From positions 1-64,000 of the forward strand of contig JAVVEA010000007.1 in NCBI GenBank assembly GCA_032250835.1: a stretch of DNA of 64,000 nt, given 5' to 3'. This DNA is from a bacterium (GTDB lineage: Bacteria > SAR324 > XYD2-FULL-50-16). The notes below the pieces were generated by a model, which was not told the DNA's origin, made no database searches, and saw only the letters and a list, made by a program, of their open reading frames with translations. The translations under genes and the position numbers were made by a program. This document shows positions 1-64,000 of this stretch, one piece after another (position 1 is the first letter of the stretch; the number at the start of each line of letters is the position of its first letter).

Positions 1-75
1 CTGAAGATTGCTTAGAAAAAAAGATCAGGAAGATCGTCTAATCAAAAAGTTGTCTGGACAAGTGGGTCCACTATA
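1..75 (+). mobile_element. Right end of a probable IS3-family insertion sequence (last codons LKIA* at 1-15; terminal inverted repeat ~49-75)
   Basis: GTTGTCTGGACAAGTGGGTCCACTATA (49-75) resembles IS3-family right ends as I recall them (..GTCC/TGGACA..GGGTCCACTAYA). A host gene fragment begins abruptly at base 76. Confidence 0.6.
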
Positions 76-207
76 AACTGCGCCTTCTTCGACACCCAAT
101 CGGTCACCGGCAGAAGCCGCACCGACGGCATCCACCTAGACACAGACCAACACCAAACCTTAGGCTTGGCGCTGGTGACGCAGGTGGTGAAGTTAGTCGG
201 GGGATAA
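76..207 (+). pseudogene. 3' fragment of an SGNH/GDSL hydrolase (arylesterase/acyltransferase-like), truncated by the IS
   Basis: Manual translation NCAFFDTQSVTGRSRTDGIHLDTDQHQTLGLALVTQVVKLVGG* contains the SGNH block V motif DGIH. In-frame TAG upstream at 13-15 and no start codon. Confidence 0.75.
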
Positions 208-295
208 CAGAAAGATTTTGGTTGGCTGGCTTGGTTTTTGGTCTCTTGATTCACCCCCTCAAATGGCGAGGGGCAGGATTCGGATGGACTATTTT

Positions 296-736
296 TTAAA
301 CAGTCACCTGAGCCAAGGCAATTTCAAACCGCTTCGGGATCAACCTCCGGCCACTTTCAAAGTGGCGGATCGAAGCTTCGCTAAAGCCGGTCAACTCGCC
401 CAATTTGCGTTGGGAAAGCTTGAGTTGTTCGGTGCGCAAGGTCTTCAACCCTGCGGGTGTGAGGGGGGATTCAAAGGGGCGGTAGTTGTAGGCCTTGCGG
501 CCAAAGAGAATGCCTTCAGCGCTGATGTCGGCGTCCAGATCAGGCCAATGGATGCCTTCTCCTTTGCCGATCAGCTCCCAGTGGGAAAGCTGTTTTTTGC
601 TGGCCTGTTCCAAGTCGGGAAACCAGACCAAGGGAAAACTCACCTCTACGCCGTGGGCAAATGTAGCGATTCCCTTGCCGCCCTCGGCGCGGAAGCCGGT
701 CACCAAAATTTCCAAATTCGTCGCCGAAGTATTCAT
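296..736 (-). CDS. DUF2442-family antitoxin-like protein fused to a C-terminal XRE-type HTH
   Basis: PLVWFPDL..AS..QL..WELIGKGEGIHWPDLDADISAEGIL is the DUF2442 signature; LSQRKLGELTGFSEASIRHFESGRR is an XRE HTH. ATG at 736 (MNTS). Confidence 0.8.
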   Translation of the reverse strand: MNTSATNLEILVTGFRAEGGKGIATFAHGVEVSFPLVWFPDLEQASKKQLSHWELIGKGEGIHWPDLDADISAEGILFGRKAYNYRPFESPLTPAGLKTLRTEQLKLSQRKLGELTGFSEASIRHFESGRRLIPKRFEIALAQVTV

Positions 737-947
737 TCCATTTCCCCAACAATTGCCCTTGGTGTTCCTTGGCAATAGCCAAGGCTTGAGCCAAGGAATT
801 TGCCTTTATGCTAGCCTTGATCACCTCCAACCGGTCCAGATCAATCTTGGCCGTTTCCGGGCCCTTGACCACGTGGACCTGTTTGGGTTCGTGCTCGTCC
901 AGATAAAAAAGGAACCGAAAGCCCTTCAAGCGGAGTAACGTTGGTAT
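540..947 (-). pseudogene. DUF4160-family (HicA-like) toxin, apparently degenerate
   Basis: (I)PTLLRLKGFRFLFYLDEHEPKQVHV...KWNEYFG matches DUF4160. The expected start position reads ATA (947-945), and the frame runs on about 60 codons over the antitoxin gene. Confidence 0.7.
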
Positions 948-1322
948 TTTTGCCTATGCGTACATTGTACGGTTGCATCCCATTAAAGTCAATCTTGAAC
1001 CTTTGATCCTACTTCTTGAACTACGCGAATAGAAACTTTTTCACAAAATCAGGTAGCAGCGTACTAATTCTCGCAACAAACCGGCGAAGCAATCACTTCT
1101 TAAATTCCCTGGGTAGGCTGCCAAGGAAATAGGGAATACTGTCCCCTAGTTTGATTATAAGGGCTACCCAAAATTGGGGATACTACCACCTGAACATAGT
1201 CACTTGATTATAATATTACTAGTGCTCTAAAACTTACAATATGGAATAATATTCCCGAATTTTATTAATTTAGGAATGCTATCACCAACTTATATTCGAT
1301 TTAGCCTTGGTTATATCTACAA

Positions 1323-2114
1323 ATGTTTAATAAAAAACCCATCGCCTTTTTTATGTTCCTTGCGTTTGCTCTGGCCAAAATCCCGCTCGTTCATGCTGCC
1401 TTCCCTGGAGGTTTTGGGTTTAGAGTAAACGGTGCAGGCAATATATATCAGCTAGACATAAAGCGAGCATCTTCTCAAGACTATGAAGCCTCTATGGTGT
1501 TTGATGATATTTTGGCGATGACTTTCGAGGTAGGCTACGGAGCATATCTATTGAGTTTTGGGGACCAATTTCAGTTGGGGCTCAATGCGGGCGTGTACGC
1601 TCATTATATAAAGCTGCCTTACCAAAAAAACCCACCTGATACGAGCAATGACGCCGATTGGCATTTGGGCAACTCTGGTTTCATTAGGGGATATGACAAG
1701 GACCTGAACCTTTATACGGGGTTCAGATTACCCGACATGGGTTTGGGGAATCAGGGTGAGTTAAGTCTTTTGGTATATTCGGGAAAATCCTACTCCCTCT
1801 CTACCTTTCGGGGGTACGCCTACCTGACTCACGCGGAGGACCGAAATGCCGAATGTGCTCAGGCGGTTTCGGGTTCAGACCAAACCAACGATGTAGGCGA
1901 ATCGGTGCTGACCAGTTGTGAAGGGATTTCTTTCGAAGAAACCGCCTCCTATGGCCGGTCAAGATATGGGGTCCTTCTAAGAGGGCAAAAGAAGGATTCC
2001 GAGGTTTCATTGGGTGTGCACTTTTATGAACCTGCTGAAATCCACACTGGGGATTTGGACTTGCGATTCAATTCAAGCATTATATTGCGAGCCACCTATG
2101 GCTACGGATTTTGA
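1323..2114 (+). CDS. Exported hypothetical protein, probable outer-membrane beta-barrel
   Basis: Signal peptide (..VHA-A), alternating Gly/aromatic beta-strands, C-terminal YGYGF; AT-rich. Confidence 0.6.
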   Translation: MFNKKPIAFFMFLAFALAKIPLVHAAFPGGFGFRVNGAGNIYQLDIKRASSQDYEASMVFDDILAMTFEVGYGAYLLSFGDQFQLGLNAGVYAHYIKLPYQKNPPDTSNDADWHLGNSGFIRGYDKDLNLYTGFRLPDMGLGNQGELSLLVYSGKSYSLSTFRGYAYLTHAEDRNAECAQAVSGSDQTNDVGESVLTSCEGISFEETASYGRSRYGVLLRGQKKDSEVSLGVHFYEPAEIHTGDLDLRFNSSIILRATYGYGF

Positions 2115-2125
2115 TCTTAAAAAAT

Positions 2126-2911
2126 ATGTTAAAACAAAAAATTAGAATTAATGCTTGGGTACAGGTTTTGTTGCTTATCGGCTTATTGTTGAGCCCCACT
2201 GCTCACTGTTACGCTGAAGATTCGGAGTGGTACCTTGGTATCATTGTCAATGGTGCCGATGGCGCTGGGACTATGGAGTTTTATGAAGACAATGCAGATG
2301 CCTGGGTGGCTAAAGCCGGTGATAGTGGCTTTATGGGCCTGGGTTTTCAAAGAAGCGTTTCGTTTTGGGGGAATGATTGGGGATGGGATTTCGCGTTTAA
2401 AGCGGGCACAAACCGGATCGAACATACTTACTTGCGTAACGATGTTGATGGTTTCTCAGGACGCAACAAACTCAATACCAATGCTATAATCCATGCTGAG
2501 CAGTTTTTTGCTGAATATCGCCTTTTTTATTTCATATACAATGGCCGCCCCGACAGCTCTAGAAGGGTTATGATTGGGCCATTTGTTGGGATTGAATTTG
2601 CCAAATCGCATTTTTATGGCTCTGTTTATCGGGCCTACGGAACAGGTGTTAGCAGCAATTGCAGTCAGGCCATTCTTGACTCAGACGCAACACAGGTAGA
2701 GACCTACTGCAATAAATTTCAAATTGACCAAAACGAGCAATTAGTTAGACCAAAAATCGGTTTTACGGTGGCAACGCCTTCAGTCTTGTTTAAAAGCGCT
2801 GGCCCGAATCGCCTCACAATAGACTACCAACCGCCTACATGGTTTATCAGAAACAACCAAAGGATTCGTTATGACCGTGGCTTGTCCCTGAACTTCGAAA
2901 TATTGTTTTAA
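2126..2911 (+). CDS. Exported hypothetical protein, probable outer-membrane beta-barrel (possible distant paralogue of the upstream gene)
   Basis: Signal peptide, amphipathic strands, C-terminal LNFEILF, Cys-pair loop like the upstream gene. Start ATG 2126 (TTG 2111 is an alternative). Confidence 0.6.
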   Translation: MLKQKIRINAWVQVLLLIGLLLSPTAHCYAEDSEWYLGIIVNGADGAGTMEFYEDNADAWVAKAGDSGFMGLGFQRSVSFWGNDWGWDFAFKAGTNRIEHTYLRNDVDGFSGRNKLNTNAIIHAEQFFAEYRLFYFIYNGRPDSSRRVMIGPFVGIEFAKSHFYGSVYRAYGTGVSSNCSQAILDSDATQVETYCNKFQIDQNEQLVRPKIGFTVATPSVLFKSAGPNRLTIDYQPPTWFIRNNQRIRYDRGLSLNFEILF

Positions 2912-2986
2912 ACTAGGCTGTTACAAGAAAAACCCACCCACAGAAAAGTCCGGGGCAGTTCCCCATTTTTCAGCCGTAACCCCATA

Positions 2987-3870
2987 ACTTGCGGTGTTGA
3001 GCTCTTGGGTTCCCTCTTGCGAGCGGCTTAGAACCCCTAGCTGTGCTAAGCAGTTTCGGGGTTGCCAAGCCGAGGGCTCGAAGCTTCTTGGCTTTTTATA
3101 CCCCCGTTGGTGAGGCGCTTAGAGCCCCTAGCCGAAACGTAGCGGCCAAAATGCCACCTGTTCGAGCTTCGAGCGCAGCGAGGGCGAGTTTGGCATTTTA
3201 GCGGAGTGATGCGTAGGGGGTCTTAGCGGCGAGCCACCTGGGGGCTGGTTTTTTGCTACCTTTTTTGCCAGCCAAAGAAAGTAGTCCCATCACATTAAAC
3301 CTCCCGGTAGCTTTGCGCTCCCTATTGCCAAAAAGGAAGAGTCTTGCGCTTAATTGGGGATCCACGCCCTCAAGCATCGCTGCGCTCGCTTGTCGGGGTG
3401 AATCCCGGCGCTGGGGGGGGAAGGTTCCGGATTTGGAATTCAAGAAGATACTGGGGAAGATCGAAGTTTTTGTTTTTTTGATCAATGCGCCGGAGATTCT
3501 CTTTTTCTTGGCTCTCCCGTCAACCTTTGGCTCTCCAATCGAAGGGGCGCTGCCCCCTCGGCGGCTTCGCCTCCTCCCCCGCCAAGGGCCGAAGGCCCCT
3601 GGACCCCACTTATTTTCATGGCAAGACAAGGCCCCATCTTAATCTGGCTAAAAAACCAGGACTTACGGCATAGAGCTCTTTGGTTCCCTCTTGCGAGCGG
3701 CTTAGAGCCCCTAGCCGAAGCGAGCGTTAAAAAAGCCAAACTGTCTGAGCTCCGAGCGCAGCGAGGGCGAGTTTTTGGCTTTTAGCGAGTGAGGCGTAGG
3801 GGCTCTTAGCCGCGAAGGTGAGGGCTGGTTTCTTTGCTTCATTTCTTTGCCAGCCAAAGAAAGAAGTCCC
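2987..3870. repeat. Cluster of GC-rich palindromic (REP/MITE-like) intergenic repeats
   Basis: Two ~170-200 nt related units (3116-3288 and 3661-3870) plus a partial copy of the unit's 5' end (2987-3041); both full units end in TTTGCCAGCCAAAGAAAG(T/A)AGTCCC. Confidence 0.85.
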
Positions 3871-4005
3871 AAATCTCTATTCCTTCAATAGTCCTTGTGC
3901 TTCCCAGCACTCGAAAGGAAAGGTTTTGATGCTTAAAGCACGGCGCTCAAACATAGACGTGTTTATCAGCCAGAAAAAGTATTTTGGGATAGATGACGAA
4001 AATAC

Positions 4006-4248
4006 CTAGGCGAGTTCCCAGATACCTTTAGGGGATTTGTCTGTAGATTTTAAAACTTTTTCATTCCGCAAGACGGTAGCCGCCCAGCGCATATCGTATT
4101 GCCAAGTATATAAAAGCCCGCTTGTTCGAAGATCAGCTTCATGGTGCTCCCAAATATGCTGAGCAATCGGCCTGATAGCAGAGGTCCCGCCCAATGCGGT
4201 GAGCGCCTCTTTGACCCATTCTTTTAATTCCGCCCGATTTCCTTTCAT
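4006..4248 (-). CDS. Small winged-helix protein resembling the Mrr N-terminal domain
   Basis: 80 aa from ATG 4248: EALTALGG....MRWAATVLRNEKVLKSTDKSPKGIWEL resembles Mrr_N (..RWA...L...G.W.L). Confidence 0.55.
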   Translation of the reverse strand: MKGNRAELKEWVKEALTALGGTSAIRPIAQHIWEHHEADLRTSGLLYTWQYDMRWAATVLRNEKVLKSTDKSPKGIWELA

Positions 4249-4306
4249 TTTTAATTTCTCAAACAATAAAAAAACAGAAAAAATCAATCCAACGCTAGTT
4301 ATTGGC

Positions 4307-5263
4307 TTACCCCCCAATCAACTTCATCCCCAAAGCAGACCCCACAAAGCTAAGCTCCTGTTTGGTCGCTAAGGCTTCGGCCAGCAAGGGCCGCAACCGG
4401 GCCAACGCTTGGTCTTCGTTCAGGCCCAACAGGGGCCGCAGATTAAAGGCTTGCCCCGAAGAAAGACACCCCACCAACTCTCCTTGGGCCGAAAGGCGCA
4501 GGCGGTCACAGTCATGACAGAAAGGACGCGAGTGGTTGGCGATCACCCCAAAACGACCCCGCTCCGGAACCATAAATTCCAAGGCCGTACTCGACCAAGG
4601 CCGGTGGCTTTCGACCAACTCAAAGCGGCAGCGCAACTGGGCTAAAATGTCCTGCATGCCCCAAAACTGAGCGTCAAAGGAAGGCCCCCGCAAATGCCCC
4701 ATAGGCATCAACTCAATATAGCGCAACTCCAAACCCCGAGCCAAAGCAAACTCCAGGAGCGGTAAACAATCCTGCTCGTTACGGCCCCGCTGGGGCACCA
4801 TATTCAACTTAACCGAAAAGCCCGCCGCTTGGGCCGCTTCAATCCCCGCCAAGGTCGCGTCCAACTTACCGCCACGGGTGCAGTCGGCAAAGCGCTGGGC
4901 GTCCAGGCTGTCCAAACTCACGTTGATCCGACTCAAGCCCCGTTGGCGCAGGGCCTCCACCTTACCGGCCAAGCGTTGGCCGTTGGTGGTGAGACTGATT
5001 TCGGGGCCCGGCAAGGGGCCCAAAGCATCCAAAAAGTCTTCGGTTTTTTGGCCCAACAGCGGCTCCCCGCCGGTCAGCTTGATCTTCTGCAACCCTAAGG
5101 CGTGGTCCAATAGCCGTACCAATTGGGCCAATTCAGCGCTCTTTAACTCAGAGCCTTTGACCGGCGCGGCGTTGGGGTCCACGCAATAATGACAAGCCAA
5201 GTCACAACGCGCCGTCAGGCTCACCCGCAGGCTCCGGAATTGGCGTTCTAAGGGCCGGTTCAT
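4307..5263 (-). CDS. moaA: GTP 3',8-cyclase MoaA (radical SAM)
   Basis: LRVSLTARCDLACHYC, LTGGEP, FCHDCDRLRL..G.LVGCL, C-terminal IGG; ATGA overlap with the moeA stop. Confidence 0.9.
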   Translation of the reverse strand: MNRPLERQFRSLRVSLTARCDLACHYCVDPNAAPVKGSELKSAELAQLVRLLDHALGLQKIKLTGGEPLLGQKTEDFLDALGPLPGPEISLTTNGQRLAGKVEALRQRGLSRINVSLDSLDAQRFADCTRGGKLDATLAGIEAAQAAGFSVKLNMVPQRGRNEQDCLPLLEFALARGLELRYIELMPMGHLRGPSFDAQFWGMQDILAQLRCRFELVESHRPWSSTALEFMVPERGRFGVIANHSRPFCHDCDRLRLSAQGELVGCLSSGQAFNLRPLLGLNEDQALARLRPLLAEALATKQELSFVGSALGMKLIGG

Positions 5264-6462
5264 TGGGGCCTCCGCCAATAGATAAAGTCCACTAAAGTCC
5301 CGGCAGCCAACTCGCTAAGGTCGGCGTCGAATTTAAAGAGCCCTTCGGAAAAGGCCAGACCGCTAAAGTCGCCACTGCCGCCTATCTGGACTTCCTCAAC
5401 CCAGGTTTGTCCGTCCTGTTGGACCAATCGGGCCGAAGTGTACTGCTCGCGCTGGTTACGCTTTTTGGCGGCCTTCAGCAGCGGCAGACGGATCACTGGG
5501 GGCAAAGGATCGGGGCGGCCAGACAAGGCCATGGCCAACGGCTCCACAAAGAGCTTAAAACAAACCTGCACCGAGACCGGGTTGCCGGGTAGGCCAAAGA
5601 CCCACTTTCCGTGACCGCGCCCAAACCAGATCGGTTTGCCGGGCTTTAAGCGCACCTTATGGAACACCTCTTCGATGCCCGATTCTTTTAAAATCTTGGG
5701 CACCAAGTCGAATTCGCCCATACTCACACCGCCGCTTAAAATCAAAATATCTGCGCCTTGCAAACCCCGGCGAACTTGGGACTTGAGGGCTTCTTCTTCG
5801 TCCGGGGCGATCCCCAGGGAGCTAACCGGCAAGCCCAACTGGGCGGCTTGGGCCAAGACCGCCGGGCTATTGCAATCGCGGATTTGATAAAACTCAGGGC
5901 TCGCCTCGGTGGGCACCAGTTCGGTTCCCGTGGAGATCACCACCAGCTTAGGGGGGCTGAAAACGTCCACCTCGGCTTTGCCGATGCTGGCCAGATAAGC
6001 AACCAACGAGGGAGTGACCGGGCGGCCGGGCTTAAAAAACTCAGCGCCCGCTTCGGCTTCGCTACCCTTAGGCACCCAGTTCTCGGCGGGCTGCGCGGCG
6101 CGCTTGAAGCGGATCATTTCGCCTTGGGCCTCGGTGTCTTCCACCGGAATCACGGCGTCCGCCCCTTCGGGTAGCGGGGCACCGGTCATCACCTGGATAC
6201 AGGTGCCGGGCTCCACGGCCTGTTCAGGGCGCACCCCGGCGGCGAGTTGACCGATCAGGTGCAGTTCACCGGGCTCGAGCAGGTCGGCTGCCTGCAAGGC
6301 ATAGCCGTCCATAGTCACCCGGTTAAAGGGGGGGAGGGGGCGGTCCGCCGCCAGCGTTTGGGCCAAGGTTAGGCCCAAGGCTTTCTGGATCGGGCGGTTT
6401 TCGGGCCCAAAGGGGCGGGCACTGGCCAATACGGCGGCCTGGGCCTCAGATACGCTGAACAT
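5260..6462 (-). CDS. moeA: Molybdopterin molybdenumtransferase MoeA
   Basis: PPFNRVTMDGYA, MTGAPLPEGADAV, STGTEL, SGGVSMG, LPGNPVS; SD AGGAG before ATG 6462. Confidence 0.95.
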   Translation of the reverse strand: MFSVSEAQAAVLASARPFGPENRPIQKALGLTLAQTLAADRPLPPFNRVTMDGYALQAADLLEPGELHLIGQLAAGVRPEQAVEPGTCIQVMTGAPLPEGADAVIPVEDTEAQGEMIRFKRAAQPAENWVPKGSEAEAGAEFFKPGRPVTPSLVAYLASIGKAEVDVFSPPKLVVISTGTELVPTEASPEFYQIRDCNSPAVLAQAAQLGLPVSSLGIAPDEEEALKSQVRRGLQGADILILSGGVSMGEFDLVPKILKESGIEEVFHKVRLKPGKPIWFGRGHGKWVFGLPGNPVSVQVCFKLFVEPLAMALSGRPDPLPPVIRLPLLKAAKKRNQREQYTSARLVQQDGQTWVEEVQIGGSGDFSGLAFSEGLFKFDADLSELAAGTLVDFIYWRRPQ

Positions 6463-6465
6463 GAT

Positions 6466-6558
6466 ACTCCTTTTCAATGTCGGAAGGCCCCGGCGTTTCC
6501 CCTGGAACCCTTTCGCCCTAAAGCCCTAGCTTGCGCCTTAGGCTCTTCGGATCGGAGT
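6466..6558 (-). promoter_or_regulatory. Moco/Tuco riboswitch-like leader RNA upstream of moeA-moaA
   Basis: Minus strand: ACTCC-GATCCGAAGAGCCTAAG-GCGCAAGC-TAGGGCTTTAGG-CGAA-AGGGTTCCAGGGGAAACGCCGGGGCCTTCCGACATTGAAAAGGAGT. P1 ACUCC/GGAGU overlaps the SD; CCUAAG, GNRA loops and GCCUYCCG..GAAAAGGAG are hallmarks of the Moco RNA motif. Confidence 0.8.
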
Positions 6559-6595
6559 CGTTGATTGATTCTAAAATACGCTTTCTAGCCTTGCT

Positions 6596-7981
6596 TTACA
6601 AGACTAGGTTTTTGGTGAACTCCGCCAACTGGTCTAAAGTGGCGCATTCGATCACTTGATCACAAAAGGGTTTATAATGCCGGATGCTGTTTGAGGAGCT
6701 ATACCAAAACTTTTCTTCTTCAGGGTTGAGCCAAAGGGTCCGCTCTACCTTTTCGGTCATCTTCTCAAAGGGCTCGGTCAGCGGGTTGTTAAAGTTATTT
6801 TGGCCGTCACCTAAGATCAACAGGGTGGTGTCTTTGGTCAGGGCATTACCATAGCTGTCCAAAAAGCTCTTGAAGCTGGAGCCATAATTACTGGGCTGGC
6901 CCATGCCGATGTGGTGGTCTTTGGTGGCCTTGATCAGTGCCTTTTCTAAGGGGTAGCGCTCAAAATAGCTACTGATCTCATAGGTATGGCGGATAAAAAC
7001 AAAGGTGCGGATCTTTGAAAACCGGTTTTGTAACCGGTAAAGCAACAGCACCATAAACTGGGCGGCATAAGAAACACTGCTGGAAATATCGCAGAGCGCC
7101 ACCACCTTGCCTTTCTTCTTGGCGGGCGTGCGGCGTTTGATGTGGAAGGGGACACCGCCGTAGCGCATGGAGTCGCGGATGGTGCTTTTGATGTCGATAT
7201 GCCCACGGGCCGCTTTTTTGCGTTGGGCGCTTAGGGCATCGTGTAGCTTCTGAGCGAGCTTCTCCACCTCTTCTTTGACCCTGTCGATCTCGCGTTGGGT
7301 CAGCTGGTTGAAGCTGATGGTGCTTAAGGTCCGCTTCTTTTCCCAGGGCATCACCTGACGCCGGTTGCGGGACTTTGACTTGGTCGAATCCAGCAGCATG
7401 GCCGCTTCTTCTAAGCGCTCGCGGATATATTCGCTGAGCTTCTCGCGCTTCTCGCGGTTCATGTTGAAGCTGCGGGCGCTAAAGTCTTCGGCCAGCTCGA
7501 TCAACACCCGCACCCGGTTGCGCAAGCGTTCTTCGTCGCGCTTCGAGGGGGTTTTGCTGTATTCTTTTAACTCATCGGTCACCTGAGCGGGAACATGGTC
7601 GGGCTCGATGGCCTCGATCCCCAACTTGTCCATCAAGCCCTGGGTATTGCCTTCGATGTAGTCGGCCAGAATATGGGTGACCGGGTCGCCCTCGCGACGC
7701 ATTTGGTCGGTAAATTCCTTTAAATTAATCTTAAAAATCTGGCTCTCGTCGGTCAGCTTGACGGGGTTTTGCTCGATGAAGACGCTGGTAAAAACCCGGT
7801 CAAAAGTGCCCTGATCGTTTTGGTCGATCACCAAGCTGCCTTGTAGCGCGGCGTAAAATTGGTCGCGATCTAAAAGGTCGATAAAGTCCAGGCTGCTGAT
7901 CGCGGTGTGCAGGCTGTTGGTGGGCACCATCATGCCCTCCTGCTTTAGGGCATAAGCGAATTCCTGGATCAGCGGGATCAT
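6596..7981 (-). CDS. VWA domain protein, CoxE-like
   Basis: IDIKSTIRDSMRYGGVP, MIDAS-like CDISSSV, LGDGQNN, WLNPE. Confidence 0.85.
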   Translation of the reverse strand: MIPLIQEFAYALKQEGMMVPTNSLHTAISSLDFIDLLDRDQFYAALQGSLVIDQNDQGTFDRVFTSVFIEQNPVKLTDESQIFKINLKEFTDQMRREGDPVTHILADYIEGNTQGLMDKLGIEAIEPDHVPAQVTDELKEYSKTPSKRDEERLRNRVRVLIELAEDFSARSFNMNREKREKLSEYIRERLEEAAMLLDSTKSKSRNRRQVMPWEKKRTLSTISFNQLTQREIDRVKEEVEKLAQKLHDALSAQRKKAARGHIDIKSTIRDSMRYGGVPFHIKRRTPAKKKGKVVALCDISSSVSYAAQFMVLLLYRLQNRFSKIRTFVFIRHTYEISSYFERYPLEKALIKATKDHHIGMGQPSNYGSSFKSFLDSYGNALTKDTTLLILGDGQNNFNNPLTEPFEKMTEKVERTLWLNPEEEKFWYSSSNSIRHYKPFCDQVIECATLDQLAEFTKNLVL

Positions 7982-8892
7982 GAGGCTAAGATGGTCTCAA
8001 CATTTTTTAAGACCTGCTCGGCGTCGCTCAGGTATTTAGTGATCACCCCGATGGTGGTCCTCAGTTCCGCTTCGGTCAGTTCCTTGGCTTGCAGGCTGAT
8101 TAGGGCTTGGGCCCAGTCGAGCGTTTCGGCGATGCTGGGCTTTTTCTTCACTTCCATCTCCCGGATTTGGCTGATCGCCGAGACCATCTTTTGGATCAAC
8201 TGCTCGTTGAGGTCCGGGAAGCGCCGCTTGACGATGCGTTCCTCCATCTCGCTGCTGGGAAAATCAATGTACAGGTGCAGACAGCGGCGCTTGAGCGCGT
8301 CGGAAAGATCGCGGGCGTTGTTAGAGGTTAAGAAAACCAAGGGCGGCACTTTAGCGGTCAAGGTGCCCAATTCGGGGATGGTGATCTGGAAGGTCGAGAG
8401 CACCTCAAGCAGGTAGGCCTCAAATTCCGGGTCCGATTTGTCGATCTCGTCGATCAACAACACGTTGGGCTTGCCCAAGGTGATCGCCTTGAGCAATGGA
8501 CGGGGCAACAAGAAGTGTTCGCTAAAAAACGCGTCTTCCACACTGATCACTTTCTTGACCGCCGAAGCCAAGTCGGCGGTGTCGCCCACCAAGTCGTGGA
8601 TCTTCTCTTTGAGCATCTGCGTGTAAAGCAGCTGCTTAGCGTACTCCCATTCGTAGATCGCCTTGGTCTCGTCTAACCCCTCGTAACATTGCAGATGGAT
8701 CAGTTCCACGTCCAAGGCTCGGGACATAGCCTTGGCCAACTCAGTCTTGCCCACCCCGGCGGGTCCTTCGACCAAAACGGGTCGTTGCATCTTCATCGCC
8801 AAAAAGACGATGGTGCTGATCTGGGTTGAGCTGATGTAGCCTTCGGTCCCGAGGATTTCGGAGACCTGCAAAACGTTTTGGAACTCTTTCAT
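7978..8892 (-). CDS. MoxR-family AAA+ ATPase, CoxD-like
   Basis: EGPAGVGKT Walker A, LQCYEGLD..KAIYEWEY.KQ, LLIDEIDK Walker B, LSDALKRRC. Confidence 0.9.
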   Translation of the reverse strand: MKEFQNVLQVSEILGTEGYISSTQISTIVFLAMKMQRPVLVEGPAGVGKTELAKAMSRALDVELIHLQCYEGLDETKAIYEWEYAKQLLYTQMLKEKIHDLVGDTADLASAVKKVISVEDAFFSEHFLLPRPLLKAITLGKPNVLLIDEIDKSDPEFEAYLLEVLSTFQITIPELGTLTAKVPPLVFLTSNNARDLSDALKRRCLHLYIDFPSSEMEERIVKRRFPDLNEQLIQKMVSAISQIREMEVKKKPSIAETLDWAQALISLQAKELTEAELRTTIGVITKYLSDAEQVLKNVETILAS

Positions 8893-8944
8893 GGCATGTC
8901 TTTAGGGATATGGGTTGGGGTGCCGGGCGGACCCGGCTTCCCGG

Positions 8945-9583
8945 TTAGTCCTCGTCAAGTATCAAGACCTTGACCATCAAGGTATCGCCCTCAACCTTGT
9001 GGGGCACGTCGTGTAGGTCGCGAGAACCTTCTTCAAGTACCTTTCCGCTGGGGATTTCAAAAACCCATTTGTGTCTCGGGCAGGTCATCCGGTCCCCCTC
9101 GCAGGTCTCGGGCAGCTTGGTGCCTAAGTGCGGGCATTTGCGGTCATAGGTCCAAATTTGCTCGCCATCCTTGTAGACCAAGACCCCAAAACCCTGCACA
9201 TCCTTAGCGGTAAGTGTTTTTTCAGGGATTTCGGTAAGTTTACAAACCTCGTACCACTGGGCTTCTTTAAAGAGGTTTTCGATCTTAAAGGCCGGATCAA
9301 TCTCTTGCAGCCAGTCTAATGCGTCCAATACGCGGGGCAGGTCGGCGGCGGGCATGGCCATCAAGACGGCGTCCACGATCTCATTGGGCGTCGCCCCGCA
9401 GCGCATGGCGTGGGGAACATATTGCTTGAGGCCGGACTTGGTTCCGCTAACGACCTTGGTCACTACCGAAATCAAAAAACGGGTTTTGTCGTCCAGGTAC
9501 TTGCCCGATTCCTTCAAAAAGGTAAGATAGGCGGTGGCTGCTTCGGGACGGGCCTTGGCAAGATAGTTCAATCGTTTTGACAT
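8945..9583 (-). CDS. Carboxymuconolactone decarboxylase (AhpD-like) domain fused to a Rieske [2Fe-2S] ferredoxin domain
   Basis: N-terminal LDDKTRFLIS...AMRCGATPNEI (CMD fold); C-terminal CPH-x15-CPRH Rieske ligands. Confidence 0.8.
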   Translation of the reverse strand: MSKRLNYLAKARPEAATAYLTFLKESGKYLDDKTRFLISVVTKVVSGTKSGLKQYVPHAMRCGATPNEIVDAVLMAMPAADLPRVLDALDWLQEIDPAFKIENLFKEAQWYEVCKLTEIPEKTLTAKDVQGFGVLVYKDGEQIWTYDRKCPHLGTKLPETCEGDRMTCPRHKWVFEIPSGKVLEEGSRDLHDVPHKVEGDTLMVKVLILDED

Positions 9584-9614
9584 CTGGGGTCCTTTCTGTT
9601 TATGCTACTTTCAT

Positions 9615-9634
9615 ATATTCATATATGACAAATT
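9615..9634. promoter_or_regulatory. Candidate ArsR (SqrR/BigR-type) operator between the divergent CMD-Rieske and cbiA-like operons
   Basis: ATATTC-ATATATGA-CAAATT; one perfect ATATTC half-site. Confidence 0.4.
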
Positions 9635-9722
9635 GGGTTATTCTATTTAAAATCTATAAAAAAAAGCAAGCCCAAGTCCAAAGGTTTCTTTAAAACCAAA
9701 TCAGACCCTGTCCCTTGCCCCG

Positions 9723-11093
9723 ATGTTGACACGCCCCTGCCCCAGACTGTTGATCTCGGCTCCTTCGAAGAGTTCAGGCAAAACCACGGTGACTTTGGGG
9801 TTGGCCCGGGCCCTAAAAAACCAGGGCCACCGAGTGCAGTGTTTTAAAAAGGGCCCCGACTTCATCGACCCCCAGTGGCACGCTCTGGCCACCGGACGCC
9901 CCAGCTACAATTTAGATTCTTGGATGATGCCCGCCGAAGTGATGCGCGATTCTTTAGAGCGCCGCAGCCGGGGGGCTTCCCTTTCGATCATCGAAGGCAA
10001 CCACGGCTTACATGACGGCCTCGACCCCGAAGGCGGCAATTCCAGTGCCGGGCTGGCGCTTTACTTAAAAGCGCCGGTTCTTTTGGTGGTGGACGTGACG
10101 GGCCTCAACCGCGCCGCCGGAGCGCTGGTCTTAGGCCAAGTATCGATGCCGCCCCAGGTGCCCATCGCCGGAGTCTTACTGAACCGGGTCAAGAGTCCGC
10201 GCCAAGCCGAAAAAGCCGTCGCTGCCATCGAACGCTTTGCCGGGGTTAAGGTTTGGGGGACGCTGCCCGAAGCGCCGCAGACCGCTATTGCGGAGCGGCA
10301 CTTAGGCCTGACCACCTCGGTGGAGGACCCCCGCGCCGAAGAGCGCATCGCCGCTGCCGCCGAGTGGGTGGCCGGACATGTTGATTTGGAAGCGGTTGTC
10401 AATGCCGCCAACCAAGCCGCTTCCCTAGCATACAGCGGTCAAGCCTTAGTAGAGCCTTGGCTGGGGAAAAAACGGCGCTTGGGCGTGGTCCGGAACGAAG
10501 CCTTTTGCTTTTATTATCCTGACAACCTCGAAGCCTTAGAACAGGCCGGGGCCGAGTTGGTTTTTATCGACCCAATCCGCGACGCCGAACTGCCCGAGAT
10601 CGACGGGCTTTATATAGGCGGCGGCTTTCCCGAAAGTTTCTTTAAAGAGCTTTCGGCCAACCGGGGCTTCATGGACAGCCTGCGCCAACGCTTAGAGGGC
10701 GGCCTGCCCTATTGGGCCGAATGCGGCGGTTTGATCTATCTGGCCCAAAAGGCGCGCTACCAAGGCCAAGAATTCCCCTTGGTCGGCTGGCTTGAAGGCG
10801 AGATCGACTACTCCAAAAAGCCCGTCGGTTATGGATATATGGAGTTGGAGCCCAAAGGGATCGACTGGCTGCCCCATAAACTGCGTTGTCATGAATTCCA
10901 TTATTCTCGCCTTTCCCAAGGGACTGGTGCAGACTATGCCTTTGCTGTATCCCGTGGGACCGGCCTCGGCGAAGAGGTAGACGGTTTGATCAAGGGCCGG
11001 GGCCTCGCCTCTTACGCCCACCTCCACTCCCTGGCGACGCCCAATTGGGCACCGGGATTTATGGACCAAGTCCGCCAATCGAGCATCGAGTAA
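9723..11093 (+). CDS. Cobyrinate a,c-diamide synthase family amidotransferase (CbiA/CobB; possibly DsrN-type siroheme amidase)
   Basis: SSGKTT, FKKGPDFIDP, ERHLGL, FYYPDNL, GGGFPE, AECGG, HEFHYS. Confidence 0.9.
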   Translation: MLTRPCPRLLISAPSKSSGKTTVTLGLARALKNQGHRVQCFKKGPDFIDPQWHALATGRPSYNLDSWMMPAEVMRDSLERRSRGASLSIIEGNHGLHDGLDPEGGNSSAGLALYLKAPVLLVVDVTGLNRAAGALVLGQVSMPPQVPIAGVLLNRVKSPRQAEKAVAAIERFAGVKVWGTLPEAPQTAIAERHLGLTTSVEDPRAEERIAAAAEWVAGHVDLEAVVNAANQAASLAYSGQALVEPWLGKKRRLGVVRNEAFCFYYPDNLEALEQAGAELVFIDPIRDAELPEIDGLYIGGGFPESFFKELSANRGFMDSLRQRLEGGLPYWAECGGLIYLAQKARYQGQEFPLVGWLEGEIDYSKKPVGYGYMELEPKGIDWLPHKLRCHEFHYSRLSQGTGADYAFAVSRGTGLGEEVDGLIKGRGLASYAHLHSLATPNWAPGFMDQVRQSSIE

Positions 11094-11096
11094 ACT

Positions 11097-12521
11097 ATGG
11101 ATTTCCTGCCGCTCTTTTTGGAGATCAAAGGCCAGCCGGTGTTGGTCGTCGGGGGTGCCGAAGGGGCCCGTAACAAATTGGAATTGGTCTTAAAGGCGGG
11201 CGGGAAGATCACCCTCTTGGCCCCAGAGGTCCACGCCAGCATCGAACCGCTTTTAAGCGAGCTGACCTGGAAAAAAGAGGCCTTCAATGAAACCCACTTG
11301 GCAGGCGTCAAGCTGGTCTTTGTCTGCACCAACGAGCCCGACTTAGCCGCCAAGGTCAGCCGGCTAGCCCAGGAGCGTGGCCTGCCCATCAACGTGGTGG
11401 ACGTGCCCGAGTTATGCAGTTTCATCATGCCCAGCATCATCGACCGCAGCCCCTTGGTGATGGCCGTTTCCAGTTCCGGCAACTGCCCGCGTTTGAGCCG
11501 TCTAGTCCGCGCCAAGCTCGAAACCCTCTTCCCCCAGTCTTATTCGAGGCTCGCACAGATGATGGGCGAATTCCGCGATAAGTCGCGCACCCTCTTTAAA
11601 GACGCCGAGGAACGCCGCCAGTTTTGGGACAAAATCTTCAACAGCCCCATTGTCGAAATGTTCCTTTCGGGCAAAGAGAAGATGGCCCAGGAGGCCTTAG
11701 AACGCGAGATCGCCTCGCATCATTTAGAGCTCGACAAACATGGGGTGGTTTCTTTGGTCGGTGCCGGTCCCGGCGACCCGGACCTCTTGACCCTACGCGC
11801 CTTGCGGCTGATCCAAAATGCCGATGTGTTGGTCTATGACCGTCTGGTCAGCCCGGTGATCTTAGACTATGCCCGCCGCGAAGCCGAAAAGATTTATGTG
11901 GGCAAAAAGAGCGCAGAACATAGCGTCCCACAAGAAGGGATCAACCAGATTCTGGTGGATAAGGCCAAAGAAGGGAAAAACGTGGTCCGCCTCAAAGGCG
12001 GTGACCCCTTCATCTTCGGACGGGGCGGCGAAGAAATCGAATTGCTGGTGCAGTCGGGCATTGAGTTCCAGGTCGTTCCTGGGATCACCGCCGCCAGCGG
12101 TGCGGGGACCTATGCGGGGATTCCCTTAACCCACCGCGACTGCGCCCAGTCGGTCCGGTTCATTACCGGACACATGAAAAAGGACGGGAGCCTGGAACTG
12201 GATTGGGAGCACATGACCCAAGCCAACCAGACCCTGGTCTTTTATATGGGGCTTTCTACCTTGCCGGTGATCAGCGAGCGGCTGATTGCCCACGGCGTCG
12301 AGCCCCAAATGCCGGTCGCGCTGATTGAACGGGCCACCACCTACAACATGCGGGTGATCATCACCAACGTATCGGAGATGGCCCGCAAAGCACAAGAAGA
12401 GCACCTGGAACCGCCCACCCTGGTGATTATCGGCAAGGTGGTGGGGCTGCGTAAAACCCTAAAATGGTATGAACCAGCCGACTTCGACGACCCCAGTGCT
12501 CCGCCATTTTTGCAACCTTAA
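11097..12521 (+). CDS. cysG: Siroheme synthase CysG (dehydrogenase/chelatase + uroporphyrinogen-III C-methyltransferase)
   Basis: NVVDVPELCSFIMP, VGAGPGDPDLLT, RLKGGDPFIFGRGGEE, GIPLTHR. Confidence 0.95.
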   Translation: MDFLPLFLEIKGQPVLVVGGAEGARNKLELVLKAGGKITLLAPEVHASIEPLLSELTWKKEAFNETHLAGVKLVFVCTNEPDLAAKVSRLAQERGLPINVVDVPELCSFIMPSIIDRSPLVMAVSSSGNCPRLSRLVRAKLETLFPQSYSRLAQMMGEFRDKSRTLFKDAEERRQFWDKIFNSPIVEMFLSGKEKMAQEALEREIASHHLELDKHGVVSLVGAGPGDPDLLTLRALRLIQNADVLVYDRLVSPVILDYARREAEKIYVGKKSAEHSVPQEGINQILVDKAKEGKNVVRLKGGDPFIFGRGGEEIELLVQSGIEFQVVPGITAASGAGTYAGIPLTHRDCAQSVRFITGHMKKDGSLELDWEHMTQANQTLVFYMGLSTLPVISERLIAHGVEPQMPVALIERATTYNMRVIITNVSEMARKAQEEHLEPPTLVIIGKVVGLRKTLKWYEPADFDDPSAPPFLQP

Positions 12522-12601
12522 GAAGCAGTAAAACCGCTTCACAGCGCCGTACCGCTTAGCGTTACAAAAAGCGCTTGGCAAAATCCAGCGGTTACGGCAG
12601 T

Positions 12602-12621
12602 ATATTCAAAGAAAGATATAT
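12602..12621. promoter_or_regulatory. Candidate ArsR (SqrR/BigR-type) operator upstream of tauE
   Basis: ATATTC-AAAGAAAG-ATATAT, close to ATATTC-N8-GAATAT. Confidence 0.45.
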
Positions 12622-13031
12622 ACGAATTATCAAAAAAGCCTCGCTGACTTCATTCAAAAAGTTGGCAGCTTTCCGCCCCCCTTAAAAGGGGAATTGATTG
12701 CCTCTGGCGGTTTGCAGTGAATTTACCCCACTGTAAGCTTTATCTGCCCGGCTCTTTCTCGCTGGCAGCTCGCCTGTTTTTATTGGCAGTAGCGGATTTC
12801 ATGCAACCCCTCAAGGTTGCGGAGCAGATCATTAAACGGCTCCATCAAAACTGAGTTGTAGAAAAACCAACCTAAAGGACTCGCTCCGGCAACTTACAGA
12901 CCAACATTTTGGTCCTCATCTAGCGTTGCCGGACCAGCCTTTAATCCAATTTAAGCGCCAAATCCCCACCGGAAAGACGCTCAAACAAGCCACCCCTATT
13001 GGTACCTAGGGGTTTTTTATCGAGAGACTCT

Positions 13032-14036
13032 ATGCAACAAAACCAAATTTCAATGCCCTTGGAGCCCGCCAATAGGCGGGTTTTTCCGGGCCGCCAGGTC
13101 GGGCGCGGGCTGTTGACAAGCTCCTTATTGTTAGCCCTGTCGCCTAGCTTTGCTCTGGCCGCTGACGCTTCGGAACGTTCTGCCTTGTTACCTTGGTGGG
13201 GCTGGGCCATGGCTTTATTTTTGACCACTTTCGTGATCGGTGTATTTGGCGTAATGGCCGGTATCGGCGGCGGTGTTTTGTTTGTGCCGCTGGTGGGTAG
13301 TTTCTTTCCCTTCCACATCGATTTTGTACGCGGCGCTGGCTTATTTATCGCCTTAAGCTCCTCCCTAGCGGCGGCACCGAGCCTATTAAAAGCCAATTTG
13401 GCCAGCATCAAGTTAGCCCTGCCCGTGGCACTAGTGGCTTCGGGGTTTTCGATCATCGGCGCCTTTTTGGGGCTTTGGTTGAGCGCCTTGAACCCCGCTT
13501 ACATCCAAGGCTCCTTGGGCGTGCTGATCTTGATGATCGTGGTGATCATGATATTGAGTAAAAAATCCGAACACCCGGAAGTCCGCTTAACCGATGGGCT
13601 GGCCCAGTTACTGGGCATCGGCGGCACCTATACGGAAGGAACCACCGGCGAAGAAATCAAATGGACGGTTCACAACACCATTAAAGCGATGGTGCTCTTT
13701 GCCTTTGTGGGCACTTTGGCGGGGATGTTTGGTTTAGGTGCTGGCTGGGCTAATGTTCCTGTGTTAAACTTAGTGATGGGTGCCCCGGTCAAGGTTGCCG
13801 TGGCCACTTCGGGCTTTGCCCTGTCGATCACCGACACGACGGCCGCATGGATTTACCTGAACAAGGGCGCTGTCTTACCCATCGTGACGGTGCCTTCGAT
13901 GGCAGGGATCATGATCGGTGCGCGCATCGGTGCGAAACTGCTACCTAAGGTCAAGCCTAGCTTGATCCGCCAAATGGTAATCGGTGTCTTGCTGCTGGCC
14001 GGTATTCGGTCGCTGCTTAAAGCTTTTGGAATTTAA
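13032..14036 (+). CDS. Sulfite exporter TauE/SafE family membrane protein
   Basis: Duplicated GIGGGVLFVP / GLGAGWANVP motifs, multiple TM helices; start codon uncertain. Confidence 0.85.
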   Translation: MQQNQISMPLEPANRRVFPGRQVGRGLLTSSLLLALSPSFALAADASERSALLPWWGWAMALFLTTFVIGVFGVMAGIGGGVLFVPLVGSFFPFHIDFVRGAGLFIALSSSLAAAPSLLKANLASIKLALPVALVASGFSIIGAFLGLWLSALNPAYIQGSLGVLILMIVVIMILSKKSEHPEVRLTDGLAQLLGIGGTYTEGTTGEEIKWTVHNTIKAMVLFAFVGTLAGMFGLGAGWANVPVLNLVMGAPVKVAVATSGFALSITDTTAAWIYLNKGAVLPIVTVPSMAGIMIGARIGAKLLPKVKPSLIRQMVIGVLLLAGIRSLLKAFGI

Positions 14037-14045
14037 GGAGGATTC

Positions 14046-14465
14046 ATGGAAGATTCAAGATTTGAGAACCTACCGGCCCAGAAGCTTTATGGTGAACTAT
14101 TAGGGAAGCTGGTCAACGTTGGGATTGTCCTGTTGTTCGTCACCTTTGTGGTTTACGTCTCGGGGCTGTTGCCTCCCGTGATCCCCATGGAAGACCTACC
14201 CAAATATTGGGTGATGCCCTTAAACGAGTTTTTGGAAGCAGCCGGTTCCCCTACTGGATGGGGCTGGACCCAAAGACTTGGGGCTGGAGACTACCTAACC
14301 ATCACGGGAATTGCCTTTTTGGCCAGTGTCTCGATGGTCTGTTACTTTGTGCTCCTTTTTGCGGCTGCAAAGGCCGGGAGCAAGATCATGGTCGCTATTG
14401 TGGCTGCTGAACTATTACTGATCCTGCTCGCTGCCAGCAACATCCTGCAAAGCGGCGGTCACTAG
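14046..14465 (+). CDS. DUF1634-like membrane protein, usual partner of TauE
   Basis: Three TM segments, PTGWGW..L..GD motif, strong SD AAGGAGG, directly after tauE. Confidence 0.7.
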   Translation: MEDSRFENLPAQKLYGELLGKLVNVGIVLLFVTFVVYVSGLLPPVIPMEDLPKYWVMPLNEFLEAAGSPTGWGWTQRLGAGDYLTITGIAFLASVSMVCYFVLLFAAAKAGSKIMVAIVAAELLLILLAASNILQSGGH

Positions 14466-14469
14466 GACC

Positions 14470-14507
14470 TTTAAATTCCTTGAGGGTTTCAACCCTCAAG
14501 GAATTCC
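14470..14507 (+). terminator. Hairpin after DUF1634 (probable terminator)
   Basis: AATTCCTTGAGGGTT-TC-AACCCTCAAGGAATT perfect inverted repeat; no clear U tract. Confidence 0.55.
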
Positions 14508-14682
14508 TTAGCGGCGCAAAAAACCGAGACCCGCTGGGGCTAAATCTCCTTTGGCAGTTTTCCTTCGAGGACCGCCAGAAACCAGTGGCCCCACGTTTTT
14601 TTTAGAAGTGGTTTTGCCTGTTCCTTTTTTCGAGCATTTTAGCGTCCCTAGCCAAAACGTCTTGATGGGTAGAGTCTTTTGC

Positions 14683-14847
14683 TACCCCCGTTGGTGAGAC
14701 GCTTAGAGCCCGTAGCCACGCAAAGCAGCTTCGAGGCCGAAGGTCGAGGGATGCGTGGGTAGCAATGCGAGCCGGCGAGTATTGCCCAGCCTAAGGCGTC
14801 GGCGCAGCCGACACAAGTTCCCGAAGGCCCCTGGACCCCACTTATTT
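14683..14847. repeat. Short member of the same intergenic repeat family as 3099-3615
   Basis: 14683-14717 matches 3099-3133 at 33/35; 14821-14847 is identical to 3589-3615. Confidence 0.85.
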
Positions 14848-14857
14848 CTTCTTTTTC

Positions 14858-16281
<1,424 letters not shown>

Positions 16282-17358
16282 TTAATCCTCCTCGGCCAAT
16301 TCGGCAATCAAGCGCTCGGCGATCTGGGCAAAGGCCTTAGCCGAAGCCGACTCGGGGTGACTAACCACCACCGGGAACCCGGCATCGCCGCCTTCGCGTA
16401 CCGCCAACTCGATAGGCACCGCACCCAAGAAGGGGACCTTGGTGTTGGTGGATTCGTCTTCGGCACCGCCCTTGGAGAAGATCGGGGTTTCTTCGCCACA
16501 GTGGGGGCAAATGAAGCTAGACATGTTTTCGACGATACCTAAAATGGGGATACTGACCTTCTCGAACATTCGCACGGCCTTGCGGGCGTCGAGCAATGCG
16601 ACATCCTGAGGGGTGCAAACAATCACCGCGCCGGTCGCTTCGGTCATCTGAGCCAAAGTGATTTGGACGTCGCCGGTGCCCGGCGGTAGGTCGATGATCA
16701 TATAATCCCCACCGGGCCAGGTGGTGTCGCGCAACATCTGTTCTAAAACCTGATGCGCCATAGGGCCGCGCCAAACCACAGCTTCTTCTTCTTCAACCAA
16801 GTTGCCCAGGGACATATATTCGATCCCATAGCGGCTCACGGGCATCAACTGCTGGCCCATCACCTCGCTAAACTCCCCGCGAGAACCCATCATCACCGGC
16901 ACCGAAGGACCGTAGATGTCCGCGTCGAGCAGACTGACTTTTTTGCCTAGGTTTTTTAAGGCCAAGGCCAAGTTGACCGCAGTGGTTGATTTGCCCACGC
17001 CGCCCTTACCGCTGGCCACCAAGATCACTTCGCCGTATTCCCCTAAATAGCTGGTCCGCTTGGGGGCTCCGGCGTGGGTCGCTTCGGGTTGGTTGGCCGC
17101 TTGGGCTTCGCCCAAGGTATTGACTACGTTGATCCCCACTTCTTCGATCCCATCACAGGACTTCAGGGCCTCTTCAATCCCTTGGCAAATGCCACCAATG
17201 AAGCTTTCGTGCTCCTTTCCAATGATCACCGTCGCGTCAGCGCGGCTTTCGGATATCTCTAAGCTATAGACAATATCGGCATCCAAGACATTTTGGCCGC
17301 TGTCGGCAAAGGGGATTTTGGCGAAGGCATCACGAATTTGTTGTTCCAGCGGGTCCAT
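16282..17358 (-). CDS. mrp: Mrp/ApbC (NBP35) Fe-S cluster carrier ATPase
   Basis: SGKGGVGKST, DADIYGPS, WRGPM, DLPPGTGD, ENMS..CPHC. Confidence 0.92.
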   Translation of the reverse strand: MDPLEQQIRDAFAKIPFADSGQNVLDADIVYSLEISESRADATVIIGKEHESFIGGICQGIEEALKSCDGIEEVGINVVNTLGEAQAANQPEATHAGAPKRTSYLGEYGEVILVASGKGGVGKSTTAVNLALALKNLGKKVSLLDADIYGPSVPVMMGSRGEFSEVMGQQLMPVSRYGIEYMSLGNLVEEEEAVVWRGPMAHQVLEQMLRDTTWPGGDYMIIDLPPGTGDVQITLAQMTEATGAVIVCTPQDVALLDARKAVRMFEKVSIPILGIVENMSSFICPHCGEETPIFSKGGAEDESTNTKVPFLGAVPIELAVREGGDAGFPVVVSHPESASAKAFAQIAERLIAELAEED

Positions 17359-17503
17359 AGCGGTTTTCCTTGGGGTGGTAAAAATAGGTTGAGTTTGGGC
17401 GGCAGTTGGGAATGAGTACCCGGTTCCTGCCCTGATTTAATATCCTTTCGAGCCCGCCAATTCAAGGACCTTTTGGCCTCAAAGTAGGGCGGTTTACCTT
17501 AGT

Positions 17504-18040
17504 TTACTTCTTCTTGGGTCTAAAGGCGGTGACCACCTCAGGCCGGGTCTCAATATAAGGCCCATCCATCAGCTCGATGCAGTAGGGAATGGCCTCAAAC
17601 AATTCGTCTAAAGTCTCTTTGATCGAGCGCGGCGAGCCCGGCAAGTTGACGATCAAACAATCGCCCCGGATCACCCCGACCTGACGGCTCAAAATCGCCG
17701 TAGGTACATACTTCAAACTAATCGAGCGCATCCGCTCGCCAAAGCCGGGCAGTTCTTTTTCGGCCACCGCCAAGGTCGCTTCCGGGGTCACGTCCCGCTT
17801 TGAAGGGCCGGTGCCGCCAGTGGTCAGCACCAAGGCGCAATGTTCCTGGTCAGCCAACTGAATCAGCGTCCGCTCGATCAGGGCTTGTTCGTCTGGGAGC
17901 AAACGACTGATCGGCTGGTAAGGGGTGGCCAGGGCCGATTCCAGCCAGGACAGAATCCCCGGCCCGCCTAGGTCTTCATATTCCCCCGAAAAGGCCCGAT
18001 CGGAAATAGTGACCACGCCAATTTTAAAAGGTAACGACAT
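17504..18040 (-). CDS. mog: Molybdopterin adenylyltransferase MogA
   Basis: SDRA..G.YED, TTGGTGP..RDVTPEAT, PTAILSR, NLPGSP; ATG 18040. Confidence 0.92.
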   Translation of the reverse strand: MSLPFKIGVVTISDRAFSGEYEDLGGPGILSWLESALATPYQPISRLLPDEQALIERTLIQLADQEHCALVLTTGGTGPSKRDVTPEATLAVAEKELPGFGERMRSISLKYVPTAILSRQVGVIRGDCLIVNLPGSPRSIKETLDELFEAIPYCIELMDGPYIETRPEVVTAFRPKKK

Positions 18041-18105
18041 CTTGACTCCTGTTTGACAGCCAGCCCCTAAAGGGTTAGCCCTAAAAAGCACCTAGCCGAG
18101 GCTCC

Positions 18106-18837
18106 ATGACCGAAAGCGAATACACAAACTGGGTTGACCTGGGCCACCAACTGAGCGACCACGCCCTAGAACTAGCCCAAGCAGGTCGGCTTGAAGCCGC
18201 CCAAGACGAACTGGCCCGCGCCCGCAGTCTTTTTTTGCGGGCTGGCGACCAGCATTGGCTCGCCTATGTGGACCACCAACGCTTGGGCTTCCTGCCTGGC
18301 CCCCAAGCCTGGGGCTTGGCGCGGCAACTAGAGCAACGCTACCGGCAGTGTTTTGACGCCAAAGGTGAGGTGCTGGCGTTGATCCATTCGGCCAGCCTAG
18401 CCGCCTCTATGGGAAAAGTAAACCAAGCGCTCGCCCGCCTTTGGGCCGCCGAAGCGCTAGCGCGCGCCCGTGCGCCCGAGCGGTTGTACCTAGTCTTGTC
18501 GCAATTGGGGTTGGAATATTTAGAGCGCCAGGAATATTTGCGCGCCGCCGAACTGCTCGACCAAGCCCTACACCACGGAGCCGATGAGGACCCAGAGCGC
18601 CGGGGCTGGTGCTTTTTTATGTTAGGCCGAGCCTTTGACGGGATCTACCGCCCCACCCAGGCCGAAGCCTTTTACCGCAAAGCCCTCAGCGAAGCCCTTA
18701 AAAGCCAAGACGCCGCCGCCGTCCAAGAAACTCGGGCGGTGCTGCTGGACCTCGAAAAACGGCTCAACTCGGACTTCGGCTTTAGCGACTTAGGGTTGAA
18801 ATCCCGCTCCTTTTTAAAAGAGCGGGGCCTGTTATAG
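18106..18837 (+). CDS. TPR-like repeat protein
   Basis: Helical repeats with TPR pattern (LG..Y.....Y..A......AL). Confidence 0.6.
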   Translation: MTESEYTNWVDLGHQLSDHALELAQAGRLEAAQDELARARSLFLRAGDQHWLAYVDHQRLGFLPGPQAWGLARQLEQRYRQCFDAKGEVLALIHSASLAASMGKVNQALARLWAAEALARARAPERLYLVLSQLGLEYLERQEYLRAAELLDQALHHGADEDPERRGWCFFMLGRAFDGIYRPTQAEAFYRKALSEALKSQDAAAVQETRAVLLDLEKRLNSDFGFSDLGLKSRSFLKERGLL

Positions 18838-19473
18838 ACTTTCGATGGCCTTCTTGAGTAAGGCGGTGACCTCTTGGGCCATACCCAACATCTCCGGCCG
18901 TCCCACAGGGACAAACATTTTCACCGGATGGGCCGCCGAAACCAGAAACCGCCCAGGGGCCAATTCACGAACAATCACGTTGCAAGGCAACAACAATCCC
19001 ATATTTGGCTCGTTGCTAATGCCGTGGTAGGCGAAGCCAGGGTTGCAGAAACCCAAAATACCGTATGGCGGTAGATCCTTGTCGAGTTTCTTCTTCATCG
19101 TCGCTTTCACGTCGATCTCGGTCAGCAGCCCAAAACCCACCTCTTTAAGGGCGGCAATGGTCTTCTCGCGGACTGCGTCATATTCGCCAGCCACTTCGGT
19201 AGCCATGCCATAGTCACCGCCGGGCAATTCAACTGGGCCATAAGCTTGGTCCAGATAGGCGATGATTTCTAGGCTATCGGTGATCACTTTGTCCCCGTCG
19301 ATCAGGGCAGGAACAGCTTGTTGGCCCGTCTTCTCGATCAGTTCGGCGCGTTGGGCCCCTTCATGGGGGACGGCCTTAGAGACGTAATCCAGCCCTAAAA
19401 AGTCAAGTTTCCTGCGAACTAGATGACAATAAGGGCAATCTTCAATATGATATAGGAATATCTTAATATTCAT
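18832..19473 (-). CDS. Glutaredoxin/GST-N domain fused to a DUF302 domain
   Basis: CPYC...TGQQAVPAL.D...DSLEIIAYL, then GFGLLTEIDVKATMKKKL..Y.ILGFCNP..GLLLPCNV. Confidence 0.85.
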   Translation of the reverse strand: MNIKIFLYHIEDCPYCHLVRRKLDFLGLDYVSKAVPHEGAQRAELIEKTGQQAVPALIDGDKVITDSLEIIAYLDQAYGPVELPGGDYGMATEVAGEYDAVREKTIAALKEVGFGLLTEIDVKATMKKKLDKDLPPYGILGFCNPGFAYHGISNEPNMGLLLPCNVIVRELAPGRFLVSAAHPVKMFVPVGRPEMLGMAQEVTALLKKAIESL

Positions 19474-19483
19474 ATGAGGCACC

Positions 19484-19699
19484 ATGCTTGATCAGATTCT
19501 CGATTATAAACTCTTGATTCCGGCGGCCGTTCTGTTGGGATTGGCCCCCTTTTTCCCTGAACCCCACTTAGTTGAAAAGCTGCGGATGCTGATGCAAGGC
19601 GAGTTGAAGCGACCAATCGACATCTTCGACCTGTTTTTTCACAGCTGGCCGATGTTGTTGATCGCCTACAAATTGGTGCGCGACCTGTTGCCTGGATAG
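19484..19699 (+). CDS. Small conserved membrane protein
   Basis: LGLAPFFPEPHLVEKLRML..G.L.RPIDIFDL..H, a recurring small hypothetical family; two hydrophobic segments. Confidence 0.7.
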   Translation: MLDQILDYKLLIPAAVLLGLAPFFPEPHLVEKLRMLMQGELKRPIDIFDLFFHSWPMLLIAYKLVRDLLPG

Positions 19700-19716
19700 G
19701 AAACAGGCCGGCTGGA

Positions 19717-20073
19717 TTAGTGGGCGCAGAAGATTTTTTGGATCATAGCGAACAACTCCACCATGTCCTGATTAGCCACCGAGTAGAGCGAAAAATTGCC
19801 CTGGCGGCGGCTGCTCAAAATCCCCCGGTCCTTTAACAAGGACAAGTGCTGGCTTAAGGTAGCCTGGGCAATACCCACGTATTGCTCTAGCTGCTGGACC
19901 GAATGTTCCCCGGTCAGCAACACACACAGGATTTTTAAGCGCTGAGGATGAGCCAACACCTTAAGGCAACGGACCGCCTTGTCAATGTTCTCTTCCTGAT
20001 CATCAAAGAGCGCTTCAAGCGTTTTGACGAGTTCGGGATTGGTTTCGCCAGTTTTTTTGGTCATCGTATTCAT
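19717..20073 (-). CDS. ArsR/SmtB-family repressor, BigR/SqrR (persulfide-sensing) type
   Basis: LAHPQRLKILC (alpha2 Cys), LSQHL..L, C-terminal FC (alpha5 Cys). Start ATG 20073 or 20064. Confidence 0.85.
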   Translation of the reverse strand: MNTMTKKTGETNPELVKTLEALFDDQEENIDKAVRCLKVLAHPQRLKILCVLLTGEHSVQQLEQYVGIAQATLSQHLSLLKDRGILSSRRQGNFSLYSVANQDMVELFAMIQKIFCAH

Positions 20074-20098
20074 CCGAGCCGTTCTGGGATAAGGTTGA

Positions 20099-20144
20099 AT
20101 ATGAGTGTATACTGATATGGATATGTTTAAAAGTGGAAACATAT
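20099..20144. promoter_or_regulatory. Two tandem palindromes upstream of the ArsR gene (probable autoregulatory operators)
   Basis: ATATGAGT-GTAT-ACTGATAT (20099-20118) and ATATGTTT-AAAAGTGG-AAACATAT (20121-20144); a minus-strand TACACT -10-like hexamer lies within the first. Confidence 0.6.
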
Positions 20145-20545
20145 TGCCGATACTTTATCAACTTAGTCAAGTTACTTAGGATAAAAACCTCTGATCATCG
20201 CTTCTTCCCTATTAGCTAAGCCTTTGCTAAAGTACACCAAACCGGTCAACTTATTAAAAAGTTGCTATAAATGTTAGTGATAAGCTGAGCGGAATGGTCA
20301 AGTATAAGCAGTTATTTGGTAGGCTAGGCCACCGAACAACCGGCCTGGGCCCCGATTGCCGGAAGGAGCCGCCCTCTAAGATTCCAAGCAAAAGTCGAAG
20401 CCCTTGGACGCAAAGAAAATAATTGGATCCGAGAAATCCGCACCGCCTCAGCCCCGCTGCCGAAAGCAGTCCCTCCGGTCCCCAATATAACTCCTAGGCT
20501 TTCTAGAAGCAAAAAATCGGGTGCCCAAAGTCTCTGTCCCTGAAC

Positions 20546-23086
20546 TCACCCTGAAGCCCTGGGAAACATCAGCGAAAAGGTGGTTCCTTGGTTTGGCTGG
20601 CTGCAACCGAATAGCTGCCCCCCATGCAATCCCACAAACTCCAAACAAAGCGCTAACCCCAATCCACCGGCCTGAGCCGCAAGGCCATCCCTTGGATCTC
20701 TAAGTAGTGCGGCCAAGGTCTCGGGCTCCATGCCGGGCCCGGTGTCGGCCACCAAAATCTGGACAAACGCGCCGTTGGATCGGCAAGAAATTTTGATGCC
20801 CTCCTGGGGCTTTGCTGCCTTAAAGGCGTTTTCGACCAAATTACGTAGGATCGTCTCTAACATCAAAGGATCTGCATAAACCCGCAACGAGGGCGCACAT
20901 TCCCAACTTAAATCGACCTGCTTCAGTGCAACCTGGATTTTAAAAAACTCCAACTTCCGTTCTAGGAAGGATGCCAACTCAAGGTTGGTGGGAGCAAAGC
21001 CGATTTGCGACTGTTGGCTTTTTCCCCAGATCAACAGGTTTTCCAACACATGACGGGCTTCATGGGTGCTGGCCCGCACCGCATCCAATAGGCCTTGATC
21101 AAATATTTGTGGGTTCTTTACCACCTGATGGAAGACGATCTCCAAACCGCTCATAGTCCCCCTGAGATCATGGCCGATGATCGAAAGCAGCTTGTTCTTG
21201 GTGGCAATCGAGCGATCCTTGGCCTCATTCGAAGCATCCAAGCGCTCCGCAAGACTTTGGAGTTGGGCATTGAATCGCCTCAGTCGCTTTCGTTCCCACA
21301 GCAGCAGCGCGGCAAAAAAAGTAACCGCCAGCAGCACCCGCCAAGCGATGGCGAAAGAGGTTTCAAAGCGGGCCTGCAACCGAACCCAATTGGCCAACAA
21401 CTCAAGGATTTTGGTCTTGCCGAGCTTGCCAATCAGTTTATTGATCACCTGGATCAACTGAGGTTCGTCGTTGCGCACTCCCACCGATACGATCAAATCG
21501 GGTTTGGTTCGAAAGGCGGGCATCAATTGCTCGTCAAACTCGGCTATGATCCGGTGGATAGTCTCGTAATCCCCGGCGATAAAGGCCGCTAATTCGCCCA
21601 GGACCACCCGCTTTAGGCCCGCTCGGACCGTTTCGGTCTCCACAAAGGTAACTTGGGGGAATTTTTCCCTAAAGTACTCGGTCTGAGCGCCCCCTTCAAT
21701 AATCCCTACCCGACGGTTTTTAAAGTCATATAAACTCTGCTCATGGCCTGTACCCACCGGGGTCACCACCAGACGCGGCAGCTGCAGTATCGGCGCAGAA
21801 AAACTCAAGAAGCTACTTAGCTCTTCATTGGCTTCCATCAGCGGCATCAAGTCGCATTTTCTTTCACGAAGCGCTTGGATGGATTCACTCAACCGATCCA
21901 CCTCAAGAAACTCCGGTTCAACTCCAGAGAAGTCCTCTAGTACGTCCAGATAGCCAGACACCAAGCCGATGGCTTTGGCGAGCCAAACGCTGCTAAAGGG
22001 CATCCACAAGGGATCGACACAAATGATCAGCTTTCGTTTCTTATCCAGATATTCCCGCTCGGCTTGACTCAAGACGGTATCCACCGGGATTCGGCTTCCC
22101 AGCGCCCGCTCCAAAGAGAGGGTGTTAAGCTCTGCTGCTTCGTCCAGCATTCTGGCCCCCTTTAGCTGAAGAAAGAGCCGCTCTGCCAGCTTAAAATCCC
22201 CGGTACCAATAGGGAACAAGTCGCCCAGAATCAGCCTAGCGGTGACCTCTGCCTCCTTACGGAGGGCGGCTTTGGATTTTTCTTGGGAATATTGGCCGTA
22301 TATTAGGTTGATGGCCTCTTCCGGGTGGGCCAGCGCATACTCCCAGCCCCGGTTGCTGGCCTCGACGAATTTTCTGGTTCTTTGGGGGTGCAGGTAGACC
22401 TCCTGCTCCGAAGCAAACAGGTTGACCGCAGTGGTATAAAAACCATAGTCGAAGGGGTCCAAGATACGGTGTTTTATCTTCTTTTCCCTTAAGGAGATGA
22501 CCTCATTGGAGGTAAACGCCGTCATCGCATCCACTTTACCGGAGATGAAGTCATCTAGTTGGTGGGTCGCTGGTAAGACGGTCATTTCCGATTGCAGCCC
22601 AAAATGATTGAGCATCATGCCCAGCGAGGAGTTTTGCAGCTCATACTTGGCGGCCATCACCTTTTTCCCGACCAAGTCTTGGGGTTTGACGATCTCGGGC
22701 TTGACCACCAACACCAACGGAGACCGCCGGAAGTAGCTCGCCAGCAAGACCGAAGGCCGGATCTGACGCCCCTGAACGATGAACATGGAATTGAGCAAAC
22801 CATAGTTCTCTTGGCCCGACAAAACCAGCTCGCCCGTATCCAACTGAGGGTCGAATTCCTTGAGGGTGACGTCCAATCCGGCTTCGCGGTAGTAGCCCAA
22901 TTCCTTGGCCACAATAAAACCGGCAAACTGGAACTGATACTTCCAAGAAAGCCGCAAGACCACCGACTCCAAACGGTCTTGGGCTATCAATCCTGGTGAC
23001 GAAAAGAATAGCAACAACAAAAAGCTACTGACCGACCGCAGTAGCTGAGCCCGAATTGGGTTCTGTGATGGGCTTAAGCGGGACAT
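20546..23086 (-). CDS. Sensor histidine kinase with an NMT1/THI5-like and a second periplasmic binding domain
   Basis: L.WKYQFQFAGF..A.E.GYY...GLDV (NMT1-like), PBPb domain, TM, IIGHDLRG H-box, NLVENA, DTGPG, GLGL; no adjacent response regulator. Confidence 0.85.
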   Translation of the reverse strand: MSRLSPSQNPIRAQLLRSVSSFLLLLFFSSPGLIAQDRLESVVLRLSWKYQFQFAGFIVAKELGYYREAGLDVTLKEFDPQLDTGELVLSGQENYGLLNSMFIVQGRQIRPSVLLASYFRRSPLVLVVKPEIVKPQDLVGKKVMAAKYELQNSSLGMMLNHFGLQSEMTVLPATHQLDDFISGKVDAMTAFTSNEVISLREKKIKHRILDPFDYGFYTTAVNLFASEQEVYLHPQRTRKFVEASNRGWEYALAHPEEAINLIYGQYSQEKSKAALRKEAEVTARLILGDLFPIGTGDFKLAERLFLQLKGARMLDEAAELNTLSLERALGSRIPVDTVLSQAEREYLDKKRKLIICVDPLWMPFSSVWLAKAIGLVSGYLDVLEDFSGVEPEFLEVDRLSESIQALRERKCDLMPLMEANEELSSFLSFSAPILQLPRLVVTPVGTGHEQSLYDFKNRRVGIIEGGAQTEYFREKFPQVTFVETETVRAGLKRVVLGELAAFIAGDYETIHRIIAEFDEQLMPAFRTKPDLIVSVGVRNDEPQLIQVINKLIGKLGKTKILELLANWVRLQARFETSFAIAWRVLLAVTFFAALLLWERKRLRRFNAQLQSLAERLDASNEAKDRSIATKNKLLSIIGHDLRGTMSGLEIVFHQVVKNPQIFDQGLLDAVRASTHEARHVLENLLIWGKSQQSQIGFAPTNLELASFLERKLEFFKIQVALKQVDLSWECAPSLRVYADPLMLETILRNLVENAFKAAKPQEGIKISCRSNGAFVQILVADTGPGMEPETLAALLRDPRDGLAAQAGGLGLALCLEFVGLHGGQLFGCSQPNQGTTFSLMFPRASG

Positions 23087-23452
23087 AGACTTCTGGTGAA
23101 ACCACAAATAAGGGTGGGATCGAGAGTTTTCCGCAGAACATAGGGTTTTCCAGGCGGGCCAACCAACTTACTGCCCGCCGCCAATCGGTCCCGTGGGGCA
23201 CCACGAAAAACCGGACGCAGGCCGCCAAACAACCTTTGGGAACCGCGACCTCCGTCCAAAGTAGCCGGACCGTCTCGACCTCTTTCGAAGGAAGCCGGCA
23301 AAGGCGGTCTAGCGGTTGGAGTTGTCTTCTGTCCGACCAGTATCAGACTTCCCAGATATCAAACCGAGCCATCTGACGCCGAGAATCTAAAGCCTTGCTT
23401 CATCGGGTCAGTCCTCCCCGCAATGGCAACACCTTCCTAGGTCGAGCGGGCT

Positions 23453-26400
23453 CTAACCAAGCCCGTAATAGGCGCGGACTTCGGGGAACATATCGTTTTC
23501 ATAGACCCTGAAGGCCAAAAACTCCTCGTCTGTTTCCAGGTTATCGATTAGGTACTTGAGCTTGTAGAAGTAATCCAAGTATTTTTGGATTTCGCGCATC
23601 ATGTCTTCTTCAAAGTCGCCGGAGATGATCACAAAGGTAAGGTCCGAGGATTCGGCCCGCATCAATTCGGCACCCATCTGTTCCACACAACGCTGGTGGA
23701 ATTCGCTCAACTCACCGCGCACTGCTTTACCCAAATAATGACGCTGGATGCTGTCTCCGCGCTGCAATTCGCGCTGGGTCCAGGCTACCTTGGCATCGGT
23801 CCAGCGGATGTGGCAGGCCTCATGGCCCCAAGTGCTGGGGTTCGGGGTGGCTTCGGGCAATTGGGGATGACCGACCAGATAATGGCTGGGGGTGGTCAAA
23901 CCGATATGGTCCGAGTTGCGGTGGAATTCGCGCAACAGCTCTTCTAAGAACACCGGCCCTTCGGACCAATGGTGGCCGAACAATTCGGCGTCATAGGTAC
24001 AGGTGATCAACGGCTGAGCTGGCATAGGCCAATGGCGCAGTTGGTCTGCCTTGCCGCAAAGCTTGCGGTAGAAGTCCTGGGCCATCTCGCGAGCCACCTG
24101 ATGAGCTTGGTCGGGATCATAAGGGGCTTTTTCGCTGCTCGTCTTGCTGGTGATCCGCTTGAGCGGCAGGCCCCAATGGCGGTGGTGGTATTCACGGAAG
24201 TCCGGGTGTCCGGCGTAGCCGATCTCGGCGTCCCAAACCTGCACCCGGCCCATACGCGAGCGCCCAAAGGCGACGACGTTGCTGCTGGGGCTGAGTAGTG
24301 GGTTAAACTCTTCGCTGCTGGGCCTTGCCGAGGCCCCTAAGACCGATTCGGCCTCAACAAAGTAATAATGCAGCCCTTCTTTTTCCAACCATTTGTCCAC
24401 CCCAGGGAAGCAGCTGTTTTCAGCCAGCCAAATCCCCTTGGGCCGGTCACCGAAGATGCGGTGGTGGGCTCTTGCCGCTAGGGCAATCTGGGCATCTAAA
24501 GAATCAGGCATGGTCTCTAAACAAGCAGGCATACCGTGAGTCGCCGTACAGGTAGACAACTCCAAGAAACCTGAAAGTTCCAAACTACGGAAGGCCCCGA
24601 TCATGTCCTTGTGGATGCCGTGATTATAGAAAAAATCCAAGCTCTTTAGTTGATCTAAATATTTCTGGGCCGCCCAAATATACGCAGGGTTTTCCAAACG
24701 GGACTTCATCAGCGCAATCTGTGCGCGGCAATGGCTTTGCAAACGCAGCAAGAAGCGGCTCATGTAGTCTTTAAAGCGCGGGTGGCTGATCATATAGGCC
24801 ACCGGCGGGGTGATGTCTAGGCTGACCTGATAATCCACCCCTTCATCGGCTAGTTTTTTAAAGACCATCAGCAAAGGCAACCAAGCATCCGCGCAGTTGC
24901 GCAGCGCCCATTCGCCCGGCGGATTGTGGACCTCTGCCCCGTCTTGGGTTCGGATGGGCCAGGGGAGGTCGCGCAGGTAGCTGTCGCGGAAAGGCTCGAC
25001 CCGGAACAGGTTGGGCGAGTGCATGTGCAGGTGCAGCATCACCTTAGAGACGTTGTTCGAGTCATGACCCTGGGCGTGACGCACTTCGCGCTGGCTGGTG
25101 TGGTGCCAATGAGTCCCAAGACCCCGAGAGCCTGCCTCAAAGCCCGCGCTAGTGTTGAGCGGACGGGGAGTGACGATGGACTGACTGACCGGTGTCAAGG
25201 CCGCCTCCTCATGATGCCGCCGCGCGACGATTTCCGCCGAGAAGCGCCGGTCCGGTTCCACTTCTATATATAAGTTCTGGTGCTCGCTGAACAGGTCTAC
25301 CAAATGGGCCGTCAGATCCTTGCGTTCGAGACGGCTGCCCAGATGTTCTTCGTGGATTTTTAAGTAAAAACCCACCTCTTCTATACCGCAATGCCAACGG
25401 TCTTTCACAAAGGCCGCCACCCCGGCACGTTCCAACTCCCAATAGACCAGTAACCGACGGTCGCTGTGCGGCTTGAGCACGACCATGGGCTCGAAGTGGT
25501 CCCGGTAGACTTTGCCGGACTTAAAGAGCGTCACTTCGTTCTTCGGTTCGGCAAGGTCATATAACACCCATTGGGCGCTGAATTCTTCGCCAGAATCACC
25601 GGGTGTCCAGTCCCACCGGGTCAGGTGGGCCGGTTCGCGTTGGAATTCTTGCCAGGGGTGCCCCTCGACCTTAAAAAACAAGGCCAATTCCACAAAAGAC
25701 TGGTCCCAAGAGGCATGGGGGTTGAGCTTATAAAGCCTTCCCTGGGCCTGTTGGACCTCTTCTTCGGTGGCAAAGAGTAAACCCTCTTGTGGCAGGGTAT
25801 CAAACTGTTTGTCGTAAAGCGGAAATTTGTAAAATTCCCGGTGGCGGCTGGTCACCTGAATCGAGAGCCGCCAGCCAGTGATATCTTTGGGTTTTTCCAG
25901 GCCCCATTCTTTGGTCTGGATCACCTCGGCTAGTTTTAAGTCCGGTGCGGCCGAAAAACCCATCTGGCGAACCTCCCACACCGACTTCCCTTGCTCACAA
26001 AGCACCACCTTGCCACCAATGCGGTAGCTGGGCGTTTTGGGGTACTGGGCCAAGAAGGCCGCGCGGAAGAAGCTGCGCATGTCGAAGAAAGGTTCGATCT
26101 CGGCGCGGCATTGGAACTTAGGGCTCGGGGTGACTGAACGACTGAAAAAGAAATCGGCCTCACGTTTTTCTAGCGTCACCTCTAACTTAGCGGCAACTTC
26201 ACAAGATTCCAGGTTGGTTTGGGCGTTAAAGAGTTCCTCACCCTTCTCAAAACGCATAGAAATCTGTCCCGGACGGTCTTGGATAAAGGATTCGGGCAGG
26301 GCGTCAATATGCACCCGCTCGCTCAACTTCCCGTCCACCAAGACCTCAAGCCACTCGCCTTGGTTCATGCCCCGCAGGTCCATGTTACCCCAAACCAACT

Positions 26401-26722
26401 TAAGCAGGTTTTCGTGCTCAGCGATCAGGTCGACCCAAGGCACCGGTTTGAGTGACGAGTGCACCTGATAAACTAGGTGCTGTACCTTCAGCAGTTCCAC
26501 CAGATAGCTAGCCCCGCCCTTTAAGCCGAAGAATAGGGGGCCATCGGAGTTGGGGCGGGCGAACTCGGCGGGGAGGTGTTTCTCTTTGGGTGTAACCCGT
26601 ACCAAGAAATATTCCTGTTCCAGGTTGATTTCCGGTAGCTTAGACCAGTCAAAAAAGAGTTCCACATAAGGCCCGACCCGTTGGATCAGCGTCAGGCCGT
26701 TGGTTTGGAATTGGCGGTTCAT
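23453..26722 (-). CDS. GH57 (1,4-alpha-glucan branching enzyme-like) protein with a ~560-aa N-terminal extension
   Basis: HLHMHSP, ELSTCTATHG, GIWLAE (nucleophile), YDAELFGHHWSEG (acid/base), AESSD; ATG 26722 overlaps the upstream stop. Confidence 0.85.
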   Translation of the reverse strand: MNRQFQTNGLTLIQRVGPYVELFFDWSKLPEINLEQEYFLVRVTPKEKHLPAEFARPNSDGPLFFGLKGGASYLVELLKVQHLVYQVHSSLKPVPWVDLIAEHENLLKLVWGNMDLRGMNQGEWLEVLVDGKLSERVHIDALPESFIQDRPGQISMRFEKGEELFNAQTNLESCEVAAKLEVTLEKREADFFFSRSVTPSPKFQCRAEIEPFFDMRSFFRAAFLAQYPKTPSYRIGGKVVLCEQGKSVWEVRQMGFSAAPDLKLAEVIQTKEWGLEKPKDITGWRLSIQVTSRHREFYKFPLYDKQFDTLPQEGLLFATEEEVQQAQGRLYKLNPHASWDQSFVELALFFKVEGHPWQEFQREPAHLTRWDWTPGDSGEEFSAQWVLYDLAEPKNEVTLFKSGKVYRDHFEPMVVLKPHSDRRLLVYWELERAGVAAFVKDRWHCGIEEVGFYLKIHEEHLGSRLERKDLTAHLVDLFSEHQNLYIEVEPDRRFSAEIVARRHHEEAALTPVSQSIVTPRPLNTSAGFEAGSRGLGTHWHHTSQREVRHAQGHDSNNVSKVMLHLHMHSPNLFRVEPFRDSYLRDLPWPIRTQDGAEVHNPPGEWALRNCADAWLPLLMVFKKLADEGVDYQVSLDITPPVAYMISHPRFKDYMSRFLLRLQSHCRAQIALMKSRLENPAYIWAAQKYLDQLKSLDFFYNHGIHKDMIGAFRSLELSGFLELSTCTATHGMPACLETMPDSLDAQIALAARAHHRIFGDRPKGIWLAENSCFPGVDKWLEKEGLHYYFVEAESVLGASARPSSEEFNPLLSPSSNVVAFGRSRMGRVQVWDAEIGYAGHPDFREYHHRHWGLPLKRITSKTSSEKAPYDPDQAHQVAREMAQDFYRKLCGKADQLRHWPMPAQPLITCTYDAELFGHHWSEGPVFLEELLREFHRNSDHIGLTTPSHYLVGHPQLPEATPNPSTWGHEACHIRWTDAKVAWTQRELQRGDSIQRHYLGKAVRGELSEFHQRCVEQMGAELMRAESSDLTFVIISGDFEEDMMREIQKYLDYFYKLKYLIDNLETDEEFLAFRVYENDMFPEVRAYYGLG

Positions 26723-27384
26723 CGGCTTGCTTGGGGATGGGGTTGGTTGAGTTGTCGGTACAGCCGATAAGCCTTTAGATAAGGCAAACGGGCCAAAAAG
26801 AGGAACAGCGCCAGCACCAGTCTCCAAGTGAAGATCCGGCCTTCTAGGCGAATATTGTGGTCTCCGGTAAAACTGCTAATCAGTCGAAACCGAGGACCTA
26901 AGGGCAAAGACGCGGCGACTCCGGCCAAAAGGCCTTGGCTATAGGCGTCCATACCGCCGTAGGTTAATTGCAACCGGTCAAGCCGTAAGGCCGCCCATAG
27001 GCCCAAGCCCAGTTGCTTGAGTCGGCCCAAGACGATGCGGGGCACCGGGTGTTTGAGTAACATTTTAGCTTCGGCCCAGCCGATATGCGGTCTATTGCGC
27101 TTTTTCTTCGGCTTATTGAGCGCCTTTTTATCTTGCTTTGGCTTCTGGGTCTTGGCCAGTTGCTTCTTCTTTTTGGGCTCGCCAGTCCCCCAAGACCACC
27201 AAAAAAGCCCTAACCACAGTCGTTTGCGGGCTTGTTGCTCAGGCTTATCCAGCGCGAAACCCAACAGTCCCCAATGGACCTCAAAGCTGAAGGGTTCCCA
27301 GCTAAAGGAGAGACGCAACGGGAGCCACAATGCCCAAAACAGACAAACCGGGAGCAGCGCGAACAGCCAGAGCCAATCCATCAC
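26719..27384 (-). CDS. DUF2953/YtfI-like membrane-associated protein
   Basis: N-terminal TM, Lys-rich linker, G..D...G...G motif; ATGA-coupled to the YtfJ-like gene. Confidence 0.6.
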   Translation of the reverse strand: MMDWLWLFALLPVCLFWALWLPLRLSFSWEPFSFEVHWGLLGFALDKPEQQARKRLWLGLFWWSWGTGEPKKKKQLAKTQKPKQDKKALNKPKKKRNRPHIGWAEAKMLLKHPVPRIVLGRLKQLGLGLWAALRLDRLQLTYGGMDAYSQGLLAGVAASLPLGPRFRLISSFTGDHNIRLEGRIFTWRLVLALFLFLARLPYLKAYRLYRQLNQPHPQASR

Positions 27385-27758
27385 GAACTCGGATCGGATT
27401 CCTTCTTAGGCTTGCCCTTAGCCCGCTCAAAGACGCCGACCAGCTTATCTAAGACCTCAGGGACACGGTCCATTATATTCTCAATACTGCCCGAAGCGAG
27501 ATTGTGGATCGAAACCTCTCCGTTTTTAACCACCAAAAAGGCTTCGGGGGTCAACAGAACCCCGCCACCGCCACCACCGCCGTCGCGGTCTTTGGTGATC
27601 TCTCCGTTACCGAAGCCAAAACCCATTTTCACCGAATTCACCGGGATAATGGTCACGCCGCCCACTTCGTAGGGGGCACCGAATACGGTTTCCGAACGGA
27701 TTAACTCTTTAAGTTGGGGCAGAAAGTCCTGCAGCAACGATTCTTTCACTTTGTCCAT
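27381..27758 (-). CDS. GerW/YtfJ family protein
   Basis: ETVFGAP..VGGVTIIPV..V.MGFGFG...GGGGGGGV..TPEAFLVV. Confidence 0.85.
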   Translation of the reverse strand: MDKVKESLLQDFLPQLKELIRSETVFGAPYEVGGVTIIPVNSVKMGFGFGNGEITKDRDGGGGGGGVLLTPEAFLVVKNGEVSIHNLASGSIENIMDRVPEVLDKLVGVFERAKGKPKKESDPSS

Positions 27759-27826
27759 AACTACCGGTTAGCTTTGGCTCTAAACTACCTTCTTTTAGGG
27801 CCGAAGACAAAGGATTTCTGTGCCCG

Positions 27827-28972
27827 CTAAAGCAGGGAGGCCAGGAGAGGGATACCCAAGAAGGTACCCAGGGCAGAGCCCACGTTAGAGAGGATCACCA
27901 CCAATAAAATACGGGTGATTTCATTGCGGCGGAATCCGGCCAGACTGGTGATGTCTTGTCCCAGGTTTTCAAAGTCCTGCACCGTTGGCTTGCGCAGCCA
28001 TGCCTCCGTCAGTCCCGAGACCCAGCCAGCGGCGATGGTGGGGTTCAGTGAGGTGATCGGTGCGGCCACAAAAGCGGTCAAGACGGTCAGCGGATGCCCG
28101 CCCGCAATCAGGGCTCCGAGCCCCGAAAGCAGGCCATTAGCCAACACCCAGCGTTTGATCATTTCCCAACTGACCTGCGCGTCTGCCTGAGCAAAGCCGT
28201 AGACGATCATGGCAATAATGATCAGCGGCATACCGAACTTGATGATGTTGACCCAAGGCGAGGGCTTGGGGATCACCCTTAAAGGTTCCAGGTCGTGTTC
28301 TTCGGTAATCTGGCGCTGGATACCCGGCAAATGTCCGGCCCCGACTACCGCTAAGACCGTGGGGCCTTCGGCGCTGCGGATTTTTTGGGCCAAATAACGG
28401 TCCCGTTCGTCGATCAAGACGGTCTTGATGCCCGGAAGTTCTGCGGCCATCGACTCAATCGCTTCGGTCAAGACGTCCGTATTTTTTAATTCTTCGATCT
28501 CAGCTTCACTTACCTCTTGGCTGTTGAGGCTACCGCCAATCAAATGCATCAGCGCTTTGAGCTTTTCAAAAAAGCCCAAGGCCCCCCAGGCCCGCTTGAG
28601 GGTCGTGGTCACCGCGCGATCCGCCAAGACCACCTTGGCCCCAATCGCTTCAGCCGCCTCAATGGCCGCGACCATCTCGGCCCCTGGGCGTACGCCCAAC
28701 TGATCACCCATCTTTTTCTGGAAAGCCGTCAACATCAGGTTCGCCAACAACAAGGGGGCCTTGCCTTCCTTGATGACCCGCACGATGTCCATGCGCTGCC
28801 AATGTTCGGCGTTTTTGATGGCGTCATAGCGGTGGACGCAAAGCTCCACGCAGACTTGATCAGGCTGATATTCGGTGATGGCTTGGCGGACGTCTTCGAT
28901 GGATTGGGCCGAAATATGGGCCGTTCCCAGCAAGATGATCCGCCGCCCGTCCAAAGAAAGTTCTTCTATCAT
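27827..28972 (-). CDS. TraB/GumN (pheromone shutdown TraB-like) protein
   Basis: LGTAHIS, VCVELC..R, PGAEM, LADR, LIDERD, VVGAGH, C-terminal TMs. Confidence 0.9.
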   Translation of the reverse strand: MIEELSLDGRRIILLGTAHISAQSIEDVRQAITEYQPDQVCVELCVHRYDAIKNAEHWQRMDIVRVIKEGKAPLLLANLMLTAFQKKMGDQLGVRPGAEMVAAIEAAEAIGAKVVLADRAVTTTLKRAWGALGFFEKLKALMHLIGGSLNSQEVSEAEIEELKNTDVLTEAIESMAAELPGIKTVLIDERDRYLAQKIRSAEGPTVLAVVGAGHLPGIQRQITEEHDLEPLRVIPKPSPWVNIIKFGMPLIIIAMIVYGFAQADAQVSWEMIKRWVLANGLLSGLGALIAGGHPLTVLTAFVAAPITSLNPTIAAGWVSGLTEAWLRKPTVQDFENLGQDITSLAGFRRNEITRILLVVILSNVGSALGTFLGIPLLASLL

Positions 28973-29151
28973 GGAGCAGGAGAGGAAAAAATTTCGCCAA
29001 GCTTAGTAGAAAGACGGACCGAATACAAGAGCCAGGAAGACAAAAAGGATCCGCATCTGATTGACAAGAAGCAACGCTCCCGTTAATACTACCTAGATAC
29101 GCCAATCTGGTGTGCCCAGTTGTTGACCCTTACGTCTTAGAAAGAGGACTC

Positions 29152-29286
29152 ATGAAACGTACATTCCAACCGAACCAGCGCCGCCGCAGCATGAAACACG
29201 GCTTCCGCAAGCGCATGTCAACTCCGGGCGGTCGCGCCATAATCCGCGCTCGTCGGCGCAAGGGTCGTAAAGTACTGAGTGCCTAA
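29152..29286 (+). CDS. rpmH: 50S ribosomal protein L34 (absent from the ORF track)
   Basis: Manual translation [57 protein letters not shown] upstream at 29061. Confidence 0.97.
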
Positions 29287-29638
29287 GGAAGAGCGCCTTC
29301 AGCGCAACTTTCCTAAGCAATTTCGGCTCACCCGCCAAGGTGAGATCAGCCGGATCTTCGCTGATGGCGAATTTTTTCGGGCCGGATACCTCAAGTTCAA
29401 ATGGACCCCTGCTGAGTCTGGTTATCTGAAGGTGGTGATTTCCATCTCCAAGCGCGCGGGCAATTCGCCCATGCGCAACCGACTCAAACGCCTCATCCGT
29501 GAAGTGCTTCGGCACCGCCCCGAATTAGAGCGGACCCCGATCCATTTGGCCGTCTTCGTGACCTCGCCGACAAGGCAACCGCCCCAACTGCGCGAGATCC
29601 AAACTTATCTGGAGCGCTTTTTCGCCAACCTGAGATGA
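29279..29638 (+). CDS. rnpA: Ribonuclease P protein component
   Basis: [30 protein letters not shown] motif; follows rpmH. Confidence 0.9.
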
Positions 29639-29898
29639 ACCCTCAAGGCCTCACCAAACTCTTGACGGCGCCCCTGTTGGCTTTGATTTGGGTCTACCAA
29701 AAAATGGTTAGCCCCATGCTCCCCCCTTCGTGCATCTATTACCCTACTTGTTCGCATTACGCCCAAGAGGCCCTGGTCCGCCACGGTCTGTTCAAAGGTG
29801 TGATTTTGTCGGTATGGCGTCTGTTGCGTTGCCAGCCCTTTTGCCAGGGTGGCGTAGACGAAGTGCCCGAAACCTTCAATCTCTTTAAATCTCCCTAG
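29635..29898 (+). CDS. yidD: Membrane protein insertion efficiency factor YidD
   Basis: YQ..SP...SCIYYPTCS.Y...A...HG..KG......RLLRCQP. Confidence 0.93.
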   Translation: MNPQGLTKLLTAPLLALIWVYQKMVSPMLPPSCIYYPTCSHYAQEALVRHGLFKGVILSVWRLLRCQPFCQGGVDEVPETFNLFKSP

Positions 29899-29907
29899 GA
29901 CCCTTCG

Positions 29908-31605
29908 ATGGACCGCAATTTCCTGCTCGCTTTTTTGCTCAGTACTCTGGTGATCGTCGGCTATTATAGCTTCTTCCCGCCCGAAGATCCCCAACCGATC
30001 AAACAAGCCCTTGAAGCCACCAGCGACACCGCCCCTTTGGCTTCCGTAACCGCCGCCCCGGTTGGCGAAATGGCCCCGGTGCCCGCCGAGACGCCCGCCC
30101 CGGCCCCGTTGGCTGAAGCCAAATTGGTCACCATTGATGGCCCGCTTTACACGGCGGTAGTCGATACCCATGGCGGGGTGCTGCGAAGCATGAAGCTCAA
30201 GCAATACCGCTACGCCGGTCCCGACCAAAAACCGGCCCACAACTGGGTTTACCACCTCTTCCAAGACAAGGGCGAGGAACAGCACTTCGACCCCGAACGC
30301 CTCGTTGAGATGGTCGGCCACCAGAGCCCAAACAATCGGGTCTGGGAATTTCGCCCTTCAGGGCAAAAGGCCGAAGGTGAGGTAGTTTTTACCGCCGATG
30401 TCGAGTCGATCCAGCTAAAGGACGCTCCGGCCAGCTTGACGTTGAGCGCGGTTTTACCGACCGGTTTGAAGCTCTTTAAAAAAATCACCTTTGACCCCAC
30501 CGGGTACCGCATCGGCCTAAGTTATGCCTTAGAAAACCCCACGGACCAGATAGCCCAGCTCAGCCCGACCTTTAACTTCGGTGCCGGTAATGAGCCTGTA
30601 GAGCCCGATCAATTCAACCAACCGACCCACGCCGGGGTTTATGAAGAAGGCGCTTTCGAAACCTACGATGACGACGACTTCGAAACGCCCCTAGAGATCA
30701 AACAACTGACCTGGGCTTCGGTGATGGACACCTACTTCATCTCCGTCTTCCGCCCCCAAGGGGATGATAAGTTCAGCGCAAAATTCGAAGGCATCGGTGG
30801 CAAGTTTAAAGACAACGACATCTTAGTCCCCCAGATGAGCTACCAGGAGGCTGCTTTTGAACTACGCAGCGGCCAGCGCTACACTAAGGGCTTTGATCTT
30901 TATATTGGCCCCAAGGAGCAAGAGCGCTTAGAGGGCTATGCCATGAGCCTGCCCGCCTCGATGGACTTGGGCTGGTTTAGCTTCCTGGCTTACCCCATGC
31001 TGGCGGTGCTCCGTTGGCTACAGGGCTATGTCCACAACTGGGGGGTGGCGATCATCCTTTTGACCTTCATCGTCCGGGCGTTGCTCTTCCCGCTCGCCTA
31101 CAAAGGCATGCGGAGCATGCGCCGGATGGCTCAGTTGAATCCGCGGATGAAGTATCTGCGCGATAAATACAAAAAAGACAAAGACCGCCTGAACCGCGAG
31201 ATCATGGAGCTATACAAGAAAAACAAGGTCAACCCCTTGGGCGGTTGTCTCCCCTTGTTGGCCCAAGTACCGGTGTTCATCGCCCTCTACTCGGCCTTGA
31301 TGCCCGCCATTGAGCTGCGCCACCAACCCTTTGCGCTTTGGATGACCAACCTAAGTTCATCGGACTACACCTTGATCTTGCCGATCTTGATGGGGGCGAC
31401 CATGTTCATCCAGCAGCACCTAACGCCCCAACCGGCTATGGAGCCGACCCAGGCCATGATGATGAAGTGGATGCCCGTGTTGTTGGTCTTCTTCTTCTTG
31501 GATATGCCCAGCGGCTTGGTGCTTTATTGGGTGGTCAGTAACGTGGTCACCGTGTTCCAGCAGATGCTGTTCAACCGCATCAAAGAAGCGGAAGTCCAGC
31601 ACTAA
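29908..31605 (+). CDS. yidC: Membrane protein insertase YidC
   Basis: NWGVAIILLT, KVNPLGGCLP, ELRHQPF, PSGLVLYW. Confidence 0.95.
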   Translation: MDRNFLLAFLLSTLVIVGYYSFFPPEDPQPIKQALEATSDTAPLASVTAAPVGEMAPVPAETPAPAPLAEAKLVTIDGPLYTAVVDTHGGVLRSMKLKQYRYAGPDQKPAHNWVYHLFQDKGEEQHFDPERLVEMVGHQSPNNRVWEFRPSGQKAEGEVVFTADVESIQLKDAPASLTLSAVLPTGLKLFKKITFDPTGYRIGLSYALENPTDQIAQLSPTFNFGAGNEPVEPDQFNQPTHAGVYEEGAFETYDDDDFETPLEIKQLTWASVMDTYFISVFRPQGDDKFSAKFEGIGGKFKDNDILVPQMSYQEAAFELRSGQRYTKGFDLYIGPKEQERLEGYAMSLPASMDLGWFSFLAYPMLAVLRWLQGYVHNWGVAIILLTFIVRALLFPLAYKGMRSMRRMAQLNPRMKYLRDKYKKDKDRLNREIMELYKKNKVNPLGGCLPLLAQVPVFIALYSALMPAIELRHQPFALWMTNLSSSDYTLILPILMGATMFIQQHLTPQPAMEPTQAMMMKWMPVLLVFFFLDMPSGLVLYWVVSNVVTVFQQMLFNRIKEAEVQH

Positions 31606-31619
31606 GCTAGAAGTTGAAA

Positions 31620-31650
31620 TAAAAAGAGGGCCGAAAGGCCCTTTTTTTTG
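31620..31650. terminator. Bidirectional intrinsic terminator
   Basis: AAAAAGAGGGCC-GAAA-GGCCCTTTTTTTT between convergent genes. Confidence 0.85.
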
Positions 31651-31654
31651 GGCT

Positions 31655-32674
31655 CTATTCCGGCCAAAGCACTTCTTCACCCTTCCAGTTGATTAGCCAG
31701 ACGCCCTCATTGCTGCGCCGCAGCCCCGGCCCCACTTCGGCTTTTCCGCCCGGCGGATCGGCGATCAAGCGGGGCAGCATGGGCCCACTCAGTTCACGCC
31801 TCAACTGTTCCATCAAGGCCAAAGCCCGGCTGGGCCCGACCCGGAAATGCCCTGCCCCGGTGATCCAGTCACAAAGGTACAAAGCATAGGGCCGCACTTG
31901 ACGCTCCATCAGGCCCTTGAACAACTCAGCTAAAACCGAAACCTCATCGTTGACCCCTTTGAGTAAGACGGTCTGCGAGGCAAGCAGGACCCCTGCTTCA
32001 TGGAGCCGGCTTAGGGCCAGGATAGTTTCGGGCGTCAGCTCCGCAGGGTGGGTGAAGTGCAGATTCATCAAGGGACGGAAGCGGCCCAACAGCTTGGCTA
32101 AGTCGGGCGTGATCCGCTGAGGCAGTACCGCAGGGGCCTTGCTGGAAAAACGCAAAAACCGGAGATGTGGGATCTCCTGGAGCGCCGAGAGGACCGACCC
32201 CAAGGCCTCATCCGAGAGCATCAAGGGCTCCCCGCCAGACAGAATGACCTCTTCAATCTGGGGCTGCTCGGCGATCCACTGAATACCCTGAGCCCAATCA
32301 GCGGGCCCTAGCTTCGAGCTGGCCTTACCGACCTTGCGTGAACGGGTGCAATAGCGGCAGTAGACCGGGCAGTGGGGGGAAAGCAGTAGCAACGCCCGGT
32401 TGGGATAACGCCGCACCACTGCGGGCACCGGAGAGTCGGGTTCTTCGGCCATGGGATCGGCCAACTCATGGACGCCAAATTCCAGTTCACGGGCATCGGG
32501 CAGGATGGTCTTGAGTAAAGCGGGGTGTTGGGCGCAAAGCTCGGCGTAGTAGGGCGTTACGCCCAAAGACAACCGGTCTTCGAGGCGCGGGTCTAAGCTC
32601 AGCCCAAAGCGGGCCGAGAAGTCATGGGTGCCCTGAAGGCGTTGCTGTAACTGGGATTTCCAGGAATCGGGCAT
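31655..32674 (-). CDS. KamA-family radical SAM protein (lysine 2,3-aminomutase/EpmB-like)
   Basis: RYPNRAL, CPVYCRYCTR, LSGGEPL, HFTHPAE, QTVLLKGVND, GGK. Confidence 0.88.
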   Translation of the reverse strand: MPDSWKSQLQQRLQGTHDFSARFGLSLDPRLEDRLSLGVTPYYAELCAQHPALLKTILPDARELEFGVHELADPMAEEPDSPVPAVVRRYPNRALLLLSPHCPVYCRYCTRSRKVGKASSKLGPADWAQGIQWIAEQPQIEEVILSGGEPLMLSDEALGSVLSALQEIPHLRFLRFSSKAPAVLPQRITPDLAKLLGRFRPLMNLHFTHPAELTPETILALSRLHEAGVLLASQTVLLKGVNDEVSVLAELFKGLMERQVRPYALYLCDWITGAGHFRVGPSRALALMEQLRRELSGPMLPRLIADPPGGKAEVGPGLRRSNEGVWLINWKGEEVLWPE

Positions 32675-32679
32675 AGGGG

Positions 32680-32710
32680 CAAAAAAAAAGGGGGCCAAAG
32701 CCCCCTCTTT
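32680..32710 (-). terminator. Intrinsic terminator after the small TPR gene
   Basis: Minus strand GGGGGC-TTTG-GCCCCC followed by a long T tract. Confidence 0.7.
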
Positions 32711-32731
32711 CCTGTGTCTCGCCACCTAAAA

Positions 32732-32932
32732 TCAGGCGGGCATTTCCAGGCGGGTGCTTAGCGTTTGGGTCGTTTGATGGCGGGGGCCGTAGACCCGCTC
32801 GCTCATCTCATAAGCTTTCTGATAATACTGGTTCGCTTCTTTGATCCGTCCCATCTTGGTCCATTGGTCACCCAATTTGGACCAGTACATCACCAAGCCC
32901 GGTGAGGGCTGCATCTTCTTTTCGCCGTACAT
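32732..32932 (-). CDS. Small single-TPR protein
   Basis: LG......G...EA..YYQKAYEMSERVYGP.H..T kinesin-light-chain-type TPR; SD GGAGG. Confidence 0.65.
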   Translation of the reverse strand: MYGEKKMQPSPGLVMYWSKLGDQWTKMGRIKEANQYYQKAYEMSERVYGPRHQTTQTLSTRLEMPA

Positions 32933-33001
32933 ATTCCTCCAGGTTGTGGAGGGCCCCTGTGGCCCCGTTTCCCTGGATTATGCAAAGGGCGTGCACAATA
33001 T

Positions 33002-34015
33002 TTAAGAAAAACGAATACGGGGATCTACCGCCGCCAAACATAGGTCGGAGAGGATGTTACCGAGCAAAAAAATCAAGCTCGTCAAAAAGAGGCTCCCTAA
33101 GACCACCGGATAATCCCGCTGGGTCACCGCCTGAAAACCCAAAAGCCCCAACCCATCGATATTAAAAACTGTCTCGATCAAATAACTGCCCGTAAAGACC
33201 AAGCTGATGTTATTGCCGAAGCTCGCCGCCAAGGGGATCAAGCTATTGCGCAGGGCATGGCCCCAGATCACCTTGCGCGGCGGTAGGCCTTTGGCAAAGG
33301 CGGTGCGTACATAATCGGCCGAGAGGTTTTCCAATAAGGAGTTTTTCATCAAAACGGTCATCGAGGCAAAGGCCCCGATCAGGTAACAGGTCAGTGGCAA
33401 GATGCTGTGGTAGATCACGTCCCAGACCTTTTCTAAAGGCCCCATCCGGTAAAAGCGAGGCGAGGTAAAACCCTCCATCGGGAACCACTCCAAGCGCCCG
33501 CCGAAGACCACCACCAAAATCAACCCCAACACAAAGGCGGGGACCGCATAGCCGGTAAAGATCAGGATGCTGGTCGCCGAATCGACCCAGGTCTTGTCCT
33601 TGACCGCTTTCAAGACACCTAAGGGGATGCAGATCAGGTAGGTCAAAACCGAGGTGACCACGCCGTAATAGAGGCTTACCGGGAGCCTAGCTTTGATCAA
33701 GTCCCAAACCGGCTCGTTGTAACGATAACTTTCGCCTAGGTCCAAGGTCGCCGTGCGGCCCAACCATTCGATGTAAGCCACTGGAATGGGTTTATCGAAG
33801 CCATAAATTTGGTTGAGGTAGGCAATATCCGCTTCGGTCAATCCTTCACGCGCACCGGCTCCGCCCTTTTGGTTTTCGGCGAACTGGCGCTCCATCAACA
33901 ACTGCTCCACGGGACCACCGGGCACCACCCGCGTGATCGCGAAGGTCAAGAGGGTGATCCCGATCAGCGTCGGGAAGATCAATAAAAAGCGGCGGATCAG
34001 GTATTGGCGCATCAT
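33002..34015 (-). CDS. yejB: Peptide ABC transporter permease (YejB/OppB type)
   Basis: YLIRRFLL..PTL.GI, PGGPVEQ, YVRTAFAKGL EAA loop, ETVFNIDGLG, RDYPVV, VDPRI. Confidence 0.75.
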   Translation of the reverse strand: MMRQYLIRRFLLIFPTLIGITLLTFAITRVVPGGPVEQLLMERQFAENQKGGAGAREGLTEADIAYLNQIYGFDKPIPVAYIEWLGRTATLDLGESYRYNEPVWDLIKARLPVSLYYGVVTSVLTYLICIPLGVLKAVKDKTWVDSATSILIFTGYAVPAFVLGLILVVVFGGRLEWFPMEGFTSPRFYRMGPLEKVWDVIYHSILPLTCYLIGAFASMTVLMKNSLLENLSADYVRTAFAKGLPPRKVIWGHALRNSLIPLAASFGNNISLVFTGSYLIETVFNIDGLGLLGFQAVTQRDYPVVLGSLFLTSLIFLLGNILSDLCLAAVDPRIRFS

Positions 34016-34118
34016 GGCAAGGCTCCTTTGGGCCCATCCTAAGACAAGCGACGGCTACTGGCAAGCTTGAGCGCACCAAGGCTTTGCCAAATCGAGCGTT
34101 GAGGGTTACAAAAGAGGC

Positions 34119-35213
34119 ATGGAACCCAAAACAACCTTATTGGCCATCAACACTCGCTGGTGGAACGCCGAAGCGCACTATGCCTTTAACTTAGGGCTAG
34201 CGCTGCGGGCCCAAGGCCAAGCGGTGGCCTTTTTGTGCAACCCCGGCAGCCCGGTGCACCAACGGAGCCTAGCCGAGGGCTTTGGCCAAGCCGAAGGCCT
34301 GTTGTTAGACGACCACAGCCCCAGGGTGCAGCTGCGTAATTATGGGCGGTTGCGCCAAGAGATCGCTCGGCTAGGGGTCCGGCGGGTGGTGAGCTTTAAG
34401 TCTTCGGGCTCTTGGATCTTTTCTTGGGCTAAAAACCGGCTGGGAATCCAACATATTAAATTACGCGGCGAAGCCCGCAAACCCTCGAATAACCTAGGCA
34501 ACCGCCTGCTCTTTGGCCCCTGGGGAGCCGACGGGGTGCTTTGCGCTGGCCGCAGCCTGCAAACCTGGGTCGCCGATTTGGGCCTGGGGCCCCAAAAAAT
34601 GGGCACCCTTTATTATGGGGCTCCAGAACTAAAGGATAGCGGGCAAGAAAATCCCTTAAACCTGCCCGAAGGGAAACAAATTCTCTGCCTCTTGGGCCGA
34701 AACCAGCCGGTCAAAGGGCACCAAGTCTGCCTAGAAGCCTTTGCGCTGCTAGACCGCTCAGACCTGCACCTGCTTTTTTTGGTCAAGGATTTAGCCGAGT
34801 TCCCCGAAGAGTTGGCGGCGATTCAAGGCAAGATTGAGTCTTTGGGCTTACAAGAGCGTGTGACCTTGGCAGGGCCCATGCCCAATTTGGCGCGCCTGCT
34901 GGACCAAGTCACTTTGGGGCTGGTGCCCAGTTTGGGCAGTGAAGTTAATTGCCGGGTGGCGGTGGAGTTTTTTTCCCGCTCCGTGCCGGTGGTGGCCTTT
35001 CCGGTCGGGACCCTGCCCGAATTGATCGGCCCAAAAAACGGGCGGCTTTGCAGCGATTTGAGCGCTGGCGCTCTGGCCCAGTCCATTACCGAGGCGCTAG
35101 TAGAGCGGGACTCCCTGGGCCTACAGGCCCGCCAGGACTACCTAAAGCACTACTCCTTAGAAGCCCTGGGACAAGGTTTTATGGAATATATGGCCCAATG
35201 GGGGCTAGAGTGA
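34119..35213 (+). CDS. Glycosyltransferase family 4
   Basis: GR..PVKG, PSLGSE...RVAVE, PVVA..VG.LPE. Confidence 0.85.
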   Translation: MEPKTTLLAINTRWWNAEAHYAFNLGLALRAQGQAVAFLCNPGSPVHQRSLAEGFGQAEGLLLDDHSPRVQLRNYGRLRQEIARLGVRRVVSFKSSGSWIFSWAKNRLGIQHIKLRGEARKPSNNLGNRLLFGPWGADGVLCAGRSLQTWVADLGLGPQKMGTLYYGAPELKDSGQENPLNLPEGKQILCLLGRNQPVKGHQVCLEAFALLDRSDLHLLFLVKDLAEFPEELAAIQGKIESLGLQERVTLAGPMPNLARLLDQVTLGLVPSLGSEVNCRVAVEFFSRSVPVVAFPVGTLPELIGPKNGRLCSDLSAGALAQSITEALVERDSLGLQARQDYLKHYSLEALGQGFMEYMAQWGLE

Positions 35214-35281
35214 ACGGATTTTGCATTTTCCTCTAAGAGCGGCCCTTTGTGGCCCCACCCTAGCCAACCTAAAGGGCCTTT

Positions 35282-35716
35282 ATGATGAAGAAAGCGATCC
35301 ACCTGTTCCTAATGTTTGCCTTGGTCCTTACCTTGGCGGCTCCTCCGGCTCAAGCCCAAGACGAAGGCCCCCCGGCCTTGCGGACCGTAGCTTTGATGTC
35401 CTTAGGCGGCGGCGCAGGCGGCGCGGTGTTGGGCGTGATGGTTTGGTTGCTCGACCCGCTAAACCCCTCGGCGGACTTCACCCACTCGACCTTGACCGGC
35501 TTTGCGGTAGGCACCATCGCCGGGGCCGTATTCGGCGGGATGATGTTGCAGTCCCAAGCGGTGCTGCCTTACCAAGCACCGGCCGCGCCGAAGCCCAGCG
35601 AGTTTGACGGGGCCATCCCCATGGGCCAAGCCAGCCCGGCTATGCCCCAATACCAGCGGGCCCAAATCGAACGGGGTCCCCTCCTGCCCATTGCGGCTTA
35701 TCAAATCCGCTTTTAA
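35282..35716 (+). CDS. Exported/membrane hypothetical protein with glycine-zipper helices
   Basis: Signal peptide (AQA), GGGAGGAVLG and GTIAGAVFG helices, C-terminal YQIRF. Confidence 0.55.
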   Translation: MMKKAIHLFLMFALVLTLAAPPAQAQDEGPPALRTVALMSLGGGAGGAVLGVMVWLLDPLNPSADFTHSTLTGFAVGTIAGAVFGGMMLQSQAVLPYQAPAAPKPSEFDGAIPMGQASPAMPQYQRAQIERGPLLPIAAYQIRF

Positions 35717-35732
35717 GCTGCCTCTGGGCTGC

Positions 35733-36374
35733 TCAAAAGACCAGACCGGCCATAAAACCACCCGTATAGGCAGTGGTGGCGGTATATTGCCGCTGGTAAC
35801 TGGACTGCTGGTAGTCCACGGTGGAACCACCTAGACCGCCCTCGTAGATAAAGCCCACAAAAAAGCTTCCCGAGAAGATATAAGTCAGATCAAAACCAAG
35901 CACCGGTGTACGGGCTGAATAGTCAAAGGACTCATCGGTACTTAAACGCTTGTTGGTACAGGTCAAGCTGAGGACCCCCGCACTGAGCGAAAAAGTCCAT
36001 TGGCTACGGGCCTGCGGCTTCTCTGAATACCATGTATGGTCCAGGGTTCCCAATTCACTGCTACATTCCCCGGAATAGGAAAATTCATCTAGGTTCGCCT
36101 CGTTATCGGAGGTGCTGCTCGTGAGCCGGTGACTGCCCTTGAGGTAGGTGATCGAAAGACGGTCCCCAGCGATCCGCACCCCAAACATCCCGCCGCTACC
36201 ATAGGTGAATGTGTCATCGCCAGGATTGGAAACCGCCTCATCTCGACTAAAAAAGACTCCTGGCCCAGAATCCACGGCAATAAGGCGTAATTCCAAGCGG
36301 CTTTCTTCGGCCCAGGCCGGAATACTCAGCCCTAAAAGTCCGCAAAATATAAGCGCATTTTTAAACCAATCCAT
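35733..36374 (-). CDS. Exported hypothetical protein, probable small outer-membrane beta-barrel
   Basis: Signal peptide (AWA), amphipathic strands, C-terminal GLVF. Confidence 0.55.
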   Translation of the reverse strand: MDWFKNALIFCGLLGLSIPAWAEESRLELRLIAVDSGPGVFFSRDEAVSNPGDDTFTYGSGGMFGVRIAGDRLSITYLKGSHRLTSSTSDNEANLDEFSYSGECSSELGTLDHTWYSEKPQARSQWTFSLSAGVLSLTCTNKRLSTDESFDYSARTPVLGFDLTYIFSGSFFVGFIYEGGLGGSTVDYQQSSYQRQYTATTAYTGGFMAGLVF

Positions 36375-36711
36375 AAGCTTACCTAGTATAACTCAACACA
36401 GAACCACCTGCTTTTTTGAGAGCCTATTATAGGGCCTATTAAAATATCACACAATCAAAAAGGTCTTAAAGAGCTCGTAACCGTCGTTTGGCTGGGGCTT
36501 AGCAAACTCCTGCAATAATTATTGCCGCCTCTTTTTACGAGGCTTTATAGTCCGCAACAAATGTGTTTAGTTATCCAGAAATTAAAACTTTGCGTTGTTC
36601 TCAGGGGATTCGCTAGGCAGGCACATGCCTACCGCGATAGTTTAGGCGAAAATACGCGGCCCTATCTGGGCCCCTAGGCCGTTATAGCGCGCCTGCCGAG
36701 TGCGGCAATAA

Positions 36712-36744
36712 TAAAAAACGCCGCGCAGTTCGGGCGGCGTTTTC
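36712..36744 (-). terminator. Intrinsic terminator downstream of metG
   Basis: AAAAAACGCCGC..GCGGCGTTTT inverted repeat. Confidence 0.65.
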
Positions 36745-36790
36745 CTAGGAATCCAGATAGCATTCGGGAATGAATCTGGGGTCCTTGAGG

Positions 36791-38971
36791 TCAGCCCACC
36801 TTGCCGTTGGCGATTTGGGCGGAGTGGATTTCTTTGCCCGCTAGCATCAAGGCCCGCCCGTTCAGTTCAAATCGGTGTTCTTTGACGGTGAGCGGGGCGG
36901 CGAAAAAGTCGTCGATGCTGATCTCTTCGGTTTTGGCCTTTGGCTCTTCGCCTTCAAGATAAACCAACTGGCCGATCTCCGCTTCGGCCAAGTCAACGAC
37001 CTCTAACTTCTTCTTTTTCTCTACCGCCAAGACCATGCCCTGGCTTTGGACGCCGCGCAGGTTAGCGGCGGCTAAGTTGCTGGCCACCAATACCTTACGG
37101 CCCACCAATTCTTCGGCGGCGTAATATTTCACCAAGCCCGAGACAATGGTCCGGGGGCTGCCTTCGCCCAGGTCGATTTGCTCCACATACAACCGGTCTG
37201 CCTCGGGGTGGGGCTCACAGGAGAGGATTTTGCCCACCTTGATCTCGATCTTTGCCCAAGCTTGCATCGGGTCCACAGCCGGTTCGGCCTCTTCTTCCTC
37301 AAGATGCCGCTTGCCCGAGTAGCTTTCCTTAAGCTTCAAGATTTCTTTAGGGTCCAGTTTCTTAAAGAGCAGTTCGGGCAGCGCCGGGGTGACCGCTTCA
37401 AGGTGGGTCCAATGGCCCACATGGTCCTTCATATTGACCCCCTTCTGGCCGAAGAAAGCCAAAATCCTGCCCGAAGTCTCAGGCATATAAGGAGACAGCA
37501 GTTGGCCAATGTCATGCAACAAAAAGCAAAGCGCCACCAAGAGTTCCTTGGCTGCCGCCGGGTCTTCTTTGATCAGCTTCCAGGGTTCTTGTTCGTGGAA
37601 GTGCTTGTTGCCCAGCCGCCCCATAGCCAAAATGGTCCGCAGGGCTTCGCGTAGCTTGACCTCTTCTAGCTGGCCCATCACTTCGCCACCCAACCGCTTG
37701 ACCTCGGCCAAGAAGGGCTGCTGTCCCGGCGCGGCCACCAAAGGGCCTTCAAAGTTTTTGTGGTAAAAAACTAAGACCCGGTTGAGCAGGTTGCCGATGT
37801 TGTCGATGAAGTTGCTGTTTACATCCTCGATAAAACTTTCCCAGACAAAGTTGGCGTCTGCCGACTCGGGACGGATGTAGAGCAAATAAAACCGCCAGAG
37901 GTCAATGGGGATGTGCTTTTCTAGGTGGATAACGTCGGAGCCAAAGATACCGATACTGCGGCTTTTAGAAAACTTGCCCCCCTCGTAGTTGAGGTATTCG
38001 GTGCTGTTGATATGGTGTAGCAGGGTCCAATCGCGGCCGGTGCCGATCAGACTAGCCGGGAAGACCACCGTATGGAAGGGGATGTTGTCTTTGGCCATGA
38101 ACTGATACAGCCGCGTGCCCTTAGGATCAAACCACCAGCTTTCCCAACTTTCGGGGAAGCCCGCCTTGGTGGCCGAAATGTACCCAATCGGTGCGTCGAA
38201 CCAGACATAAAACACCTTGTTTTCATACCCTTCTTTGGGCACCGGCACCCCCCACTTAAGGTCACGGGTGATCGGTCGCGGCTGCAAGCCCCGGTCGATC
38301 CAACCCTGGGTAGTGGTCTCGGCGTTGGCGCTCCAATGACCCGCTTGATTAGAGGCCTGGTGCCACTCGGTCAAGGGCCCCTCGAGCTTAGGCAGGTCGA
38401 TATATAGGTGTTGGGTCTTTTGGGTGGTCGGTGCATTGCCACAAACCTGGCACTTGGGCTCTAGCAGTTCGGTGGGCTGTAATAGTTTACCGCAGGCTTC
38501 GCACTGGTCGCCGCGAGCCCCAGGGGTTTTGCAATGGGGGCAGATGCCTTCTACATAGCGGTCGGCCAGAAACATTTGGTCGTGCTCGCAGTAGGTTTGC
38601 TCTTGCTCCTGCTCGATCAACATCCCGCGCCGGTCCAAATCCAAGAAAATAGACTGCGTCACCTCCACATGCTCGGGGCAACTGGTACGGCCAAAGTAAT
38701 CAAACTGGATGTTAAAGGTCTTATACACCTCGGCGTGGATCTGGTGGTACTTGTCGCAGATCTCGCGCGGGCTTAAGCCTTCTTCGCGGGCTTTGTTTTC
38801 GGTCGCCGTGCCGTATTCGTCGGTAGCGCAGATGTAGAGGGTTTCATAGCCCCGGGCTCGGCAGTAGCGGGCGTAGACATCCGCCGAAAGGGTGGAGCCG
38901 ATGATGTTGCCTAAATGCGGGACGTTGTTGACGTATGGCAGGGCGGAGGTGATCAGGCGCTTAGTAGACAT
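36791..38971 (-). CDS. metG: Methionine--tRNA ligase with C-terminal tRNA-binding (EMAP/Trbp111-like) domain
   Basis: TSALPYVN..PHLGN, CATDEYG, YVWFDAPIGY, KFSKS, HPEADRLY..ID.GE..PRTIVSGL. Confidence 0.95.
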   Translation of the reverse strand: MSTKRLITSALPYVNNVPHLGNIIGSTLSADVYARYCRARGYETLYICATDEYGTATENKAREEGLSPREICDKYHQIHAEVYKTFNIQFDYFGRTSCPEHVEVTQSIFLDLDRRGMLIEQEQEQTYCEHDQMFLADRYVEGICPHCKTPGARGDQCEACGKLLQPTELLEPKCQVCGNAPTTQKTQHLYIDLPKLEGPLTEWHQASNQAGHWSANAETTTQGWIDRGLQPRPITRDLKWGVPVPKEGYENKVFYVWFDAPIGYISATKAGFPESWESWWFDPKGTRLYQFMAKDNIPFHTVVFPASLIGTGRDWTLLHHINSTEYLNYEGGKFSKSRSIGIFGSDVIHLEKHIPIDLWRFYLLYIRPESADANFVWESFIEDVNSNFIDNIGNLLNRVLVFYHKNFEGPLVAAPGQQPFLAEVKRLGGEVMGQLEEVKLREALRTILAMGRLGNKHFHEQEPWKLIKEDPAAAKELLVALCFLLHDIGQLLSPYMPETSGRILAFFGQKGVNMKDHVGHWTHLEAVTPALPELLFKKLDPKEILKLKESYSGKRHLEEEEAEPAVDPMQAWAKIEIKVGKILSCEPHPEADRLYVEQIDLGEGSPRTIVSGLVKYYAAEELVGRKVLVASNLAAANLRGVQSQGMVLAVEKKKKLEVVDLAEAEIGQLVYLEGEEPKAKTEEISIDDFFAAPLTVKEHRFELNGRALMLAGKEIHSAQIANGKVG

Positions 38972-39019
38972 TCCAGAGGTTCCTTCGCAAAAAAGTGGGA
39001 GCGGTGGAACCTCGGGACT

Positions 39020-41620
39020 TTAGACCGACGCCAAATCCACCAACTCAGTAGGTTCTAAAATCAAGATAATATCCCCGCTGCCCAAAATTGTCGAGCCGCT
39101 AATGCCGGGGATGCGGGTCAGGTATTGTTGCAGAGGCTTAACCACGATTTCTTGCTGGTTGTATAGATCGTCCACGATCACGCCCATCAGCTTGGTTCCC
39201 ACCTGCACGAAGACCACACTAACCACCCGGTCTTCTTCAAATTCCTTCTCCGGCAGTTCTAACAGCTTAGACAACCGCGAGACGCCAATGATCTCACCAC
39301 GCAGGTTGATCGCTTCTTTCTGCTTCAGTTGGTGCAGCTCAGACTCACGGATTTCGATGCTTTCTTTGACCGCTTCTAAGGGAATGGCAAACATTTGCCC
39401 CTGTTCGACCACCAACAGAGCGTCGATCACCGCCAAGGTCAAGGGCAGCAATAGCCGCACCTGGGTTCCCTGACCCGGTTCTGAGTCCACATCCACCGAA
39501 CCGTGGACCTTTTGGATATTGGTCATCACCACATCCATCCCCACCCCACGACCTGAAATATCGGTGACTTCTTCGGCGGTGGAAAAGCCGGGGTGGAAAA
39601 TGAAGTTAGCGATGGTTTTGTTGTCTAAAGTATCGGCCTGTTCGGGCCGCACCAACCCACGTTCAATGGCCTTTTCTAAGACCCGGGGTAAGTTCACGCC
39701 CGCACCATCGTCGATGATGTCGATCGCGATGCTGCTGCCAAGATGGCTGGCCTTGAGAATAATGTTACCCTGTTCGGGCTTACCGGCGGCGCGGCGCTTC
39801 TCGGGAGTTTCTACCCCATGATCGCAAGAGTTACGGATGATATGCACCAACGGGTCGCCGATCATCTCGATGATGGACTTGTCGATCTGGGTATTCTCAC
39901 CAACCATCTGCAATTGGATGTTTTTGCCCGTTTTGCGGGCAATGTCACGCACAATCCGGGGAATCTTTTGGAAGACCGTCTTGACCGGGATCAGGCGCAT
40001 CTCCATCAAGGTCGTTTGCAGGTCCTCACTGATCCGGTTAAAAGCGGACTCAACACCACGTAAGGTAGCGATTACCGTGCCGGGCAGGTTGGAACTGCTC
40101 AACTCGCCTAGGGTGTGGTTGAAGCTATTGCGCGCAATGATGAGCTCACCGATCAGGTTCATAAAAGTATCCAAGCGGTAAGAATCGACCCGCATGGTCT
40201 TTAGCTCGCTGGACTCTTCTTTTTTCTCTGCCGCCGGCGCACCTGCCTTTTTGGCCGGAGCCGTTTTCTTTACCGCCGGAACGCTTGCCGGGGCAGGAGC
40301 CCCGCCATTTTGGGCCTGTTGTTCCTTTAGTCCTTCTTCGCTCAGGCTGAGGTAGCGGTTCATCTCCGCTTCCAGTCCACTTTTCAGCAAAGTCGCCTGA
40401 TCTTTTACATCCGCCGCATTGGACTCTTCAGAAAGCACCGCCAAAACGATTTCTTCATATTGGTGGATCAGTTCCACCAACTGGGTGGCCCCGATTTTTT
40501 CAGCCGCCCCGCCGATAGTGCGCATGCTGCGTTGCAGCACCATCAGGTTTTCATGCCCAATGGTCCCTTGCACCAGTTCAGAACCGGCCACTTGCAGGGC
40601 GATGATGTGTTGGCTGCAGATGTTCTTAAAGGCGTCTAAGGGGCTGACCGCCTCACCCATAGCTCCTGCGGGAACGCTCGGGGTGGCCGGTTGTTCGGGA
40701 GCGGGGGCTTGCGGCGCAGCGGTTTCGCTGGAGGTCAAATACTTGTCGAGCAGGGCGATGGTTTCATCCACCTGGATCACCGAGATGTCTTCACCCATCT
40801 TGAGCATGAAGATCAAGGTACGCAGCAGGTCTAAGCTCTTTAACGTCAGATCGGCCAGTTCTGGGCTATAGGTGGCGCTTCCCTTGCGGATACGGTCAAA
40901 GACCGTTTCCATCTTATGGGCCAAGCGGTTGATCCGGCCAACGTTGACATAAGCGGCGGTGCCTTTGATCGAATGGATGGCGCGGAAGACTTCGTTGATC
41001 GCTTCGTTGTCGCCCGGCTCATTTTCCAGCTTGAGCAGGTTTTCTTCAATTGCTTGTAGGTGCTCTTCAGCCTCTTGGACAAATTCACCGACCAACTCCA
41101 TCACCATTGGGCCATCTTCTACCGGCGCTGCCGCCGGGGGCGGGGTTGGTGGGCTACCGGCCGAAGGGGCCGATTGCGGCTCAGCGGCTGGTTTGGGGGC
41201 GGCGGGCTTGGGAGCGCTGATGTCGTGGCCTGAATGGGCAGCGGCGATGGTCTCTAAGACCTCCATGGTGCCCGCCAATTCGTAATCGCTCTTTTGTTCT
41301 TCGACTAACTCAAAAACCATCAGTTTGAGCAGGTCAATTGCCGGAAGCAGGGTATCCATCAACTCTGGGTTGATCGACAGTTCCTCTTTGCGGATCATGT
41401 CAAAGATGGTCTCTAGCTTATGGGCCAGATGGTTGATCTCGTCGAGTCCCATGAAGCCTGCGGTACCTTTGATGGTATGCAGCACACGGAAAATCCCATT
41501 AACGATAGAAAGGTCCTCGGGGTTCTCTTCGATGGTTAGCAGATCGTTTTCGATCGCCTCGAAGGCCTCGTGGCTTTCCTCGACAAAGCCCTGGATTAAA
41601 TCATCCAATTCGTCCGACAT
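39020..41620 (-). CDS. cheA: Chemotaxis histidine kinase CheA with tandem Hpt domains
   Basis: FRVLHTIKG and FRAIHSIKG Hpt motifs, DPLVHIIRNSCDHG, SGRGVGMDVV, C-terminal CheW-like domain. Confidence 0.95.
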   Translation of the reverse strand: MSDELDDLIQGFVEESHEAFEAIENDLLTIEENPEDLSIVNGIFRVLHTIKGTAGFMGLDEINHLAHKLETIFDMIRKEELSINPELMDTLLPAIDLLKLMVFELVEEQKSDYELAGTMEVLETIAAAHSGHDISAPKPAAPKPAAEPQSAPSAGSPPTPPPAAAPVEDGPMVMELVGEFVQEAEEHLQAIEENLLKLENEPGDNEAINEVFRAIHSIKGTAAYVNVGRINRLAHKMETVFDRIRKGSATYSPELADLTLKSLDLLRTLIFMLKMGEDISVIQVDETIALLDKYLTSSETAAPQAPAPEQPATPSVPAGAMGEAVSPLDAFKNICSQHIIALQVAGSELVQGTIGHENLMVLQRSMRTIGGAAEKIGATQLVELIHQYEEIVLAVLSEESNAADVKDQATLLKSGLEAEMNRYLSLSEEGLKEQQAQNGGAPAPASVPAVKKTAPAKKAGAPAAEKKEESSELKTMRVDSYRLDTFMNLIGELIIARNSFNHTLGELSSSNLPGTVIATLRGVESAFNRISEDLQTTLMEMRLIPVKTVFQKIPRIVRDIARKTGKNIQLQMVGENTQIDKSIIEMIGDPLVHIIRNSCDHGVETPEKRRAAGKPEQGNIILKASHLGSSIAIDIIDDGAGVNLPRVLEKAIERGLVRPEQADTLDNKTIANFIFHPGFSTAEEVTDISGRGVGMDVVMTNIQKVHGSVDVDSEPGQGTQVRLLLPLTLAVIDALLVVEQGQMFAIPLEAVKESIEIRESELHQLKQKEAINLRGEIIGVSRLSKLLELPEKEFEEDRVVSVVFVQVGTKLMGVIVDDLYNQQEIVVKPLQQYLTRIPGISGSTILGSGDIILILEPTELVDLASV

Positions 41621-41636
41621 GGGGTACCTCTAAAGT

Positions 41637-42002
41637 TCAACCAAGCAGCATCTTGGCATTTTCGACCAATTGTTCGGCCTTAACGGGCTTAACCAGATAC
41701 AAATTCGCCCCTGCTTGGAATCCTTGCATCTTATCTTCGGCTTCGGCTTCTGTCGAGACGATGATGATGGGCACGTCTTTATGCACCTGTGAGGCGCGGA
41801 TTTCCCGGCAAAAGGTAAACCCGTCCATCTTGGGCATGTTGATGTCCACAATCATCAGATCGTAGTTCGCCTGCAAAGCTTTTTCCAGGGCATCATAACC
41901 GTTTTCCGCCTCGTCTACCGAAAACCCGGCGGACTTCATCATCACCGTGTGCAGGTTGCGCACAATTGGCGAATCATCGATGACCAACACTCTTTTGGAC
42001 AT
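41637..42002 (-). CDS. cheY: Single-domain response regulator CheY
   Basis: VIDDS, DINMPKMDG, YLVKP; inside the che operon. Confidence 0.88.
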   Translation of the reverse strand: MSKRVLVIDDSPIVRNLHTVMMKSAGFSVDEAENGYDALEKALQANYDLMIVDINMPKMDGFTFCREIRASQVHKDVPIIIVSTEAEAEDKMQGFQAGANLYLVKPVKAEQLVENAKMLLG

Positions 42003-42010
42003 GGGTCTCC

Positions 42011-43942
42011 TTATTCCAGTTCGTAGATCGCCTGTTCTAATGCTTCCAAGAGATCTTCCTCAGCCCCGTCCAACATAGCTTTCAGCTCGTCAAGCACCGA
42101 AACATCACCGAGCGTCTTATAGGCCTCGACCGCCTCGATCTTAACCCAGTCTGAAGGGGAATGCAAAAAGGGGCGCAAAATGACGCCCGCCTCATCCATT
42201 CCCTTTTGGACCAACAGTTGGATCAACTCAACATCGACCCGCTCGTGCCGGGCCGTCCCCTCTTCAACATACTTCTTCACAAAGTCGCTCAGCTCAGGTC
42301 CCGTGGGCATCATCCCCAAGCCGCGAACCGCCTCGACTTGAACCGCCGGGTCCGAATCCGCAATACCGCGCTCAATCAGTTCATAGGTCAACTGCTCTAA
42401 GTTTGCCAAGACCTTGAAGGAGATCACCCGGAGATGGGGATGCTCATCGCCTAAGGCCGCCAAGATTTTCTCTCGATGCGCTAAGGGGTCTTCAAAACCA
42501 TAAAGCTCCAGCGCCATGGCCCGCTCTTCGGGAGTAAAGGATTGCACGTAGGCCCTCACCCCTGAGTTGACGTTACGGGTGCCGATCTGGATCAGCGCGC
42601 CGTCGATGGCGTCCTTGACGTCCGGTTCGGTCTCTTGTTGCAGTTGAGCCACCAATAAGGAGACCATCTCGGAGTCTTCAGAACGCCCCAAGGCGTGGGC
42701 AGCGGCCAGCCGGATTTCGGCCTGCTGGTGGCCGATCATCCGCGCCAATTCTTGTTTCAGTTGAGGGCCATTCACCGATTCGGGCAGGTTTTCTAACACC
42801 GCGGCCACCAACTGGGGATCCCCCTGGCGCAGGCTCTCTAAAAACAACGCCTCTACCTGCGGACCCGTTCCTTTGCTGGCAACCTTCAGAGCCGCTTCCT
42901 TTTCACTTAGCGGCCCTTCAGGCTTAGACAAAATAACCCGGTAGGGCTCCAAATCCGCTTGGGGGAGTTCACCCAAGGCCAAGATCGCACGCTCGCGGAG
43001 TTCGGCGTCTGCTTCGCCGAGTAGCCCAACCAAGGCATCCTTGGCGGCTTCTAATTTAAAGCGCCCAATCAGGTCAATAGCGGTCAAGCGGTGTTCGGTG
43101 CTGCCTTCTTTAGCCAAATTGGATAAGGGCTGGGCCAATCCACTTAAGTCCAACTGAGCCATCTGCTCGGGTGATAAAGCTTGGGTGATCTGGTCCAAAG
43201 CGCTGGTCATCTCGCCGCCAAAAAAGCCCAGATCCTCGCCCCGTAAAACCTGTATCATCTCAGCTGCGGCTTCAGGGAAATGCAACTTGCCGATGCCTTG
43301 GATGCAGGTGATACGCACCACCATTTCTTCGCTAGTCAAGTAATGGCGCACCAAGCGCAGAGCCTTCAAGCCGCCAATGGTGGTGATGCCGCGGATCACC
43401 GCACACTTCATCCACTCATCCTCGGTGTCCAAATAGGCGGCCAAGATTTCCAAATGGTCTGAATTCCCGATTTCGCCCAGACCGTCGGCCGCAGTGGCGG
43501 AGATGTTCACATCGTTGTCGTCTAAGGCTACCACCAAAGCCTTCATGCTATCGTCGGAACGGATCGCCAACAGTGAGTCCACCGCGAACTTGCGCACATC
43601 CCGGTCCAGCGACTGGAGCTGACGTGCCAAAGCAGGCACCGCCACATCGCCCAAGCGGCTCAAGACTTCGCTAGAAAGATTTCGTAGCCGGACATCTTCG
43701 CTGGCCAAGTTGCCGACCAAAACCTCGGCTACTTCGGGCCCGCCCAAGTTGGCCAGAGCCGAAGCGCAGGCCTCGGCCACCGCGACGCTGGCATCGCCCA
43801 GCGCCTTGGCCAGATAGGGGACCGCTTCGCGGTACCCGCCGTACTCCAAGTCTTCGGCGGCATAACGGCGGCTGCTTTCATCTCCTTGTTCCAAATCGGC
43901 GATCAGCCGACTAAATTCTTTTTGGCGATTGTCGTCGCTCAT
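42011..43942 (-). CDS. HEAT-repeat protein of the chemotaxis operon
   Basis: Many L.D.D..VR..A..AL repeats. Confidence 0.85.
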   Translation of the reverse strand: MSDDNRQKEFSRLIADLEQGDESSRRYAAEDLEYGGYREAVPYLAKALGDASVAVAEACASALANLGGPEVAEVLVGNLASEDVRLRNLSSEVLSRLGDVAVPALARQLQSLDRDVRKFAVDSLLAIRSDDSMKALVVALDDNDVNISATAADGLGEIGNSDHLEILAAYLDTEDEWMKCAVIRGITTIGGLKALRLVRHYLTSEEMVVRITCIQGIGKLHFPEAAAEMIQVLRGEDLGFFGGEMTSALDQITQALSPEQMAQLDLSGLAQPLSNLAKEGSTEHRLTAIDLIGRFKLEAAKDALVGLLGEADAELRERAILALGELPQADLEPYRVILSKPEGPLSEKEAALKVASKGTGPQVEALFLESLRQGDPQLVAAVLENLPESVNGPQLKQELARMIGHQQAEIRLAAAHALGRSEDSEMVSLLVAQLQQETEPDVKDAIDGALIQIGTRNVNSGVRAYVQSFTPEERAMALELYGFEDPLAHREKILAALGDEHPHLRVISFKVLANLEQLTYELIERGIADSDPAVQVEAVRGLGMMPTGPELSDFVKKYVEEGTARHERVDVELIQLLVQKGMDEAGVILRPFLHSPSDWVKIEAVEAYKTLGDVSVLDELKAMLDGAEEDLLEALEQAIYELE

Positions 43943-43950
43943 CTTAGCCC

Positions 43951-44793
43951 TTACTTTCGGTAGGAGAGAGATTTCTGAAACTTAATCAACTTAAAGGCGG
44001 CGCTCAACTTGCCCACCGATTCACTATGACCCAAAAAGATAAAACCGCCGGGGTTCAAGGCGTCGTAAATCCCGCCGACCACCCGCTTGCGGGATTCTTC
44101 GTCAAAATAGATCAAAACATTGCGGCAAAAAGCAAAATCAAAGCCCTGCATCCGCCGCATGCTCATCCGGTCCATCAGATTTAGCTGCTGGAACTTAACG
44201 AACTTTACGATCTCGTCCTTGACCTTATACCGGCTGCTTTGCTCTTCAAAGTAAGCCCGCAGGTTTTGCGGCGTAACGTCTTTGACGGCTCGCTGATCAT
44301 ATACAGCCGCCTGGGCCTTGGCCAGGATTTTGGTGTCAATATCCGTTCCCACCACCTCAATCTGCCAGCGAGAAAAATCAGCCAGATGGTCCTTGAGCAG
44401 CATCACCAGCGTGTAGGGCTCCTCACCAGAGCTACAGGCCGCCGACCAGAGGCGCAGCTTAAAGTCGTTCCTTTTGCGTTTTTCCTCCACCACCATCAGC
44501 AAAGCTTCTTCGGCAAAGGATTCAAGCTGCGGGAGGTTGCGGTAGAAATAGGTCTCGTTGGTGGTCAGTTCTTCGATCAGTTGGTTGATCTCATCCCCAC
44601 CGCCGAGCTTGAGCAGGCGAAAGTACTCCTTCGCGCTTGAGGAGTTGGTCGCCTGCATCCGCTTTTGGACGCGCTTTTCGATAAAATAAAATTTCTTCTC
44701 TTCGAAGAAAAGGCCCGCTTGGGTCAGCACCAAATCCCGGATCGGGATCAGGTCTTCCGAAGCAATTGGCTCGTTATTACCCATCGGTATCAT
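43951..44793 (-). CDS. cheR: Chemotaxis methyltransferase CheR
   Basis: TTNETYFYR, WSAACSSGEEPY, GTDID, FCRNVLIYFD, LGHSES. Confidence 0.95.
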   Translation of the reverse strand: MIPMGNNEPIASEDLIPIRDLVLTQAGLFFEEKKFYFIEKRVQKRMQATNSSSAKEYFRLLKLGGGDEINQLIEELTTNETYFYRNLPQLESFAEEALLMVVEEKRKRNDFKLRLWSAACSSGEEPYTLVMLLKDHLADFSRWQIEVVGTDIDTKILAKAQAAVYDQRAVKDVTPQNLRAYFEEQSSRYKVKDEIVKFVKFQQLNLMDRMSMRRMQGFDFAFCRNVLIYFDEESRKRVVGGIYDALNPGGFIFLGHSESVGKLSAAFKLIKFQKSLSYRK

Positions 44794-45905
44794 ACCAACT
44801 CCCCCACCAGTTGGATCACTTTCTCGGCGATTTTATCTTCATCGAGAATGAATTCGGCTCCCCCCATTTCAACCACACGCCCCGGCATCCCAAAGACGAC
44901 GCAACTTTCTTCAGACTCGGCAATGCTGTGCCCACCGGCCTTATGGTGGGCCGTCAAGGCAGCGGCCCCATCGGCTCCCATGCCGGTCAGCATCACCCCC
45001 ACCCAGCGGTTACCTAAAGCTTCGCTTAAGCTTTCAAACAGCACATCCACCGAAGGCCGATAAATTTTCCCCGGTACATCGTCTAAAATCCGTACCATCA
45101 AGAGCTTATGGTTGCGGTGGTCCAGACGCATATGTTTGCCGCCCGGCGCGATATAGATGCAACCGGCTTCAATCACTTCGCCCTCTTCGGCTTCCTTGAC
45201 CCGCATCCCGCAAATATTATTCAACCGCTCCGCAAAGCTTTTGGTGAATTTTTCGGGCATATGTTGCGCGATCACAATGGAGCCCGGAAAATTGGCCGGA
45301 ATTTCCGGTAAGAGGCTCATCAAGGTCTTAGGCCCACCGGTCGAGACGCCAATGCCCACCACCACCCCTTGGGGCCCCTTCGGGGCCGGGCCCAAAGCGC
45401 CCTTGGGTGCCTGACCTACCGGAGTGAGAGGGGCCATAGGCCGGGGTTTGGGCACCGCCATCGGTTTTGGCCGGCTCGGCTGGCGACGGATAAAGGTATT
45501 GCGCCCCCGCGCCGAGGCGGCGGCTTTGATCTTTTCGCGGATCGCGCGGCCCTGAGTGTCGATGTCGCGGCTGATCGAACCCGAAGGTTTAGCCACAAAA
45601 TCTACCGCACCTAGCTGCAATGCCTCTATCGTTTCTTCGGCACCTTCTTGGGTCAAAGAGCTGATCATCACTACCGGGCGAGGGCAGTCGGCCATGATGC
45701 GCTTGAGGCACTCAAGCCCGTCCATCTGTGGCATGTTCACGTCCAGCGTGACCACGTCAGGATCAAATTGTTTGATTTTGTCGAGCGCAAACTTACCATT
45801 GATCGCCGTGGAAACAACTTCCAGGTCGGGATCCTGTTCGATAATTTTGCTCAATTCAGCGCGCATCAACGCCGAATCGTCTACTACCAAAACCTTATAG
45901 GGCAT
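44790..45905 (-). CDS. cheB: Chemotaxis response regulator/methylesterase CheB
   Basis: REC domain plus GVSTGGP, QHMP, LTGMGADG, VFGMP. Confidence 0.95.
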   Translation of the reverse strand: MPYKVLVVDDSALMRAELSKIIEQDPDLEVVSTAINGKFALDKIKQFDPDVVTLDVNMPQMDGLECLKRIMADCPRPVVMISSLTQEGAEETIEALQLGAVDFVAKPSGSISRDIDTQGRAIREKIKAAASARGRNTFIRRQPSRPKPMAVPKPRPMAPLTPVGQAPKGALGPAPKGPQGVVVGIGVSTGGPKTLMSLLPEIPANFPGSIVIAQHMPEKFTKSFAERLNNICGMRVKEAEEGEVIEAGCIYIAPGGKHMRLDHRNHKLLMVRILDDVPGKIYRPSVDVLFESLSEALGNRWVGVMLTGMGADGAAALTAHHKAGGHSIAESEESCVVFGMPGRVVEMGGAEFILDEDKIAEKVIQLVGELV

Positions 45906-45934
45906 TCGGGCTTACCTGAAAATTAAGAGGGGCA

Positions 45935-47503
45935 TTAGCCGTGCCCTATCTGCCGGCGTTCTTCGGCCTCGAGTTGTTCTAACTCGGCTTGTACGCCCAA
46001 GAGCGCATCACTACCGCTACCGTCAGCCCCCAAACCCTGCGCTTGGATGAGCGTATTGTTTAAGTCCATCAACACCACGATGTCGTCACTACCCACATCT
46101 TTGCTCATGCCACGGATAAAGATATTGCCGCGCTGGCTTAGCAACTCGCTGGGCGGCTCAAAGGTAGAAAGCAACACCTTGCGGATGCCCACCACTTTTT
46201 CCACCACCAATCCGGCCACTTCCGCTCCGGTATCGACAATCAAAATCTTGGTGTCTGGGGTGAACTCGTATCCAACGTTTTCCACCAACAAAGGTAGATC
46301 CACCACGCTGATCACGTCACCGCGCAGGTTGATCACCCCACGGATGAATTCGGGACTCTTAGGCACCGGGACCACTTCACGCACCGGGATGATCTCGTTA
46401 GCCGTGGCCACCTCTATGGCGTATTTTTCCCCGGCGAGCATGAACTCTAAGATCGGTACTTCTTCTTCGCGTTCCCCTTCGTCCTCAATTTCGACCTGAC
46501 TATCTTCTAAATCTTTGAGTTGGTCTTGCTCTTCAAAGCTGAACAGCTTTTCGAGCTTAAGCAACATCACGATCTGGGTCTTCCCTTCGCGCTCAAGCTT
46601 AATAACGCCCCGCAGTTGGTCTAACTGCTTCGCGTTGAGGGTGATGGGCGGCTCGGTGATCTCGCTTTCCTTGATCAGATAGACTTCGGTGATCATATCA
46701 ACAATCAAGCCCACCTTGATTCCTTCAATACGCACGATGATAACCGGCGGCTCTTCAATCTCTTTCTGCGATTTGACGGCCATCCGCTGCCCCAGGCGGA
46801 TTACCGGAATCACCGATTCACGCAGGTGGAAGATGCCTTCGACAAAGCTGTCCATTTCCGGCACGGGCGTGATTTCAGGCATTTGGATGATTTCTTCGAC
46901 CTGGATGCTTTGGATCGCAAAGCGCTCACGACCGATCGCAAAGCCAACCAAGAACAACTCGGGCGAGACCTCGACCACCACCTCTTCTTTAGCTTTGAGG
47001 TGTTCGTTGGCCGCTGTGACCTCGTGGTGGATATAAAAATCCTCCTCGTCGATCAGGGCTTCATGGTCGAGCAGCAGTAAAATCTCGTCATCATCCAGAC
47101 GGTAGGAACCGGAGATGTATTTTTGTTTCTCGCTAGAGACAAATTTGCTCGCACCTTGGATCGAGGAGTTGTTTAAGGTGACGATTCGGCTGATCGAATC
47201 GACCAGCATGCCCAATTTGCAGCCCTGCGAGTAAATCACGATCACCCGGCTCTGTTCATCTTGACCCTTCGGTTCCATTTGGAACCGGCGGCGCATGTCG
47301 ATGATGCTGATCACCTCACCGCGCAGGTTGATGATCCCCATAAAGTACGCAGGCGTCCGCGGGATGGCAGTGGGCTTTTTGGGGGTGATGATCTCCTCGA
47401 CACACATGATGTCGACCCCAAAGACCTCTTCACCTACGTAAAAGGTAATCTGCTGGACTTGGGACTCAATAGCCGTCTCGACAACGGCGGGTACGTTACT
47501 CAT
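45935..47503 (-). CDS. cheW: Triple-domain CheW
   Basis: Three CheW repeats: GIINLRGEV, GIFHLRESV, GVINLRGDV. Confidence 0.9.
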   Translation of the reverse strand: MSNVPAVVETAIESQVQQITFYVGEEVFGVDIMCVEEIITPKKPTAIPRTPAYFMGIINLRGEVISIIDMRRRFQMEPKGQDEQSRVIVIYSQGCKLGMLVDSISRIVTLNNSSIQGASKFVSSEKQKYISGSYRLDDDEILLLLDHEALIDEEDFYIHHEVTAANEHLKAKEEVVVEVSPELFLVGFAIGRERFAIQSIQVEEIIQMPEITPVPEMDSFVEGIFHLRESVIPVIRLGQRMAVKSQKEIEEPPVIIVRIEGIKVGLIVDMITEVYLIKESEITEPPITLNAKQLDQLRGVIKLEREGKTQIVMLLKLEKLFSFEEQDQLKDLEDSQVEIEDEGEREEEVPILEFMLAGEKYAIEVATANEIIPVREVVPVPKSPEFIRGVINLRGDVISVVDLPLLVENVGYEFTPDTKILIVDTGAEVAGLVVEKVVGIRKVLLSTFEPPSELLSQRGNIFIRGMSKDVGSDDIVVLMDLNNTLIQAQGLGADGSGSDALLGVQAELEQLEAEERRQIGHG

Positions 47504-47539
47504 GACCTATCCTGGTTCGGTTTCGGCGCGTGGGGGCCC

Positions 47540-47568
47540 ATTGTACCGAAAGACGCCTCTTTTTACAA
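47540..47568 (-). promoter_or_regulatory. sigma70-type promoter of the che operon
   Basis: Minus strand TTGTAA-17 bp-TACAAT, 37 bp upstream of the cheW start. Confidence 0.6.
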
Positions 47569-47680
47569 AGGGATTTCGCCATATAGACATTTGGTGTCTT
47601 TGCAATTCAAGCTATACCCGCTAAAGATAAGCATTTGAAGCTTTTTTTGGCCTCTCTTCAATTTAAGACCTCTTTTAGCG

Positions 47681-48343
47681 ATGCCCCTGCCCAACCCTTT
47701 TGCGGATCATTGCGTACTGGCTCAAATCCCGATTGAGTCGAGTATCGTACCGCTCCACTCTACCGAACAGGCGCTTTGCGCGTCCTTTGGGTCCGCCAAA
47801 CGGAAGGCCGAATTTTCCACCGGGCGTCGCGCGGCGGCTCGGGCGATGGGCCTAGCTGGATACCCTATTCTGCCCGTTGGGCGGGGCTCCAGAGGAGAGC
47901 CCCTTTGGCCCTTAGGCCTAGTCGCGAGCCTTGCGCACGACCGCCGCACTGCGGCCTGTTTGATGGCCCGCCGTCACTCGGGACTACGGGCCATAGGGCT
48001 GGATATAGAACCCTTAGACCGCAGGCCTAGCCTTAAGGCGCTCCAATCGGTCTGCTCTGCGCAGGAGTTAAAAAACCTGCAAGAGCCCCAATCATTGCAA
48101 GCGGCCTTTTGCGCCAAAGAGGCTATTTTCAAGGCAATCTACCCCTTAAACCAAGTCGCCTTGGGCTTCTTCGACGCGAAGGTTCAGATACTACAAGACG
48201 GAAGATTCTTGGCGGAACTGGCTTTGAATCCCTGGCCAGACCAACCCGGCTTCCCCTTAAAGCTGCAAGGCAAATGGGGGCAATCGGCCGAACATCTCTG
48301 GGCGGCTTTAGCGCTACGTAATGATTTGACTTGGATAGAATAA
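47681..48343 (+). CDS. 4'-phosphopantetheinyl transferase (EntD/Sfp type)
   Basis: KRKAEF..GR, GEPLWP.G...S.AH, IGLDIE, FCAKEAIFKA. Confidence 0.88.
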   Translation: MPLPNPFADHCVLAQIPIESSIVPLHSTEQALCASFGSAKRKAEFSTGRRAAARAMGLAGYPILPVGRGSRGEPLWPLGLVASLAHDRRTAACLMARRHSGLRAIGLDIEPLDRRPSLKALQSVCSAQELKNLQEPQSLQAAFCAKEAIFKAIYPLNQVALGFFDAKVQILQDGRFLAELALNPWPDQPGFPLKLQGKWGQSAEHLWAALALRNDLTWIE

Positions 48344-48447
48344 CCTCCGAAGGAGGTCAGGACCCCTGAACGGGGCCATTAAGCCAGGCCAAAGGGCCCG
48401 GCTCAAAGGCATGACTCGCCCGAGGGCAAGCCGATTTCAGCTAAAGC

Positions 48448-48753
48448 TTACTGCTTAGACAAGAAATCTGCGACTTCTTCCATCTGCTCGTGGCTCAGGC
48501 TTTTAACAGCGGGGATCATTGCAGCCAGCATGGGGCTGTTTTTGCGCTTGCCAGAAGCGATGTCTTCCATCTGCTTCACCAAGTACTTGGGGTGCTGGCC
48601 ATTCAAGTTGGGGTACATCTGGTTGCTAGATTTGCCGTTGGGGCCGTGGCAAGCAACACACTTAGAGTACAGAGCTGCACCATCAGCGAAAGCAACAGAT
48701 GCACCAGAGAACATAAGGGCTGCGCCCACGAGGATACCGAATACCTTTTTCAT
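48448..48753 (-). CDS. Class I monohaem cytochrome c (c553/c4-like)
   Basis: Signal peptide, CVACHG, YPNLNGQ..KYL..Q, distal Met. Confidence 0.9.
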   Translation of the reverse strand: MKKVFGILVGAALMFSGASVAFADGAALYSKCVACHGPNGKSSNQMYPNLNGQHPKYLVKQMEDIASGKRKNSPMLAAMIPAVKSLSHEQMEEVADFLSKQ

Positions 48754-48991
48754 GACGTCCTTTCGTATCAGAGTTTTTTTTGATGCCCTTCAGACAACAA
48801 GTTTTAGTTCGAAAGCATTACCGGAACCGGTGAGGGTTCTCTCTCGGCAATGACGTTGGACTACTCGATTAGAAGGGATTTGTAAAGGATTTGTTGGTTT
48901 TTTATAAACCTGTTCTATTCGTGCAGAACTCGGGTTCAACCCATAAAGGCAGGCAGCTCAGGTCACACAGGCCCTCAAAAAAACTCCACTT

Positions 48992-50755
48992 TTAGGGCCT
49001 GGGGAAGAGCAATCGGAAGCGACTTCCTCGGCCCCATTTACTCTCCACTTCCACTTGCCCCCGGTGCAGCTTGAGGATGTTTTTCACAATCGCCAACCCC
49101 AACCCGGTAGAACTATCCAGTCCGCTACGGGCTTTATCGACGCGGTAAAAACGTTCGAATATACGGGGCAAATCGGCTTCGGGGACGCCTTCGCCTCGAT
49201 CTGCGACCTCCACCACCTGCCAAGGTCCACGCTCGAAGCAGGTAATGGTGACCTGTGAACCTTCAGGACTGTATTTAATCGCGTTGTCAATCAGGTTGAC
49301 CAGCGCTTGCTCCGCCAATTGGTCGTTAACCAGCACCTCCACTTCAGGGCTCTCGGGCACCAACAGCTCCACTTGGCGGCTCTGGGCCTTTTGGGCACAA
49401 TAGCCCTTGGAAATGCGGATCAAGTCGCGCAGGTCCCGGCGTTCGGTGTGTAATTGCTCCTCAAAACCTTCTTGCTCAATCCGGGCAAGACTCAAGAGGT
49501 CTTCGACGATCATTTCCAGGCGGTTGGCGTGTTTGTAAACAATCCTCAAAAAGCGCTCGGCGTCGTCAGGGTCGTCCATGGCCCCGTCCAATAGGGTCTC
49601 TACGAACCCTTTAACACTGGTGATCGGGGTCTTTAGCTCATGACTCACGTTGGCCACAAACTCCTTACGCACATTTTCCAAGCGGAGCAGGTGGGTTAGG
49701 TCGTAAAAGGCCAGCAACACGCCCAAGTGCCGCCCCTGATTGTCCGATAGGCGGCTACCGGTGGCGCGGACCACCCGATCGGTCTGGAAAATTTCGATCT
49801 GGGCGGTGACCGTTTGATCGGTAGCCAGAGCTTCCTGGGCGAAGCGTTCCAACTCGGGATTACGCAAAATCTCCACCAGCTTCTTGCCCTTGGCTTCACG
49901 CAGGCTCAAAATCTCGATAGCCGCCGGATTGAGGTTAGTTACACGGCCCTCGGTGTCTAAAACCAACAACCCCTCCCCGATACCGGTAAAAATCGCCTCC
50001 TGTTCCAGCTTCTGCCGCCCGATGGTTTCAAAACGCTCTTGCAGCTGCCCAGCCATCAGGTTGAGTGCCGCCGAGAGGCGGGAAAACTCCAGGCTATCAA
50101 ACTGAGGCAGCCGGACGCTTAAGTCCCCCTGTGCAAAGTCCTGGGCCCGCTGCTGGATTTCCTCAAGTGGCCCAGCCACCTTCTTGACCACCAACAAACT
50201 AGCTAGCGCGGCCACTAGCCCCAAGCCCAAGGTCAAGCCAATCGCCCCGAAGCGAGTCCAACTCAACACTTTAGCGAAGCTTTCGATAGGAACCCCCAGC
50301 CGCACCACGCCAACCAGACGCGCATCTTCACGCAAAGGGCGTGCAACGTACAACATTTGGCGCTGCTCGGTATAACCAAAGCGGATCGCCTGTTCGGCGT
50401 GCCCCTGGATGGCGGCTTTAATTTCCGGCTGCTCGGCCAGGACTTCTGCGGTAGAAAGGTAACCCTGGCTATCCGAAAGGAACTCCCCTCGAGGCGAGAC
50501 CAGGGTGATCCGCACTTCACCGCGCGGGCCTAAGCGTTCGGCCAAACCGCCCAAGGCCACCCATTGACCGCCGTCGATCATGGCCACCAGCTCAGGCTCT
50601 AGAATACGGCCCCGCGCCAGCAATTCCTGGGCGCGGTACTCCAAAAAAAAGTCACCATACTGCCGGCTGACCAACGCGGTCAGCAGCAGCAAGGTAATCA
50701 ACAAAATCAAGAGTAGCCCCGGAAAGAGCTGCCAATGGAGCCGTTTGGGGTTCAT
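48992..50755 (-). CDS. PhoR-like sensor histidine kinase (HAMP-PAS-HisKA-HATPase)
   Basis: EFVANVSHELKTPITS.KG, NLIDNAIKYS, RIFERFYRVDKARS, TGLGLAIVK. Confidence 0.88.
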   Translation of the reverse strand: MNPKRLHWQLFPGLLLILLITLLLLTALVSRQYGDFFLEYRAQELLARGRILEPELVAMIDGGQWVALGGLAERLGPRGEVRITLVSPRGEFLSDSQGYLSTAEVLAEQPEIKAAIQGHAEQAIRFGYTEQRQMLYVARPLREDARLVGVVRLGVPIESFAKVLSWTRFGAIGLTLGLGLVAALASLLVVKKVAGPLEEIQQRAQDFAQGDLSVRLPQFDSLEFSRLSAALNLMAGQLQERFETIGRQKLEQEAIFTGIGEGLLVLDTEGRVTNLNPAAIEILSLREAKGKKLVEILRNPELERFAQEALATDQTVTAQIEIFQTDRVVRATGSRLSDNQGRHLGVLLAFYDLTHLLRLENVRKEFVANVSHELKTPITSVKGFVETLLDGAMDDPDDAERFLRIVYKHANRLEMIVEDLLSLARIEQEGFEEQLHTERRDLRDLIRISKGYCAQKAQSRQVELLVPESPEVEVLVNDQLAEQALVNLIDNAIKYSPEGSQVTITCFERGPWQVVEVADRGEGVPEADLPRIFERFYRVDKARSGLDSSTGLGLAIVKNILKLHRGQVEVESKWGRGSRFRLLFPRP

Positions 50756-50770
50756 AGGAGGCGGCTTCGC

Positions 50771-51823
50771 TTAACCGAAGAGTTCCTTAAGCTTCACATC
50801 AAAGGGAGGCGTGATCAGGCCCTTTTCGGTGATGATTCCATGGATCAATTTATTTTCGGTGGGGTCAAAGGCGGGGTTGCGGACCTTGATCCCCTCGGGC
50901 CCGGTGCGCTTGGCCCCAAAGAAAGTGACCTCTTCGGGCTCTCGCTCCTCGATCACTACATCTTTACCGGTAGCAGTGCTCAGATCGATAGTCGAATAGG
51001 GAGCGGCCACATAAAAGGGAATGTTGAAGTACTTGGCTAAAATCGCCACCGAGTAAGTGCCGATCTTATTGACGGCGTCACCGTTGGCGGCAATGCGGTC
51101 AGCCCCGACAATCACCAAGTCGATCAGCCCTTGGCTCATCAAGTACCCAGCCATGTTGTCACAGATCAGGGTCACGTCCAGCCCGGCGCGTTGCAATTCC
51201 CAGGCGGTCAAGCGGGCCCCTTGTAGCAGCGGGCGGGTCTCGTCGGCATAAACGCGGAATTTGCGGCCTTCGGAAAAGGCGGTATACATAGGAGCCAAGG
51301 CGGTACCCAGTTTACTGACCGCCAAATGGCCCGCGTTGCAATGGGTTAAAACGCCCATGCCTTCTTTGATCAAGGGGGCCCCGTTTTTGCCGATCTCCAC
51401 CGAGCAATCGATGTCTTCTTGGTGGAGCGCGATCGCTTCGGCTTCTAGTTGCTGGTACATAGCCTCGGGGCTCTGGCCCACCAGCGTCTTGGCCTTGGCG
51501 ACCATGCGCCGCAAAGCCCAACCCAGATTTACGGCCGTAGGGCGCGAGCTGTCTAAATAAGCGGCAACCTCTTCGATCTTTTCCATGAAAGCCGAAGCAT
51601 CTAGCCCTAAGTGTGGCTTAATCCCCACCAGCAGGCCGTACCCCCCGGCCACGCCCAGGGCTGGGGCCCCGCGGACTTTAAGCTTTTTGATGGAATCCCA
51701 AACCTGCTCGACCGACTCTTGGCGTTCGATCCGTTCTTCATTAGGCAGTAAAGTTTGTTCCAGGAAATAAAGTTGGCCTTCTTTCCATTCCACACTGAAG
51801 GGGAGGTTTAATTGAATTTCCAT
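50771..51823 (-). CDS. mtnA: S-methyl-5-thioribose-1-phosphate isomerase
   Basis: VRGAPA, RPTAVNL, LTHCNAG, DETRPLLQGARLTAWEL, GADRIAANGD..NKIGT, NPAFD. Confidence 0.93.
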   Translation of the reverse strand: MEIQLNLPFSVEWKEGQLYFLEQTLLPNEERIERQESVEQVWDSIKKLKVRGAPALGVAGGYGLLVGIKPHLGLDASAFMEKIEEVAAYLDSSRPTAVNLGWALRRMVAKAKTLVGQSPEAMYQQLEAEAIALHQEDIDCSVEIGKNGAPLIKEGMGVLTHCNAGHLAVSKLGTALAPMYTAFSEGRKFRVYADETRPLLQGARLTAWELQRAGLDVTLICDNMAGYLMSQGLIDLVIVGADRIAANGDAVNKIGTYSVAILAKYFNIPFYVAAPYSTIDLSTATGKDVVIEEREPEEVTFFGAKRTGPEGIKVRNPAFDPTENKLIHGIITEKGLITPPFDVKLKELFG

Positions 51824-51934
51824 TCGATTTTTTTTACTGATAGGGTGTGAAGTCAAGGTAGTTACTTTTACCTTTTGCTAGCATGCCCACCTCAATCCGC
51901 CAAGGGCCATTTGGGAGCCTTAGGGGTCAATGGA

Positions 51935-51963
51935 TTGACAGCCACAAGGAAACCTGATAGGGT
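51935..51963 (+). promoter_or_regulatory. sigma70 promoter of the hrcA heat-shock operon
   Basis: TTGACA-17 bp-TAGGGT with extended TG, immediately before CIRCE. Confidence 0.7.
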
Positions 51964-51964
51964 T

Positions 51965-51991
51965 TTAGCACTCATCAAGGAAGAGTGCTAA
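51965..51991 (+). promoter_or_regulatory. CIRCE element (HrcA operator)
   Basis: Perfect TTAGCACTC-N9-GAGTGCTAA. Confidence 0.97.
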
Positions 51992-52012
51992 TCACTTGGC
52001 CGGGAGGTCTCA

Positions 52013-53053
52013 TTGGACAGTAGGAATCAACGCATTCTCGACTGCATTATCGAGCAATATATAGACACCGCCGAACCGATCGGTTCGAGGGCGATTTCTA
52101 AGCAGCTCGACCTGTCCCTATCAGCGGCTACCATCCGCAACGTGATGGCTGATTTGACCGAAATGGGACTGCTCTGCCAGCCCCACACCTCTGCCGGACG
52201 CATCCCGACCGATTTGGCTTATCGCTATTATGTCCAAAAAACGGTAGCTCTTTTAGCCCAGCAACCGCAAAAAGTGGACCCTCAAGAAGCCAGTTATACC
52301 GATGAATTTGCCCGCCGCTACCAGCGGCTTGAGGACGTCTTACAAGACGCCGCCGACGAGCTAACGGCCAGCACCCATTGCACCGGCCTAGCCTTAGGCC
52401 CGCGCCCCTCGACCAGCAAGCTCAAACGAGTCGAGCTGATCGGCATCAGCCAGACCCAAGTCTTGGTGGTCCTAGTGACCCAAGCGGGGCTGGTCAAAAA
52501 CCGGATCATCAGCTTCCGCGAGTGCCCCAACCAAGAAGACCTAAACAAAATCGCCCAAATCCTGGTGGACCACTTTGTGGGCCTGGGGATCGGCGAAATT
52601 CAAGAAAGCCTGCTCGAAACTCTGGCCGCTGAGGCGCAAGAGCTTTCGGCCCATGCTATCCGCATCGGCAAAAAGGCCTTGGAACTCGACGCCACCGGTG
52701 AGGTCTTCATTTCAGGCAGCGCCAATCTCTGCCAATACCCTGAATTCAGTGATCATTTAAACCTGCAAAAGGTTTATCAGCGGATTGAAGACAAGGGCCA
52801 GCTTTACCAGATGATGGACGAACTGACCCAAACCGAAGGGTTGCACATCCAAATCGGCGACGAAAACCAAAAATTCGGCCTGCAAAGCTGCTCGGTCTTG
52901 GCTTCTACCTACGGAAGCCACGACAATCTCTTAGGCAGCATCGGCGTGATCGGGCCCACGCGCATCAATTACCCCCGGGTGATCCAGGCGATCAACCGAT
53001 CGAGCCGCAAGCTCAGTTGGGCCGTCGGCCACTTCCTGAGCCCCGATAGATAA
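52013..53053 (+). CDS. hrcA: Heat-inducible transcription repressor HrcA
   Basis: EPIGS, SAATIRNVMADL, PHTSAGRIPT, GVIGPTR; TTG start with SD GGAGG. Confidence 0.95.
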   Translation: MDSRNQRILDCIIEQYIDTAEPIGSRAISKQLDLSLSAATIRNVMADLTEMGLLCQPHTSAGRIPTDLAYRYYVQKTVALLAQQPQKVDPQEASYTDEFARRYQRLEDVLQDAADELTASTHCTGLALGPRPSTSKLKRVELIGISQTQVLVVLVTQAGLVKNRIISFRECPNQEDLNKIAQILVDHFVGLGIGEIQESLLETLAAEAQELSAHAIRIGKKALELDATGEVFISGSANLCQYPEFSDHLNLQKVYQRIEDKGQLYQMMDELTQTEGLHIQIGDENQKFGLQSCSVLASTYGSHDNLLGSIGVIGPTRINYPRVIQAINRSSRKLSWAVGHFLSPDR

Positions 53054-53070
53054 CCAATAGACCGATAATC

Positions 53071-53691
53071 ATGAGCGAAGAACCAAAAGAGCTAAATCCC
53101 GAAGAGGCGCAAGCTTCCGAGGAGCCTTTAGAAGAAATGCCCACCGACGCCGAAGCGGAAGCCCAGGCCGAGGCCGAGGCCCAATCGGACGCCGAAGCGC
53201 CTGAGGTCGAAGAAGTGATGGCCGAAGAAGCCGGGCCGGACTTAAACGCCCAGGTTGAAGAACTTCAAGACCAGCTCTTGCGTCAGGCCGCCGAATTTGA
53301 GAACTTCAAAAAACGCAGCCTTCAAGAAACCGCCAACCGGATCAAATTCGCCGCCACCAATCTGGTACGCGACCTACTGCCGGGACTGGACAACTTGGAG
53401 CGGGCCTTGGAACACGCCGAAAACAGCGGCGAAGAAAACCCGGAGTTGAAAAACTTCATCCAAGGCATCGAGATGGTGAAAAACCAATTCTTTGAGGCGC
53501 TACAAAAAAACCAGGTTGAGCGTTTTTACCCAAAAGGCGAGCCCTTTGACCCGAACCTGCATGAAGCAGTGGGCATGATCGCCAGCGAAGAGGTAGCCGC
53601 CGACCACGTGGCGATGGTGATGCAAGCAGGTTACAAACTACATGACCGCGTTTTGCGCGCGGCGATGGTGCAAGTAGCCGCCAAGAGCTAG
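53071..53691 (+). CDS. grpE: Nucleotide exchange factor GrpE
   Basis: AEFENFKKR, LDNLERAL, FDPNLHEA, GYKLHDRVLRAAMV. Confidence 0.95.
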   Translation: MSEEPKELNPEEAQASEEPLEEMPTDAEAEAQAEAEAQSDAEAPEVEEVMAEEAGPDLNAQVEELQDQLLRQAAEFENFKKRSLQETANRIKFAATNLVRDLLPGLDNLERALEHAENSGEENPELKNFIQGIEMVKNQFFEALQKNQVERFYPKGEPFDPNLHEAVGMIASEEVAADHVAMVMQAGYKLHDRVLRAAMVQVAAKS

Positions 53692-53752
53692 GGAACCCAA
53701 CCAAGAACTTAAGTTTCCACCAAACTATTATTATCTAAAGAAGGAGTAGAGC

Positions 53753-55690
53753 ATGGGTAAAATCATCGGTATTGACTTGGGCACCACCAACTCTTGTGTG
53801 GCCGTCATGGAAGGGGGCGACCCTAAGGTTATCACCAACTCCGAAGGGGCCAGAACCACCCCGTCGGTGGTGGCTTTCACCGACTCTGGCGACCGCCTAG
53901 CCGGCCAAGTTGCCCGCCGCCAAGCCATCACCAACCCGGACCGCACCATCTCGGCCGCCAAGCGTTTGATTGGCCGCCTCTTCGATTCGGACTCGGTCCA
54001 GCGCGACAAGAAAAACCTTTCTTACGAAGTCTCCAAAGGCGGCAACGGATTGGTTCAGATTGACGCAGGCGGTAAGTCCTACTCACCCGCCGAGATCAGT
54101 GCCTTTGTATTGCAGAAAATGAAGCAAACCGCCGAAGACTACCTAGGCGAGCCGGTAACCGAAGCGGTAATCACCGTTCCGGCCTACTTCAACGATGCCC
54201 AGCGCCAAGCGACTAAAGACGCCGGCAAGATTGCGGGCCTGGAGGTCAAGCGGATCATCAACGAGCCTACCGCAGCAGCCTTGGCTTATGGTTTGGACAA
54301 AAAAGAAGAAGAGCTGATCGCCGTATTTGACTTAGGCGGCGGTACCTTCGACGTCACCATCTTAGAGATCGGCGACGGCGTCTTTGAAGTCAAATCCACC
54401 AACGGCGATACCCACCTGGGCGGCGAGGACTTCGACCTACGCCTGATCGACTGGCTGGCTGAAGAATTTAAAAAAGAGCAGGGCATCGACCTGCGCAGCG
54501 ACAAGATGGCTTTGCAGCGCCTCAAAGAAGCCGCCGAGAAAGCCAAGCATGAGTTGTCCAGTTCCACGGAAACGGACATCAACCTGCCCTTCATCACTGC
54601 CGACGCAACGGGCCCTAAGCACCTCAACGTCAAGCTGAGCCGCTCGAAGCTAGAGCAATTGACTGACGACTTGATCCAACGCTGCTTAGAGCCCATGAAA
54701 GCGGCGCTTAAGGATGCGGGCGTGACGGTCGGCGACATTGCCGAAGTGATCTTAGTCGGCGGTATGACCCGCATGCCTAAGGTTTCTAAGGTCGTTGAAG
54801 ACTTCTTCGGTAAGCCCCCGCACAAGGGCGTCAACCCTGACGAAGTGGTGGCCATCGGTGCTGCGATCCAAGGTGGCGTCTTGGCTGGTGATGTAAAAGA
54901 CGTGTTGCTTTTGGATGTAACCCCTTTGAGCCTCGGCATCGAGACCTTAGGCGGCGTGACCACCAAACTGATCGAGCGCAACACCACCATCCCCACCAAG
55001 AAGAGCCAAATCTTCTCGACCGCCACGGACAACCAACCGGCGGTTAGCATCCACGTGGTTCAAGGCGAACGCGAGATGGCCCAGGACAACAAGACGCTGG
55101 GCCGTTTTGAATTGGTCGGCATCCCGCCGGCTCCGCGCGGCGTGCCCCAGATTGAAGTGACCTTCGACATCGACGCCAACGGCATCGCCCACGTTTCGGC
55201 TAAGGACTTAGGCACCGGTAAGGAACAGAAGATCCAAATCACCGCTTCGAGCGGTTTATCGGACTCGGAAATCGAAAAGATGGTCAGCGAGGCCGAACAA
55301 TACGCCGAGGCGGACAAACAACGCCGCGAGTCCATTGAAGCCAAAAACCAGCTCGACAGCTTGGTGTATCAGGCCGAAAAGACCTTATCGGAAAACGGCG
55401 ACAAGTTAGGTGAAGAAAAAGCGGCCATCGAAACGGCTCTGACCGAAGCCAAGGCTGCCTTGGAAACCGACGATGTAGAGCGCATCAAAGCCGCCAACGA
55501 TGCCCTGACCCAGGCCTTCCACAAAGCCAGCGAGACCCTTTACCGCACCCAGCAAGAAGCGGGCGGGCAAACTGACGGCGGTACGGAACAAGCAAGCGAA
55601 GGCAAGAGCGAAAAAAGTGAGTCCAAGAAGAAAGGTGACGACGACGACAACATCGTTGACGCTGACTTTGAGGAAATCAAGGAAGATTAA
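53753..55690 (+). CDS. dnaK: Chaperone DnaK (Hsp70)
   Basis: [33 protein letters not shown]. Confidence 0.98.
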
Positions 55691-55734
55691 CCGAACCCAG
55701 CGGCCCCTCCGGGGGCCGAGTCCATTAGGTACCC

Positions 55735-56862
55735 GTGGCGAAACGCGATTATTACGAAATTCTTGGGGTCTCTAAAAGCGCCAGCAAGGATGAGATCAAA
55801 AAGGCCTACCGCAAGTTGGCCCATAAATACCACCCCGACAAAAGCCCTGGCGATCAGGCTTCGGAAGAAAAATTCAAGGAAGCTTCCGAGGCTTATGAAG
55901 TCTTAGGCGACCAAGAACGGCGCGCTCAATACGACCGTTTTGGCCATGCCGCACCCGGCATGGGCGGCGGTGGGGGCAATCCCTTTGAGGGCTCCGGTTT
56001 TGGCGACATCTTCGGTGACGTGTTCAGCGAGTTCTTTGGCGGTGGCGGCGGAGCTGGCGGCGGCAGAGGCCGTAGCACCAGCCGAGGTGAACGGGGCTCG
56101 GACTTAAGCTACAATATGGAGCTGACCTTCGAGCAGGCCGCCTTTGGTTATTCCACCGAATTGGTCATCCCTCGTCTTGACGAGTGTGGCCAGTGCGGCG
56201 GCAGCGGAGCCAAAAGTGCTAAAGACGTAGATGTTTGTTCGGTCTGTGGTGGCACGGGCACCCAGCGGATCCAGCAGGGCTTCTTTAGCGTAGCCACCAC
56301 CTGTTCGAACTGCCGCGGAACCGGAAAAATCGTGCGTAACCCTTGCCCCCACTGTCATGGTCGGGGTCGGGTCAACGTGCGCAAGAAATTAAAAGTCAGC
56401 ATCCCCGCCGGGGTGGACTCGGGAGCCCGAGTCAAGCTAACCGGTGAAGGAGAAGCGGGCCTCAACGGCGGACCCCGGGGCGATCTTTATTTGATCATCC
56501 GGGTGTTAGAGCACAGCATCTTCCAACGCGAAGGCTACGATGTGCATTGTGAAGTGCCCATCAGCATCACTCAAGCGGCTTTAGGCAGCGAGATCGAAGT
56601 GCCTACTTTAGATGGCCGGGCCCGCGTGACGGTCCAACCGGGCACCCAAAACCGGCAGGTCTTCCGGCTCCGTGCCAAGGGCATCCAGCGCCTACAAAGC
56701 ACCGCCCGCGGCGACCTGTATGTACATATCCTGGTGGAAATCCCCACCAACTTGAACCGCCGCCAGAAGGAACTTCTCGAAGAGTTTGGCGCGATCAGCG
56801 GCGAAGAAAGCACCCCCATGAAGAAGAGCTTCATGGAAAAGATCAAAAGCCTCTTGTCTTAA
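55735..56862 (+). CDS. dnaJ: Chaperone DnaJ
   Basis: HPD J-domain, G/F region, four CxxCxGxG repeats. Confidence 0.97.
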
Positions 56863-56875
56863 CCTAAGGGGGGCC

Positions 56876-57772
56876 TTGGAGCCATTTGATAAGATTTTTT
56901 GTATCTTGAAGCGTTCTGAATTGGACCACCACCTGTCCGACCAGACCAAGGCGCTACGCATGGCCCGGCTCAGCAAGGCCAAACAAACGGCCATCAAAGA
57001 ATCTGCAGAAAACCAAAAGGCCTTCATCGAAAAACTGCGCCAGCTGGCCTTGGGTTTTGGGCTAGACATCCAGTTTTTTGGCGAAGACCAGATGGAAAGC
57101 CTGCATCCAGGGCCTAACGATTTAGTGATGACCTGCGGCGGCGACGGCACCTTTTTGGCCTGCGCCAAGCACTTCGACCAAGCCAGCCTTTTGGGCCTCA
57201 ACTCTGACTACAAACCCAAAGAGGGTTTAGGTAGCTACGGGGCCCTGACCTCAACCAACCGCCTCAACCTAGAAGAACGCCTCACCGACTTAGTCGAGGG
57301 GCGCTACCGGATCGACCGCTGGAACCGGTTGCAGGTAGAGGTCAACGGCGAGTTGATCCCCCGCTACGCCGTCAACGACATCTACTATGGCCAGCGCCTA
57401 GCCTACCGCACCTGTGACCTACACATCCAACAAGGCGTTTTGAGCGAGGACTTTAGCTGCTCGGGCCTGCTCTGTTGCACCGGCATGGGCAGCCACGCAT
57501 GGCACTATAACGCCGGGGGTAGCCCCTTTTCTAACGAGTTGGAGGCCTTCGGTTTCCGCGTCCTCTTCCCAAACCTCAAACGGCCTTTAAAATTTTCCAG
57601 CGGCATCATCGGCAAGCAGCACCGCCTGAACGTCACCCCGGAGCGGGATGATTACATCTTGAGTTTTGATAGCTCCTTAGAAGTGATCAACACCCAAATG
57701 GGTGATGATATTTTGATCTCGCTGGCCCAAGACAAGGCGCTACGTGTCGTCGCCTTTGCTGAGCCCATCTGA
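56876..57772 (+). CDS. NAD(H) kinase family protein
   Basis: GGDGTFL, GLNSD, VND, SGLLCCTGMGSHAW..NAGG. Confidence 0.8.
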   Translation: MEPFDKIFCILKRSELDHHLSDQTKALRMARLSKAKQTAIKESAENQKAFIEKLRQLALGFGLDIQFFGEDQMESLHPGPNDLVMTCGGDGTFLACAKHFDQASLLGLNSDYKPKEGLGSYGALTSTNRLNLEERLTDLVEGRYRIDRWNRLQVEVNGELIPRYAVNDIYYGQRLAYRTCDLHIQQGVLSEDFSCSGLLCCTGMGSHAWHYNAGGSPFSNELEAFGFRVLFPNLKRPLKFSSGIIGKQHRLNVTPERDDYILSFDSSLEVINTQMGDDILISLAQDKALRVVAFAEPI

Positions 57773-57879
57773 GAGCGCCGAAACATTTCGTCGCGCTCTC
57801 CCTTTGACCGATTCGCAGAACTTGGCTATGATCGGGCTTCTTTTGGTCCCTCGACTCCAACCCACCAGCGTGAATTAAG

Positions 57880-58824
57880 ATGCAAGGTCCCCTGAAGATC
57901 ATCTCCGGTAGCTCCCACCGCGAATTTGCCGACGAAATTTGCCAGCTCATGTCCAAAGAGCCGAGCGAGATTGAGACGGTTACCTTTTCAAACGAAAACA
58001 TGTTGGTCCGCATCTTAGACAACGTCCGCGAGGCCGATGTATTTGTGGTCCAAACTAGCTGCCCACCGGTCCACGACCACTTGGTGGAAACCATGATTTT
58101 GTTGGACGCGCTGCGCCATAGTTCGGCGGCCCGCGTCACCCTAGTGGTTCCCTATCTGCCCTATGTTCGCAGCGATAAAAAGGACCAACCTAGGATCAGC
58201 ATCACCGCCAAGTTGATGGCGCGCCTGCTGCAAACGGCCGGGGCCAACCGCTTCTTGACCATGGAACTGCACAGCCCCCAGATTCAGGGTTTCTTTGACG
58301 TGCCGGTGGATCAACTGATGGCCACCGATGTGATCTGCGACTACTTCTTGGCCCAGAAGGACCTACAAAACTACGTGATCGTCGCCGCTGATGTCGGCGA
58401 GGCTAAGCACCTGGGCCGCTTTGCCAACAAGCTAAACCTGCCCATGGCGATCATCGACAAGCGCCGCCTGGGCAATAGCGATGAGGTAGTGCCCACCCAC
58501 CTGATTGGGGACGTGCGGGGCAAACGGGCCCTGATCATCGACGACGAAGTCGCCTCGGGCGGCACGCTGGTCAAAGCCGCCGAGTTCCTCAAGGAAAACG
58601 GTGCCCTCAGCACCACCGCCGCCATCGTGCACCCCGTCCTCTGCGGCAGCGCCATCGACAAGATCAATAATTCGAGCCTAGATGAGTTGGTGGTCACCAA
58701 CAGCATCCCGGTTTCCGAAAAGGCCTTAGCCTGCCCGAAGATCAAGGTCCTGTCCGTCGCCTCCCTCTTCGCCAAAGCGATCCAACGCATCCACAACGGA
58801 GACTCGATCAGCGTGCTTTTCTAA
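57880..58824 (+). CDS. prs: Ribose-phosphate pyrophosphokinase
   Basis: PYLPYVRSDKK, LHSPQIQGFF, IDKRR, IIDDEVASGGT. Confidence 0.95.
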   Translation: MQGPLKIISGSSHREFADEICQLMSKEPSEIETVTFSNENMLVRILDNVREADVFVVQTSCPPVHDHLVETMILLDALRHSSAARVTLVVPYLPYVRSDKKDQPRISITAKLMARLLQTAGANRFLTMELHSPQIQGFFDVPVDQLMATDVICDYFLAQKDLQNYVIVAADVGEAKHLGRFANKLNLPMAIIDKRRLGNSDEVVPTHLIGDVRGKRALIIDDEVASGGTLVKAAEFLKENGALSTTAAIVHPVLCGSAIDKINNSSLDELVVTNSIPVSEKALACPKIKVLSVASLFAKAIQRIHNGDSISVLF

Positions 58825-58913
58825 AAAGCCCTTGCAGGAGGCAACCGCCTCCTGCTGGCTGAACCAATTTTTGTAGCTGTCTATCCGGCATTCTTTCCCA
58901 CTTAAATGTTTAT

Positions 58914-60284
58914 ATGATTGAATGTAAAAAATACGAGGGCTCGTTTCGAGAACTAAGGAGTCATAAAGGCTTCAGATCCGATTACTTGTCTCCGAGTTCA
59001 GCCAAACTGCTGGACGAGTTTCTTTCGGATCAAGTTGGCTATATGGTGGTTGAATATCCCTATGTCGATGCAGATTTTCGGTCTTCATACTACAGAGATT
59101 TTTCAAAACGCCACAAACCAATCAGCCGCGATAGCTACCGGATCCATCTATTTTCCGGCGATTCAAAGGTCCCGTTCACAAATGACCAGTACCTTGGTTA
59201 CCTGACGCTTCGCCAAACGCCTAAGTATTCTATTGGACGCAGTTACCTCTCTCCGAAGGCGGTAAAGCACTCTGTCGGATACTGTATGTTGTCCACCTAT
59301 AAAGCCCACCTGCTAGGTAAAGAACTCGTCGTCCAAGCCTTTCCTTGGATGCAGCAGGATATCAATACCACACGTTGTGCACATATTGCTGCTTGGAGTA
59401 TTATGAGATACTTCAGTCGCAGGCAGCCGCAGTATTCAGACATTCCGCTTGCGGAAATGGCTAATTCTTTGGGCTCCCAACTGAGATCGGTTCCTTCTCA
59501 TGGCCTCACCCTGCAACAAATGGCGCAGTTGCTGAGCAGCGTCGGATTTTCGGTGCAAATCATGGTCCGACCGAAAGACGATCCAAAACCGAATCGATTT
59601 GAAACCAAGATTTTTCACTATATCGAATCAGGACTCCCGGTCATTGCATCCCTTAATAAAGAACACGCGGTGGCCTTGGTTGGACACGGAAACGTCAGCA
59701 GCGCAACAAAAGCAAACCTTCAAGGCATACAGGACTCATCAACCCTGCTTCCGTCACTACTCTGCTCAGACGATAATTTCCTGCCCTACCGGGAATTATT
59801 CCGCGAAAAAACGAATCACTCCCTGCCAAGCTTCCAAATCGAGCATATCGATGCTATTTTGATCCCGATGCACGAAAAAATGTACACTACCCCCGACGAG
59901 TTATTGGGGCTGCTACTGCCATCAGTCGAGAATCGCAAGCCACTAATCGACAAGACGCTTGTAAGGCGCGTATTTCTCTCCAGTTCTAAGGAACTAAAAC
60001 TGGCCACAGCTAAGGTAAAAGATAAAGTTTACAGGGATTATGTCTTTGGTTTAGCGTTACCGAAATTTGTTTGGGTTGTTGAGTACGCAAGCCCCGAGTG
60101 TTATGACAAACAGTTGGCTGAATACAGGTTGGTCATCGACTCCACCGCGACTGTCTATGACGAGGATGCAATTGTCTTCTTCCAGCAACCAGGTATGATT
60201 CTTGATTACTCAGAGGGCGAAAACGTCATTGACTTAAGAGCTCAACAGACACCTTTCTTGACAAACAATCTCATCAGAATATAA
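58914..60284 (+). CDS. Uncharacterised papain-fold (C39-like) cysteine peptidase/transglutaminase-like protein
   Basis: FPWMQQD...C155AHIAAW, GLT..QM..LL, YIESGLPVI...H251AVALVG, D286DN.LPY form a Gln-Cys-His-Asp arrangement; no signal peptide; AT-richer than flanks. Confidence 0.7.
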   Translation: MIECKKYEGSFRELRSHKGFRSDYLSPSSAKLLDEFLSDQVGYMVVEYPYVDADFRSSYYRDFSKRHKPISRDSYRIHLFSGDSKVPFTNDQYLGYLTLRQTPKYSIGRSYLSPKAVKHSVGYCMLSTYKAHLLGKELVVQAFPWMQQDINTTRCAHIAAWSIMRYFSRRQPQYSDIPLAEMANSLGSQLRSVPSHGLTLQQMAQLLSSVGFSVQIMVRPKDDPKPNRFETKIFHYIESGLPVIASLNKEHAVALVGHGNVSSATKANLQGIQDSSTLLPSLLCSDDNFLPYRELFREKTNHSLPSFQIEHIDAILIPMHEKMYTTPDELLGLLLPSVENRKPLIDKTLVRRVFLSSSKELKLATAKVKDKVYRDYVFGLALPKFVWVVEYASPECYDKQLAEYRLVIDSTATVYDEDAIVFFQQPGMILDYSEGENVIDLRAQQTPFLTNNLIRI

Positions 60285-60315
60285 TTTACCCATTAGCCCG
60301 AGAAAGCTTTAAGTT

Positions 60316-60480
60316 ATGAAAAATCTTCTTAAAATCAAGCGGACCGCTAGCAGCACTGCAGCCGAGTGGAAGCAGCAAGTCAATAAGTCCATTGCAGCTC
60401 ACTCTGACGCTTATCAGGTTGAAAACCAACGCCTTCGCGCTCAAGCCGTCGAATTTGCTGAAAAAGTGAAACTCGGTTGA
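60316..60480 (+). CDS. Small 54-aa helical protein (absent from the ORF track)
   Basis: ATG 60316 to TGA 60480: MKNLLKIKRTASSTAAEWKQQVNKSIAAHSDAYQVENQRLRAQAVEFAEKVKLG; 31 bp after the peptidase stop on the same strand. Confidence 0.6.
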   Translation: MKNLLKIKRTASSTAAEWKQQVNKSIAAHSDAYQVENQRLRAQAVEFAEKVKLG

Positions 60481-60637
60481 ATGCGATCCTCCCTCCGGTT
60501 TGGCCTTCTAAAACAGACAGCCCCCCCAATTCACAGCAAGATCTGAGTGCATTTCTGCCCTGATCGTCGAGGCCCATGCTGTGATTGCGAAGGTAGTTGT
60601 GTTGACTGATAAATCTCGAACTTTCTTCAAGCGCTAC

Positions 60638-60673
60638 AAGCCGCCTTCTCAACCGAGTGGGCGGCTTTTTTTT
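60638..60673 (+). terminator. Intrinsic terminator closing the peptidase/small ORF unit
   Basis: AAGCCGCC-loop-GGCGGCTT followed by a T run. Confidence 0.7.
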
Positions 60674-60927
60674 GTTTCTGGGGTTGATCTCGAGTGGCTG
60701 GATTTGGCCGAATTTGACCGGGCTGGGGCTTTAATTTGCCCTTTGGGTAGAATATACTTGCGTCGAAATAATGGGGATAGTGGGCGCTAGTGAAGAAATT
60801 AGTCAACGGTTTTAGCCACCTAATGGAAATCCACTCATCTAATTTAGACCTTGGTTTTTTGGGTTTCAATAGATATTGCGGTGGTCCCAAATTCAGGCTG
60901 AGAATCAAGCTAACTAGGTAAATCCAT

Positions 60928-62097
60928 ATGAAAATCTACAAATTCTATCCGCTGCTCTTGGGGTTATTGGCTTTGGCCCTGGTGGGCTGTAAAAAAGAGG
61001 AGGCGGCGCTTGATGCGACCAGCGACGCGGCAGATAACACGGTCTCTGAAGGCAGTACGACCAGCCCGATCCTGCTTTCCAACGGGCAAAGCCGAGATGG
61101 ATCGGTTAGTTCGGCAGACTATAGTTATTACCGCTTGGTGGTGACCGAATCGGGCAGCTACGATTTGGACTTAACCATCCCCGACGGCCAGACGCTGTCG
61201 GTCTATGGCTCGGATTTTCAAAATTTCAACTTTCTAGACGCCTTTTTGCTGCGGACCTGTAATCAAACCTCCTCCTGTAAGGTGATCCTCCCCAACCTCC
61301 CGGCCAACTACAACATCGACTTCATCATCCAATCCAACGAATCCGCATCCTTCACGATGACGTTGAGCAAGGGTTTTGGCCAAGGAACCATTGGGGATGG
61401 CTACCCAGTGGAACTGGGTCAAACCGTTTTGGCAGGGATTGACAATGGAACGATCAAAGCCAACCAATTCGCCGGGTCACTCTATCATTTCAAGACCGGG
61501 CCCGTTGGAGGCTCTTACCACCTTCTGGACCAAGCCCACATCGCCTTAAGCTGGGAGGTAATCAAATACCCGGAGTTTAGCTCCTTCTACTATGACGAGC
61601 ACCAGCCCAACACGGCAGTGAAAAGCCACGAAGCCATGTTAGAGCGTTTGGACGCTAGCACCGATTATTATCTTCTAGCCTATGCCGACAACCAACCCTC
61701 GGATCAATTCACCTTCACCCTGCAAAAAGCCTATGCAGAAGGCAGTTTGAGCTATCCTGTGGCGCTCACCTTAGACTCCACCCATGACGCAACCTTTGAT
61801 GCGTCCTTGGTTTCTTCAGCCTACTATTCCTTCACCGCCACCGCGAGCAGCCACACCATCACTACCGTAAATAGTGCCGATCGGTTTAAGGCGACGTTGT
61901 ACGATACCAATGCGGGCTACAACTCTGCCCACGGGTTTGCGGTGACTTCCTACTATTCCTGCGCATTAGCCTACAATCTAAGTTGCACCGCCCCCACGAG
62001 CTTCAGCGGGTTGACCGTAGGCCGAAGCTATGTGATCCATCTCACCCACGAATACGCTCCCAGCAGCCCTCTGGCCTACCAAATCTTAGTTCAGTAG
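60928..62097 (+). CDS. Lipoprotein with three repeated beta-sandwich (PPC-like) domains
   Basis: Lipobox LVGC; repeat starts EGSTTSPILL / QGTIGDGYPVEL / EGSLSYPVAL each followed by YY.F/L and Y.I/L.L strands. Confidence 0.65.
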   Translation: MKIYKFYPLLLGLLALALVGCKKEEAALDATSDAADNTVSEGSTTSPILLSNGQSRDGSVSSADYSYYRLVVTESGSYDLDLTIPDGQTLSVYGSDFQNFNFLDAFLLRTCNQTSSCKVILPNLPANYNIDFIIQSNESASFTMTLSKGFGQGTIGDGYPVELGQTVLAGIDNGTIKANQFAGSLYHFKTGPVGGSYHLLDQAHIALSWEVIKYPEFSSFYYDEHQPNTAVKSHEAMLERLDASTDYYLLAYADNQPSDQFTFTLQKAYAEGSLSYPVALTLDSTHDATFDASLVSSAYYSFTATASSHTITTVNSADRFKATLYDTNAGYNSAHGFAVTSYYSCALAYNLSCTAPTSFSGLTVGRSYVIHLTHEYAPSSPLAYQILVQ

Positions 62098-62118
62098 ACT
62101 GGGTTTCAGCGCCCAAAC

Positions 62119-62162
62119 AAAAAACGCCCCGGCTCTCCTGAAGGAAAGTCGGGGCGTTTTTC
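62119..62162. terminator. Bidirectional intrinsic terminator
   Basis: AAAAAACGCCCCGGC...GTCGGGGCGTTTTT between convergent genes. Confidence 0.8.
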
Positions 62163-62247
62163 GTCGTGCAACGACCACCGGGATACTTGCAGGTAGTCCC
62201 GGCGGGCTCGGTGAGCGGATTAGGCGGGGGCGCAAAGCGCCCTAACC

Positions 62248-63714
62248 TTAACGCTTCATCTGGATCATGTCGGCTAAGACCTCGTCGGAGGTGGTGACCG
62301 TTTTGGCGTTGGCCTGGAAGGCGCGCTGGCCTTCGATCATGTTGACGAACTCGTTGGACAGCTCCACGTTCGAACGCTCTAAGGTCTTTGAATTGACCGT
62401 CCCCGAACCGTTCTGGCCCGGATCGTTCTCGATCGGCGGACCGGCCTCGAAGGTCTGCTTGTAGAGATTCTTACCCAACTGGGCCAGCTTTTCGGTGGCC
62501 TTGAAGTCCGTTAAAATGATCCGGCCTAGTGACTTGGTGTTGCCCGAGTCGAAGCTGCCTTGGACGGTACCGTCCTGCTTGATATAGATCGACTCGATCT
62601 TGCCGGACTTCATGCCGTCTGCGTTGGCTTCAATCAGCTTGAATTCGTTAGCAAACTGTGTGATCCCATCGACGCCGCTACGGGTGTCTAAGGGGTCATT
62701 GGGGTTGCTACCCTTGCCAAAGGCAAAGCCAATCTGTTGCGCTTGATCGGAGCCGGTGAACGTAAAGCCAACCTGAGGCACTTCTCCCTCGCCCCGTTCT
62801 ACTTGATTCATGGTCTTCGCTGGCGGCGGGGTGTCCGGCGGTGCGCCTGCGGCCACCGGGGGCTGGACGATCTCGCCGCCCAACTCACGGACCAAGCGTC
62901 CGTCGTTACTGAATTCCAAGAAGCCACCGCCTACGGCCTTCGAAGTGCCCGGCAGGCCCCCGGCTAAATCTTCGCCTTGTGACAGCGCCATCCACTGCCA
63001 TTGGTTCTTGCGTTCGGTCCCTGCTATGGGCTGGTTGGTGGCGGGGTCGATGTCCGGGCCCTTGTCGGCAAGCTTGCGGAAGACCACGTTGACCAAGTGT
63101 TCCTGGCCTTTGGTGTCGTAGACCGTCACGGAGCTGGAGAAGTTGTACATCTCGGCGGTGACGTTGTCATAATCCACGCTCAGCTTGGGCTCTTTGGCGT
63201 TGCTGTCGAGGTTGGCGATCACATTCACGCCGGTCCCTTCCTTAACGCCGTCACCCGTCGGGGTGGGCGGGTCGATTTGGTCGAGCACGTTGAGCCGCTT
63301 GAGGTTGCCCACCGTGTTGCCTTCGGGGCCCACGTCTTTAATCTGCAAATATTTCCCATCCTGACTGGTCAGATACCCTTCTTTATCGTAGGTAAACTGC
63401 CCGGCGCGGGTGTAATAGGTCTGTCCGGCCTTGTCCTTGACCGCAAAAAAGCCCTTGCCGTCGATGGCTAGGTCCGTTTCGTTTTCGGTGCTTTCAAAGG
63501 TACCTTGGCTCTGGATATTTTGGATATTAGCGATTTGCACGCCCTTGCCGATCTTGTCTCCGCCAGCGACGCTGGTTGCGACCATATCCTCAAAGTTGAC
63601 CCGGTTGTACTTAAAGCCCACCGTATTGACGTTGGCAATGTTACTACCGGTGATGGTCATCTCTTTGGAGTGGGATTTTACCCCGCTGGCGCCGGTGTAT
63701 AGCGAACCGATCAT
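62248..63714 (-). CDS. flgE: Flagellar hook protein FlgE
   Basis: SNIANVNTVGFK, DLAIDGKGFF, YTRAGQF, LERSNVELSNEFVNMI..QRAFQANAK. Confidence 0.95.
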   Translation of the reverse strand: MIGSLYTGASGVKSHSKEMTITGSNIANVNTVGFKYNRVNFEDMVATSVAGGDKIGKGVQIANIQNIQSQGTFESTENETDLAIDGKGFFAVKDKAGQTYYTRAGQFTYDKEGYLTSQDGKYLQIKDVGPEGNTVGNLKRLNVLDQIDPPTPTGDGVKEGTGVNVIANLDSNAKEPKLSVDYDNVTAEMYNFSSSVTVYDTKGQEHLVNVVFRKLADKGPDIDPATNQPIAGTERKNQWQWMALSQGEDLAGGLPGTSKAVGGGFLEFSNDGRLVRELGGEIVQPPVAAGAPPDTPPPAKTMNQVERGEGEVPQVGFTFTGSDQAQQIGFAFGKGSNPNDPLDTRSGVDGITQFANEFKLIEANADGMKSGKIESIYIKQDGTVQGSFDSGNTKSLGRIILTDFKATEKLAQLGKNLYKQTFEAGPPIENDPGQNGSGTVNSKTLERSNVELSNEFVNMIEGQRAFQANAKTVTTSDEVLADMIQMKR

Positions 63715-63779
63715 GTCTATTCCTCCAATTGGGTGGCCCTAGGGGCCGGTATTAGGGGCATCCTTGCCCGATGTTTGGT

Positions 63780-64000
63780 TCACTCGACAATTTCTTTGGG
63801 GTCTTTGATCAACCCTTGGGGCCGGAGCTCGCGCATCAGCGGTAGCGGCTTGGCATTGCCGAAGACCTGCTGGCTACTGTTGTCTACCGAGCGGATCTGG
63901 CTCACCGGAAGTTTGCGGCCCTGGGCGTTAACGAAGGCTTCGCCGCCCTGGAATTCGACCTGGTTGACCCGGCCCGAGTTGTAGGCCGCCACCTCTTCAG
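63780..64000 (-). CDS. flgD: Flagellar hook capping protein FlgD, 3' end (runs off the window)
   Basis: ..SGRVNQVEFQGGEAFVNAQGRKLPVSQIRSV resembles the FlgD C-terminal Tudor-like strands; directly upstream of flgE. Confidence 0.7.
   Translation of the reverse strand, partial: EEVAAYNSGRVNQVEFQGGEAFVNAQGRKLPVSQIRSVDNSSQQVFGNAKPLPLMRELRPQGLIKDPKEIVE

Follow-up and report, generated by a model that had tools for sequence, protein, structure and literature searches.

We describe here a two-gene cassette located between prs and flgE in a stretch of bacterial DNA of 64,000 nucleotides, the whole of which was analyzed and is called the window below. A 456-aa ORF is followed, after a gap of 31 bp, by a 54-aa ORF on the same strand (Table 1), within a GC-poor block flanked by two hairpins. 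GC content is 0.43-0.50 over positions 58800-60900, versus 0.53-0.64 in dnaJ/nadK/prs and flgE on either side. The original prediction, made from the letters of this DNA, had listed both ORFs with this gap, a small protein ending in ..VKLG, an AT-richer block, a strong terminator, and an adjoining lipoprotein gene. Each was found, the last as a 389-aa ORF downstream of the cassette (60928-62097) with a lipobox (..LVGC).

The hairpin after prs has a weak U-tract. The terminator, 157 nt past the small ORF, was missed by a simple terminator scan and caught by folding against shuffled sequences. The 148 nt after the small ORF (60485-60632) are not unusual in structure (z +0.9), and an Rfam scan of 58700-61000 returned no RNA element. 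A sigma-70-type consensus match, inside the peptidase gene at its 3′ end and ~30 nt before the start of the small ORF, is a candidate promoter of that ORF; the promoter scan gave 4 sites versus 3.0 ± 1.8 expected, so the number of sites is not enriched.

Compared with kin genomes, the cassette is an insertion. In G001, which is without it, prs and flgE are convergent with nothing between them, and a homologue occurs in only 5 of 18 family genomes. Across the loci compared, neighbors of the cassette are variable and often mobile or defense genes, including HTH/Xre regulators, toxin-antitoxin parts, integrases, a relaxase, McrBC, SMODS, and M78 genes. The proposal of a self-contained mobile module agrees with both observations. 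An adjoining exporter had been reported as missing, and no transporter or exporter is present in the cassette or recurrent among 150 neighbor proteins of 41 loci.

Table 1. Positions in the window of the cassette genes, protein domains, and putative signals
Feature	Position	Strand	Evidence
G+C-rich hairpin after prs, upstream boundary of cassette	58827..58860	+	-25.1 kcal/mol, z -5.7, 0/200 shuffles equal
Peptidase gene, 456 aa, stop included	58914..60284	+	ORF, homologues, AlphaFold model
N-terminal domain, residues 1-120	58914..59273	+	Conservation, fold model
Papain-fold catalytic domain, ~residues 121-323	59274..59882	+	VIA-align, invariant residues
Catalytic codons	Q148 59355-59357; C155 59376-59378; H251 59664-59666; D287 59772-59774	+	Read from sequence
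C-terminal domain, ~residues 324-456	59883..60281	+	Interface model, conservation
Sigma-70-type promoter match, TTGACA-16-TATAAT	60258..60285	+	12/12 consensus positions
54-aa helical partner protein gene, stop included	60316..60480	+	ORF, syntenic homologue, family alignment, complex model
Intrinsic terminator, stem 60638-60667 + U8, downstream boundary of cassette	60638..60675	+	-20.7 kcal/mol, z -4.4, 0/200 shuffles equal

The peptidase and its family

The AlphaFold model of the 456-aa protein (pLDDT 92, pTM 0.91) has three domains. No N-terminal hydrophobic segment or signal peptide is visible, as had been claimed, and the protein reads as cytoplasmic. In an alignment of 32 homologues, Q148, C155, H251, and D287 are invariant; C155 would be the nucleophile, with H251, D287, and the oxyanion residue Q148 as the remaining catalytic set. 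The papain layout originally given, Q147/148-C155-H251-D286, was therefore right for Q148, C155, and H251, and the acid is D287, not D286. A selenocysteine reading considered for L015/L099 came with a weak SECIS-like hairpin (z -0.9) and no Rfam support.

Foldseek with the whole model, one of the checks proposed, gave no match at E<=1e-3, and papain relatives emerged by VIA-align. The catalytic domain matched 6mpz_A with Z 15.9 (rmsd 2.4, 135 residues aligned), followed by PCAT1 (Z 14.4), 3erv (Z 14.1), staphopain C (Z 13.8), prostaphopain B (Z 13.7), Mug105 (7oiy_B; Z 13.6, 164 aligned), UfSP2 (3oqc_B; Z 13.5, 168 aligned), and phytochelatin synthase (2btw; Z 13.4); matches to 6mpz, PCAT1, and ComA span Z 13.9-15.9. 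As modeled, the nearest relatives of the catalytic papain fold are C39 double-glycine peptidases, staphopains, and UfSP/ZUFSP enzymes.

The regions on either side had been called regions of unknown fold. Both are folded domains at the whole-protein pLDDT of 92. For the N-terminal one, no PDB relative was found (VIA-align best Z 4.4; Foldseek best E 0.18). That domain carries the most conserved motif of the family (E47, P49, Y50, D52, D54, R56, Y60, R76, and H78), is modeled alone with pLDDT 92.9, and lies outside the predicted interface with the small protein. Its Foldseek rows are scattered and GNAT-like with low probability, and its Atlas matches are unnamed clusters only. The C-terminal domain (conserved residues R352, P383, F385, W387, D409, T411, N452, and L453) likewise matched only unnamed Atlas clusters (TM 0.83-0.87).

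The family comprises 5,932 representative clusters at E<=1e-3, or strictly 3,046 50%-identity clusters at E<=1e-30, and is distributed over many phyla. A word-index search with the 456-aa peptidase listed 84 homologues, 7 of which have a precomputed match to PF13529 (Peptidase_C39_2); the window protein has none, which suggests that the family is a distant neighbor of that model. At E<=1, neither cassette protein matched any Pfam, NCBIfam, or PADLOC model, PF03412 (Peptidase C39) included, and a PDB sequence search with the peptidase returned nothing at E<=10. Phage records held no family match, and plasmid records only 3 distant ones (23-25% identity). The databases and literature searched contained no curated model, name, or publication for the peptidase family, and no description of the peptidase/small-ORF pair was found in the literature covered, which took in text of the Bub preprints. 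The two-gene cassette is widespread and so far without a name. Database copies of the partner gene bear only the name "hypothetical protein," and the 54-aa gene is shorter than the 60-aa default of the ORF listing.

The small partner gene

The recurrence of a small downstream ORF, proposed as a check, was borne out. Among 49 evaluable close-clade peptidase clusters, built at 90% identity, such an ORF is the next gene downstream on the peptidase strand in 42 and is separated from the peptidase by one gene in 5; the other two (L037 and L032) have intact peptidases and no detectable small ORF. The partner ORFs of these relatives are helical and 55-75 aa long, and many pairs overlap by 4 bp. All 77 matches of a small-protein HMM among 22,362 ORFs adjoin a peptidase gene. 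The dN/dS ratios of small-ORF pairs are 0.12-0.33 (8 of 15 pairs with measurable dS), consistent with purifying selection in the family pairs. The clade of 534-575-aa ORFs lacks the small ORF throughout.

The window copy is the reciprocal best match of the ORF at the same position in a syntenic relative, G007 (BLASTP E 2e-6; phmmer E 0.003-0.006 among 17,557 ORFs). With a family HMM built without the window copy, it ranks at the top of the 1,489 stop-to-stop ORFs of the window. Its score is weak (E 3.3 among 22,362 ORFs, ~1.5e-4 per sequence), and it was absent at E<=10 with an earlier HMM that lacked both the window and G007 copies and to which closer relatives were added for the build giving E 3.3. 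By hhalign against the family, it scores a probability of 34% and E 4e-4 and aligns end to end with the family C-terminus. The weak HMM score would suit a chance or decaying ORF beside a peptidase that functions alone here. This is hardly credible given the reciprocal match in G007, the end-to-end alignment, the position, length, and helix-plus-tail architecture shared with the family, the consensus promoter and terminator of its own, and the high-confidence complex predicted with the window's own sequence (see below). Comparative evidence thus argues that the 54-aa ORF is real and conserved beyond chance.

In alignments the partner looks like a single long helix followed by a short tail. The original prediction had stressed the terminal Gly and proposed a check for a conserved C-terminal motif. 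The emphasis on Gly was misplaced, since the last residue across the family is G, R, S, K, A, Y, D, T, I, or F; a motif of another kind, a hydrophobic C-terminal tail, is conserved family-wide. A conserved terminal Gly as a conjugation site is ruled out by this variability. Pup has a conserved C-terminal GGQ/GGE and PafA/Dop neighbors; here, C-termini vary and no PafA/Dop was found among the 150 neighbor proteins scanned. In a minority of partners (L019, L022/L036/L084, L041, L051, and L105), the C-terminus is longer by 3-9 residues. No Pfam, NCBIfam, or PADLOC domain, DNA-binding ones included, was recognized in the 54-aa protein, and short proteins can escape such models. Natural variants retain an intact small ORF where the peptidase lacks residues ~126-331 (L113-L118) or ~186-421 (L036).

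The predicted complex

Modeling of the pair had been suggested and supports binding of the partner to the peptidase. The ipSAE was 0.77 in three runs, whereas controls gave 0.01 as the best of 3; in calibration, 116 of 157 solved complexes attained this ipSAE mark, compared with 2 of 215 mismatched pairs. The runs share at least 95% of contacts, with a partner pLDDT of at least 81. Partner residues 47-54 are predicted to contact peptidase residues 154-156, 196-204, and 249-252, the tail touching Cys155 and His251. On the C-terminal domain, the predicted interface comprises residues 329-342, 372-379, and 414-440. Its ~130 contacts include strand addition at 430-438 and helix packing on 329-342, so that this domain is predicted to be the docking platform for the strand and helix of the small protein.

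The reading that we favor, with a probability of about 0.45, is a protease held inactive by a dedicated pseudo-substrate partner, the two forming a toxin-antitoxin-like or defense switch. The N-terminal segment of the 54-aa protein would add a strand to the peptidase C-terminal domain, its long helix would pack on peptidase helix 327-339, and its last eight residues would occupy the cleft against C155/H251, much as a bound product or a pseudo-substrate does. The partner, serving in trans as propeptide or inhibitor, would keep the protease shut. Loss or displacement of this small protein, which may have its own promoter, with proteolysis, transcription shut-off, or a phage factor as candidate triggers, would leave the protease free to cleave proteins of the cell or of a phage, in the manner of a toxin-antitoxin-like or abortive-infection-type switch. 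We infer the toxicity, the inhibition, and the tail-in-cleft pose from the model. A genetically coupled "plug" protein with a cytoplasmic papain-fold protease would be a concrete, testable mechanism.

Several observations count for the plug. The conserved hydrophobic tail suits a papain S2-type pocket, the nearest enzymes by catalytic fold hold a tail or leader in the cleft, the catalytic domain is lost with the small ORF kept in the natural variants, and the 12/12 sigma-70 consensus precedes the small ORF. The insertion of the cassette, its mobile or defense-type neighbors, and the link of the family to Ubl-E2-E1 operons (see below) count on the same side. The small protein had been proposed as "substrate, inhibitor or conjugated tag" of the enzyme. 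That it is a dedicated partner agrees with the adjacency and the predicted complex; "inhibitor" appears to fit best because the predicted tail touches 154-156 and 249-252, and "conjugated tag" is weakened by the varying terminal residue. Against the plug count the weak HMM match of the window copy, a partner in which no DNA-binding domain was recognized, the lack of PADLOC and phage matches, and the few, distant plasmid matches. Intact peptidases without a small ORF (L037, L032, and the 534-575-aa clade) indicate that the enzyme is not always dangerous alone.

An inhibitor explains the 3-9 residue C-terminal extensions no better than a processed substrate does. The small protein could then be a substrate or a Pup-like, non-beta-grasp modifier, with the peptidase trimming a C-terminal extension or removing the modifier from targets. 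The predicted tail at the catalytic Cys/His would suit this, as would the resemblance of the extended partners to Ubl precursors and the processing of tails or leaders by the best fold matches (UfSP on UFM1 and C39 on its leader being analogues). We nevertheless regard it as unlikely, since the C-terminal residue is not conserved and most partners have no extension, which leaves nothing to cleave and no peptide bond for an acyl-enzyme.

Less likely again is an obligatory cofactor or adaptor that completes the sheet of the C-terminal domain and activates or targets the protease instead of inhibiting it, as pVIc does for adenovirus protease. The predicted strand addition and helix packing, with their ~130 contacts, agree with such a role, and the 4-bp overlaps, through translational coupling, suggest stoichiometric co-production. 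However, a tail on C155/H251 as predicted would obstruct the cleft, peptidases of the 534-575-aa clade function with no such partner, and deletions of the catalytic domain keep the small ORF.

The peptidase could also be a small-molecule acyl or gamma-glutamyl transferase or an amidase, like BtrH or phytochelatin synthase, with the partner as a carrier or scaffold that has the group on its C-terminus. The match to 2btw accords with this, and BtrH_N is placed close to C39 in the papain classification as given in the text of PMC10318531. This is highly improbable, as no biosynthetic genes are conserved near the pair, the partner C-terminal residue varies, and the context is mobile or defense-like rather than metabolic.

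The cassette has parallels in known systems. C39 domains with bound leader (LahT150 6mpz, PCAT1, and ComA) have the same Q-C-H-D order as the peptidase, and in them, as in the predicted pair, a helical peptide reaches the catalytic Cys with its C-terminal end. They differ in having a fused or adjacent ABC exporter, whereas the cassette peptidase has neither; the cassette partner stops where cleavage would occur and lacks both cargo and Gly-Gly. The cassette peptidase has two extra domains of unknown fold, and C39 domains lack the C-terminal one, on which the partner helix is predicted to dock. A C39 leader peptidase serving export is ruled out, as there is no exporter.

In staphopain-staphostatin (scpAB and sspBC) and streptopain-Spi, a small, co-transcribed gene for a cytoplasmic inhibitor lies just downstream of the papain-like protease gene, as here, and the partner's predicted site, the active-site cleft, is likened to that of these inhibitors. 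Staphopain and streptopain are secreted zymogens guarded against premature activation, whereas the cassette peptidase has no signal peptide, by which a secreted protease with a staphostatin-like guard is ruled out. Staphostatins are beta-barrels of roughly 110 aa, unlike the 54-aa helix and tail of the cassette partner, and a Pfam scan and PDB sequence search showed no sequence similarity of the cassette proteins to either pair.

UfSP1/2 and ZUFSP/Mug105 share their fold with peptidase residues 109-321 and recognize a C-terminal tail. Their substrate is a beta-grasp Ubl, which the cassette partner is not, and the peptidase order C...H...D differs from the Cys...Asp-Pro-His arrangement given for UfSP in the text of PMC10318531.

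Type II toxin-antitoxin systems with the antitoxin downstream (higBA/mqsRA-type order) share the compact two-gene form and patchy distribution of the cassette. The cassette also has a second promoter-like sequence ahead of the small gene, whose product is predicted to bind the larger enzyme, and in some family members the "toxin" gene is degraded while its partner gene is intact. Domain models recognized in the partner no DNA-binding domain such as typical type II antitoxins have; the cassette has no known toxin-antitoxin or PADLOC match, and some intact peptidases occur without a partner.

Association with Bub-type operons

In the close clade, 10 of 54 clusters adjoin Ubl-E2-E1 (Bub/6E-type) operons; in the clade of 534-575-aa ORFs, 13 of 15 do. 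These loci contain Multi_ubiq, E2-like, and JAB/ThiF-E1 genes, and the regulators in between are of HTH or M78+HTH type. The peptidase family is evolutionarily tied to such operons, a link absent from the ideas of the original prediction. In the window the cassette is solo: HMMs for E1, E2, and Ubl gave no match there, and no Prok-E2_E gene or Bub operon was found in its 97%-complete genome.

For a modifier that the peptidase would trim or remove, this association cuts both ways. Relatives adjoin Ubl-E2-E1 operons, but no ligase or E1 is conserved with the peptidase/small-ORF pair among the neighbors scanned, none is present in the window's genome, and Bub-linked loci already encode a separate Multi_ubiq Ubl.

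In 10 of 15 Bub-linked genomes, a genome-wide search found no DUF6527 (BubE), so the papain-like protein may stand in for BubE, and the relative linked to Bub operons is probably a tail-recognizing or deconjugating protease. BubE is a Ser-His protease with a different fold (PMC11601596). The discussion of that preprint describes the targets of the Bub pathway as not yet identified, and the text covered from the two Bub preprints mentions no papain-like gene. The occurrence of BubE-less operons beside this family suggests a missing deconjugating or effector protease of the defense pathway.

A broader proposal, which we put forward as doubtful, is that the pair belongs, as a module not recognized before, to the ubiquitin-like systems of bacteria. 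A tail-reading protease of the UfSP/C39 kind would replace BubE in Bub-type operons, gated by a ~60-aa non-beta-grasp helical protein that mimics or is a modifier tail, and the solo cassette would be a phage- or stress-triggered switch. If true, this would bring to prokaryotic immunity a new class of protease regulator and, possibly, a small protein tag of a new kind. At the Bub-linked loci, Prok-E2_E was confirmed by Pfam in L033, L120, and L127, the E2 at the remaining loci being sub-threshold or unrecognized, and Multi_ubiq and ThiF were confirmed.

Setting and boundaries of the cassette

Both genes of the insert named in the original prediction are present: a peptidase gene and, just downstream, a small ORF whose product we call the partner (Table). 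They lie in an AT-richer block, as described, with a GC content of 0.43 to 0.50 versus 0.53 to 0.64 in the neighboring dnaJ/nadK/prs and flgE. Two stable hairpins flank this GC-poor block, one on each side, the downstream one being the expected strong terminator. The lipoprotein gene beyond the cassette was likewise recognized by its lipobox.

Features of the cassette, its surroundings, and homologous loci
Feature	Location	Strand	Details
Hairpin 3′ of prs	58827-58860		-25.1 kcal/mol; 0/200 shuffles as stable
Peptidase gene	58914-60284	+	456 aa
N-domain	58914-59273		Residues 1-120
C-domain	59877-60281		Residues 322-456
TTGACA-16-TATAAT, perfect match	60258-60285		Within peptidase gene's end, ~30 nt 5′ of small ORF
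Small ORF	60316-60480	+	54 aa, ending ..VKLG; 31 bp after peptidase gene
Apparently non-coding stretch	60481-60637		157 nt, small-ORF stop to terminator
Hairpin, then U8	60638-60667		-20.7 kcal/mol; 0/200 shuffles as stable
Lipoprotein gene	60928-62097		389 aa, lipobox LVGC; between cassette and flgE
Deleted peptidase, example from L113-L118	L115:3923-4644		Residues ~126-331 missing
Deleted peptidase	L036:2500-3184		Residues ~186-421 missing
In-frame TGA	L015:2819-2821; L099:3809-3811		Exact catalytic Cys codon (..ISR-TGA-AQ..)
Middle gene, ~187-205 aa	L045:6291-6854; L047:6331-6894; L052:6326-6901; L042:2895-3479; L040:6411-7028		Between peptidase and small ORF
Ubl-linked distant-clade loci	L066, L069, L071, L072, L076, L078-L080, L082, L088-L091		~6440-8550 in most

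Comparison with kin genomes shows an inserted cassette. The dnaJ-nadK-prs order is retained in five relatives; in one (G001), prs and flgE are convergent with no gene between them, and G003 and the remaining relatives with that order have different genes at the cassette position. Of 18 same-family genomes, only 5 carry a peptidase homologue, and of 22 genomes of other families none does; the window's genome holds a single copy. The promoter match, one of consensus only, is consistent with a partner expressed separately and more strongly. The 157-nt stretch has no Rfam match, and the folding of its tested part (60485-60632) is unremarkable (z +0.9). The lipoprotein has no Pfam family, and its gene looks like a separate insertion because it is missing at the matching place in the related genome G007.

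A conserved small gene

The small ORF is conserved as a gene, and the pair is under purifying selection. G007 (Candidatus Lambdaproteobacteria RIFOXYD2_FULL_50_16) has the order dnaJ-nadK-prs-peptidase-small ORF-flgE, and its 63-aa ORF shares 31% identity over 36 residues with that of the window (E 2e-6); each is the other's best hit among 17,557 ORFs. Across 79 genome and 37 metagenome loci, a 55- to 75-aa ORF follows the peptidase gene, often with a 4-bp overlap. Counts were made on 90%-identity clusters, 54 in the close clade, of which 49 had a complete ORF followed by at least 250 bp; recurrence of the small ORF was borne out, with a small-protein HMM match directly downstream on the same strand in 42 of the 49. 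Six of the other seven clusters are Clostridia, five of which have the small ORF one gene further, behind an unknown ~187- to 205-aa gene; in L037 and L032, none was found by the HMM. All 77 HMM matches among 22,362 ORFs adjoin a peptidase gene, 5 of them a deleted one. The dN/dS ratio is 0.12 to 0.33 in related pairs (8/15 with unsaturated dS), and the 7 remaining pairs have a pN well under their pS. The middle gene of the three-gene form, found in Clostridia/Lachnospiraceae, has no Pfam match; read by eye, its C-terminal part resembles a winged helix.

In the partners, a variable N terminus leads into a short segment resembling a strand, then a single long helix and a short hydrophobic tail, and a few continue 3 to 9 residues past the common C-terminal end. 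The emphasis originally placed on a terminal Gly does not generalize, because the C-terminal residue differs among members (G, R, S, K, A, Y, D, T, I, F). Database copies are named "hypothetical protein" only and carry no Pfam domain. The window's small ORF is divergent, scoring E 3.3 database-wide (~1.5e-4 per sequence) against a family HMM built without the window and G007 copies, and is the top-scoring of the window's 1,489 ORFs. By hhalign, the window and G007 pair aligns end to end with the rest of the family, reaching the C terminus (E 4e-4, probability 34%). The closest intermediates, L094 and L095, whose peptidases are 42% identical, share with it a Trp, the helix segment E-R-x-R-x-A, and a tail that is hydrophobic. 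That the ORF is non-functional in this copy seems most improbable.

Peptidase family and predicted complex

The 456-aa protein matches no Pfam, NCBIfam, or PADLOC model at E≤1 and nothing by PDB sequence search. Word indexing returned 84 homologues of 263 to 610 aa, 7 with a precomputed PF13529 match and one, an NCBI record, named "papain-like cysteine protease family protein." A profile search of 1.84 billion representatives found 5,932 clusters at E≤1e-3, 4,721 at 1e-10, and 3,046 at 1e-30, the best 150 matches being almost all full-length. No description of the family was found in the literature searched. Invariant in a 32-sequence alignment are R76, G95, P144, Q148, C155, P194, E238, S239, G240, P242, H251, G257, D287, R352, and D409; the proposed catalytic layout thus stands for Q148, C155, and H251, with D287 rather than D286 as the acid.

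The AlphaFold model (pLDDT 92, pTM 0.91) has three domains, the central one (residues ~121-323) a papain fold by VIA-align. Matches include LahT150 with leader peptide (6mpz; Z 15.9, rmsd 2.4, 135 aligned), PCAT1 (Z 14.4), the C39-like peptidase 3erv (14.1), ComA (13.9), staphopain C and prostaphopain B (13.8 and 13.7), Mug105 of the ZUFSP family (13.6), UfSP2 (13.5), and phytochelatin synthase (13.4); a small-molecule transferase with the partner as carrier protein is very unlikely. Foldseek alone gave no match to the model at E≤1e-3. The N-domain, site of the family's most conserved motif, folded by itself with pLDDT 92.9 and has no convincing solved relative (best VIA-align Z, 4.4; best Foldseek E, 0.18). 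In the ESM Atlas, the N- and C-domains matched unnamed hypothetical clusters only, the former in proteins of 212 to 423 aa and the latter in proteins of 299 to 484 aa; these other lengths suggest mobile domains in other architectures.

Modeling of the pair from both family alignments predicted binding, as anticipated, with ipSAE values of 0.77, 0.77, and 0.78 in three runs versus 0.01 for the best of three controls. The ipSAE mark was reached by 116/157 solved complexes and 2/215 mismatched pairs, counts only approximate here because the alignments were our own. Contacts agreed between runs to at least 95%, with partner pLDDT of at least 81. In the model, partner residues 5-16 lie against C-domain residues 430-438, the helix lies against peptidase residues 329-342 and 372-379, and the last eight residues (47-54) enter the cleft, contacting 154-156, the conserved 196-204 loop, and 249-252, and so would touch C155 and H251. 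Because the interface lies mostly on a domain without a solved relative, the model is unlikely to have reproduced a known complex. The predicted pose resembles those of C39 domains with leaders and Ubl proteases with modifier tails but differs in that the partner chain would stop at the catalytic site. A processed substrate or Pup-like tag is an unlikely identity for the partner.

We favor, with a probability of about 0.45, a partner that would act as a dedicated pseudo-substrate or product-mimic plug holding a cytoplasmic Ubl-protease-like enzyme inactive; its loss would release the protease, making the pair a toxin-antitoxin-like or defense switch. Inhibition, the trigger, and the targets are what we infer. 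Counting against this reading are two intact peptidases without a detectable partner, a clade of 534- to 575-aa ORFs without one, no DNA-binding domain recognized in the partner by Pfam, NCBIfam, or PADLOC, no PADLOC or phage signal, and the weak sequence signal of the window's small ORF. The catalytic domain would read tails in the manner of C39 or UfSP-type proteases; as to C39 membership, there is no profile match, exporter, or Gly-Gly. In gene logic, the cassette is like staphopain-staphostatin pairs and type II toxin-antitoxin pairs of reverse order, without a shared partner fold or known family. A protease with a dedicated partner occupying its active site would be known in kind; what this large unnamed family adds is its two domains without a recognized fold and the link to Bub-type operons. 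No description of the pair was found in the literature searched.

Among natural variants, L113-L118 are 96 to 98% identical to intact L016 and have lost the catalytic domain, as has L036; the small ORF is intact in both independent deletions. The partner is rather improbable as an activating cofactor. In L015, from a Desulfonatronospira MAG, and L099, the frame is open apart from the TGA, with 67% identity to L016; SelA is encoded by the host, and the SECIS-like hairpin is weak. By sequence, these are either candidate selenocysteine papain-fold proteases or targeted nonsense knockouts, and both readings point to C155 as the key residue.

Genomic associations

The 150 neighbor proteins at 41 loci include no conserved third gene product. 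Frequent neighbors are HTH/Xre regulators, toxin-antitoxin parts, and integrases; others include a relaxase, transposase, McrBC, SNase, SMODS, M78 peptidases, and SNF2/PLD helicases. Local HMMs for a JAB/ThiF-type E1 plus an E2-like gene, mostly with a Multi_ubiq Ubl, located Ubl-type operons within 5 kb of 10/54 close-clade clusters (L024-L027, L033, L034, L037, L120, L121, L127) and immediately convergent with 13/15 clusters of the distant clade (stop-to-stop ORFs of 534 to 575 aa). Pfam confirms ThiF and Multi_ubiq in these operons, Prok-E2_E in L033, L120, and L127 (sub-threshold or unrecognized at other loci), and Prok-JAB in L120. An HTH gene or M78+HTH pair usually lies between operon and peptidase.

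These Ubl-E2-E1 operons are Bub/6E-type. All Bub operons are stated in a Bub preprint (PMC11601596) to encode the DUF6527 protease BubE. Whole-genome searches of 15 genomes with peptidase-linked operons placed DUF6527 within the operon in 2 (L033, L034) and outside it or at an unassigned position in 3; it was not found in 10, nor in most of the Ubl-linked distant-clade genomes, which is no proof of absence as completeness was not reported. The papain-like protein may therefore substitute for BubE. The text consulted of two Bub preprints mentions no papain-like gene, and the link would be previously unreported in the literature searched. The window's genome (97% complete) has no Prok-E2_E, so its copy is a solo pair.

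At the Ubl-linked loci of the distant clade, the stop codons of the peptidase and the operon's E1 gene overlap by 4 bp, and a 126- to 129-aa HTH gene lies beyond. Weakly similar, far longer homologues (623- to 625-aa open frame) occur in two same-family genomes (L004/L011 on G017:C14; L005/L012 on G015:C113), and at L012 an E1-like gene lies ~2 kb downstream.
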